A DNA stretch of 64,000 nt from Eledone cirrhosa (lineage: Eukaryota), in assembly GCA_964016885.1 (NCBI GenBank), contig OZ024741.1, positions 163,246,001 to 163,310,000 of the forward strand, written 5' to 3'. The translations under genes and the position numbers were made by a program. Shown one piece after another: positions 1 through 64,000 of this stretch (positions within the stretch are counted from its first letter, which is position 1; every line of letters begins with the position of its first letter). A model generated the notes under the pieces. It was not told the DNA's origin. It did no database searches and saw nothing but the letters and a program-made list of their open reading frames with translations.

Positions 1-1797
1 GAAAGGCTCAAAATTCACTAAGGTCGATTATACCGTTATATCCATCCTGTTTTATTCTTATAAGAGAAGTTTAAAATCACCGTTTATATGCCTTCTATTT
101 GTAAAACGTAGTGTTTCTAATTGAACTCTTACAAACATGAGCTATGTTCTATAACCACAACAACTTTAACAGAAAGAACTCTTTTGAAAGTTACACAAGG
201 TATAAACCGTTCCTGGAGTTAACTCTCCCGGTACCAATCCGGATGAAGCCCTCATTCTACCATTTAACTTAAAATGCTTTATATAAAAACCTTCCATCGT
301 AATTTCATGCCAGAACGTCTGTTATACTCCAAACACCAGCTTAATAATAAGAAAGTTACATCACTAAATCCCTTCCAAATGTTCATTATTTAAAAAGAAT
401 TCGAAGATAATAGACCATCTGTTTCGTTAAAAATATGTGACGAAAGTGTTAAACATTACTATAGTTGTCAATATAAAGACATATGCCAGCTTAATAAATC
501 TCTATGTACTCATAGATGGAATAACTTAGATGTATTTCGGTTAAACGAGACATCGCAAGACGTTGATTACATAAGATGCGGAAAGTTATCTAGAGAAAAG
601 GAAATGCGCATATAAGAATGGATGTTAGAACTCTTCGTATGAGTACTAAAGAGAATGATATTCTAGGAGGACATGAGTCACATTTTAAATTTGTTGAAAG
701 CGAATGAGATTTTCTCACGTTTTGATCAGAACATTCTTTATGACATCGTCTATAATTTTTGTAGATATGTTTTCATGTTCGACATCATTTATGAAGAGGA
801 CATTTTATTAGAACAAAAACTTATATGTATTCTCGCGAAGTAGATGATCATGGCTCTGCAGTAAAATATTGTCAATACTAATGGGTTTTCTGATTCGGCT
901 ACATTTCATTATTCAATGATGAAGAGATGAATGAAGATAGAGAGCAAAAACACATAAAATTTGAATGGTACTATATTTTGTGACCTAAAATGATAAAAAG
1001 CATCGTTTGAAGTCTGACCACAGAGAGGCGGAACTCTCGATTACTTTAATCACCCAGAAAATTAATTTTCATTATAAAAACTTTTGCCTATATATGAAAG
1101 AGCTAAGCAAAAATATGCTAATCGCTACGGATCTGCTTACACCCTACGTTTTTTTGTAGAGAAAATATGCCATGGGCCCTGAACTTCGGAGGTAGCCCAT
1201 CACTATAGATTCGGAAAGAAAGAACGAGAGAGAGAGAGAGAGCGAGAAAGATGTGGATATGTTTCTAAAATTGAAAATCCTCTATGCCTTAACACAGGTA
1301 TCGTTACACCAACAGCTCAACCCAGACACTACCACATGAGCATGTATATATATATGTCTCTCCTTTGTTCTGTCCTACACCATCTTGTTTTTGTGTGTTG
1401 TGCGGTGTGTGTTTATATATATATATATATATACGTGTATTCTCTCGTCTACGATTTCACAGAACTTATGTTTACCGAATTCGCAGACCTGACCCCTTCT
1501 TCCTTCCGTTAGACCTGTGCGGAATTCCTTCCTTGCTCACATTTCGACTAGGTTTGATGGTCTTTATTCTCTCGTTCACGATTTCACCGAATTTAAATTC
1601 ATAGAAATCTGGGACTTGTCTCTTTCTTCCTCACTTACTGTTGCTTCACCATTTTGTTTGTTTACCCTCGCGTCCCCTTTATTTACGTGTCCCAACGACT
1701 TTTTTTAGCCGTTGCTCGCACCAACCGGAGGTATATGGTCTTTAAAGCGATGAAATGCCTATGATGGTTGGAAGATCACTGATGAAGGACAACATTT

Positions 1798-1849
<52 letters not shown>

Positions 1850-1854
<5 letters not shown>

Positions 1855-2030
1855 TAAACACACAACACACAACACACAAAAACAAGATGGTGTAGGACAG
1901 AACAAAGGAGAGACACACTAAATAAAACCCTAGTCACCGAAGAGCTCACAGAATGTGTGACGAAAGAGCTTTGAAAATATATAAACAACCTTCCGGTTAT
2001 CGAACCAACCAACCGGAATCTTATAATAAA
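1850..2030 (+). mobile_element. Terminal repeat related to the 3' end of the 22565-24618 element, with HHR-like motif at 1934-1974
   Basis: TCA-CCGAAGA-GCTCACA...TGTGAC-GAAA-GAGC-TT-TGA; 1850-1915 also inverted at ~1356-1415. Confidence 0.55.
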
Positions 2031-2215
2031 TTGAAGTGAAAAACCAACAGGTGAGTGTGTTTATATTGGCAGTATGACCTTCCCAAAGTATAACAATATC
2101 TGATTCAACACATGTTTTCAGTTAGAAATCTCGCAAAACAGATTCAGAAACAAATATATATGAGACATTCACATACTCTCATCAGATGTACGCCATGGCC
2201 ATAATGTACACACAT

Positions 2216-2270
<55 letters not shown>

Positions 2271-2315
2271 CATACACACACAAATACACACACACACACA
2301 TATATATATCTATAA

Positions 2316-2367
<52 letters not shown>

Positions 2368-3217
2368 GTGTGTGTGTTTCTGTGTGCATGAAATAATTTA
2401 TTTCCTGTCTCTCTTTCCAGTCGGTTTTCCGGACTCAGTCTTTGAAAACAACTTCCGTTTCAGTTAAGAAATTGCTGTGAAATGAAGATCGAGACATATT
2501 ATAAGAAATCAGTGTAACAATTTCCTAAGAGTAACAAATGCACTACTGGTGATTCATTAGAGTATAATAAAGGTGTGTATGTATCTGTCTATTTATGGGG
2601 AAAGACTGCGACGAATATATAGGAGACGAAGACAGATGGACAAAGAGAGGCATACTAATTGATAAAGACACATTAAGAAAGATAATAAATAAAACAGAAT
2701 ATGAGATAAAGTAGAAAACTTTCCATCGTATCTGAAGCTGTTAGAAATAGCTGTTAATGTCCACCTCTATATTAACCAATTGCTTACACTTGTGCATATT
2801 ATTTTACTATATATTACATTATGTCCTAAGCAGCTGGTGTATGCTAGAAATAAACATCTATATAGAAATAGTAAAATATTTAATTAAGGCTGCGAAAATG
2901 TGTATGTAAAGATCCAAACTTACATGTGAAAGCATGTAAATATGATTTATTCACGCATTTTTCTGTAGATCTAAATAGATTGGCAGTTTGAGGCTAGTGT
3001 CGGTTGTATTTGGACTTATCTTCAGAAGCAGTGAACATATCTTACAACAGTACAGGCAGACATATGCCTATAGTGATCATATGTCTGCATGATCAGAGCC
3101 ACCCCAGAGATAAACAAGGAGCGCTAATACGTATCAACGAAGGAGCTTACAAATGAGAGTTCGACTTGCAGAATGTATCAGCAAACCTATACAATGTTAT
3201 TACAGTGGATTTGCAGT

Positions 3218-3905
3218 TGGCGCTGGATTGGCAGAATCATTACAGTTTCGGCCAAAATGCTTCGTAGTATTTTGTTACACCTATACATTTGAGTTCGAAT
3301 CACGTGACGATCAACTTTACTTTTCATCCTTCCAGGGTCCATAAATGAAAGTAACAGTCAAAAACTGGGTCGAGGTTAAACGTCTTTCCCTTCGCACCCA
3401 AAGTGCTTGCTTTCGACCTAAACCAGAAACAATTATTGTTATTAATACATGTAAGAGTCATGGATTGGCAGTATCGGTAAAAGGGTAAAGACTCCCTTCG
3501 GTCACTAATAACCATAGGATTAGCATCTAGAAAGTTCCCTTCCGAAGGGCAAGTCAGGGCATGGTTGTTTGTGGAAGACCAGCAGTCGCCCATGCATACC
3601 AGTCTCCCATCTACACGTTACCGATGTTGTCCAAGGGAAAGGCAAAAGCCAATACAGCTTTGCTCCAGTGACGTCGCAACTCATTTCTACAGCTGAGTAA
3701 ACTGGAGCAACGTGAAATAAAATATCGGTAATGTCTCGGGTAAAATGATTTGCAGTGTTTAGACCGAGCTAAAATCCGACCGAGGTCAACTTTGCCTTTC
3801 ATTCTTACCGTGTTGATAAAATAAAGTACCAGTTAAGTACTGGATTCGATATAAGAGACTTTTCCCATCCCTCAAATTGCTGGCCTTGAGGCTAATGTTA
3901 GAAAG
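3218..3905. mobile_element. Cluster of old SINEs (family 1 at ~3218-3435 + and ~3735-3905 +; family 2 at ~3467-3725 -)
   Basis: Diverged matches to both SINE families. Confidence 0.7.
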
Positions 3906-4104
3906 ATTTACCTGATCACAAGATGTACAGAACATATTAATTTTTAAGAATGATAGCACCAACTTATTTCTGTTTCATTCTTGCTTTCGGGTGACGAATT
4001 TTCACTATTAGTTGTCTGTCTGTAACATACTCTAACATTTAAGGCTTTCTTTTTAGATTTAATATGCATTTCAGTAATGTTTTATGATTGAAGCAAATTA
4101 AAGC

Positions 4105-4270
4105 GAGACTCCGACAGCTGAGCTCCGGCCGTTTCAACGGATCTAGCTGTTGAAACGGGCGGAGCTCAGCTGTCGGGGTCCTTAATTTTTCATATTATCC
4201 ACTCTACTACCCAAGTATCGAGTACTCTGGTGAGTAATGGTCTAGCTAGTTTTTACCGCCTCCAATTTGT
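4105..4270 (+). mobile_element. Short fold-back 3' end of the 45134-49060 PLE family (diverged)
   Basis: GAAACGGGCGGAGCTCAGCTGTCGGGGTC...ACTCTACTAC...GAGTACTCTGGTG with inverted 5' part. Confidence 0.7.
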
Positions 4271-4279
4271 TATATATAT

Positions 4280-4419
<140 letters not shown>

Positions 4420-4585
4420 TATATATTTATATATATATATCCAAAGATTAATATGGTTCATTGATTACTCAATGAATACAGTTTTACAATAGATTAAAAG
4501 CATTCAACAAAAATATTTTCCTGGGGTTTTTAATATTATTCAAAATATTAACAAATGAAGATATTCAGATAATCAAATTATATGC

Positions 4586-4645
4586 TTTATTATATATATT
4601 TCGAAGGTACTGTGTTGTTTTTTCAGTACGTCCTCGTCAGATAAA
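4586..4645 (-). ncRNA. Type I hammerhead ribozyme (mirror of 6099-6159)
   Basis: Reverse complement reads TTTAT-CTGACGA-GGACGTACTG...CAGTACCTTC-GAAA-TATATA-TA-ATAAA. Confidence 0.8.
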
Positions 4646-6098
4646 ATATATGATTTGATATATGACATACCTCTACGATCTTGATATTTCAATTCCTGTA
4701 TTGGCAGTGATTTATTTCATCAAATCTCAACATTTATATACCACAAATAATAATATGATAAACTTAAAGAAGAAAAGGACGTGGAATTAGAGATACAAGA
4801 GAAAAAAAAAATAAATACATACATAAATATTTAAATGAATAAAAATAAATAAATGGATGAATAGAGGAAGAAGAAAGGAGAAATAACGACAAAAGAGAGC
4901 GAACATAAAATATAGGGGGATAGATAGAAAAAAACCGTTGTCAATTGAGGAAACCAACCAATTACCATAAACCATTGAATATCTCTTGTATTTGATTATG
5001 GTTAAGCTAATTATACTTATATATTATATCAAAATTAATCAATATACATTACTTTTTATAGCCGTCACATAATTAGTTTAATTAAAAATTTATATAATTT
5101 AATTTAACTCATTATAGATTATAATTTTTGGTTTAGGTAATATATTCCTTAAGTATTTTGTTATAACTTTAAAAAATATTTTATCTTTAAAGAAAATTTA
5201 AATAATTATTAAACATGCATTAAAATGTATATTAAAATACATGCATCAATTTATATAATATATTAAGATCATTTTTTATCCGAATTATTTTATATAAATA
5301 GGATATTCTCTTTGTTTAGAAATGATTAAACAATAGAAATGATTTTATAAAGAGAATATCCTATTTAAATTAAATAAAATAATTCGGATAAAAAATGATC
5401 TTAATATATTATATATATAGATGGTGATATATGCATGTATTTTAATATATATTTTAATGCATGGTTAATAATCATTTAAATTTGCTTTAAAGATAAAAAT
5501 ATGTTTAAAGTTGTAACAAAATACTTAAGGAATATATTACCTAAACCAAAAATTATAATCTATAATGAGTTAAATTAAATTATATAAATTTTTAATTAAA
5601 CTAATTATGTGACGGCTATAGCAAGTAATGTATATTGATTAATTTTGATATAATATATAAGTATAATTAGCTTAACCATATATAATATATAAGTATAATT
5701 AGCTTAACCATAATCAAATACAAGAGATATTCAATGGTAATTGATTTGTTGCCTCAATTGACCTAATATTTGAAATCAACGTTTTTTCTATCTATCCCAC
5801 TATATTTTATGTTCGCTCTCTTTTGTCGTAATTTCTCCTTTCTTCTTCCTCTATTCATCCATCCATTTATTTATTTTTATTCATTTAAATATTTATGTAT
5901 GTATTTATTTATTTTTTCTCTTGGCTTCCTCCTCTTTACACCCTCTCTTATATCTCGCCCCACGCCCTTTTCTTCTTTAAGTTCATCAGATTATTATTTG
6001 TGGTATATAAATGTTGAGATTTGATTAAATAAATCACTGCCAATACAGGAATTGAAATATCAAGACCGTAGAGGTATGTCATATATCAAATCATATAT

Positions 6099-6159
6099 TT
6101 TATCTGACGAGGACGTACTGAAAAAAACAACTCAGTACCTTCGAAATATATATAATAAA
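6099..6159 (+). ncRNA. Type I hammerhead ribozyme, canonical core
   Basis: Stem I TTTAT/ATAAA; CTGACGA (6104-6110); stem II GGAC-GTACTGA...TCAGTAC-CTTC; GAAA; stem III TATATA; AUA site. Confidence 0.8.
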
Positions 6160-6204
6160 GCATATAATTTGATTATGTGAATATCTTCATTTGTTAATAT
6201 TTTG

Positions 6205-6255
<51 letters not shown>

Positions 6256-6256
<1 letters not shown>

Positions 6257-6870
6257 GTTATTCCGGGTTGAATCTGAGGTAACCACAGTAAGTAAGGTAC
6301 TCAATACATAGCAGAGTATAAAAGTTTTAATATAGATGAGATTCTACAGGACTAGAACTGTTTCATTCTTTAGAAATCATCAGGAATCTGGGTAACAAAA
6401 AATAAAAGTGATATTTATAGGTCTCTACAAGTGGTAGGAGAGGGTGGGGAGTGGGATGGGGATGGGTGTATGTCATTGGTTGATAGAAAAGGGAATTCAT
6501 TAAAAGCTAATTCTACAAAGCTATAGTTTATTTTTATTTTTATTTATTTATGTTTTTAGAGTAACAAAGGCAGACAGAATTCTATAAACAGGTACCGGAT
6601 GGCATACCATTCCTTGTCAATAAGTTTCTCTTAAGCTAACAGATGTCTATAAAATCAGTGGGGGTCAGTCATGGTAGAGAGAATTAAAGAAAAGGGAGAT
6701 TCTTTAAAAGCTAAAATCATTAAGGTTCTACTAAGTGACAAAGGTTTAGAGGATTCTGTAGACAGATTCAAAATACTGAGTGCATATCTTACAATTATCT
6801 TCGAACTTCTCTTAAACTAATCAACTATATGTCAAAAATCAACAGACACATTCACAAAAAAACACACACT
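6256..6870 (-). mobile_element. Penelope-type terminal repeat fragment (family also at 16741-16940)
   Basis: Shares AACCACAGTAAG...TACTCAATAC...GCAGAGTATA with 16767-16801; contains an HHR; sits between microsatellites. Confidence 0.65.
6340..6388 (-). ncRNA. Minimal type I hammerhead ribozyme
   Basis: Reverse complement: GATTC-CTGATGA-T-TTC-TAAA-GAA-T-GAAA-CAG-TTCTAGTC-CTG-TA-GAATC (stem I GATTC/GAATC, GUA site, U.U at stem II base). Confidence 0.75.
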
Positions 6871-7151
6871 CACTCACACTCACGCGCAACCATAAACACA
6901 CATACACATACACATATACACACATAAAAATACACACACATATATATAAATATATTCATACACATACATATACATACACACATATATATATATATATATA
7001 TAAAAAAAAATATATATATATACACACACATATATACACACACACATACATATATATATACACACATATATACACATATAAAAATACACTCACACACTTA
7101 CATACAAACACAAATATACATGTGTATACATATACACATAAAGACACATAG

Positions 7152-7220
<69 letters not shown>

Positions 7221-7366
7221 TACACATATATATATATATATATACATAATGCATATACACACACATATATACATATACACACACATACACACAAACACAC
7301 ACATATATATATATATATATACATATATACATATACATATATACATAAACAAATATATACATATAC

Positions 7367-7427
<61 letters not shown>

Positions 7428-7453
7428 TATACACATATATAAGGAAAAAGCAC

Positions 7454-7545
<92 letters not shown>

Positions 7546-7585
7546 TACACCATTCATACATATATTCATATATATATACACACAC

Positions 7586-7632
<47 letters not shown>

Positions 7633-7821
7633 TACACACATATACATACACACATACACATACACATACATACACATTTACACAAATACATACACATATA
7701 TACACACATACATATATATATATATACACATATATATATATATATATAAATATACATAAATATATATATATATATATATAAATAAACATACACACACATA
7801 CAAACATATACATATATACGT

Positions 7822-7872
<51 letters not shown>

Positions 7873-7895
7873 AATATATATACAAACATACACAT

Positions 7896-7936
<41 letters not shown>

Positions 7937-8190
7937 TATACACACATACATACACACACACATACCCATATATACATACATATACACACACATATATACA
8001 CACACACACACACATACACATATATACACACACACACACACACACATATACACATGCATATGTATAAATATATATATATATATATCCATATATATACATA
8101 TATACACATACATACACAGACCTATACATAAATATACATAAATATACACATATATACAGACACATAACGCATATATACACACACAAATAC

Positions 8191-8233
<43 letters not shown>

Positions 8234-8303
8234 CGCATACACACATACATACACACACACATACACAAATATATATACACACACTCTCTCTCACGCACAT
8301 ATA

Positions 8304-8336
<33 letters not shown>

Positions 8337-8403
8337 GTGCGTGAGAGAGAGTGTGTGCATATATACCTGTGCATGTGCGTGTGTATGCATGTGTGTATGC
8401 GTG

Positions 8404-8468
<65 letters not shown>
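6870..8468. repeat. Compound (TA)n/(CA)n microsatellite field, ~1.6 kb
   Basis: Direct reading. Confidence 0.95.
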
Positions 8469-8470
<2 letters not shown>

Positions 8471-8569
8471 TATGAAGAGAGAAGAAACATTTAGATATAA
8501 TTAGTAATAAAAGAGAAGAAACATTCTCACGTCGTGTAGACGCGTTCTTGAGACTAGTAAAATGAGGTA

Positions 8570-8657
8570 TCCTCTTGATAAGTCGGCAGACCTCGCAAGG
8601 ACTCTATATCTTTGATATATTGTTTTTGTTTATGCCACGAAACTACGTAGTCGAGGA
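8570..8657 (+). ncRNA. Type I hammerhead ribozyme, U3-A8 core variant
   Basis: Stem I TCCTC/GAGGA; core TTGATAA (8575-8581); stem II GT-C-GGCA...TGCC-AC; GAAA (8639-8642); palindromic stem III CTACGTAG; GUC site, predicted cut after 8652. Confidence 0.85.
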
Positions 8658-9160
8658 ATTTAGGAACAGTTTAGGTATGATACATTTTATTACTAATTAT
8701 ATCTAAATGTTTCTTCTCTCTTCATAATGTATTTTTAACTCTGATACTGGTTCAGTCTAGTTCAAACAGAATTGGTCTGTCCCAGTCATTCATTGAGCAA
8801 CATCGGTGAAGTTGGCACCCTTAACTCACAGTTGGGTGCGGATGCATTCATGTATATATGTGTGTGTCCGCATGTATCTGTGTGTTTCTAAATATATTAA
8901 TAACTCCCTCTGGTCGAGCAATCTTTGAAGTGTGGGGACAACTGGAAAGCTTCCATTACTCATACTTCTCGCCTTCTTCACTACCTCTTCTGCGGCCTCG
9001 ATATGAGTACCCCCTCCGCCTCCGTGGTATTTTCTTCGTGGTTATAAGAGGCTTAGCTCTGTTTCTCGACCGTTATATCGCGTGACTATCTCCCCCTCCG
9101 CCTTTTGGGATTCTTTCTCACGTCGTGTAGACGCGTTCTTGAGACTAGTAAAATGAGGTA

Positions 9161-9248
9161 TCCTCTTGATAAGTCGGCAGACCTCGCAAGGACTCTATAT
9201 CTTTGATATATTGTTTTTGTTTATGCCACGAAACTACGTAGTCGAGGA
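9161..9248 (+). ncRNA. Type I hammerhead ribozyme, U3-A8 variant (second tandem copy)
   Basis: Same sequence as 8570-8657 shifted by 591; predicted cut after 9243. Confidence 0.85.
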
Positions 9249-9539
9249 ATTTAGGAACAGTTTAGGTATGATACATTTTATTACTAATTATATCTAAATG
9301 TTTCTTCTCTCTTCATAATGTATTTTTAACTCTGATACTGGTTCAGTCTAGTTCAAACAGAATTGGTCTGTCCCAGTCATTCATTGAGCAACATCGGTGA
9401 AGTTGGCACCCTTAACTCACAGTTGGGTGCGGATGCATTCATGTATATATGTGTGTGTCCGCATGTATCTGTGTGTTTCTAAATATATATATATATATAT
9501 ATACACGCATACACACATACATACACACACACATACACA

Positions 9540-9576
<37 letters not shown>

Positions 9577-9594
9577 TATATATATAATATATAT

Positions 9595-9762
9595 AATTGT
9601 TTCTATTTTTGACACAAGGCCACCAATTACTCAGTACATTACTGGTACTTTATTTTATTGACCCCGTAAGGATGAAAGGCAAAGTTAACCTCGGCGGGAC
9701 GTAACTCTATGCTTCAAAGCATGGTGTTCGACTCTCTACAGATACTGCCAATCCACCGGCCT
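9595..9762 (-). mobile_element. SINE family 1 (internal deletion over the B box)
   Basis: Reverse complement of family consensus. Confidence 0.8.
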
Positions 9763-10113
9763 AATATATATAATATATATAATATATATATGTGTGTGAA
9801 TGTGTCTGTTTGTATATATATATATATGTAGATATATATGTAATATACATATATATATATACATATTCACATATATATATATTTGTGTGTGTATGTGTGT
9901 ACATATATGAATATGTATATATGTATATATATATACATATATGTATATATATATGTAATATATATACATATATATATTTATATATGTATATATATGTAAT
10001 ATATATATACATATATATATATATGTGTGTGTGTATGCGTCTACATATATGTATATATGTATATATATATATATATGTATATATATGGAATATATATACT
10101 TATATATATTATA

Positions 10114-10153
<40 letters not shown>

Positions 10154-10174
10154 GTATATATATGTAATATATAA

Positions 10175-10218
<44 letters not shown>

Positions 10219-13200
10219 TTACTTACTTGCTGTTCAAGTTTAAACGTAAGTACAAAAAAGCCAGACGCAAAGCTCACCAATGTAAGAAGCGAGGTAGTTA
10301 CAATTGACGACAATTTCGTAAGCTTGCATGGATGATCTGAAGCCTGTTTGGACTGAAATACCGTTATAACCGACAATTAACCGCCGTACATGGAGATAAG
10401 GATAGCCCTTAATTTAAGATATCAAATATCAGGATAGATCAATGAATAAATGGATTTATTGAAAACTATTCTTTTTCTTGTATATAAACAAGACATAATA
10501 TAATTCAGGGAGTTTACAATTTCACATTCTAGTGCTCCAGTTTTAATACTCCAAACCATTACTCTGTTTCTTTTTGCGAGTATATTTCTAATTCTAGCGG
10601 AAATTACACCTTTTCCCTGTTCACCTTTCCGGTTAGTTTCTGTCATTAGAGATCCGCCAAATATCAGATCTTTCGTTTACGATATAATTTCATATAATTG
10701 CCACTAAACTATCAGCTATATTAGCATATGAACAATTCCAGACGAGTGACTAGGGCTTTCATATCTAATGGTATTGAAACATCTGGAACAACTCGGTCTT
10801 TTTAATAACTTCAAAACGATTTTCCTTAGTTAAAACATTTCGAATGAATTTAGAAACGCATTACCACCATTCCTTTCCAGGAGAGCAGATAATATCTTTA
10901 AATGGAATATTCCTTAAGTAAAATATAATATCGCTTCCATCATAGCACATAGTCATGTCATTTTCTCAATTTAAGTCAAAATTCAACATACGGCAACATG
11001 ATTTTCTAACAAACTTAACTGAACATACAAACAACATTAATGTTCCAACGCTCTACTTATATTCTACTTTTATCTTATAGTATGGCAGTAGTTTAAAATG
11101 TTTAAATGTCAACCTTCACTCACGGTCATTCTTCTTTCAAAATGTTCTGCTGTTTTACAAAATGATTATTCATATAAGAGAAAGTCCTTATAGAATCATC
11201 TAGAGACAATACATTCTAGTTAAGATGACCGCTAACTTGGGGACCTAGCAATATAATAAAAGAGCATATGTAAATGTTGAATGGATTCTGAAATGCAGGA
11301 GAGAAAGAACATAAAGTCAGTTTTCTCATTTATTGCAAAAGCTAAAACTGTCTGACTAACGTAGTCCACACAAACACCTCATAAAACAAAAATTCAAAAC
11401 GTACGCAATATTTAATAATGTCTTTCTAATTCAAAATTCTCATTCCTAACGTTCAATTATTATCTTAAAAAGTATATATTCCATCAGATTAGAAGACATT
11501 ATATTCAGAAAAATAAATACACTCTTACATGTTCTTTTCTTTATCGTGTCAAATCATGATGGAAACTGTTTTTATATCATAAAATAAATCTTTATTTGAC
11601 TATATCAAGCTCTTTAATATTTTAAACAAAATTGTTTAACCATTAATGCCAATAAATCGTAGAATAATCATTGGTTAATTGCAATGGCAGATCAAAGACA
11701 GAAGAAATAATGTTTTTTAATAAATTACTTAAATCCATTTGATTGATAGCATAACGGCAACAGTTTTAAAATTTTGACTCAAAAGAGATAGACATGAAAT
11801 AATAAATATAAAGAAATATAACCACTGAAATAGAGTGTATGTGTGTGAGAATGAGAGAGATACCCTGGAGAAAAGACAAAATATAAAGAAGATGAGTAAC
11901 GAGAAAGAGATTTTCCAGAAACTGACAGATCCTACAAAAGTGAGAAAGAATGAAGGAAAAAGAGGTTAATCGCACTGCACTATGCGAGAGATGAATGTTA
12001 AGAGAACTCTAAACAGAAAAATTATATAATAGGGTTAATGTAACATAGACAAATAATTGGTATTAAGGTTTTATCTATTACCGAAAAATATAGACATTTA
12101 CAGAAGAAAAGAAACACTAGGTGAATATACATAACCACACCTGCGTATACATACACTCATATACATACTCACACATACATCCACTGGTGCCACACAATGT
12201 CTACTTCCCATACTGTTATTCATCTATATTTCACAAAAATATGTAGCATGTTGATGGCAATAATCTGAGGAGAAGTAGCTAAAAGGCCCAAATGCATCGT
12301 TGTTTATTCTACAATGAGTGCATTTAATTTATATGAAAATATATCTGCAAAAATTAACAACATTTTCAATGTTGTTAAGCTAACGGAGGACAAAGTCTAT
12401 CACTTGTCAAGAGTACAACACATCACAGAAAAATATGGAGCGCTTCAAGTGCCGCTTGGAAGTACCCTTAGAACTATGTAGAAAGCCAGTGACTTGGTAA
12501 ACTATATTATGTTTCTTAGGAAACGTATAGCCATGCCTCAGCGGTACTCACACTGTGCAATGGTATTTTTTACAATACTATTATTACTCAAACACTACAC
12601 TGCTGCAAATCATTAGCAGTAGAATGAACTTATCAAACAATTAAAATATTTCGGCATGCTGCATTTGCAGTCAGCCATACAGATACGATAGAAGAATCAT
12701 ATCACCGGCAGGCATACCCAAACACCCAGATTTGGGCAATATCTTTAAGCAAGAGAAATCAACATGCCACCACTGGTTTGTTTGATAGAAAATATCTGTC
12801 ATGTGAGAGTCGTTAGATGTGAGTGTGTGAATACCAGAAGCAAGCACTACCATTCAAAGAAGTGGTTGAAAGACAACCGCAAATTTAACTGCAACTAAAT
12901 TAGAATTTTTATGAAGCCATTGTCGATTGAAATACTACATGGTTCTTGAATACAATATACTGTTACAAATTATAACTGATAAAAGATACCTGCTCAAGAG
13001 TAAAGATTAAGTGAGATATGGCAATCACAGCGAACGTCTTAATCATGCGACCCCAAACTTCATCACCACCGTACCTGTTATTTGGAATTACAAGATCTAT
13101 GTGTTTGTACTTGTGTGCCTATGTGCCTGTATGACCCACTTTCCAGGCTCCGTCGTACACTTATTATTTTCTCCCCTTTCTATGATTCAACTGAGAAGAT

Positions 13201-13922
13201 GAATCACAGGTTCTACAAGTGTCATTAATGTAATAGTTTACACCAACATTATATATAGTTATATACAGGTTTGAGCATTGTAGATGGTGGGAAAGTGAAA
13301 TATTTTTGACTAGAAATATTTTGTGTTAGATGTATAAACTGAAATTCTATATATATGTCTGATCAGAATTTTTAGATATTGTAAACCCACTCCAATAAAA
13401 ACGGCAGATAACTAACTGCAGGTAACTAACTGAAAAAAAAAAACATTACGAAATAGTAAGTTTATACCGTATAGGTAAGTGGATTAGGTTTTATTTAACA
13501 CAGCTTGCCTCTAGCCTTGTCAAGACTTACAGGTATAACATTCAATAAACAGGTCCAGTGGTTATTTAATGTCACATTAACTATAGAGATAAGCTTCGTG
13601 ACTATTTGTTGTAAGGGGAATTTCTTGGAGAATAAATGGAAGAATTTAACAATGGCTTCGTTAATTGCATAAAGAACCGAACTCTGCCACTTTATAAAGA
13701 CATCTAGTTACAAAATATTGAAGAAAAATAGATATGTTATTTTCTTGGCTGGTAATTCAACAGAATATAAAGATCAACGGAGTCATGCGTTCCAATTACC
13801 TATTTCAATATGTTTCACATAATAACATTCTCACCGACAGACAGCGAACCCGAACACACGCACACATATACGCTTACGTTCATATGTATATACATATATA
13901 TATATATCATGCTCACTCTTTT

Positions 13923-14025
<103 letters not shown>

Positions 14026-14139
14026 CATACAGGAGCGAGACAGAAGGGATGGGTTTGTATTTTCAGAATCTTAAGAAAATTAAGGGTGCACGGAAATGGC
14101 TATAAGGAAGGAAAAAAGAAAGAGAGAGTGAGAGCGAGA

Positions 14140-14305
14140 GGGAGAAGAGTTAGATGGAAAGGTAGAAATAGAAGAGAGAGAGAGCGGGAGAGAGAGAAGA
14201 GTTAGATGGAAAGGTAGAAATAGAAGAGAGAGAGCGAGAGAGAGAGAGCGCGAGAGGGAGAGAGAAAGAAGAGTTAGATGGAAAGGTAGAAAGAGAAGAG
14301 AGAGA
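14140..14305. repeat. Minisatellite, 3 x GAAGAGTTAGATGGAAAGGTAGAAA with GA-rich spacers
   Basis: Copies near 14144, 14197 and 14268. Confidence 0.85.
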
Positions 14306-14488
14306 AACAATAAAAATAGATATAGAATGATAGGACCGAACGCTGACTAGACGACACATTTTGGTGGGCACAAATACTAAAGATGCGACATACCAAATAT
14401 ATTTATACAGACATACATATATATGGGAGATAAGACAATAACAATCTGCTATCTACATATCTATATTTTTCCATCTCTCCTCCCGCCC

Positions 14489-14544
<56 letters not shown>

Positions 14545-14924
14545 TAAAATTACTACAATGATTGCAAAACGCGAATATGCTCGTTTCGTTAGGGAGTTAA
14601 GAAACACCAACCTTTCAATTCACCATGTCGTGATGGATTAATTTCCGGGGTGCCTCCTTACATATAAGAATTCTTGGAGTAAGGAAAGGTAACGTGTATG
14701 TCTAAAAGTTAAGTGCAAGAAGTAGTCCCCTTTATTAAACCATAGTAAACTTCTTTCCTTTTACCGTACACTGAGGTTCTTTCCAACTTAGATGGTCAAT
14801 TGAATGGGGACTGCCCCAAATCGAGACCCCAAGTTCACTGCCACAACCACCACAAAAAGAAAAATATAAAAGGATCAAATAAACCCGGGAAGAATATAAA
14901 GAAATAATCGTTTATATTTTAGGA

Positions 14925-15020
14925 ACATGGCCAGCAATTACCCAGTGCATTACTGGTACTTTATTTTATCGACCCCGTAAGGATGAAAGGCAAAGTTAAC
15001 CTCGGCGGTATTTGAACTCA
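14925..15020 (-). mobile_element. SINE family 1, partial
   Basis: Core TACTGGTACTTTATTTTATCGACCCCGTAAGGATGAAAGGC. Confidence 0.8.
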
Positions 15021-15195
15021 TATCATAATATAAAGAAATAATTGTTTCTACTTTTGGCACAATGCCATCAATTGTGTTGGCATGTAGACAGCCAACACAA
15101 GAGCAAGAATGAAGGGTTACTTCTACTGACATGGCTTTAAAAATGAGGCTCGTTTGCATAATTGCAAACGAATCGAATGTTATTATTAATATTCG

Positions 15196-15332
15196 CATAG
15201 AGTTACGGTCCTTGCCATTCTGAGTTCAAATCCCGCCGAGGTTTACTTTGCCTTTCATCCTTACGGGGTCGATAAAATAAAGTACTAGTAATGCACTGGA
15301 TAATTGCTGGCCTTGAGCCAAAAGTAGAAACA
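15196..15332 (+). mobile_element. SINE family 1, 5'-truncated, 14-bp TSD
   Basis: ATTATTAATATTCG at 15182-15195 and 15333-15346. Confidence 0.85.
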
Positions 15333-15623
15333 ATTATTAATATTCGAAAAACTCAGATTACATTTATTGTATTCAGGTATTCAGCCTTGTAGAGCAAACA
15401 TTTTATATATATATATATATATAGTTTAGGGATTGTAACGTCGTGTTACTGTTGGTTCACCAACGTGAGCACTAGTCTCCAGTATGTACTTTGGGGTTGT
15501 ACTAAGCAGAGTGTAATATCAACAATAATTATGGACGAGGTTTCAAATTAACATTAAGTTTATTCAGGTGTAACGCGTGTTGAGCTGATCAATCGAGAAA
15601 CGTGCGTCATAATTATTGTCAAT

Positions 15624-15655
<32 letters not shown>

Positions 15656-15682
15656 ATATATATACATATATATGTATATTTA

Positions 15683-15875
15683 ACGAAGGAATTGTGGTAA
15701 GGAACCAGATGGACCATAACACACCAGAGGACTCAATACTTAGGGTAGTAGAGTGGGTAATAGGAAAAAGTATGATCCCGACAGCAGAGCTCAAGCCGTT
15801 TCGACGACAATTTCTGGACTGAAATAGCCGTCGAAACGGCTTGAGCTCTGCTGGTGGAGTCATACATTTCCCTAT
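15683..15875 (-). mobile_element. Short fold-back 3' end of the same PLE family
   Basis: Matches reverse complement of 48920-49060, then folds back within HHR stem II; (TA)n flanks. Confidence 0.8.
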
Positions 15876-15889
15876 ATATATATATAGTT

Positions 15890-16202
15890 TTGCGAAGTTT
15901 TTTATATGAAATCGTGTGTCGAAACAAATATTGTTATACTTGGGGAGGGTCATATTTGTGTAATATTGCCAGAATTAATAATAACAGAACACACTCACTG
16001 TTTGGTTGGTTTTCGTTTTTGTGTCTATATTGTATCTGTATTATTTATGACCGTTGGTCAGTCAATGGCAGCATTGAGGACCGTGTAAATTTGATTACCG
16101 ATATAAAAGACACAGAAGCGAAAAGCGAAAACCAACCAAACAGTGAGTGTGATCTGTTATTAATTCTGGCAATATTACACAAATATGACCCTCCCCAAGT
16201 AT

Positions 16203-16210
<8 letters not shown>
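15890..16210. repeat. Fold-back element, arms ~15927-16027 / ~16107-16210
   Basis: ATTGTTATACTTGGGGAGGGTCATAT mirrored; related fragments at ~2040-2140 and ~44070-44105. Confidence 0.75.
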
Positions 16211-16243
<33 letters not shown>

Positions 16244-16284
16244 ATATTAAATAAATGGAAACTATATTTATAAAACCATATTTA

Positions 16285-16346
16285 TTTCGTTATATATATT
16301 TCAGGGATATCATATTAACAATATATTATGCCATCTTCAGACAAAA
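16285..16346 (-). ncRNA. Type I hammerhead ribozyme (mirror of 16501-16562)
   Basis: Reverse complement retains CTGAAGA, GAAA, TATATA-TA and stem I. Confidence 0.75.
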
Positions 16347-16500
16347 TACAATATAAACAGTCTTATAAATAAATAGATACGGCATACCTTTCAATCACCT
16401 TGCATTTGGGAGGTTGATTTGGTACCAAATCAACCTCCCAAATGCAAGGTGGTTGAAAGGTATGTCGTATCTATTTATTTATAAGACTGTTTATATTGTA

Positions 16501-16562
16501 TTTTGTCTGAAGATGGCATAACATATTGTTAATATGATATCCCTGAAATATATATAACGAAA
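16501..16562 (+). ncRNA. Type I hammerhead ribozyme
   Basis: TTTTGT-CTGAAGA-TGGCATAACATATT...AATATGATATCCCT-GAAA-TATATA-TA-ACGAAA. Confidence 0.75.
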
Positions 16563-16740
16563 TAAATATGGTTTTATAAATATAGTTTCCATTTATTTAA
16601 TATCATAAATATACTCCAAATACTTGTTGAGTGCTTTTATATCAGTTATAAATATTTACTCGTTGTTAACCCAACAATTTAAATATAACTTTCCATATAT
16701 ATATGTATATATATATATATATATATGTGTGTGTCTGTGT

Positions 16741-16939
16741 GTGTTTCTCGGATTCAATCGGGTCTAACCACAGTAAGGTACTCAATACGTAGCAGAGTAT
16801 ACATATTTTATATAGAAATGGCTTCTCCAGGACTAGATCTGTTTCATTCGAAGGAAACATCAGCAAAGCCGACTTTCCTGATGATTTCCTTCGAATGAAA
16901 CAATTCTAGGCCGGTAGAAGTCATTTCTATATTAAACAA

Positions 16940-16940
<1 letters not shown>
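16741..16940. mobile_element. Short fold-back terminal repeat with two partly decayed HHR motifs (16871-16922 +, ~16820-16870 -)
   Basis: GACTTTC-CTGATGA-TTTCCTTCGAAT-GAAA-C...G-TA-GAAGTC and its mirror. Confidence 0.65.
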
Positions 16941-17013
<73 letters not shown>

Positions 17014-18819
17014 TCACCACCAAAATACCATCTTCATTATAACTAGCTAGCACTAAGCTATATAAATGTTTGAGTGTGTGTGTGTAAATTTTAACAGCCA
17101 GTAATAATAGCGATATTAAAAATACAGAAAACAGTAAACTTCATCCAAGTAGTAAGAACAATGTTTATGTAAGCGATGCATTTCTTTTTTCTCTATTTAT
17201 TTTTTGCTATTGCATAGAAATAAATGTTGACAGTTTTCATTAACGTAATAAAGTATTTTTATTACTAGAAATAAACTTCTTAAATCCCATATTCATGTGT
17301 CATGTTGCTTCTGAAATCGTATTTGCAAGTCTAATATTCAATAAGAACTGACGCGGCTAGGAAATTATTGATGTATCAAATAATTGAGTATAACTACCTT
17401 AAATATATTTTTCGTTACTGAAGTAGATTCGTCGGTAATATAATTTATTTTTAAATAGCCGTTAACTTGTTCATTCAATCACATCATATAACTTGAAAGA
17501 TAGAGATTTTGAATTAAATCCCCAAGCCAAATTGTGAATATAGACCCTTATTAAAATTGAAGTTACTCATTAAAACTGAACATTGTATAGATAGAGTGAG
17601 AAAAAAGAAAAATTTGAAAAAAGAAAACTATGGCTGTGTGAGCAAGGACTTAGCCAGTTAATCACGAGCATTTTAGATTCACCCCTATTCCTTAGCACCC
17701 TGACAGTGTGTCTTCTACTATAGCAGCCGATGGACATGTAAGCGAAATTCGGTAGACAGAAGTCCGTCGTATATCTTATCGATGTCATAATTATTCTTTC
17801 GTCATGAAGGAATTCCAACCGGTTCCATCCATGTGATAAGAGAGAGGTTGGGCCGCTATTTCTAGCAGGGTTTGTGACCATGCAGAATCACCCTCATTCT
17901 ATTTTATGGGTCACGTGGTAAGTGCTGGAAAGATAGTGTTTATAAAGCTTGATGAACACATCCACAAGGATATGGTCCGAACGTGGAAGAGCCGAACTCC
18001 CAGTCATCACCTCCATCTCTCTCGCCCTCCCCATCTCTCCATGTGGTAAGCAAATGGGGTCCCACGTGCTGGCCTCCCCACAGCCCCGGCGGACAGACCG
18101 GTGCTTATCCCAGTATCCGTGGCATGAGGCGACTAAGAATGCAAAACTTCGCCCTGGACAGGACGCTAGTCCATCGAGGGGTTAAACCCCAAACTATTAT
18201 TGGTAATCATTTTCAGCTGAAGATAATGGAGCAACGTGGAATGAAGTGTTTGCTGAAGAACACAACACACGATCCAGTCAAGGAAACAAACCTACGTCAT
18301 TATGATTACCACTAGGCTATACGCTTCCACACCCCAGTACTTTACTGGTTATTTATTTTAGGAAAGCCAGAAGGTAAGCTGCCAGGAAAAAAACATTTCT
18401 AACGATTCTGCCAATATCTACCCCAATGGACATGATAAAGAAACAAAAAATACAGTTATAAATATAAAATGAGAAATGTATTAAATTGAATGAGTTCCAT
18501 ATAGATTATGTTCCTGTGCGTAGGCATGAGTTACGAGACATCTGTAACGTCCGAAGAGCTAGGTGCTGAACAGACAATCATCTGGCTTGCACTGAGGTAA
18601 CAATTTTGAAGTGAAGTGGAAAATACGAGTTAGTGGTGTTGTTGTTCCAAATAAATTATATATATATATAACTTTCATAACTTTGATAGATTTCGACTAG
18701 TATTAGCCCAGGCCGTGTCTAACTTAATATCATCTTTCAAATCATATTTATATTAGGGCGAAAACACCACGAACGAAAAGATCACTAACTCGTATTTTCG
18801 GCTTCACTACACATTTTAC

Positions 18820-19545
18820 CTTACTGTGAGCAAGACGATGGTCTGTCCAACACCTAGCTCTTTGGACATCACAGATCTTTCAAAACTCATCCCTACGCAG
18901 GAGAACATAATCTATAATGTGCCGCTGCTTTGAAGCTGGATGCATCCAGGTGTTTGTACTTCTCCTTTTGTTGGAAGGAAGTGTTAGCTACATAAATATT
19001 TAACTCCTGGCACAGTCGCAGGAGTAACAGACCATTACTATTACATTTTCCAGTCCCATGTTTATTAATCACATCCCATGTTTGGTGGTCGTTTCCAACA
19101 ATAGCATTTAAAATGTATTGGTATGAAAAGTTTATCAGACTGGGAGATCTTCCGGGCAAGATCTTTTAAAGAAAGATAAAATACAAGGTTTTCTTCCTCC
19201 GTAGTGAACAAGTTCGGAGCATAATCACTCACACTATCTAGTCTTAGATAGTGGAACCATCATAGAAATTAGAGAAGCTACGAGAAAACACATCTAGCTA
19301 GGAAGCAATTCTATTTTTAACACCCAATGTAACTCTAGCCCCTCTCTTGCGTCCTTCTGACATTCCACTCCAATAAAAAGTGTATCCACCAGGCCGTTCC
19401 TGAAAATGACCCCCCCCCCTCCCCCATCGGCTGTCTTTATTTCAGACAAGGCTACAACATCCATGTTATTACATGAACGAGGGGATGTATGTTCACGGTC
19501 TAAAAATGTCCGTAAATTCCAGCAACCAATAATAAAGCGGTTTGG
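18820..19545 (-). pseudogene. RTE-type LINE apurinic endonuclease remnant
   Basis: WNLRT, GYTFYWSG, NAIVG...HGTGKCNSNGLLLL...ANTSFQQK, TWMHP and IIDYV motifs across frameshifts. Confidence 0.8.
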
Positions 19546-19921
19546 TTTCGTGTTATAACATGTTGACTAATTAGGGTTGCGTTTGTAACACCCCCAATCA
19601 ATAAACAATGATGCAATTAAGATCAAGCAATCAATGTCATATGTGGTAGTCCATGACAAAATATACGTACGATAATGATAAAGATGTGAAGGCTAGATTT
19701 CCATAATTCATGATATTATGTAATTCACTGTAATATGTACTTCTGTGGTATATCAATTACATAATGGTACCATCGCGCAATTACTAGCATGAATTCTTCA
19801 GACAGCATATTAAGTAATACATTTACTATATAATAATTTTCTAAAGCAATACAGGCTATTGATAAATGAACAGAATTGTATTCGATGTTACTCTTACAAA
19901 CGTCTGTCCCCACACACACAC

Positions 19922-19956
<35 letters not shown>

Positions 19957-19961
19957 GAGAT

Positions 19962-20026
<65 letters not shown>

Positions 20027-20890
20027 GGGAAGGAGAGAGATAGTGAGAGAGAGAGAAAGAAAGAGAGAGAGAGAGAAAGAGAGAGGGGGGAACATTAATT
20101 AAAGCATTTATTCTATAATATAATAATATATCTAGTTTGAAATGAGTTCCTTCCGACATCTATATGCATATGACTGATTTTCCACATTTCTTACATAATT
20201 TCATTATCAGAAAATATAAGCAATACACCTCTATATGTTAGTTCCGTTTTATTGATTACTCTAACATCAGTCTCATTCTTCTTTGCTTTGTTATGAAACT
20301 GCCATACACATGGAATCGGATTAAAGTGATTGATTGACAAGCAGATGACACCTGTCAAACGTATACGATTTAACTAACATACAAGCGTCACATATTTCTA
20401 TATCTAATTGCTTCATTAGTCAACATTGTTAGTTTACTTTTACTGAAATAAATACACCAAGATGGGAAATAAAACTACAGAAGAAAAGGAAAAATTACAT
20501 TTATACTTTTTATGTTGGTTTATACAGAAAAACAACTTCGTATAATTTCTATAATCAGAGTTCTTAGACTGTAAGTTGCTTACTGAATTGCAAAACGATC
20601 TATTATAATCCTTGATATTACTTTAACAAAGACGAACACAAAGATAGAATATGATAATACAGCTCTCTTATCGAGTCAGGATCAATATCTTCCCATCTTT
20701 GTAATAAATATATTGTTTGTATTTGATATACCTTAATATCATAATATGCCTCGTTTAACATGGATTGAATTATTTTTGTATGAGTAAATCGTATAAAGTA
20801 TGTATTATGCACTCCCTCGCAACTATTTCTATATAAATGCTTTCACATACATACGTACATACATACATAAATACATACTTACATATATTA

Positions 20891-21027
<137 letters not shown>

Positions 21028-21171
21028 TATATAGAATAGAAAACGGAAAATCAGTGATGCATCACTGATTTTCCGTTTTTTATTCTATCATACTCTGTTC
21101 GGTAAGAGCATAGAGTGCTCAACCGGCATACCGCCTATGGAAGCATCTTAGCTACCATCAGACACACACAT

Positions 21172-21235
<64 letters not shown>

Positions 21236-21287
21236 GTGTGTTATGGAATACTGTTAGCTTCTCGCTACAACAATTTCTATACTTTTC

Positions 21288-21323
<36 letters not shown>

Positions 21324-21341
21324 TCACACACACACACACAC

Positions 21342-21384
<43 letters not shown>

Positions 21385-21418
21385 CACATATATATATACA
21401 TACATATACATATACATA

Positions 21419-21465
<47 letters not shown>

Positions 21466-21850
21466 TGTAAACCTACATGTATACGTATATATATGTAGTC
21501 ATTTATACATATATACATTATATATATAAATGTGTCTGAGTGTATATTTTGTGCTTCTGTTAACTTGTTCGTATGTTAACACATATGTATATATATTACG
21601 AGCAAACATTTAATCAATTATATCTGCACCCAATCCACATGTATAAATACACTGTTTACAAGCATGGAATGTGATTTTATATTGTCAGGTTTTCTTTTCA
21701 AGTCCCTTTTGGTATATTGAAGATGGAAATGAATTTTACTCCTGTGAACATCTCGTGCACCTTTTTTATTTTGTTTTTTATTAATTCTCGATATTATCTT
21801 AGCCACGCATAAGGTTTTAACACACACACACACACACAGACACAGACACA

Positions 21851-21933
<83 letters not shown>

Positions 21934-22241
21934 CAATTGAGGAAAGTCGGTTTATCAGATAATCCACTGACTTTTGTTGTAAACAGTCGTAAAGCAGTCT
22001 ACGATTTTTATTCCTTCGAATGTTATCGATAATGTATCAATCTTATGACTGCTGGAGCGGAATGCCAACACAATGCTAACCTCAGCAGCATATGAAAAGA
22101 AACACTTCAACTTTCCTCCTGCTCGAAAATACCACGCCAGAGGGTTATTATGTAACCAGGTTGGAGTCGTTGAAATACGTATAACAGGGTCGCATAATAA
22201 ACAGATGATGTAAATTTAAAACCATCTCTCTTCATTATTAT

Positions 22242-22330
<89 letters not shown>

Positions 22331-22512
22331 TTCTTTTTTTGTCATGGTGGTCTACCTCTGGTGGTAGGGTCCGATAGTATACAGTTATATAACTGCTATA
22401 GATCAGACAATATGGCAATATGATCGACCCTCCGAAACGATCGTAAAACAATGATTTGAATAGGTAAAGTAACTTGACTTTGTTGTTTTTATTTTCATCG
22501 TTAATATAATAC

Positions 22513-22564
<52 letters not shown>

Positions 22565-22565
<1 letters not shown>

Positions 22566-24617
22566 TAGTTCAGTTTCACTTCATTTTATTATTATTATTT
22601 CCCGTCGGTTAGTTTAATAGCTGGATGGTTGTTTACTTGCTGATTGTCAAACCTCGCTCGTCACATATTCTGAAGCTCCTTCAGTGACTACGTTTGTTAC
22701 ATTGTCTCTCCTTTTTTGTTGTTGTGCACCATCTAGTTTTTGTGAGCCGTGTACCTTGACTGTGCCCGCATTACATCCGTTTATCTGTGTTTATATTTAT
22801 TATATTATATCCGTTTATATCTGTTTATATTTATTTATTTTTCTCTCTCTTCTGTCTTTCCTCTTTGTCACTAGTGAGTTAATTGTTATCCCGTTTTTGT
22901 ATTCTATATGTTTGTGTATATGTGGCGGGAAGTGGAGTTGTGTCTATGTATCTTATTAGTTCTGTTCTTGCGTGTCTCAGTCACTATGTTGTGAGGTTTT
23001 CAATGTAATATGTTCTATACTAATAGTACATCAACCTAGTGCCCAGTAAGAACAGCCGAACTCCCACTGTCAACGCCTCCATCTCTCTGGCCCTCTCCAT
23101 CTCTCCGTATGGTGAGCAAATGGGGTCCCACGTGCTGACCTCCCCAGAGCCCCGGTGGACAGAATGGAGAAGGCGTTTCCCCGGAGGATGGTAAGGTCAT
23201 TCAATTCTTGCTTTATATTCAATTTTGGTCAAGTTCATTTATGTTTGTAGCTTCTGTAATCTGTTAGACTACTGCGTCTGTTCTGTGTGTAGATATGATT
23301 TTTTATCTCGATGATCTCTAGTGATCTCCTATGTTCCATTCTGGCATGCTGATGGAGTACTGATGAGAGTTTCTTGTCTTCGAGTTCGCGCTAGACTTCT
23401 TTTATCCTCTCTCCTATGCAATGTCCCTCCATGCACCGTATGCTATAAACTACCTTCTTAGTTTTACAGTTAATATGTTGTCTTAATCTGTAGACTATAC
23501 ATTTTCTATCGATGCAGGAGATTTTCTTAAGAGGGTACATTCTGCTAACCAGTGCTTTATGGGAATTCCTACTTTTTCTACTCTCTTAATATATAATTTG
23601 AATTTATATAAAGTCCTTCTAAATCTGTACGCTAGATCACCTCTGAGGGTAACATTGCCGAATATTACAGTCTGGTATTTGTTGTTGTCATACCATGAGT
23701 TGACATCTATCTTCTTCTTAGTTCTCTCCATCCTATACACGGGGCAAGACCCATTGGCAGCTTCTTCTATGGTATTCGTTTATTTCGCCCTGGCTCCGTG
23801 GTACACCATGATCCTGTCTCTCTGATTCTAACTAGAAAACTGCATGTGGTGGGAAACATTCTTACTAAGTTCGTAATCAGTATATTGATTTTTACATTAA
23901 CCAAAACGACTAGGTTCCAGTGGATCAGGTGCTTGGAGGCCATGGGTTTTACAAAATGCGATGGAGCATCGGTGTTTTATTGTCAATGGCTTCTAACCAG
24001 GGTTCTGTGTCTAGTATAGGTAGTTTATTGTTGTGGTGTTTGTTTGGGTACTTAACGGTAACTTTAATAGTCTGTTAGATTGAGTTAACTATATGCTGGA
24101 TGCTTTACATGGTGCTCCTATTTAATTCTTGACTGTTCTCTTGTGGGGCTGTTTCAACAACTATACTGATGTCATAATCAGTGCTATGTATAATACCCCT
24201 CTATTTCTTCAAACTTTTGTCATTGTCCCTACCCTCTCAATATCTCTCATTGTTATTTCTATACCGTCCCCCACAGCGATTGTTATTTTCTAATTCGTGT
24301 TTGTCGTTGCTCTGTCTCCGCTATTTCGGTTAGTGGGATATTTTGTTGCTATGTTTACGTCATCGTCGTCATTGATGTTGTTTTGGGCTTGGTTTTCATG
24401 AGTGTTGTGGTGGGAAACAGGACTTCTGATATTGTCTTCTGATACTTGTGATATTGTGCTGTTATCGTTGTTTTTGCTGATATTGATGTTATTTTTGTTT
24501 TTGTTTCTCAGTCTCGATCTAATTTTAGTAAAAGTTCTGTCTATCTCAGATAGGCATTCTAACATTTACCTTACTGTATGTGGCACACTTTGGTGGTAAC
24601 TGTAGGATGGATTAGGG

Positions 24618-24618
<1 letters not shown>
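22565..24618 (-). mobile_element. Degenerate, internally deleted Penelope-like element (different lineage)
   Basis: Minus-strand KPMASKHLIHW...KINIL (thumb-like, ~23880-23950) and INCKTKKVVYSIRC...CIGE (GIY-YIG-like, ~23410-23480); HHR-like remnant near 22650-22690; many stops. Confidence 0.65.
23045..23197 (-). mobile_element. 3' tail of the CRE-like family nested in the degenerate PLE
   Basis: Reverse complement matches 61392-61441; same tail at ~17985-18098. Confidence 0.7.
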
Positions 24619-24674
<56 letters not shown>

Positions 24675-25194
24675 AAAGAAGAGAAATAGGACGAAGGTAA
24701 ACAATTACAAAAGAATTTAATCCACGTATTTACAATTGTTTCATCAGAATTTCAGTCCATTATTGCTACACTATGTTATAATAGGCAATCAAGAAAGATA
24801 CTGTGGAATCCGAATTTTCAAAATACAAAGTTGGAATGACCTTAGGAAATGAAATAAGGGGTAGTAGTGTAAGATAGAGGAACAGAGAGAGAGAGGGGGG
24901 CAAAAGAGAGGGAGAGAGAGAGAGAGAGAGAGAAAAGGGATAGAGGAAGGGAGAGAAAGAGAAAGAGGTAGTGTGGTGTGAGAGGGTTTGTATAGGGAGG
25001 GGGAGGAGGGATGTGTGCTAAAAGTTGTGATGAGTAGAGGGAGAGAGAAGGAAGATAGAATTTTAAGAGGCATTTGGAAGTGGACAGGCGAAAGTCTTAC
25101 CAGAGAACAGATGAAGGAAGAAAGTATTAAATTTCATATATAGTCTATTTTTAAGGGTGTAGAATTGTTATTTAGGGTAGAAAGATAGGTAGTG

Positions 25195-25788
25195 TTAGGA
25201 TTTGGTTGAAGGTTTGAAGTGTGAGAATTTCGCTTTCAGTTTATGCTGGCAAAAAATTGACCTTTCAATTTTGTTGTTGAGAAGTTGGTGGCTTGAGCTT
25301 AGAATATGGAAGAGCTCATTATTACACAACGGGCACGTTTTCATCCCACTCCGGTATGGAGGAGCATGTGAGAGTTTGGTCCATTTAAGGGTGTATTGTC
25401 GGTTACTCCCTTTTAAGTGCCAAATTTTGTCGGCGAGAGTCGTTACGTAACGGTGTTGGTGGTGCTTTATTGCGTAACGATGCGTGTACCAACGAGTTTT
25501 GAAGGTGTTTGCAGTGCTGCCTATGTAGTACCAGGTTTGGTTGCCCGACTCAACCGAGCACCTGTATACTAGGTTTGAATGCAAACATTCGTTATTCAAT
25601 GGACAAGTCTCTGGAAGGTGGCAATTACAATTTCTGTTATGGGCAGTGGTGGAGTTATAGGTGTGCTGGGATGTGTGTGTGAGTGTGTTTTGTGCATACT
25701 GATTGTTAGTGGGTGGTTGTGTATTAGGTGTATTATTGTGTTGAGCGATTGGGGTGTTGTTGTTACGGAGTTTTTTGGCGTTGAGCAT
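25195..25788 (-). CDS. Penelope-like GIY-YIG endonuclease (joins the RT if one base is removed from the T8 run at 25885-25892)
   Basis: CNCHLPETCP, LVYRC, YYIGST, FKTRW, CPLC, CQH motifs. Confidence 0.9.
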   Translation of the reverse strand: MLNAKKLRNNNTPIAQHNNTPNTQPPTNNQYAQNTLTHTSQHTYNSTTAHNRNCNCHLPETCPLNNECLHSNLVYRCSVESGNQTWYYIGSTANTFKTRWYTHRYAIKHHQHRYVTTLADKIWHLKGSNRQYTLKWTKLSHAPPYRSGMKTCPLCNNELFHILSSSHQLLNNKIERSIFCQHKLKAKFSHFKPSTKS

Positions 25789-25864
25789 CTTAATGTGTGC
25801 GTCTAGGTTTGGTGCAGTGGAATAAGATAGTCTAATTGTTTTGGTATTAAGTATACTACTATAT

Positions 25865-26698
25865 TTATGTGAATTTGGAAAGTGTTTTTTTTATAATTTT
25901 GTAGAATGTGGAAGGTAAGTTAGAGCTAATAGAAGAGTTAAAAATAGGATTATACCAAATGTAAGATCTACTCCGTGTTCTGTTTTGCTTTGATGTTGCT
26001 GTTGTATTTGTGGTGTGGTTAGTATTAGGGGGTCTAGGTGCGTGTGTGCGGGTGTTTGTGCGGCGTTTGGCGTGTCTGTGGTTATGTGTTTTATGGTTGT
26101 GTGGGTCCATGTATTCTTGTTTGTCGGTGTGGCCAGCCCGTTCTAATGCAGTGTTGTAGTATTCAGCGTGTTGATCGAATATTTGTTGGTTAGATGAGAG
26201 GCGGGATATTCTAAGTGATATACTATGTGGCACGGACCTTATAATAGATAGTGGGTGGTTAGAGCTAGTGTGGATGTAGGTGAGGTTCTCATTGTTTTTG
26301 TGAAAGGGTGTGATAATTTGGGTGTTGAGGTTGAAGGTGGCATCTAGGAAGTTAACTACTTTGGTACTATATTCGTAGGTGATTTTAAGGCCAAGGCTAT
26401 CTAGGGTTCTTCTAATGCTCTTACGGGTTCGTTCTATGTTTTGTTTATTCATGTTTTTAACTAATAGGAGAGCGTCATCTCTATATATTCCGCCTTGAAG
26501 GTAACTAACTTTATTATGTAAGGTGTGGGCTATGTATATACCAACAATATCCGTAACTTGTGCTGAGTCATTAGCACCCATAGTTATGTCAAAGTTATCT
26601 ATTCTATCCTTACGTATCCAAAAGTTATTTTCAAATTTAATTATCGTCTTTCTAGCTGCTAGGATAATGTTTATCTCATCACAACTTTTAGCACACAT
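25865..26698 (-). CDS. Penelope-like reverse transcriptase, C-terminal part (5'-truncated)
   Basis: FDITMGANDSAQVTDIVG, YRDD, VNFLDATFNL, YIHTSSNHP motifs; first ~7 codons come from the inverted pLTR. Confidence 0.9.
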   Translation of the reverse strand: MCAKSCDEINIILAARKTIIKFENNFWIRKDRIDNFDITMGANDSAQVTDIVGIYIAHTLHNKVSYLQGGIYRDDALLLVKNMNKQNIERTRKSIRRTLDSLGLKITYEYSTKVVNFLDATFNLNTQIITPFHKNNENLTYIHTSSNHPLSIIRSVPHSISLRISRLSSNQQIFDQHAEYYNTALERAGHTDKQEYMDPHNHKTHNHRHAKRRTNTRTHAPRPPNTNHTTNTTATSKQNRTRSRSYIWYNPIFNSSISSNLPSTFYKIIKKTLSKFT

Positions 26699-27134
26699 CC
26701 CTCCTCCCCCTCCCTATACAAATCCTCTCACACCACACTACCTCTTTCTCTTTCTCTCCCTTCCTCTATCCCTTTTCTCTCTCTCTCTCTCCCTCTCTTT
26801 TGCCCCTCTCTCTCTCTCTGTTCCTCTATCTTACACTACTACCCCTTATTTCATTTCCTAAGGTCATTCCAACTTTGTATTTTGAAAATTCGGATGCCAC
26901 AGTATCTTTCTTGATTGCCTATTATAACATAGTGTAGCAATAATGGACTGAAATTCTGATGAAACAATTGTAAATACGTGGATTAAATTCTTTTGTAATT
27001 GTTTACCTTCGTCCTATTTCTCTTCTTTGATTACACTCCTCGTTTGTTCGTGTTTCCACTACAGAATCCCTACCAACCTGTCGAGAACTTTCCTCACAAC
27101 TTGTTCTACCAAGCTGTGGAATACTCCTAATAAC

Positions 27135-27165
<31 letters not shown>

Positions 27166-27169
<4 letters not shown>

Positions 27170-27917
27170 TAGCGAGATGTGTGGCAAGCGCTCAATAATT
27201 TTAACGAACCAGAGCTACAACATACGTTAAAAGGCCAAACACAATGAGACGATGGTTAAACCATTATCCGCACAGCCATAGAAACGACCAAGTAATTCGG
27301 GTCAAACAAATAAAAAAAATGTGATTGAAAAATTTACCTGGACCCCTGGATGGTTGGTAAAAATCCAGCATTTTGGGTTTCGGCGACTCCTAAATCAAGT
27401 ACTGTCCGCTTAGACAAATAATGTTAGGCTTCTGGTAAGATGATTGAACAAGGAAGTCACTTTCTCAACAGGCTTTTAGTTCAAGTGCTAGGCCAAGGAT
27501 TGACCATTACCAATACCCACGTGGGGCTCGACAAGGGAGGCAACCCTTATTTTTGGCGGATGAATTCAGTATGTGTATATTATTGCAAAATTGCAAAATA
27601 TCACAAAACGAATTAAGTTCTCAACAGAATGGTTTTAAAGTTAACAAAAGCTATTCATCAGTCAATAGAATCAACTAAAAAAGTCAAGAAAATGAACTGG
27701 TCAATAGCTAGACTCTGGAGATTAATACAAATATAAATTAGCAAGAATCGTATTTCGGCTTTGGAAATTAGCGAAAAACAACTTCCGAGACGTGTGGCAA
27801 GCGCTCAATAATTCTAACGAACCAGAGCTACAACATACGTTAAAAGGCCAAACACACTGAGACAATGGTTAAACCATTATCCGCATAGCCATAGAAACGA
27901 CCAAGTAATTCGGGTCA
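27166..27917. repeat. Partial-tandem element, ~130-bp direct repeat with period 613
   Basis: GTGGCAAGCGCTCAATAA...GTAATTCGGGTCA at 27181-27304 and 27794-27917; (TA)n flanks. Confidence 0.75.
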
Positions 27918-27937
27918 TATATATATATATATATATA

Positions 27938-28016
27938 ACGAAAGAAATGTGGTAAGGAACTAGATGGACCATAACGCACCAAAGTACTCAATATTTAGGG
28001 TAGTAGAGTGGGTAAT
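27938..28016 (-). mobile_element. Extreme 3' tip of the same PLE family
   Basis: GTGGTAAGGAAC...GGACCATAACGCACCA...GTAGTAGAGTGGGTAAT between (TA)n runs. Confidence 0.75.
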
Positions 28017-28032
28017 ATATATATATATACAT

Positions 28033-28115
<83 letters not shown>

Positions 28116-28654
28116 GTAAGCAGAATTAACTAAATAACAAAACAAACGGCAGAGTAAAAGGAAGAAATATATTAGTTTAATTCTTGAAATAGCAGGAAGC
28201 GAATCTTAACATTTCGGACACTAGTCCTTCATATATATATATGAGAATTGAATGAACCTATTGAGGAGCTCATATGTACAGTGTAAACGGAGGTGTTGTA
28301 GATTTTATTTATACGTAGTACTGATATATTTATTCATGTGATATTTAATATAAACAGTTGGAGTCTACATGAGTTAACACACGACCGCTGATAAGACCTT
28401 TCTGTTAAAATAACATTCGAACATTTAAATAAATATCGTACACAGGTTATCTGGAAAGTTTTATATTTCTTGAAGGAAATAAAAATATAAACAGTAATCA
28501 ACTCACCGAAGACAATATGTAAATACATTGTTTAATGTTTTGGTCTTTCGTTTATATGTGTCATTTTAGAGGTTTTGTGAAGACGCCAGAATTTGTGTCT
28601 ATGGTGTTTATCTTACGGTCGTATGGTCATGAGTTCGAATTCTAGTATGATTTC

Positions 28655-29640
28655 TAGTATAGGCACAAGACCAATAATTTGTTTTGGGGGGTGGGGGTCA
28701 ATTAAATCGACGCCAGTGCATTACTGTTGATTTATTTTATTGACCCCCATAAGGATAAATGGCAAAGCTAACGTCGGCAGGATTTGAACTCAGAACGTAA
28801 AGGGCCGTAACTTTATCCTGTAAAGCAGGGTGTCCGATGCTCTATCGATACTGCCAATCCACCAAGATGATGGTTATTATTATTAATGTTATTATATCGT
28901 TAAAGCATTGGAACATTATTTAGCCGTATTTGTTTCGCCTCCTTACTTTCTGAGATCAAACCCTGCCGAGGTCAACTTCTTTCGAGAATAATAAATAAAT
29001 ATCAGCCGAGCATTGAGGTCGATATAATCGACTTTCCTATTCCCTCACAGTTGTGCCAATATTCAGAAACAGAGGTTCGTAGATTGGCAGAACCATTAAA
29101 ACGTCGGACAAAATGCTTTACGGTAATTTTGTTACGATTTCTACGTTCCGAGTTCAACCTAACCCTTCATCATTCGGTGATGGACAAAATATAGTAGCAT
29201 TCAAGTACAGTGGTCGGTGTTATTGGCTTTCTCCTTGCATTGCTGGCTTTGTACCAACATTGGAAACAATTGTTGCTGTTATTATTGCTGTTATAGAATT
29301 ACGGCTCTTTACGTTCTGAGTTCAAATCCAGCCGAGGTTAGTTTATCTTTCATTCTTACGGGGCTGATAAAATAAAGTACGATTTAATCGACTTTCCCCT
29401 CCCCCAAATTGTTGGCTTTTTGTCTAAATCAGAAATCATTATTGTTGTTATATGGCTTGGCAATATTGGTAGAGGGTCGGATGCCATGCTTTGACGCATA
29501 GAGTTACGGCCCTTGCCATTCTGAGTTCAAATCCCGCCGAGGTTAACTTTGCCTTTCATCCTTACGGGGTCGATAAAATAAAGTACCAGTAATGCACTGG
29601 GATAATTACTGGCCTTGTGCCAAAAGTAGAAACAATTATT
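28655..29640. mobile_element. Cluster of ~5 SINE family 1 copies of different ages
   Basis: Minus copy 28655-28866; plus copies ~28905-29070, 29075-29270, 29295-29445, 29452-29640. Confidence 0.8.
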
Positions 29641-30257
29641 GTTGTTATAAAGAATCTTGACATATAGTCCCCCACATGACCTGTCAGTATTTAATAGAAT
29701 GTATTAAAATACATATATTTTCTTAATGTCTTTAAACCTTTAAACCTGTGACATTCGATATAGATACAAATACATTAAACTTTGCCTATGATATTCGTAG
29801 TTACTATTATGATCAATATTTCTTCATTAGATACTCTTTCTAGGATACCTTTCATGGTTTTAATGCATTTTCAGCTCGTGTAATTTATGTAAACTATATT
29901 TATGGGTATGCGAATGAATCATAACGTTGACCCTAAACCAATTCAAGAATTACAGTGGTAATCATCCATTATTTTAAAATAAATATTTTAAATGTATATT
30001 TTCATAGCCAAAATTTAAAATATGTATGATATGTAAATGTAAAAATACATATTCTCTGAGCAAATTCAATGTAAAAACAAATTTATTTCTTTGAAATAGC
30101 GAACATCTGTTTCTAAAATACTCCTCTGAGAATAGCCAACGCATTCGTCTTCCTATCAGTGGATAATACCTTTTCACGTAAGTTATTATATTCATACATA
30201 AATAATTATGCTTTTTAGGTGTGTTCATAGGCAAAATGTTATATATATATATATATA

Positions 30258-30334
<77 letters not shown>

Positions 30335-30540
30335 ATATACTCAAATATGAACACACCTAAAAAGCATCATTATTTATGTATCATTATTATAACTTATATG
30401 AAAAAGTAATATCTAAAGATATCTAAAGATGTTTTTATATGTGTGTGTATATATATATATATCAAAGACGGTGCCCCAGCATGGGCTCGGTCGGATGGCT
30501 GAAACAAGCGACAAAAGATATATTTTTGCTCTTTTGTCGC

Positions 30541-30638
30541 ATCAACAGTCTGAAGAGCAGATCGATACTGGAGTCCGGTACATAACTCCTATGGGTCACC
30601 TTGAGCCAATCCTCGCGAAACGCGCGTAACAGGTCGAT
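30541..30638 (+). ncRNA. Type I hammerhead-like motif with branched stem II insert
   Basis: CTGAAGA (30550-30556)-GC...GC-GAAA (30617-30620)-CGCGCG-TA; interrupted stem I ATCAACAGT/ACAGGTCGAT. Confidence 0.6.
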
Positions 30639-30726
30639 ACGCAATAAATATTTTTTATATGTAAACGAAACTTCCTCGTTTTTTCTATTATAAATATACA
30701 TTAATTTCCCAGAACAAAGGGACCTG

Positions 30727-30791
<65 letters not shown>

Positions 30792-31325
30792 ACAAACATA
30801 CCCCCCACACACGCATGTATGTATTTTTATAAATACACTCTCACACGTACACACTCACACTCTCTAAAACCATATTCCCAAAATAGAATTCCTTTTAAAA
30901 CCCTACTTTAACTAATCCTATAGAATTTGTCTCTAGCTTACAATCATCCACCTCGCCATCCCCATCTGAACTCTTGGCCAGTCCATTAACACAATTGAGA
31001 TACACACACATATTTACAGAATATCTCCTCCCTAAAAACAATTTTGTTCTGTGTGAAGAAATACACCTACCAGCTGCTACTACTACCATGACTACACCTC
31101 TCTCTATATACACAAGAGTTCATTTTTCCAGTCTCCTTCTCGACAAGGAAGATGAAAAATGTATTATATAACTCTTTTCTAAACGACGAATCGTCCCTCT
31201 CATTTTTTTCAATAATGTCACTTTGACGAATCAAAGAAAGGAAAAAAAAGAAGAAAAACAGACCATTAAATATATTTTCCGTGCTATTTCCAATTCCAAC
31301 CTCTCTCTATCTCTCTCTCTCTCTC

Positions 31326-31387
<62 letters not shown>

Positions 31388-31508
31388 TGTGTGTGTGTGT
31401 CTGTGTGTGCGCGTGTGTGTGTGTGTATGTATATATGCATGCATATTTGTATGTATATTTGTATATATATATAACTATATATATATTAGATATATAAATA
31501 TATAGTAA

Positions 31509-31685
31509 TAATTGTTTCTACTTTAGGCACAAGGCCAGCAATTACCCAGTGCATTACTGGTACTTTATTTTATCTACCCCGTAAGGATAAAAGGCAAAGT
31601 CAACCTCGGCAGGATTTGAACTCAGAACGTAAAGGGACGTAACTATGCTAGAAAGCATGGCGTCCGACCCTCTACCGATACTGGG
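31509..31685 (-). mobile_element. SINE family 1
   Basis: Near-complete reverse-complement copy. Confidence 0.85.
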
Positions 31686-31706
31686 AATATATATATAGTA
31701 ATAATA

Positions 31707-32786
<1,080 letters not shown>

Positions 32787-33030
32787 ATTATAATACTATG
32801 ATATAATCAATAACTCCGGTCAGCCTTGATCAAGCAGATCTATAATCAAAATCATTAGTCATGACCATTCAATCTTTGTTATATATTTAAACCATAGGGT
32901 TAATTATAATTACATAGTTTCACATACTCTGTCATTTGACGACTAATTTGGATGTTTAATTGCAAGCCTCCATTTTGATTGAGATGATTATTAAGATTAT
33001 TAAGGAAATAATTCCCTTTGTTATTTTTAC

Positions 33031-33145
33031 ATTCAAATCCCGCCGAGGTTAACTTTGCCTTTCATCCTTACGGGGTCGATAAAATAAGTACCAGTAATTC
33101 ACTAGGATAATTGCTGGCCTTGTGCCCAAAGTAGAAACAATTATT
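33031..33145 (+). mobile_element. SINE family 1, 3' half
   Basis: TTCAAATCCCGCCGAGG...GTAGAAACAATTATT. Confidence 0.8.
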
Positions 33146-33269
33146 TCTACTACTTCAAAATAGTCAGCGATATTCTTTTTACGTTGATAGAGTGTACTTT
33201 GAAGATATGATGGCTATTTTGTGTAAGTAGAATTAGTCACAACCTAGGAAGATCTCTCGTTTGTTCATG

Positions 33270-33312
<43 letters not shown>

Positions 33313-33532
33313 ACAGTTTTATTTAAAATTGTTGGGTTACAACGAGTAAATATTTTATAACTGATATAAAAGCACTCAACAGATTTGGAGTAGGTTTACG
33401 ATATTAAACAAATGGAAACTATATTTATAAAACCATATTTATTTCATTATATATAAAATCAACTTTTTAAATGGAAGTTGCGTTATTTTAAGGTATGTCA
33501 AATTTATTTATAAAACGGCTTATATATTGTAT

Positions 33533-33593
33533 TTTGTCTGAGGAAGGCATACCATATTTTTAATATGATATCCCAGAAATATATATAATGAAA
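33533..33593 (+). ncRNA. Type I hammerhead ribozyme, same family as 16501-16562
   Basis: TTTGT-CTGAGGA-AGGCATACCATATT...AATATGATATCCCA-GAAA-TATATA-TA-ATGAAA; the core change is at the free N7 position. Confidence 0.7.
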
Positions 33594-33635
33594 TAAATAT
33601 GGTTTTATAAATATAGTTTCCATTTGTTTAATATC

Positions 33636-33687
<52 letters not shown>

Positions 33688-33739
33688 CATGAACAAACGA
33701 GAGATCTTCCTAGGTGGTGACTAATTCTATTTACACAGA

Positions 33740-34227
33740 GCGTGAAATTAATAAACATTCGTTGTACTGCCTCTCTGTTTTGTTCCTGTTCAAATTTTTC
33801 CATTATATATAATACACGCTCACACGGCTTCCATTCCTTTGGAACATAACTTAACTACCGGCTCAACCCCGATCTAATCCGCCGTGACCATTCTCCGAAC
33901 TTTACACACCTTCCCCCACTTGGTCTTTCCTTCCACGCATTACCTTTGTTTGATTTTGTTACTGTACTTGTTTATTTCCGTATATGATTCTTTGCCTGTG
34001 TTCTTACAATTTTATTTCTATGATTTCATTCGCACCGTTTCCTTTCGCTATATGTCTCTCCACCACTCCCCTACACACCCTTTGAACTCTGTTCCCACAC
34101 ACTTCTCACCTGAGGAAGGGCTTATGCCCGAAACGTCGTTCCCCACCACCACCCCACCACCCAGGGCGTGAAATTAATAAACATTCGTTGTACTGCCTCT
34201 CTGTTTTGTTCCTGTTCAAATTTTTCC

Positions 34228-34235
<8 letters not shown>
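33740..34235 (+). mobile_element. Partial-tandem terminal-repeat element (period 426) with minimal HHR at ~34108-34139
   Basis: GCGTGAAATTAATAAAC...CCATTATATAT at 33740 and 34166; CTGAGGA-AGGGC-TTAT-GCCC-GAAAC-GTC; stem I only 2 bp. Confidence 0.7.
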
Positions 34236-34266
<31 letters not shown>

Positions 34267-34272
34267 GAAATA

Positions 34273-34495
34273 TGAGTTTTTCAAATATTAATAATAACAT
34301 TCGATTCGTTTGCAATTATGCAAACAAGCCTCAATTTTATAGCCATGTCAGTAGAATGATCACTTCATTCTTGCTCTTGTGTTGGCATGCGAAAATGAAT
34401 GAAGTGTTCATTCTACTGACATGGCTATAAAATTGAGTCTTGTTTGCATAATTGCAAACGAATCGAATGTTATTATTAATATTCATAAAACTCAG
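34273..34495. repeat. Palindromic element, family also at ~15085-15400
   Basis: CATTCGATTCGTTTGCAATTATGCAAAC...AGCCATGTCAGTAGAATGA mirrored. Confidence 0.75.
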
Positions 34496-34619
34496 TTTAC
34501 ATTTATTGTATTCAGCCATGTGGAGCGAAATTTTCATTTATATATATATATATATATAGTCACTTATATATTATGGAATGCTGTTCGGTTTTCGCTGCAG
34601 TGTTTCCTATACCTTTCAT

Positions 34620-34800
<181 letters not shown>

Positions 34801-35149
34801 CGGAAGAACACCGTGTTAAAATTTGAATTTGAATTGATGAATCATTTTATCATAATTGCTGTTTCTTCGAAGATCGAGAGCAGATTCTTTGATTTATTCG
34901 CCAACATAACTTTAGTGCATGCCTTTTACATTTTGACTAACCCTCTTTTATAGGTGTTTACGTCTCTTTCAACACTAAATAAATTATCGTTCCAAATAAT
35001 TTTAGTGTGCTAGCATAGAAGCCATCTTATACTGTTCCATCGCTAACGCAGCTTGTTGGGTCAGATATGCGGCATGTTTAGTAGTTGCTCTTGCTTGGTG
35101 CACAACTGCAGAAGGCAAGTATCCACAATTAGTTTGGCAGTGATTGTGA

Positions 35150-35357
35150 TGGTCATGAATCTTGGGTAATGACCGAAAGAATACAATCGGGAATACAAGC
35201 GGCCGAAATTAGGTTTCTCCAAAGAGGCTTTGGAGTAACCTACTCGATAGAATGCGCTGCCCGGCGATCAGAGTCACTCCAGGTTAGCCGCTACTCCTCC
35301 GGACATGTTATCAGAATGTCTCAGGAAGGAATCGCTGGACAGATTTCACGGGCAATA
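35150..35357 (+). pseudogene. RTE LINE RT C-terminal remnant
   Basis: GHESWVMTERIQSGIQAAEIRFLQR...GHVIRM. Confidence 0.75.
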
Positions 35358-36849
35358 GAGAAGAAGAAGAAGAAGAAGAAGAAGAAGAAGAAGAAGAAGA
35401 ACTTTAGGCATGGTTCTATACATATAGTAAAGAAAGAACATTGCTATACTCGTATAATAAAAAATTATGATATCGCCCATAAGCTTCATATGTATATCAA
35501 AATATCAGATAACATTCAAGTCTATTCACTGTTAGACCTATAGTTGCACCGTAAATGGACTTTCGTATGAAGCAATTTAAGTAATCTATGATATTAATCA
35601 AAGTAAATGATGCATCATGTTACTCATTACACAATGTTTTTTTGTGCATCTATATATGTCAGTGTTGTTTATTTCCATCGTTTAACACCAGATTAAATTA
35701 ATCAACAGATTTTATTAACCTAGCAGAACTTCACTTCTGACATTTCCCGCTATCGGATGACCTTTCTTCAAATATTTATTATAACATATCGTATGCTTAC
35801 TATTACGTAAAAGAAATTTGATATAATTATTTGTCCACCTAATGATTTGTGTATTCTAATGGCTAGCTTCCTAAAATTAGTTTAAACAATATATATCGTT
35901 AAAGATAAACTAAAGAAACGTTGAGTGATTGAGATAAAATGCTATCGGAGTTGGTGCCGCAGTTGTTGTTTGCTGTTAGTGTTGTTGTGGCTTTTGGGGT
36001 CATCGTGTTGGCAGCAAGGGTGTCCTGTGGGTTCCCGTCGTTTCTTCAGGGCACAAAGCTCTCAGGTGATTTGTCGCTCCATACAAATGAGAACGTGGCG
36101 TTTTGCAGCGTTTTTGAGTGCGGACTTTGGAATTAGAGGACTATCAAGTTCATGCATACCTCATGCAGTAAGTGATTTTGGGTTTGAGTTTTAGTCGTCG
36201 TCGTCGTCGTTATTGTTGTTGTTGTTGTGGTTGTTGTTGTTGTTGTTGTTGCTGTTGTCGTCATAGCATTTTATTCGCAGTTTAATTCACAATAAAAAAT
36301 ATACATAGCTGCATTTGTGCCATACAGTATCTGCGGAGCATTAACGATATAAATATGGAAGAAATTGCACAGTTCAACGAGAGATGAAACTGTAGAAAAA
36401 TAGGAGATTTGGCGTAAACTAATAAACAATCATTCGAAAAAGAAACCGGTGTAAGTACGAATACACCCTGTCGACTATCGAGCCATTTTGTGGCTTATGA
36501 TACTGATGTCATTTGACGTTAGCGATAACAATGTACACTAGACAAAACTGTTCACAGAGTAACGATTAAAGATAGGAAATATATAACATCACTCTGTTCT
36601 GAGAGTCATCATTGAAAAATATAGATAATAGAGCAAATAACAGAGGGAGTGGCCAAAATTGATCAACTCCATTATGAGTGGTATTTGAAAAACTTAAAAT
36701 GAAAACGAAACTACGTGGACGTCTGACGGAGTTTCCATTCTGGTTTTGGATCAGCACATAGTCCTTCTTAGAAGTTAATAAAGGTATCTATGTTCCAAGT
36801 GTCCAAACTTTGCAGTGTGCCAAATTACATTAACTAATACAGACAGTTT

Positions 36850-37270
36850 TTTACTATTCTATCACGCCCCACCCACCTTTCAAAGGTTTGGAACGTAAAA
36901 GATTCACACTTGCGGCCATTGTTTGCCAGGGATTCATTTATTTCATCTGAAATATTATCTACTGAAATTTTGACATCGTCGAAAGCACTATTAACCCAAA
37001 CCTCTAGATCTAGCATATTTGCTGGTATAGTGGTATAGACTAGTTCAAAACTTCATTCAAATGCTCTTTCTATCTGGTGTATTCCTCATGTTCAGAGAGA
37101 AATATGTTTCTTGGTTTGATCTTGACTGTATCTGAGGTGTTTTGAAATTTTGTAAACAGTCCTGACATCATTCCTATTTGCAGCATGCTCTGTTTCTTGG
37201 CATTTATTTTCTATCCCTTATTTGTTTGTCATATTTGCAACTATTTTTACTGATCTGTTTAGGACACTGA
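36850..37270 (-). pseudogene. Probable LINE ORF2 linker remnant
   Basis: AANRNDVRTVYKISKHL-like translation resembles the RTE EN-RT linker; heavily decayed. Confidence 0.4.
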
Positions 37271-37789
37271 ACACTATTTCGAGTTGAATTGCTTGAATAA
37301 AAACAAAAAGCTCGAAAATGTCTAGATACAACAGAGATTTTGTATTCGTGTTCTGTCAGTTTTTCAAGTTCTGATTTGTTATCGTAGTAAGCTGAAAAAT
37401 GTTTATCTCGAAGATACAAATGAGTAGGATGCTTATATTAATAGTACGATCAAAGCCCGCTTAATTTTGTTAAACCAAAGTATATATAATTTACAAAGTC
37501 TATGATAATCATTTCAAAACAGCAAATGTAATGTGAGTGAAATGTGAATAAGATGTTACCTTCATTTTTAGAGTTCTATGAGATACAATTGTAAACTTTA
37601 ATTGATAAGAGATCAAAATATCTAATTACAAGTGGAGAAGAAATATAAAAATCAACCGAACGTTTATATAAAATAATTAATTAAATAATTATATATATTC
37701 AATTTTATGAGAAGAAAAGTCATAAACAAAAAGTAAAATAATTGGGATAAAGATTATTTCGTATCTTCTTTTTATTCACCCCTTTATTT

Positions 37790-38430
37790 CTGGCAGCAAC
37801 CTTCCCTAATTAATCTTGCTGGATCCCCAAGCGAGGGTAGCCGAGCTCAGGGAAGTTATCCATCTATATTGCTCAGAATCTACCCCCGGGTCTCCCGCTG
37901 GTTGGTTTTACCTGTAAAATCTGTCCAACTATTCTTTCCTGAGACATCCTAACCACATGTTCGTAATATCGGTGCTGTGACTCTCTGATCTCCGAGGTAC
38001 GCATTGTATCGAGTAACGTTAGTCCGAACACCCTTCGGAGGAACCCCATTTCGGTCGCTTGCATTCGTGATCGTATTATTTAGGTAATTACGCAAGATTC
38101 ATGACCATGGGTAAAGTATGGCACGAATACCGATGTGAAGATAGCGTGTTTGGCTTTTACACCTATCTCCTTTAATCTGCTGGCCAAGTGCTGATGCTGG
38201 CGCATTACTGCAGCAACTCCTGCTATTCTTGCACGTCAAACAGCCTCCTGCCTTCCACCACTCGTGAACACGGTCCCGAGAAACTTGAATATTTCCACTT
38301 GCTTCAGTGGAACTCCACCCATATGTAGAGTGTACCACGCAGGTTTCCTTGAGAGGATGCGTGTCGTTTCAAACCTATCAAATGTATGCCGAGTTAAGTA
38401 ACACTATGTCGTCCGCAAATTCCAGACGTA
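37790..38430 (-). pseudogene. RTE LINE RT C-terminal remnant
   Basis: QATEMGFLRRVFGLTLLD...HVVRM...RPGGR; homologous to 35150-35357. Confidence 0.75.
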
Positions 38431-39602
38431 CCGAACACAAATAATATCATGCGTTTCCAAAATACTACATAAATATATCAAAGGATTGACCGACAATAAA
38501 ATAAAATCAATTCGGAATAGACATGTAAATATATGATGTATTCTTAGCACATCACGGAGAGTTACAATTCTATTGAGTTATCATATTTATTAATGTGAAC
38601 TTAACAAAAACTTGTTTGACCATGTTGATGAAGTCTAAGCGAAGTCATGTCTGCATATCTTTGTTAATTGAAGCATAAATGTTCTTTAGTGTATTTGGTA
38701 AACGTCTTCAAAGAAAATATTGCATTTTCCACGACTTGCAAATACAAAAGTAAACACAAAGAGAAAATATATCCATTTTACATTTATGTTTTCGGTAGGA
38801 AGACTGAAATTTAAAAATAATATTGTAACGAAAGATTTATAAATCGAGTATAATACATAGCAAGGGATGAATAGTTGAAAGGATGGATTTGGTATAAGTG
38901 TAGACAAAATTTTACTGAAAGTAGTTAATGTTCGCGCGTATGTTTCGCACTGGTTTATAACACCGGGGAACACAACATTTGCTTCCTAAGATATTAGATC
39001 TGTATCTGATCTCCTAGCTATACTTTGCCATAGGTAAAATAAACTATTTTCACCAAATCACTAATTGTTTTTCTGTTCAGCGAATGTGTTCTCTCCGCAA
39101 AAAATACAGAAACAAAAAAGCAAACAAAAAAAAAAACACCTGGTTGATTCAAACATTCTCCTCGCAATGAATCTAAGTCAACACCTGAAGCAGGAAAGAA
39201 TTAATATTAGTACATGTACAATACGCATTCATGACATCAATATCAGTAAAATAATAGCTACAATTTAATTATGCAGATACATTTAAAGTTATGAGAGCTC
39301 ATAATACCAATCGAAAAGGGTAAGAAATTCAATTATGTATTCAATATCACATAAACTAGAGCTGCTGGAACAAATCGGATAGTATTTTCTGAATAAGCAG
39401 CTTGGTAATATTTGGTGTTAAGTCAGAGAATCCAGGTAGCAAGAAAAAGAAAAAGGTTCTTCCAGAGTGTAATTATTTAAAAGAACCGTCAACTTGGCAA
39501 ACAATGGGTAGCTACTGATATGGCATATTATTTTGGTACTGCTCGGCCAGATGAATGTGAACTCAGTAATGCTGTGAGGGAAAGAAATTAAATAGACATA
39601 TG

Positions 39603-39922
39603 AAGGTGCATTGCTTAGTGGTTAGGGCATCAGGTTTACAATCGTGAGGTTGTGAGTTCGATTTTCGGACCGGGTTTTGCGTTGTGTTCTTCAGCAAGAC
39701 ACTTTATTTCATATTGCTCCAGTTCACTCAGCTGTAGAAATGAATTGCGAAGTCACTTGTGCCAAGCTATATCGGCCTTTGCCTTTCCCTTGGACAACAT
39801 TGGTGATCTGGAGAGGGGAGACTGGTATGCATGGGCCACTGCTGATTTCCTACAAACAACCTTTCCCGGGCTTATGCTTCGAAGGGGAATTTTCTAGGAA
39901 CTTTCCCTGATCATTCGTGACC
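39603..39922 (+). mobile_element. tRNA-derived SINE family 2
   Basis: TGCTTAGTGG A box, GAGTTCGATT B box, GTTGTGTTCTTCAGCAAGACACTTTA central domain; reverse copies at ~3467-3725 and ~18105-18330. Confidence 0.8.
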
Positions 39923-39927
39923 CTATA

Positions 39928-39962
<35 letters not shown>

Positions 39963-39964
<2 letters not shown>

Positions 39965-40156
39965 CGGAGGAAATGTGGTAAGGAATCAGGTGGACCATAA
40001 CGCACCAAAGTACTCAAAACTTAGGGTAGTAGAGTGGGTAATAGGAACGAGTAGGACCCCGACGGCTGAGCTCAAGCCGTTTCGACTGCTAATTCTGGAC
40101 TGAATTAGTCGTCGAAACGGCTTGAGCTCAGCCGTCGGGGTCCTACTCGTTCCTAT
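39963..40156 (-). mobile_element. Short fold-back 3' end of the same PLE family
   Basis: Arms ~40040-40093 / ~40103-40156 containing GAAACGGCTTGAGCTCAGCCGTC. Confidence 0.8.
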
Positions 40157-40317
40157 ATATATATATATATATCCGGATGTGGCTGACGGTTGAGAGAAAA
40201 GAGTATTCAATAGCAAAGTAGAGTTTAAATATTTATTTTAATAGGATAGATAGTGAGTCTTGTTACTCTAGAGTTTCGCCTGTTTATCACAAGACTCACT
40301 TTTCAGCCTCAACAAAA

Positions 40318-40383
<66 letters not shown>

Positions 40384-40689
40384 GCTGTTTCATAATTATA
40401 AAGAACATTTTTTATTGAAATCACCTCATCTCAATTGCACCCTGAATGCATTCCACATAAAAGCTTCACAGGCGAAAGTACGGGAAGATACATCACAACA
40501 ACCTCCATTGTATTACCGTCAACCCCTAACATTATAACACTACCACCACCGCTACCATTTATAACACAACTATTGCCAATACCATTATTACTTGGTGTAT
40601 GTAAAATTCTGGAACGAAGCAATCATTCCAAGATCGGCTCCAAAGGATTATCTCAATTTGATGAAGCAGCTACCTATGTATCCTGATCA

Positions 40690-41180
40690 ACAGATTGAAA
40701 CCGTGGCATTACCTGTGATACTTGTCAGAAGAGATAATAGCGTTGGTTTTCTTTGATGACAGACCTGGACTGGATGTAGAAGAAAATAAATGTTCCCATA
40801 TCAAACAAATGAAGGAAAAAAGAAAGGATGAAGAGGTCGAAGGCAAAAAATGGTTTTCGGCAACAGAGAACTGAGAGATTTCGATACGAAGAATAGAAAT
40901 AGATTTTTCCATCTGATTGACATTGTTCTAAACAATTTTGATTTTTGCACTGACGGTGATATCAAAGCATCTGTTGATGCTCTGAAAGTTGTGAATGACT
41001 CTAATGAGCGAGGTATCTATCTCATAATTGTTTCTACTTTAGGCACAAGGCCAGCAATTACCCAGTGCATTACTGGTATTTATCTCATAATGATGTTTAA
41101 TGGTTCTACGAAGGATGAACATGAAAAACAGTTCCTCCTAAAAATTGTTACTGAGCAAAGGAAACAAGTGCCCTAGAGGA
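40690..41180 (+). pseudogene. Probable DNA-transposon transposase C-terminal remnant interrupted by a SINE fragment
   Basis: LKVVNDSNERGI...FNGSTKDEHEKQFLLKIVTEQRK; SINE piece ~41029-41079 flanked by TATCTCATAAT duplication. Confidence 0.5.
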
Positions 41181-41974
41181 CAAAAGGCGCCGTTTCCAGT
41201 TATACATTTCATTCATAAAAAGTGTTTTTCTCTTTAACCCTTATACTATTGTACATTTAGAACGTATTCCTACTATTTACTTTCATTTAATTTCTTTCTG
41301 TCGTGTGATTATCTCATTCGATTCAGTAAAGTAAACAGAAAAGACAATATATCACAGGTCAAATTTAATAGGTCGTCATCAATAAAAAGATGTGAAAGTG
41401 TGCAACTTTAAACTATTATTTGATTGACCTATAATTTAGTATACTTGGTTATTTCATCGAAGCAAATACGCGCGTAATCAACCTGAGATGAAGTTTTGAA
41501 CTTCATTACATTGAGAATATTGTTCGCAACATGATAACCATCTAAATTAACACTATCTAAATTAACTTAATGGATGTGAAGTTAATAGAGCAATTGCAAA
41601 GTTAAAGTTTATTTAATTGATTTTACTATCATGTATAAATGTGAAAAGTCTTGGGATGATACGCCAGGCCAATGCAAATGTCTCATCCTTGAAATGTATG
41701 AGAAAATATCACACACCACAGCCTTGAAATACAGTTAACAATATTAGTAACAAAGGAGGTAATTTCAAATATTCGTGAGAGGTATGGTGCATCTTCTGGT
41801 GATACGAATAGAATAATCCAAGCGACAATAGCTTCTTTTTTAGATGAAACAACAATTTCGCCTCCGACGTCTATCTTATCGCAAAGAGCTGTTCAGTGTT
41901 GCAGAAAAAAAGGTACCGAGTTCTATCTATCGTGATGTAAATAATATTGTATTAGCGAAAATGTACATGTAACG

Positions 41975-42176
41975 TACGAGGGTATGGTGAAACACTCATA
42001 GGCAGATTATGCAGGAATGATGCTAGAGCTGTGAAATCTTGCATGCATTAACTTCAATTATTCGTATTAATAATTGCATTATTTCTTTCCATGGACTATG
42101 TTGAAAAATAAACCTCATTTCGTTATTCTATGAGAGTATCTCGCCCAGAATATGAACTTTCCAGCCGAATCTCGTA
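41975..42176. mobile_element. Possible mariner-derived MITE
   Basis: TACGAG...CTCGTA ends with weak further TIR similarity, TA flanks. Confidence 0.45.
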
Positions 42177-44004
42177 CAGTTATGCTTATGATAGCAAGAA
42201 AATATTAATTTGTTGAAAATAAAAAAAGTAAATAGTACTTGAAGAAGTCTTGGTTTGCGGCTGGTAGATTTTAGGTTGCCTCACACTGTTTTGCATTACC
42301 TTTATGATATATAAGTATAGAAGTTACATTTATAATGTTATATATGCTATACAAAGAAGTTACATTTATAATATTATATATGCTATACAAAGAAGTTACA
42401 TGCTATACAGAGAAAGCATCTACATCGCACAATTCATTCATGAACAAAAGAAAGTTAATCAACGATTATGGAAACAGAGCCGATGAAGTGAAGTACCCTC
42501 AAATGAATTAATTTCGAAAAGTAATTCAAATAAAAAAGTATCTTTTATTTTTGTATCACAATAAATTTGTTGTGCGTTGAATTGCCCTTGCACTGAATCA
42601 TCAGCACTAAATTGTCAACTCTCTGATTCACTTAATATGAATAACCAAAGTTCACATTACTTGCAATAACAGAATGTCTAAATGTGATATAGGTACAAAG
42701 CTTATAATATTGATTCGGATATAGAAATAGATTGTATTTTAGCAACTATGGGATGTTTTGATGTTCATAATTTTACCAAAAGCAAAAGGGTAGCAAAAAA
42801 GAAAAGGTGATAATAATGATGATGGTGATGATGATGATGTTGTTGATGATCATGATCATGATCATCCTGATGATGGCGGTGGCGATGATGAAGAAGAAGA
42901 CGATTAATTTACAGTAACCGTATTCACTAAGACCTAAATAAGTAGCATGCAAGTACACAACTCATTGTCTTAAGCATTGGTGTCAAGGTATCCCAAAATT
43001 TACCAGAAAATCCTCTTTTAGTTTCCCGGAAATGAGTCTAGCCACAACTATTTTCATAGTAACTACATTCAAATTAGCTACTACATCTTAACTTTCCTCT
43101 TGGCTTATGCTGTTTCCGACACCGAAAGTCTTACTGGTTTCCTACGTTTCTAGATTATACCAGAGTGTATACATGACAATTGTATTGCAAGACAGATGTT
43201 CTATGCTCAAAGGAGAGATAGGTACTATCAGTTGTATCTTCATAATTTAGTCAGAACATTATCCTTAAAAATCTTCCTAATAGAAATTCATAAGATATAT
43301 TTGGGTAATGGATTGCATTTCTAAAACAAATTATATCAAATATATTGTTTAGTGTAACTATATTTAAGAACATAAACGTGGAGTAGTATTTAAGTTCTAA
43401 GTCCGTCAACTTCCGATCGATAGCATCAACACAAATGGCACCTACAATAAGCTTCAAATAATAGTATGATAAATCGGAATATATGCAGGATTGATTGAAA
43501 GAAATTCCCTATGCAAAATGGTTAATACATTTATTAATTATCCATCAGTTTCTATGACATATTTTATTTAAACAGTATGATTCCAAAGGTACAGTATAAT
43601 ATTAAATTTCTACATAGGCACCAGCATTGTCCACACGTGTTTGTATATCCTCGCCTGGGTATATCCTCAACTGACTTCAACAGGAACTCAGGCGGTATAT
43701 TGGTCAGTACATGACTAATGCGTTCTACCAATTAAGCTAGAGGTTTTGAATTTGAGCTATACACCTCTTCATTCGCCTCCAAAAACAGGAAAGAATGCCG
43801 TGGCGATAAGTCAAGGCTTTTGCTGACCATTCATGTGAACTTCGACGACTTTGCTAACGTCTTGGAAATAGGATATCAAACCACTCATGGACAGTATGTG
43901 CAAAATGAAGAAAGGTCCCATCTTGCATTAATATGAGGTTATTGATGTTATCCCAAGTGGTCACAGTAGGCCAAATGTTAGGAGTAATTGTTTCTCCATC
44001 CGCC

Positions 44005-44074
<70 letters not shown>

Positions 44075-44115
44075 ATACTTTGGGAGGGTCATGTTGCCAA
44101 TAATGTTCTGTTGTC

Positions 44116-44166
<51 letters not shown>

Positions 44167-44501
44167 TTTATTAAAATAACAGATTACTATATATATATAT
44201 ATGAGAATTTGGCTTCCTCTGATTAACAAGTCTGAAGAGCAGATAAGGTTGGAGTCGGCGACTTCTCGGGGGAAGAAATAAGGAGGGGCATCAAAACGCC
44301 CTCAAAGGTGAGTCAGAAGTTATGGAAGGTATCACTACAAATATGGTCAGAGGGGGACAGGAATGCGTCACAACATGGATGAGTCAGTTATGCAACCAGA
44401 TTTGGAACACAGGTGAGGGACTTATGGCATGCCATTCATGGCATTCTCACCCAACAAGGATTTATATAGTGGTTCCAAATGCTATACAGGATGGCTATAC
44501 T

Positions 44502-44580
44502 GAAGGTTAAAAAACACTTGTGAATAGTGCAGTTATGTTGATTTAAAACTGCACTATTCACAAGTCTTTTTTAACCTTCA
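44502..44580. repeat. Short palindrome
   Basis: TGAAGGTTAAAAAACACTTGTGAATAGTGCAGTT mirrored across an ~11-nt spacer. Confidence 0.7.
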
Positions 44581-44938
44581 TATCATGTCTTCCTATTTTA
44601 TCTGATGAAAACACAAATATTATTGCATGATGATGTTTGTTTTTGAAATGCGCATAATAAAATACACGGAACTCTTTTAACCATCTTTTGATCTTATATA
44701 TTATATATATATATATATATAAACGGAAAAAATAAAATGAAATATCATTTCCCACTCTTAGTACGGCTGTTACTTAAATATAAGTATGTACACGTACATA
44801 CATATATGTATACAGATGTACAGTAGTATGTATATGTATATACATACATGCACACATATATATATGTACGTATGGATTCACCGAACATGTATTATAATGC
44901 TCGGTCTGTATACATATATGTATGTACGTGTACATACT

Positions 44939-45082
<144 letters not shown>

Positions 45083-45145
45083 TGTGTGTGTGTGTGTAAT
45101 GTAGGAAATGAATATGTATATATATATATATATAGGAAAAAGTAT

Positions 45146-45243
45146 GACCCCGACAGCAGAGCTCAAGCCGTTTTGACGGCTATTTCTGGACTAAATTAGA
45201 ATTTTTAGCCGGGTGAATAAATAGCCGAACTTGTCAAGGGGGC
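45146..45243 (-). ncRNA. Hammerhead motif, U3-A8 variant, G12A (mirror copy)
   Basis: Reverse complement CCCC-TTGACAA-GTTCGGCTATTT...AAATAGCCGTC-AAAA-CGGC...GCTG-TC-GGGG. Confidence 0.7.
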
Positions 45244-45959
45244 ACTTCCTAATATGGGAAGATTGTAGTTGTCAAGAGGATTGGTTAAAATTTGCTGTAA
45301 ACACAAATAAGTCTATCATCGCATTTGGTGGGAGGTAGGGGTGGCTGAACTTGCCTGTAGAACAATAGGGGTGAGTGGAGTGGTCAAGCGTTGAAAGTGA
45401 TATGTATACAGCAGATTCTAAGGATAGTGTATGAAGTGGAGGAGGGAGGTTATAGAATAGGTAAATCGAACGAGAGTAGGAAACAATAAAAGATAATAGA
45501 AAGAAAAAAAATATATATAATCAGAAATGAATAAAAAAAAATCACAATGCTATCTTACAATTACAGGTTAATAAGTTGAGAATAGAAAAAAACTTGTAGA
45601 AATTGAGTAGTACCAGAACTGATACAACATTAAAGGGGTTTAACACGTCTGCTATAAGTAGTTAGTAAAACGTATTCGGCCAATTCTATCTTAAAATTAC
45701 AGGGGTGGGGGAACTGATACTACAGAGGCCCGATGCGCTGCATAGGTGTAGGGGAAAGAGGCAAAGCAGACAAGGAAGAAAATAGGGGGTGGAAGGAAGT
45801 GATAGGATGAGACAGGGGGAAGAAGAAGACAAAGAGGAAAAGTAGAGAAAAGAGATACATCTACCTAAGTAAGCTGGGGTTTCCCCTAACTTATTCGGCA
45901 AGTGTATGTGTGTGTGGGAGGGGTATCAGACCTTGTATACCCACCCGGATCGTTATGGG

Positions 45960-46885
45960 GTTTGAGGGCGAGGTAAGTCCTACGCAATCTGTGTTTGCAT
46001 GCGGTTACCTGTTCGTCTTTCTTGTTTAGGAGTTGGTCCTACGAAAACATCATTTGTAATGTTTCCTCCGAGCATAAGTTACACGGACGGCGTCCTCCCG
46101 TGTAAGAGTTAGCTCTGGACAGTAAGTTCCAAATGAGATTGTAGGTTATATTATTATCTTGGGGGCCCCTGATGTGGGCCGAAAGTGTAGTGGCATGTCG
46201 CCGGACCGGGTTTCGGAAAGTATTTCGGTGTTGGCAGAGCCGGGTCTTTAAGTCACACGCAGTTAATCCTATATATGCTTTGTTGGAGGTGTCCGTCCTC
46301 ACGGTGCACTGGTAGATCACGTTACGTTCTCAGCATTTGTTGTTGAGGGTGAACGTAGATCTATCAGGGCAGTTACACCTCCTGGTCGGCTCTCCACTGC
46401 TGTCTAGCTTATTTATTCCATAGGGGTTGAGTTTTTTGTTGTTTGAGGAGACGATGTTTTGTGCGAAGTTAGGTGGGGTGCTGTAGGAAAGTTTGATGGT
46501 GTTTTTGTTGATTATGTTGTGGTAGCGGTGTTGTAGTGGGAAGTGTTTTTCGAGGAGTCTAAAGAAGAGTTTCCCGATAGATGTTGCAACCTCGGCATTA
46601 TGGGGAGGATTGAACCACGTTACGCTGCGCAAGCGGCAGTGTCGCCTGCTGGTTCTGCTAAGGGAAGCTGGATAAAAGGATATTTCCTCCCGGAAGCCAC
46701 TCCGCTTGAGGGCCTGGTTGTAATGAGGGCCTGCGTGTTCGTCGAATATCTGTTCATTAGCGGACAAACGAGATATGCGGAGGGAGATGTTTTTAACCAG
46801 GTTATTGGTGATATTTCTAGGATGGTTTGAGCGGCGGTGGATGTAGTGCAAGTTGTCGTTTGGTTTCCTGTATGGGTAGTACAGT
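45960..46885 (-). pseudogene. Penelope-like RT thumb + GIY-YIG, disrupted
   Basis: YIHRRSNHP, TWFNPP, CNCPDRS, AYIGLT, CNLCSEE; in-frame stops split ORFs 46330-46851 and 46039-46320. Confidence 0.88.
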
Positions 46886-46898
46886 CATTTTCACTACA

Positions 46899-47490
46899 TA
46901 CTTCCCACTACAACGCCGCTACCACAACATAATCAACAAAAACACCATCAAACTCTTTTATAGCACCACACCTAACTTCGCACAAAACATCGTCTCCTCA
47001 AACAACAAAAAATTCAACCCCTATGGAAGAAATAACCTAGACATCAGTGGAGAGCCGACCATTAAGTGTAACTGCCCTGATAGATCTACGTGCCCCCTCA
47101 ACAAAAAATGCCGAGAACGTAACGTGATCTACCAGTGCAGCGTGAGGACGGACACCTCCAACAATGCTTATATAGGATTAACCGCGTGTGACTTCAAGTC
47201 CCGGCTCTACCAACACCGACATACTTCCGAAACCCGGTCCGGCGACATGTCACTACACTTTCGGGCCACATCTGGGACCTCCAAGATAATAATATAACCT
47301 ACAATCTCACTTGGAGCTTACTGTCCAGAGCTAACTCTTACACGGGAGGACGCCGTCCGTGTAACTTATGCTCGGAGGAAACATTACAAATGCTGCTTTC
47401 GAAGGACCAACTCCTAAACAAGAAAGACGAACTGGTAACCGCATGCAAACACAGATTGCGTAGGACTTACCTCGCCCTCAAACCCCATAA
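46899..47490 (+). pseudogene. Penelope-like GIY-YIG, frameshifted mirror copy
   Basis: CNCPDRSTCP, VIYQC, AYIGLT; frameshift near 47225. Confidence 0.88.
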
Positions 47491-48021
47491 TGACTCGGGT
47501 GGGTAGACAAGGGTTGATACCCCCCCCCCCTCCGACACACATTTACACTTGCCAAATAAGTTAGAGGAAACCCCAGCTTACTTAGGTAGATGTATCTCAT
47601 TTCTCTACTTTTCCTCTTTGTCTTCTTCTTCCCGCTGTCTCATCCTATCACTTCCTTCCACCCCCTATTTTCTTCCTCGTCTGCTTTTCCTCTTTCGCCT
47701 ACCCCGATGCAGCGCATCGGGCCTCTGTAGCATCAGTTCCCCACCCCTGTAATTTTAAGATAGAATTGGCCGAATACGTTTTACTAACTACTTATAGCAG
47801 ACGTGTTAAACCTCTTTAATGTTGTATCAGTTCTGGTACTACTCAATTTCTACAAGTGTTTTCTATTCTCAACTTATTAACCTGTAATTGTAAGATAGCA
47901 TTGTTATTTTTTATTCATTTCTCATTATATATATATATTTTTTCTATTATCTTTTATTGTCTTCTACTCTCATTCGATTTACCTATTCTATAACCTCCCT
48001 CCTCCACTTCATACACTATCC

Positions 48022-48681
48022 GGCATAGGTTAAGGTTAACGTCCTCGAAAATTAAAGTAGGTTTTCTGACAAGTGAATGTGTTTTTGTTTTTTTTACAAT
48101 GAAATTTACGATACACTCTTTGTTTATTTACAACAGGTCTCTATAGTGATATGGTGTTAATTAGTATTGCGTGTGTGATTATTTTCTCTTATATATATAT
48201 GTGTGGGTGTGTATATGTGTGTATATATATGTGTGTCTGTATGTATATATATATGTGTGTTTGTATATATATATGTGTTTGTGTCATCATCATCGTTTAG
48301 ATGGTTTTGTAATATCTTGCCAAGGTTGGCACCAACTATAAACAAATTAAGGCCGGGTCATAGGTAGGACAGAGAATGATAAGGGATTTGGGTAAAAACA
48401 TCTAAACGATGATGATGACACAAACACATATATATATACAAACACACATATATATATACATACAGACACACATATATATACACACATATACACACCCACA
48501 CATATATATATAAGAGAAAATAATCACACACGCAATACTAATTAACACCATATCACTATAGAGACCTGTTGTAAATAAACAAAGAGTGTATCGTAAATGT
48601 CACTGTAAAAAAAAAAAAAAACACATTCACTTGTCAGAAAACCTACTTTCATTTTCGAGGACGTTAAACTTAACCTATGCC
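48022..48681. mobile_element. Non-autonomous long-TIR (foldback/MITE) element, 660 bp, 8-bp TSD
   Basis: TIRs ~48022-48303 / ~48399-48681 starting GGCATAGGTTAAG; TSD CACTATCC at 48014-48021 and 48682-48689; empty site in the mirror arm near 45422-45429. Confidence 0.9.
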
Positions 48682-48870
48682 CACTATCCTTAGAATCTGC
48701 TGTATACATATTACTTTCAACGCTTGACCACTCCGCTCACACCCCTATTGTTCTACAGGCAAGTTCAGCCATCCCTACCTCCCACCAAATGCGATGATAG
48801 ACTTATTTGTGTTTACAACAAATTTTAACCAATCCTCTTGACAACTACAATCTTCCCATATAAGGAAGTA

Positions 48871-48967
48871 CGCCCTTGACAAGTTCGGCTATTTATTCAC
48901 CAGGCTAAACATTCTAATTTAGTCCAGAAATAGCGGTCAAAACGGCTTCAGCTCTGCCGTCGGGGTC
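48871..48967 (+). ncRNA. Hammerhead motif, U3-A8 variant, with G12A change (probably inactive)
   Basis: CCC-TTGACAA-GTTCGGCTATTT...AAATAGCGGTC-AAAA-CGGC...GCCG-TC-GGG; other family copies have GAAA. Confidence 0.7.
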
Positions 48968-49057
48968 ACACTTTTTCCTATTTCCCACTCTACTACTCTA
49001 AGTATTGAGTACTCTGGTGCGTTATGGTCCATCTGGTTCCTTACCACAATTCCTATG

Positions 49058-49112
<55 letters not shown>

Positions 49113-49249
49113 TGTTTCTATGTATATATAAATAATCATATATGTATATGTTAGCGCGTGTAAATTTTCTATCTTCGTTCTTAAATGATATAAATATATG
49201 GTCCATGCAGCTTTTGATAGTTCATTGAAATCAAACTATATAAATATAA

Positions 49250-49307
<58 letters not shown>

Positions 49308-49311
<4 letters not shown>

Positions 49312-49493
49312 GTTTCTACTTTTGGCACAACGCCAGCAATTATCCAGTGCATTACTGGTACTTTATTTTATCGACCCCGTAAGGATGAAAGGCGAAGCTA
49401 ACCTCGGCGGGATTTGAACTTAGTCCGTAAAGGGACGTAACTGTGCTGCAAAGCATGGCGCACGACTCTCTACCGATACTGCCAATTCACCAA
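49308..49493 (-). mobile_element. SINE family 1
   Basis: Near-complete reverse-complement copy. Confidence 0.85.
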
Positions 49494-49507
49494 CTTATAT
49501 ATATATA

Positions 49508-50152
49508 ATGAAAACAAAAGTTACGGGCAAAAGAGGGAAATATCCATCGTCAGTTGTCTATTAGGAATCATAGGTATTTCTTCTTGGAGACAAGATACCT
49601 CAGCCTAGGGCGAACAATAACTAAAATAAGTTATTGGGATAAAAAAGGGGGGAGAGAGAGAACAAAATGTAAACAGACACGAAGGGTGAAGCAACGAAAA
49701 AAGAGTATAAATCAAGTCAACAACTCATTTCGAACATAAGTTCTGGCGGGTTTGACGAGAAAAAAAGCCACCTCTTCACTGTAGCAGTGTGAGCGAGAGA
49801 AGAGACTGGTTACACTGGCGGACGAGGGAGGAAGTGAGCTAGCAGAGAGACGGTGACTAGCAGAGAGGTATTGAGTGAAAGTAAGAGGAAGCGAGAAAGA
49901 GATAGGTTTAGTGGCAGGCTTGCAGAGAGAAGCTGACTAGCAGAAGAGAGAGAAGCTGACTAGCAGAAGAGAGAGAAGCTGACTAGCAGAAGAGAGAGAA
50001 GGAGCGAGAAGGGGTACAGAGAGGATAGCAACAAGAGGAGGGAAGAGAGATGGGTCAAAGCGGAGAAGGAAACTATGTGAATAAAATGGTGAGCTGTGTG
50101 GTTGCAATTAAGTATAATGAAAATAAAAGTTACGGGCGAAAGAGGGCAATAT
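49508..50152 (-). repeat. Partial-tandem element (period ~610), related to 32165-32713
   Basis: TGAAAAYAAAAGTTACGGGCRAAAGAGGG at ~49509 and ~50118; internal ~25-bp triplication ~49925-50000. Confidence 0.65.
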
Positions 50153-50159
50153 ATATATA

Positions 50160-51268
50160 CGTAGACTAGGGAACTCAACAACGCTGGCCAATAAAATCTG
50201 GCAGCTCAAGGAATATGGGATTATCTGGTCGAAATTATCGGGCCTACAATAATGAAATGTCCCACTGCGGACTTTGCAATACGGAGCTATTCCATATTTT
50301 AAAGTATGATAAAATGCTGCTTAACAACAAAATAGAACGATCAATTTTCTGTTGTCACAAAGCAGCTACCAAGTTCGCAAACTTCAAACCAAGATGAGTC
50401 AATCCAGCAATCTCAGAATTCAAGCAGAACCACCCAGATTTTAATGTAATGACTAAACACCACCCCACTGTTATTAGCTGTCAACTAACCAACTGGTCAT
50501 TAAATCAACATCATAAATCTCCCAACCTTTCTTTCACACTCTCTCTCTATAGGCACATCACCTCCATTAAGATAAAACAATCAGCCTGCCAGGCATTAAC
50601 CACCCATATATCAACACTACCCCTTTCAATTTTTATTCTCTATCTATCTACACCCTCCTCGTCCTTAGCCCTACCCCTTATGTGCCATCATCGTATCATC
50701 ATCCCCACTCTCTGTCTCCTATCGTTTATCTCTTCCCCTCTCACTTAATTTTTACTTATTATTTTTTAACTTTTATCTGTTATTTGATATTATTGTTTTA
50801 TTTTTTACTCTAATCCTCTGGGATTTGACCACTACATATGTATTTAATGTCTCTTTTCATGTTATTGTTATCTCTACCGCCATCACTACTTTACACATAC
50901 ACTTACTCACCACTGTAACTTTAACTACCACCACTACCACCACCACTACTATTATCAGCAATCGTATTCTGTACTTATAATTTAATTATTTTTTACATCT
51001 TTATCATCTTCATTCTAACTTCTTTATTATTATCTTTTATTATTGATGTTATTGTTTTGATTCTCCGATTTAAATAACAGTGCCATGTGTTACACCCTCC
51101 AGTATTCCGATGATTTGATCAGAGCAAACACTTTATTTAAGGTCGAGTGACGCAACTTCGAGTGATTAGCGGCCTTTAGACTCACCTGATCAATGAAACA
51201 ATTGTTAATGCTATAAATAAAAACATTTTTGTACAGCCGACCATGTTATTCTTCACTCTTTCACTACT
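50160..51268 (+). mobile_element. 3' fragment of a Penelope-like element related to 24674-27137
   Basis: CGLCNTELFHILK...LLNNKIERSIFCCHK matches the end of ORF 25195-25788; HHR-like fold at 51101-51212. Confidence 0.8.
51101..51212 (+). ncRNA. Hammerhead-like motif (U4C) with long stem II insert
   Basis: AGTATT-CCGATGA-T-TTGATCAG...CTGATCAA-T-GAAA-CAATTG-TT-AATGCT. Confidence 0.6.
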
Positions 51269-51281
51269 ATATATATATATA

Positions 51282-51422
51282 TAGGAACAAGTAAGACCCC
51301 GTCGAAACGGCTTGAGCTCAGCCGTCGGGGTCCTACTCGTTCCTATTACCCACTCTACTACCCTGAGTATTGAGTAATTTGGTGCGTTATGGTCCACCTG
51401 GTTCCTTACCACATTTCCTCCG

Positions 51423-51425
<3 letters not shown>
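51282..51425 (+). mobile_element. Short 3' end of the same PLE family with 20-bp inverted head
   Basis: GTCGAAACGGCTTGAGCTCAGCCGTCGGGGTCC...TTACCACATTTCCTCCGTTATA. Confidence 0.8.
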
Positions 51426-51461
<36 letters not shown>

Positions 51462-51668
51462 ATATAGAGGGGAAAGACACAGAAAAGTGTGTTTTTCTTT
51501 ACAGGAATTTCAAACCATCAGCGTGAAGAGAATATAAGCTACTAGAGGCATAGGAAAAACATTAAAATTAAAAGTATAAATTGAAATGAGAAACCAACCT
51601 CAACTAAATCACACATGTACACCCTCCCCAGGAGAGTGTTTCGCCATTTTAGTGGGTTCCAATACGGC

Positions 51669-51717
<49 letters not shown>

Positions 51718-51721
<4 letters not shown>

Positions 51722-52629
51722 GAAGAGAGAAGAAACATTTAGATATAATTAGTAATAAAATGTATCATACCTAAACTGCTCCTAGATTCCTCGACTACGT
51801 AGTTTCGTGGCATAAACAAAAACAATACATCATAAAGATATAGAGTCCCTGCGAGGTCTGCCGACTTATCATTCATAATGTAATTTTAACTCTGATACTG
51901 GTTCAGTCTGGTTCAACCGGATTGGTCTGTCCCAGTCATTCATTGAGCAACATCGGTGAGGTTGGCACCCTTAACTCACGGTTGGGTGTGGATGCATTCA
52001 TGTATATGTGTGTGTCCGCATGTATCTGTGTGTTTCTAAATATATTGTTAATAACTCCCTCTGGTTGAGTAATCTTTGAAGTGTGGTGACTGCTGGAAAG
52101 CTGCCATTACTCATACTTCTCGCCTCCTTCACCACCTCTTCTACGGCTTCGATATAAACACCCCCTCCGCCTCTGTGGTATTTTCTTCGGGGTTATAAGA
52201 GGCTTAGCTCTGTTTCTCGACCGTTATATCGCGTGACTATCTCCCCCTCCGCCTTTTGGGATTCTTTCTCACGTCGTGTAGACGCGTTCTTGAGACTAGT
52301 AAAATGAGGTATCCTCTTGATAAGTCGGCAGACCTCGCAGGGACTCTATATCTTTATGATGTATTGTTTTTGTTTATGCCACGAAACTACGTAGTCGAGG
52401 AATCTAGGAGCAGTTTAGGTATGATACATTTTATTACTAATTATATCTAAATGTTTCTTCTCTCTTCATAATGTAATTTTAACTCTGATACTGGTTCAGT
52501 CTGGTTCAACCGGATTGGTCTGTCCCAGTCATTCATTGAGCAACATCGGTGAGGTTGGCACCCTTAACTCACGGTTGGGTGTGGATGCATTCATGTATAT
52601 GTGTGTGTCCGCATGTATCTGTGTGTTTC

Positions 52630-52635
<6 letters not shown>
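51718..52635 (+). mobile_element. Second locus of the tandem HHR element (period 593) with inverted 5' segment
   Basis: 51872-52043 is repeated from 52465; 51718-51871 is an inverted copy ending inside the HHR core; same 3' end (GTGTTTCTAAATATAT) running into (TA)n as at 9488. Confidence 0.85.
52312..52401 (+). ncRNA. Type I hammerhead ribozyme, U3-A8 variant
   Basis: TCCTC-TTGATAA-GTCGGCA...TGCCAC-GAAA-CTACGTAG-TC-GAGGA; differences from 8570-8657 fall in loop II. Confidence 0.85.
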
Positions 52636-52698
<63 letters not shown>

Positions 52699-53321
52699 CT
52701 ATCTTCGTTCTTAAATGAGTTTAGTTTTATAACCAGCAGATAGTACAAAACCTCAAGGTTAATAGTAAATTAACGTTATTCAACGTACGTTTAATTGGTT
52801 GCCTGATACAATCCAATGGTTGTACAACTCCTTCCAGATATGTAATTATACAATAGGTAATATCTAACATTTTAAATGATAGGGAAAGCAGCCGGTCGTT
52901 AGATCGGACCAAGGAAACAACATTTTCAATTTGTCATGCAAAGAGTAACATAAAATAAATTATTTTGCTGAAAACAAAACAACACACATCGGCCCATGTG
53001 TTGACCTTAGGACCTTATGGTTTTGAGGCCAGCGCCCAACCGCTATGCCACGTATTTATAACCAGTAAAGATATTTCCAAGAAATGAGGTATCTCACTGT
53101 TCCTGAATCCATCTTATACCTGTAGATAGCAGGTTTCCTCTCTGAATTGTTTAAGAAGCAATATGACTAAAATTACTCGACTAGCAACGTAACTTTACAT
53201 ATTCCCTAAACACCTCTTTAAATGTTAATTATACAGAGACTACTGTGCATAATGTGCTGTATAAACAATAGATTACTTTATTAACTAGGAGTGGAATATA
53301 CTCGTCTGGGATCTAATAAAA

Positions 53322-53770
53322 AATTGTTTCTACTTTTGGCAGAAGGCTAGCAATTACCCCAGTGCATTACTGGTATTATTATATTATTTTATCGACCCCG
53401 AAAGGATGAAAGACAAAGGTTAACTTTGCCTGTCATCCTTACGGGCTCGACAAAATAAAGTACCAAATGCACTGGGATAATTGCTGGCCTTGTGCCAAAA
53501 AGTAGAAACAATTATTATATTATTTTATAAGGGCGGTGGATTGACAGTATCAGTAGAGGGTCTAACGCCATGCGTTGATGCATAGAGTTACGCCCCTTTC
53601 CATTCTGATTTCAAATCCCGCCGAAGTTAACTTTGCCTTACGGGGTTGATAAAATAAAGTACCAGTAATGCACTGGATAATTGCTGGCCTTGTACCAAAA
53701 GTAGAAACAATTAGATTATTTTATCGACCCCGTAAGGATGAAAGGCAAAGTTAACCTCGGCAGGATTTGA
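53322..53770. mobile_element. Cluster of tRNA-derived SINE family 1 copies in alternating orientation (near-complete copy 53531-53713 +)
   Basis: Family consensus TGGCAGTATCGG (A-box-like), GAGTTCAAATCC (B box), TTTCATCCTTACGGGGTCGATAAAATAAAGTACCAG core, tail GTAGAAACAATTATT. Confidence 0.85.
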
Positions 53771-55559
53771 ACAACACATTTGGCGTGTTCATCATAGATA
53801 CGAAGATTTACATATCTCTATTTAATTTTCTGTTATTTAACATTTTGGAATTTCCTTCGCATGTTTATTTTAAAAGCAAATTTCATTGGATATTTCTCTC
53901 GTTACAGTTACAATTTCAATACATTAAATATTTGTTTCAGTGTGTCGAATTTATATTTAAGGATACTGTTTGTTCTACACCCAATAGACGTAATCGATTT
54001 TGGCAATATGTACCTTTATTTACATTTAACGGCTAGATATGATCCACTACATCAGAAAACCGATTAGAATTGTTACCACATTAATGTAAAGAAAATATAT
54101 ATTTTAAACAATGTTTACTTTGATAAGACTTTTAGTATATTACTCAAATTTCGTGAAATATATTGCCATTCAAGTGGCTTTAAATATGAGTTGACGGTGA
54201 ATATTTTCCTCACTCTCATACAAGGTGACGTATTTTCTGTCTCATTTGAATAAATTAAAAGCTGATTTGGTGACATTAGCATTGGGGGAATACAACAGTT
54301 AATTTCAGATTTTAATGGTGTATGGCGATTGTCTCAGCACCCTATATCTTTCATTAAAAAGGCGCTAAATTGATGACAGAATAAAAGTTGATTTATAATA
54401 GCAATTTTTCACAACACAAAATAGATTAGTTTGTGTGCTTGAAAAACTGATCAATATATGTTTGATATCCTTTCAGACACAGTCGGTTTACATGACAATT
54501 CAGTTCATTTGATCATATGAGGTATTGCAATATAGTACGAAGTTTGTGTTATGTTGTATCAGAAATTGAATTTACGAACGTTGAATTTAGTATGTATTCA
54601 TGCAGGAAAATATAACATTTTCCGGAGCATTCAGTTTTGTTTTCTATGATATATTGATTTCAAGCTCAGACACATGGTGATATGTCGACAGGTGCAGTCG
54701 AGTATATCGACATAGTACTTGACTAGTATCTTCACTATCGCTCTGAGATGAATGAAAGACAAACTCTACTCCGAACGAAGAGGTGTAATTCAGTAACTAT
54801 CACTGTAATGATTCTCCCTGTCTAATGTACCCGGTTTCTATTACATAACTAGCGGCTTAGTATCGTTAATATTGACGCTAATCGCTTTGAAGATATGTAA
54901 TTTTGGGGTTCCATCATCCGTCGGCCACATATATTATAGTTACTGCTTATATGAGCAATTATACAAACTGGGAGATTTGTATTTTCATACATTAATGGCT
55001 AACGCAAGAGAACCCATATAGTTTATGTGAATTACTGACACGTGGAAATAACCAAAGATAAAATTGACGTTTTAATTTCTATCTAGAATGTACTTATATC
55101 TAGAATGTTTAATATATATGTACAAATGACAGGTTTTAGCGTATGAGCAACATTGGAGAGATATCTATTTGCAAGGGAAAAATCCAGGACCTTCTGATTG
55201 ATTGACATATTTTCCAGAAATTTCTAGATACATAAATTTGAACGAAAATTGCTTCAGCCTGTGTTGATTATAAAATTAAAATTAAAATCCCATTCTAGTT
55301 TAAAACCAAATGACAGAATGACTGTTCATGCAATTAATACCTTACATCTAGAACCTATCCCCACAGGATAAAGAACGTCGCTCCTTTCGAAGCAGATCGA
55401 CTATCCTTAGTCGCTAGCATCTCCTTTCGTAACTGCTCTAATCCTTTCCAAAACAAACTTAATAAAGATAGTAAAATATTTAGGTCCTCTAAAAATAACT
55501 TCGTTCTATCTGACAATGCTATTGGCAAACATTTCCCCATAGACCATAAGTATAGATTA

Positions 55560-56480
55560 AAGTTAACCGCCATAAATTGAAAATCGGCTACTTCTATGTG
55601 AAAAACATGAAAGTGCAGATCAACAACAAACCCAAGAGCACTCCCGCATTTGGATGCTCTTTCAGAAAGTCAGAATAATGCACCCTGGATCAGCAGTGTA
55701 ACACAACCGCGGTCATATATGAAGCTGAGGTAACTGAATCAGCAGCAAGATGTCTGGAAGTGTGTGAGTATGTCGGAAGCTCACTTGAAAAGCTGCTTTC
55801 TAAACCAGGGAACGACTTTTAGTCATCCGGACAAACGAGCAGCCACGAAACTGGCAAGTCCCGTCCGTTCCCTCAATGATGCATGCTGGTATTCTCCATT
55901 ATATAGAAAGTCAAGTGCTTACCTAACCGGTAAGAAGACATGTAAATTGTGCAGCAATGAACTATTGACGACTGATTTCTACGAAAACATACGAGGGACG
56001 ATTTTTATACCACTGACCTCACGTGCTAAAATATATCCTACATCATTGGAGGAACTTTGGATAACATCTGGACAGCCCCAATATTCATAACTTTCCCTTC
56101 TATAATATTTTTCTAACACATTACAAACGAGCATCTCATCTACAAATCTCTAGCCTCTATCATCTGTCTAGTACGAAAGAAAACTTTTACATAAACACAC
56201 CAGTCTATATAAGAGATTCCCAAACCTAAACATGAACAACTTCTTTCCATTTTGAAACCTAACTGAAACCTGAACACCACAGGTTATCTCCCCTTTCATA
56301 AACACTCTCTAGCAGAACTGTATTGCAACAACATTTATTTCAAAGATGGCGGACTGATGGTCTGCTGAAATATTAGTTTCCCAGTGAAACGCTTGAAGTC
56401 GACAAATGAAAATCTGAATGTAACCTAATCTTGTATATCACAACGCGCAGATCGGACTGAAAGCTATGTCAGCTTTGGAT
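55560..56480 (+). mobile_element. Old degenerate Penelope-like 3' fragment
   Basis: TFSHPDKRAATKLA...SAYLTGKKTCKLCSNE resembles the GIY-YIG C-terminus; decayed HHR CTGATGG...GAAAC...GTC at 56354-56400. Confidence 0.6.
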
Positions 56481-56499
56481 ATATAACGTTACCCAAACA

Positions 56500-56777
56500 A
56501 TATATATATAATTCAAATTTAAAAGACATATTTAGAGAGAGATAAAGAGCCATATATCATTTGAGAAAAACAGTATTTGTACGCATATTTCATACAAATA
56601 ATATTCAGGAAAAAGAAACATATTTAAGGTGGAAAAACTTTTTCCACCATAAGTAAGTATTTTTTCTTGAATATCATTTGTTAAATATGTACAAAATACT
56701 TTGTGTTTCTGAAAAGCTATATAATTTTCTCTCTCTCTCTCTAAATATATCTTTTAAATTTGAATTATATATATATA
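56500..56777. repeat. Diverged AT-rich palindrome, centre ~56638
   Basis: ATAATTCAAATTTAAAAGA...GGTGGAAAAA/TTTTTCCACC...TCTTTTAAATTTGAATTAT. Confidence 0.7.
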
Positions 56778-57202
56778 GTATTTCATTGTATATTTTTGCA
56801 AATAAAAAGTGTAGTGAATACGTATATATGTTAGAAATTAAGTTTTAATGTACCCTGAGCATTTTAGCTTTACTTAAATTATAAAATCTGTTATTTGTTC
56901 CATGACTTCATGGCGAAAATAGTTCTCTGAAAGTACAGCTGTTTTTGTTAATTTGTTTGTTTTTGTAACTTTAATATTTTGTGTTTCCATATCTCAATAG
57001 TCTAACGGAATTGTGTGTAAGATGAGTTAAATACCCTGCAGCATTTTCTTATCTATGGAGGAAGAGTGTTGCCTTGTTCATCTACAGTTTAATAATGGTA
57101 TTTATCTTTCTCATTTAAACAATATATTTTCATGTTCATTTTTTAAATTTTATTTTTACATTTTTCTTCCTAAATCATATTTGGAAAGCATAAGCATTAA
57201 TA

Positions 57203-57600
57203 ATTATTTCTACTTTTGGCACAAGGCCAACAATTATCCCAATGTGTTACTGGTGCTTTATTTTATCGACCCCGGAAGGATGAAAAGCAAAGTTAACCTC
57301 GGCGGGATTTAAACTCAGACCATAAAGAGCGGTAACTCTTTCCTGCAAAGCATGGCGTCAGATCCTCTACCAATACTGCCAATCCACGCCCAATAGTTTC
57401 TACTTAGACACGAGACCAGAAAATTTTGGAGGAGGGAACGTCGATTATAATGACCACCGTATTAATTTATGTACCTCGGCAGAGTGAAAGGCAAAGTTGA
57501 CATCAAGGAGATTTGAACACATAAAATAAATATCCGAAACTAATTCCCCCAAACTTTTTGTCTTCTCCAACGCTCTAATAAATCCGCCAATCCTCCAACT
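57203..57600 (-). mobile_element. Two adjacent SINE family 1 copies
   Basis: 57203-57392 near-complete; 57395-57600 older. Confidence 0.75.
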
Positions 57601-57887
57601 AAACATATGTATTACAATAGATTTGAATTAATTTACTTCTTTACAAACCCCAGTCAAAAGAAATGAAATTTATTGAAAAATAAGTAAGCTTCATTGTTCT
57701 TTGTGTATATGTAATGCTGTCTTAGAACACCACTTTCATACACTCATAAATAAATGTTTTCTCTGCATATGTGAGGGTTGTACTTAGAAATTAGAGAACA
57801 CCCAAAGAACTACACGCACACACATATACATACACGCTCACACACACGCACACACACGCGCACACACACACACACACACATACACAC

Positions 57888-57942
<55 letters not shown>

Positions 57943-57944
57943 CA

Positions 57945-58136
57945 TATATTAAAAAAAAGGAAAAAATGACTTCACTTGTAATTCTAAACAATTTAATATA
58001 ATTTCATATTATTATGATTTATACAATTTGGTTTTGTAGATCAACAAAACCAAATTGTAAAATCATAATAATATGAAATAAAATTAAATTGTTTAAAACT
58101 ACAAGTGAAGTCATTATTTTCCTTTTTTAAAATATA
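57945..58136. repeat. AT-rich palindrome, centre ~58040
   Basis: ATGACTTCACTTGTA...CAATTTGGTTTTGT / ACAAAACCAAATTG...TACAAGTGAAGTCAT. Confidence 0.75.
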
Positions 58137-58543
58137 CCTAACTCTACCAAGGCTTTCACACATTTTCCAATATACTGTGTATATATATCTACATTTACTC
58201 CATCACCGGACAATGCAAGGAATATATTTCAATTCAATTGTGCATATGTCCATATACATATCGGAAACCCGTGCATTTTGTTTTACAACCAACTCTTTTA
58301 CTGCAGCCTATAGAAAGAGAAGATGGAAGAGAGAAAGAAATAAAGAAAGAAAGGAGAGAAAGGATGGAACTTTTTCCTTCTGCACTCTTTCTGTAGACAA
58401 GGATGGAGAGTGAGAGTGAGAGAGAAGTGATACAATATGAGAAGGAAAGAGAGAGATAAAATGATATGAGGGTGAAAATCTTACAGAAAGAGAAATAGAT
58501 AGAGTAGGAGAGATATATACATCAAGTGAGGCAGAGAGAGAGA

Positions 58544-58616
<73 letters not shown>

Positions 58617-58887
58617 AAAATATTTTCATTAAAAAGACACGGGAAAATTTGTCACAGAATGTGAAGAGGGACAGCGTTCTTTGATTAAAACGTTTGCAAA
58701 GCTGCATTACATATGCATACACTTATAAAAAGTAGGTGTGTGTATATTTATGTATATTTATATTACTACTGACATACACATGCAATTATTATGTATTTTC
58801 TTTTACTAGGATTTTTTTCAAAACGCTGATGCGTATGTATATATGTTTGTGTGTGCATGTGTGTGCGCGTGTGTGTGTGTGTGTGTA

Positions 58888-58936
<49 letters not shown>

Positions 58937-59739
58937 ATATGCATACATTTATACGTATGAGTATATAAATATCAACGCGCAAACAGAGACACACCTACAA
59001 AAATACACACTCACACAAACACACACATACATTTACACAAACACATATACTCACACAGCGTAATAAATGAAACGCCAGCCGCTGCTTTGTAATAGTTTTT
59101 TCCCCATACCCTCCCTTCCTTTTACATACACATACATTCACACAAAGATACACACACTCACATTGTGTGATGGACGGACGGAAGTTGCTCGAATTTATAT
59201 ATAGATTTCTCACTCTTTTCTCTTTCTTTAGAGCCCCTGTTCTCACAACGAATCCTCCATTTATAATTGTGTATTCGTTCTCATTATATATCCACTTCCT
59301 TTTCTTCTCTCAAGATTTTGAAACATTTCAGTTGTCATTTAAACCCACGTAAAGGTGACAGAGCGCACATCTCTAGGAGACATTGGAGTAGCGTGGAGTG
59401 GTGAAACAATTTATCATACACCAGAAGTCATTTCATTAAAATGGAAAAAAGACAATATTTATGACAAATGAAATTGATGTCGATGTTGCTGTTGTGACGA
59501 TAGCGTTGGCGATGCTGTGTTGTGTGTTGATGTGTTTGTGTGTGGAAGTGTTTGTGCGGTGGGCGAAGTGGGAGTGTTGGTTTGGTGGGAGTGGGGTGGT
59601 GATGGTGGTGGTGGTTTGATGGTGATGATGATGGTGCGTTCTGTGTTGAAGTGGTGTGATAGGGGCAGTATGGTGGCGGTGGTATGTGGTTTGTTATGTG
59701 TTAGTGTTGCTGGAATGTTATGTTTTTTATAATAATATT

Positions 59740-60040
59740 TTCTAGGTTTGAAGGAAATGTCTGTAACAACATCTCGAGACTAATGAGATTGAAGTTGCTG
59801 GTCAGTTTAAGTTGTTGCACCTCGACTCCTGCATGAAAGACATGTGAGAAAGGACTGTGTGTAGTGGCTATTACAGGGATGGGCGAGTTAGACACAATAT
59901 GGATGATGGGAGGAGGTGAGATAAGTATGACTTGAGCCTGGGTGAACGTGCTACGAGCCCTGCTATCTCCGGGAAGCAGATGCCATTGTAGGAGCGGTAG
60001 AAATGTTAGTTAGAGGTTTAGGCAAATCTGTCAGTGATTT
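59740..60040 (-). pseudogene. CR1/L2-group LINE 3' end remnant
   Basis: HFYRSYNGICFPEIAGLV and HPYCV...HYTQSFL in adjacent frames. Confidence 0.55.
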
Positions 60041-60196
60041 ATGCCAACCAGATGAGGGGATGTTATCTAGTGATAGTCTAGGTTGTGTATATGGGAGCTC
60101 TACTCCGGTGTAGGTTTTACCTGAACATTGTGGAGCATCTGAAGCTGTTGAGTATTGAACTGTTTTCTGAATCTGAATTATGGGGCAAACATAAGA

Positions 60197-60284
<88 letters not shown>

Positions 60285-60302
60285 ACACACATACACACAC
60301 AC

Positions 60303-60347
<45 letters not shown>

Positions 60348-60952
60348 GACACACACACTCTCTCTCTTTCGCGCACACACACACACTCACAAACAGACTC
60401 TGTATATAAACATATTTCCAACAATTTATCCACTGACCGAGTCATCTTTTACCCGAGCAACGCCGGGTTCTACTGCCAGTTAACGTTAATAATAGACATG
60501 AAAATCCCATCTAAATATCTCCATTTATGTAACCATTTATCCTCAACACATATTTTCAGAAATGCCGTTCTAACATATTTGAATGACACTTATTTTATTG
60601 ACCCTCGAAATGCTTAACCTTAACGGGATTGACTGTCAGAAGTTAAATTACACATTGCGAAAGTTTAGTTTATTTAATATAAGCCATTGTATTTTAGTCT
60701 GATTAATATAGGCCATTTTATCTCCCTTGGAATTATGGACAACACAAATTTCGATTTAAAACATTTCTACAAGATATTAAAACGTTCTATATATTTTGTA
60801 TGACATCATCATAGTTAATGGAAGTAATCTATTTTGATAATGGATGCTTTAATTGATATTTTCCTTTCTGACATCAGCAAATTGTAATGTTACAGCATGA
60901 AACCTTCCACAATCTCACTAGAGTAGAAATATATAGAATTGTTTCAATAACA

Positions 60953-61480
60953 CTTCCTGTCGCCACAGTGCCGGCCGCATTCCACGCCATACTGCCCTCA
61001 ACGAGGTCATTAAGCATGGCTTGGACGTTGCAGGCTTCCCTTCCCAGCTCGAGCCGGTGGGGCTGGATCGAGGGGACGGCAAAAGGCCAGATGGCATGAC
61101 CATCTTCCTGTTCCGCGGTGGCAAACCCCTCGTCTGGGATTCCACTTGCACCGACACTTTCTGCAGCCGCAACCTGATGCAGTCTGCGACTGACCCAGGT
61201 TCTGCTGCACGTCGGGCTGAGGGGGCCAAACTCCTCAAATACGGGTCGCTCTCCGACAGGTTTGCTGTCGTTCCTCTGGCAGTGGAAACTTCTAGTGTCC
61301 TCGGCCCCCTCCGTACTCACCACCGTAGGCGCTGAGCTGGCCAGCCGTAGGTGTGAGCCCCACGAGTTGGAGTGGCTTTTCCAGCGCGTCTCCCTTGCCG
61401 TCCTCCGGGGAAATGCCTTCTCCATTCTGTCCGCCGGGGCTGTGGGTGGGCCCCATCGCGTACCAATACATTAGTTAAAT
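60953..61480 (+). pseudogene. CRE-like non-LTR retrotransposon 3' fragment (restriction-like endonuclease)
   Basis: SCRHSAGRIPRHTALNEVIK, LEPVGLDRGDGKRPDGMT...LVWDSTCTDT, LAVET, WLFQRVSLAVLRGNA; one frameshift near 61310; GC-rich. Confidence 0.8.
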
Positions 61481-61932
61481 ACCATTCTTTCATCTCATAC
61501 AAATATTCTTGCTTAAGGTTTCCAAATGTATAGAAACACGCAAGAAATATCTACTTTCTCATTACCTTTAAAAATAGTAATCTATTTTTATTATAAAAGT
61601 AATTGTAGATACATAATCGAATCTCCAACAGTACACTTGTATTCTTTTGCTAAGTTTGAATAGCATAAGGCGCATGTTCTTGTGTCAATTTATGTTCATT
61701 ATAAATTGATGATAAATCTCACAAAATAATATATCGAAGACATTAAAGGCTACAAATGTCGTTAATAATTTATGTTGTAAAGAGACTATATTTATTACGT
61801 TCTAGATAGATCCTTAAACTGAAATTTAATTACTCCACTTCAGTAAATTTATGGTACTTCAACAATAAAAAATATTTACCACATTCGTAAGAAAGATTAA
61901 AAGGAGAGTACCAATGCACCTTTTAAACTATA

Positions 61933-62120
61933 TAATTGTTTCTACTTGTGGCACAAGGCCAGCAATTACTCAGTGCATTACTGGTACTTTATTTTATCGA
62001 CCCTGTAAGGATGAAAGGCAAAGTTAACCTCGGCGGGATTTGAACTGAGAATGGAAAGGGCCGTAACTCTATGCGTCAAAGCATAGCGTCCAACCCTCTA
62101 CCGATACTGCCAATCCACCA
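61933..62120 (-). mobile_element. SINE family 1
   Basis: Near-complete reverse-complement copy. Confidence 0.85.
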
Positions 62121-62330
62121 ATGAATACTATTGTCAGCATTGCACTTCCAGCGATATTTCATTTGTCAATGTTTACTTTGAACTCATGATCAAAATCTAT
62201 ATTTTAAAGGTCAAGCTGATCTCCGTCACAACATATATGTAACAAGAGAGAAGAAGGAGGAAGCAAAAGAGGAGATAACCCTTTCACAACATATATGAAG
62301 GAGGGAAGAAGGGGAGGAGAAAAAGTTCTT

Positions 62331-62395
<65 letters not shown>

Positions 62396-62474
62396 GTGTG
62401 TGTGTGTGAGATAGATAGGCTGTGATGTCAGAATGAAAGTGATGACGCCAGTCTTTAGAAAAAGACTTCCACTA

Positions 62475-62810
62475 TAATTGTTTCTACTTTTGGCACAAGG
62501 CCAGCAATTATCTCAGTACATTACTGGTACTTTATTTTATCGACCCCGTAAGGATGAAAGGCAAATTTTACCTCAGTGGGATTTGAACTCAGAACCTAAA
62601 GGGCCATAATTCTATGCTGCAAAGCATGGTGTCTGACGCTCTAATAATTATTTATACTTTTGGCACAAGGCCAGCCATTATCCCAGTGTATTACTGGTAC
62701 TTTATTTTATCGACAACGTAAGAATGAAAGGCAAAGTTAACTACAGCAGGATTTGAACTCACACCATAAAGGGCCGTAACTCTATGTTGCAAAGCATGGC
62801 GTCCAACCCT
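62475..62810 (-). mobile_element. Two head-to-tail SINE family 1 copies
   Basis: 62475-62645 and 62650-62810. Confidence 0.8.
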
Positions 62811-64000
62811 ACGTTGTTTGTTATTTCTTTTTTAGAGAGAAACATAGTGAGAGTGTGTGAAAGATAGATAAATAGTATAAAACGTAATTCAACAATAGGG
62901 TGACGTCATAATAACAAATTGACATATTTCAATATTTTTCATTGGGAAAAATTTCCTCTGAAGTTTCCAAGTGTTTTCCATTGTGAATTTTTGCTTAATA
63001 TCGAATATGTCTGAAACTGTCCGTTATTTAACATAACATTATTCACAAACGTTCGCCCTCGAATCATCAGCCTCTAATGCCATACCAATGGAACATTTGG
63101 ATTTTGTGAGAAATATTTAAGAAATAATGCTGAGCTATCTGTGTGTGAGTACAAATCATCCATAAAACAAGCTATTTGGGGGGGGGGGGGTTGTGTGTGT
63201 ATGTATTTTACTGGCAGAATAGCGAGAGGATTTTACGAATATGAATAGTTTATAACGGTATTTCCACACATGTGTAAATGTTTATTGACATATTGAAAAA
63301 TTACTCCTTACTGTTCGCTAGTGCCTCAGATAATAGACATGTATCAACTTTTACTTTCATATAACTTTACTTATCCTTTTATAGCGATAAACATATCGAG
63401 TGAGTTATCAGCACCCAAGAGGCGTTTTCAGTGTCATCATAGCACTATGTACCCATCTCTAACTAACTGACTGATAGATTAAATACTAACTTTGAGATAT
63501 TTCAGTTCTTTGCAGATTTAAGGACACTAACAAAGTGGTAAGCATTTTAGTTTGAATCAAGGCAGTACCGAGACATTTGTAATATGATTAAGTTTTTATT
63601 GCATATATGCAGGTGTAGGCGGCGCAATAACAGAATCTCTAGAACGCCGGTAGAATACTTCGTGGTGTTGGTTTCGGCTCGTTGTTCCTTGAATTCAACT
63701 ACCACCGAGGTCAACTTTGTTTTTCACCTTTTTGAGGCCGATAAAAGAAAGTTGACTGTCTACTACTGGGGTCGATTCTTCCACTATATCTCTTTCTCAC
63801 TTTCTTTCTCTCACACTCTCTATCCTTCTCTGAAAGGAATCTGCTGTGTTCAGACCTGAAGAGGCATCGGTTCCGTCGGGTTTAAAAATGCCCTAGAAAC
63901 GCCGTAACACAATACGGCGCTCCTACAATTTACTCAGGTGTTATGGGACCATGTATGTACGTATATGTAGGTGTATATACATGAGGCACGTAGCCTAGTA

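Follow-up and report, generated by a model that had tools for sequence, protein, structure and literature searches.

Introduction

Metazoan non-LTR retrozymes are described, in the sections consulted of two reports (PMC7229834; bioRxiv 10.64898/2026.07.22.740005), as non-coding tandem repeats with a type I hammerhead in each unit, without LTR or ORF, with a GC content under 50% and with Penelope-like elements (PLEs) co-existing in the genome. The same sections already propose that PLEs mobilise such retrozymes from circles or multimers. PLEs themselves, including the non-autonomous Chlamys/MRC1, are reported in the parts consulted of PMC3846280 and PMC8557442 to form partial tandems with a head-to-head inverted 5′ copy, to carry a tail of 30–40 nt at one end only and to use microsatellite targets; their hammerheads have, according to the part consulted of PMC4209133, a U3-A8 covariant and a short palindromic helix III that lends itself to folding as a dimer. 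For Poseidon, a PLE of the green anole, the consulted part of PMC11167929 gives two internal start sites of reverse transcription in vitro, downstream of the hammerhead and bounding the tail, together with an AT-rich target cut on both strands, a predicted dimer, and priming that is non-homologous and shows no strand preference for the site.

The repeat analysed here was found in the window, a 64,000-nt stretch of DNA from the 3.0-Gb genome of Eledone cirrhosa. As in retrozymes, its 591–595-nt units stand in tandem, are non-coding, have a GC content of 43% and carry a type I motif each. The unit is longer than the 170–400 nt given for invertebrate retrozymes and falls inside the range that Li et al. 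report, 51–972 nt (bioRxiv 10.64898/2026.07.22.740005, in part). The target-site duplication of retrozymes, over 4 bp when present, is not discernible inside (TA)n, and two fixed ends with paired inverted arms are not described for non-LTR retrozymes in the sections consulted of PMC7229834 and bioRxiv 10.64898/2026.07.22.740005. As in non-autonomous PLEs, a partial tandem, an inverted 5′ copy and a one-end tail occur together (71/71) and the target is AT-rich (93/93), although the tail is ~160 nt instead of 30–40 nt and the family has no ORF; the RT plus GIY-YIG ORF of an autonomous PLE is absent from the unit. Unlike in Poseidon, insertion ends here track A/T microhomology and each of the two DNA ends invariably uses a site other than its partner's, and the predicted hammerhead motif differs from the PLE hammerheads of PMC4209133 by a long (~50 nt) stem–loop II extension.

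We consider this very probably a real non-autonomous PLE-type retrozyme family. A literature search of partial coverage found no description of the family and no counts of end pairing, which does not imply that either is unpublished. The element class has been published before, as have its tail and the hypothesis of a circle; strict pairing, a long tail and evidence from haplotypes are the additions made here.

Results

Organisation of the window locus and of a second locus

The window locus has the order (TA)n, inverted arm, direct arm (unit positions 420–593 followed by 1–593) and (TA)n, with the numbering 1–593 beginning at window position 52046. The features of this locus and the extent of the second one (locus 1) are the following:

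51671..51716, no strand: left (TA)n target tract (TRF and sequence)
51717..51871, minus strand: inverted arm, unit positions ~427–430 back to 273, with its outer end at fixed site B
51872..52045, plus strand: 5′-truncated partial unit of the direct arm, positions 420–593, identical to 52465–52638
52030..52062, plus strand: tail-to-head ‘junction’, that is, priming site A read through into the next unit
52046..52634, plus strand: complete 593-nt unit, its final 4 nt merging into the TA tract
52312..52401, plus strand: predicted type I hammerhead motif (motif scan and covariation)
52466..52475, plus strand: fixed end and putative priming site B (..TTCATAAT/GTA)
52473..52634, plus strand: ~160-nt ‘tail’ between B and A, found at one end only of inverted insertions
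52625..52640, plus strand: fixed end and putative priming site A (..TTTCTAAAT/ATAT)
52635..52696, no strand: right (TA)n target tract (TRF)
8466..9488, plus strand: locus 1, of the 591-nt subfamily, flanked by (TA)n on both sides

The inverted arm of the window locus (51717–51871) is the 100% reverse complement of 52318–52472 and carries a copy of the hammerhead without the 5′ strand of stem I; its join to the direct arm (51871/51872) is blunt. The period of 593 nt is given by a 174-nt repeat, 51872–52045 being 100% identical to 52465–52638. The complete unit (GC 43%) folds better than its shuffles (z −4.3) and contains no long ORF, its six-frame translation being full of stops. With one complete sense hammerhead, the window locus is probably a dead end.

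Locus 1 is 95% identical to the window locus. Its inverted arm (8466–8512) runs from unit position 430 back to 384, ending at B, and an 11-nt templated filler separates it from the direct arm (8524–9488), which reads 221–593 followed by 3–593, ends at A and contains two complete hammerhead motifs (8570–8657 and 9161–9248). The period here is 591 nt, from a 374-nt repeat of 100% identity.

A previous sequence-only reading of the window had described a tail-to-head junction common to both loci and a common final base in (TA)n. Both features were confirmed, as the two loci read ...GTTTCTAAATATATT(GTT)AATAACTCCCTC at the junction and finish at ...GTTTCTAAAT in (TA)n. That reading overlooked the inversion at both loci, and its statement that they start at different points was not borne out: at each locus the first element is an inverted arm that stops at B, and the differences are confined to the inner breakpoints of the inversions. 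What appears as a junction is no more than priming site A within a circularly permuted repeat. Processed RNA ends would sit at the predicted hammerhead cut, ~238 nt upstream.

Shared flanking DNA, which had been named as a sign of segmental duplication, was looked for in the 3-kb flanks of the two loci, and all that they have in common is a dispersed ~170-nt repeat, at differing offsets and with 75–96% identity. A DNA-level satellite or segmental duplication, without an RNA step, has in its favour one local duplicate pair in the family (L104). As the origin of the family it is hardly credible, being refuted by these unrelated flanks, with copies on many chromosomes and fixed 3′ ends accompanied by variable 5′ ends and inversions. 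The dispersed ~170-nt repeat is SINE-like, sometimes tandem or inverted, and was seen in the window at 9590, 29293, 31506, 49304, 53314–53760, 57200, 61930 and 62474.

Family size and sampling

DNA searches gave 2,088, 1,922 and 902 first-look candidates, of which 40 per search were scored. The junction pattern had 2,888 exact matches in the genome, compared with 0 for the reversed control, and 99 of the 100 junction matches listed fell into two forms, which differ in the presence of GTT. The fixed unit length of the earlier reading also holds, within subfamilies of 591, 593 and 595 nt. On the forward strand, the end patterns matched 1,166 times for A vs 1,520 times for B, reverse-strand counts being inflated by multiple registers.

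Three samples were used. The best-hit sample comprised 64 merged regions not chosen by their flanks; the position-sampled set took in every clustered end-pattern site listed for the first ~55 Mb of C1 (59 in all), and is biased toward intact ends in TA; the third consisted of 20 regions picked for arrays. Three groups (two local duplicates and one pair of abutting insertions), groups with <100 aligned sites and indel-prone columns were excluded before variants were counted, and 3 cut groups were left out of the end-pair classes. Copies are spread over many chromosomes. Tandem arms reach ~7 units, and among 61 position-sampled insertions, 21 do not reach the length of one unit.

Two fixed ends are paired in inverted insertions

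Insertions end at two fixed sites ~160 nt apart, A and, upstream of it, B. All 58 inverted insertions with both ends at fixed sites (30 best-hit and 28 position-sampled, one of them a local duplicate) combined A with B, as did 13 of 13 in the array-chosen sample. Neither A+A nor B+B was found among the 71, and 70/70 against a 50:50 null gives p = 2e-21. In 12 further inverted insertions one end was irregular. Copies with a direct arm only ended at A in 33 cases, at B in 28 and elsewhere in 1. In the best-hit sample, (TA)n adjoined 52/52 A ends and 41/41 B ends, 93/93 in all.

The single constant 3′ end of the sequence-only reading is thus replaced by two, of which B is at least as common. The model derived from that reading has a monomer circle copied in rolling fashion from a single fixed 3′ end, the 5′ ends falling at random more than one unit away. 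It agrees with the fixed junction, the read-through of the hammerhead site and the homogeneous arrays, and we nevertheless regard it as very improbable, since the second end and the strict pairing refute a single end. The 21/61 insertions under one unit and the long insertion L223, described below, also speak against it, and 46 of 84 position-sampled arms were no longer than the unit.

The inverted arm could also be a fold-back copy of the first cDNA, afterwards cut or resolved at the other fixed site, with no independent priming. Self-priming followed by endonuclease resolution is proposed in the consulted parts of PMC8557442 and PMC3846280. Exact fold-back centres were found in 4 of the 58 inner joins, and haplotypes are common to both arms. 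In 23 of the 58 insertions, however, each arm includes sequence that the other lacks, and in 3 of these the arms have no sequence in common at all; fold-back of a single cDNA cannot give such arms and is largely refuted for those 23. Moreover, there are direct copies primed at A only and others primed at B only. Fold-back is therefore an unlikely origin for the inverted arms. The inner joins of the 58 showed microhomology in 38 cases, filler in 11, a blunt join in 7 and a long overlap in 2.

The registers of the A ends track the downstream sequence of each subfamily: a TG extension was present in 0/26 vs 8/35 ends (p = 0.016), and ends without extension made up 23/26 vs 5/35. As the last templated bases at A follow the subfamily's own downstream sequence, the template continues past A. 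From the end sequences, priming is likely to take place internally, the target being matched by a few A/T bases, as had been proposed for (TA)n; the match would lie at AAATATAT. Paired two-site priming, with A used on one DNA end and B on the other, is probable, and the inverted insertions that pair two different fixed ends likely show that both cut DNA ends were primed on one RNA.

The predicted hammerhead motif

The type I motif occupies unit positions 267–356, with a U3:A8 core (TTGATAA...GAAAC), a long (~50 nt) stem–loop II extension and a palindromic stem III, and its predicted cut follows window position 52396. A scan of the window at the Rfam gathering score gave 0 matches, and the MFE fold of the monomer does not form the full motif. 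In a sister family of 67% identity, compensatory changes affect two pairs of stem I as well as the palindrome of stem III. Over 20 sequences, 93.9% of cells were paired, the covariation amounting essentially to one branch between the two families; the stems were 97–98% paired with compensatory changes.

The claim that substitutions spare the hammerhead was upheld as a count between the two loci, with 0/26 substitutions in 41 core and stem positions, a result that chance would nevertheless give with p = 0.15. Purifying selection fared similarly: within the family, 3 alleles at 41 sites vs 135 at 508 gave p = 0.007 per site, a difference lost against one-unit mutations as the neutral control (p = 0.29).

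The predicted cut was crossed 268 times by arms, leaving no scar, with the exact motif in 256 crossings, substitutions only in 8 and 4 unresolved. A pile-up of 5′ ends at the cut was looked for in 176 arm stops and not seen, 1/176 stops falling at 345–360 vs 4.7 expected.

The copied template

Read-through of the predicted cut with no pile-up of stops indicates that copying likely proceeded on a circle or on an uncut concatemer. The same alternatives had been raised earlier, and they agree with the finding that the copy continues past the 3′ end. Linear cut monomers are disfavoured as template, given the 268 read-throughs and the single stop near the predicted cut among 176.

Divergence was 0.51% within arms, 0.56% between opposite arms and 1.67% between insertions of one subfamily, although nearest neighbours in other insertions can be equally close (median 0.33%). 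In 21 of 82 multi-unit insertions, 3 of the 82 being older, diverged copies, an allele was present in all own units (up to 7) and absent from the other sampled insertions; such alleles count as private within a sample of ~124, the family numbering some thousands of copies. Their fixation across units favours repeated copying of one unit, and gene conversion could be an alternative homogeniser. Of 127 sites variable within insertions, 117 varied in a single unit and 10 in some but not all units, often neighbours. No register-shared variant was found in the first 124 insertions where two or more other units were available. In L223, units in matching register on the two opposite arms have two variants in common. 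This favours a single multimeric RNA from which both arms were copied and argues against a pure monomer circle at that insertion.

These patterns bear on the possibility that nothing but linear, uncut multimeric transcripts serves as template, with no role of the hammerhead in making it and with arrays homogenised later at the DNA level. The register-matched variants of L223 and the 10/127 sites shared by some units fit such a template, as do two reports consulted in part: uncut RNA is the main substrate of the anole PLE in vitro (PMC11167929), and 8 of 9 frog retrozyme dimers remained uncleaved in vitro (bioRxiv 10.64898/2026.07.22.740005). Against it stand the private alleles fixed in all units and in both arms (21/82), the single-unit state of 117/127 variable sites with no register-shared variant in those 124 insertions, and the maintenance of hammerhead pairing by compensatory change; truncation alone would also be expected to shorten arrays with each generation. 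We hold a purely linear template to be possible, though the less probable case. Judged from these variants, both template routes probably operate, and the chances for and against a circular step appear about even.

The family is present in four sequencing runs (Logan contigs; run type not on record). In one of them, a 621-nt contig wrapping one 591-nt unit was considered as evidence of a circle and set aside, since a tandem DNA repeat collapses likewise.

PLEs and relatives of the family in the genome

The genome is rich in PLEs, with 50,619 candidates. A PLE fragment of the window led to a young family of 3,543 nt with frames of 784–786 aa. This PLE has (TA)n targets, tandem anatomy, an 83-nt tail and a U3:A8 hammerhead. 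Its fixed ends are again two, separated by 83 nt, and inverted copies with both ends seen use one of each. The earlier reading had set its model against truncation of ‘a long element’, whereas the anatomy of the retrozyme family is exactly that of PLEs, including this autonomous one. By blastn, the unit had no similarity to the PLE families examined (few of those in the genome), the 3,543-nt PLE included, which is therefore a model for the mechanism and not a shown partner.

PLE protein matches at loci of the family fall in flanking elements, and the 3′ ends of 14 other PLE protein matches showed no A/B-like end on reading and no hammerhead in a strict scan. Pfam and PDB searches with the PLE protein gave no meaningful match; we take it to be a PLE of the Neptune type from its YIG, YRDD and CxC-type finger motifs. 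A 67%-identical relative considered as partner turned out to be the non-coding sister family (L193–L222), which is older, has a ~620-nt unit and 1,844 candidates, and shows the same layout with homologous A and B ends. A join of a retrozyme to a mini-PLE (L078) reads as a deletion between neighbours.

Several further insertions were recorded in the window. An inverted insertion of the 3,543-nt type (45133–49060) has a frame at 46330–46884 on the minus strand and a U3:A8 hammerhead-like motif, and young copies related to it have intact ~785-aa frames, tandem arrays and an 83-nt one-sided tail. A miniature palindromic insertion of the hammerhead-bearing end of this type lies in (TA)n at 51282–51424, with similar ones at 4149–4315, 15650–15886 and 39924–40167. 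The fragment of a second PLE family (24670–27140) has inverted arms, one ~110 nt longer, and minus-strand frames at 25865–26713 (RT) and 25195–25890 (GIY-YIG-like). Each arm of a large imperfect palindrome (4533–6212) contains a hammerhead-like motif of canonical core, at 4640 (minus) and at 6104 (plus).

Elsewhere in the genome, four full PLE units at L180–L182 (G000:C1:91.47–91.49 Mb) alternate two haplotypes at four sites, and a fifth, partial unit breaks the alternation at three sites checked; upstream of them is a run of >50 copies of a 55-nt piece of the PLE. Another PLE family (L055:160–1100, L105:5307–5708) has, by eye, a minimal U3:A8 hammerhead-like motif, which points to this core variant being common among the PLEs of the genome.

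Discussion

The reading that we consider most probable is that of a non-coding 591–595-nt hammerhead repeat inserted in (TA)n and mobilised in trans by a PLE, with the two DNA ends primed at A and B. A Penelope-like RT/GIY-YIG protein acting in trans would cut the (TA)n tract, and a dimer of it may bind the tail that separates B from A. Annealing of each DNA end through a few A/T bases would follow, and both RTs would copy the same RNA in the upstream direction. The two cDNAs would be joined head-to-head, mostly by microhomology, and a direct copy ending at A or B would result when only one arm is kept. The template is likely to be sometimes an uncut multimeric transcript and sometimes a monomer circle made by the hammerhead, which would re-homogenise new variants.

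There is a slight presumption in favour of a broader claim, that the family offers an in vivo record of PLE integration, in which reverse transcription is paired, each end of a (TA)n break is primed at a different fixed site of the same RNA, and both circles closed by the hammerhead and uncut concatemers are copied. Its youth and high copy number, with sites 160 nt apart, allow the two arms to be readily distinguished. The proposal can be tested by its predictions that each break yields an A product together with a B product and that a single RNA gives rise to both arms.

Two questions are open in the literature as represented by the consulted parts of PMC8557442, PMC7229834 and PMC11167929: the origin of the inverted repeats and one-sided tails of PLEs, and the possible role of PLE enzymes in copying animal retrozymes from circles. 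If the proposal is true, a single rule would explain both the one-end tail and the inverted pLTR of PLEs, for retrozymes and autonomous PLEs alike.
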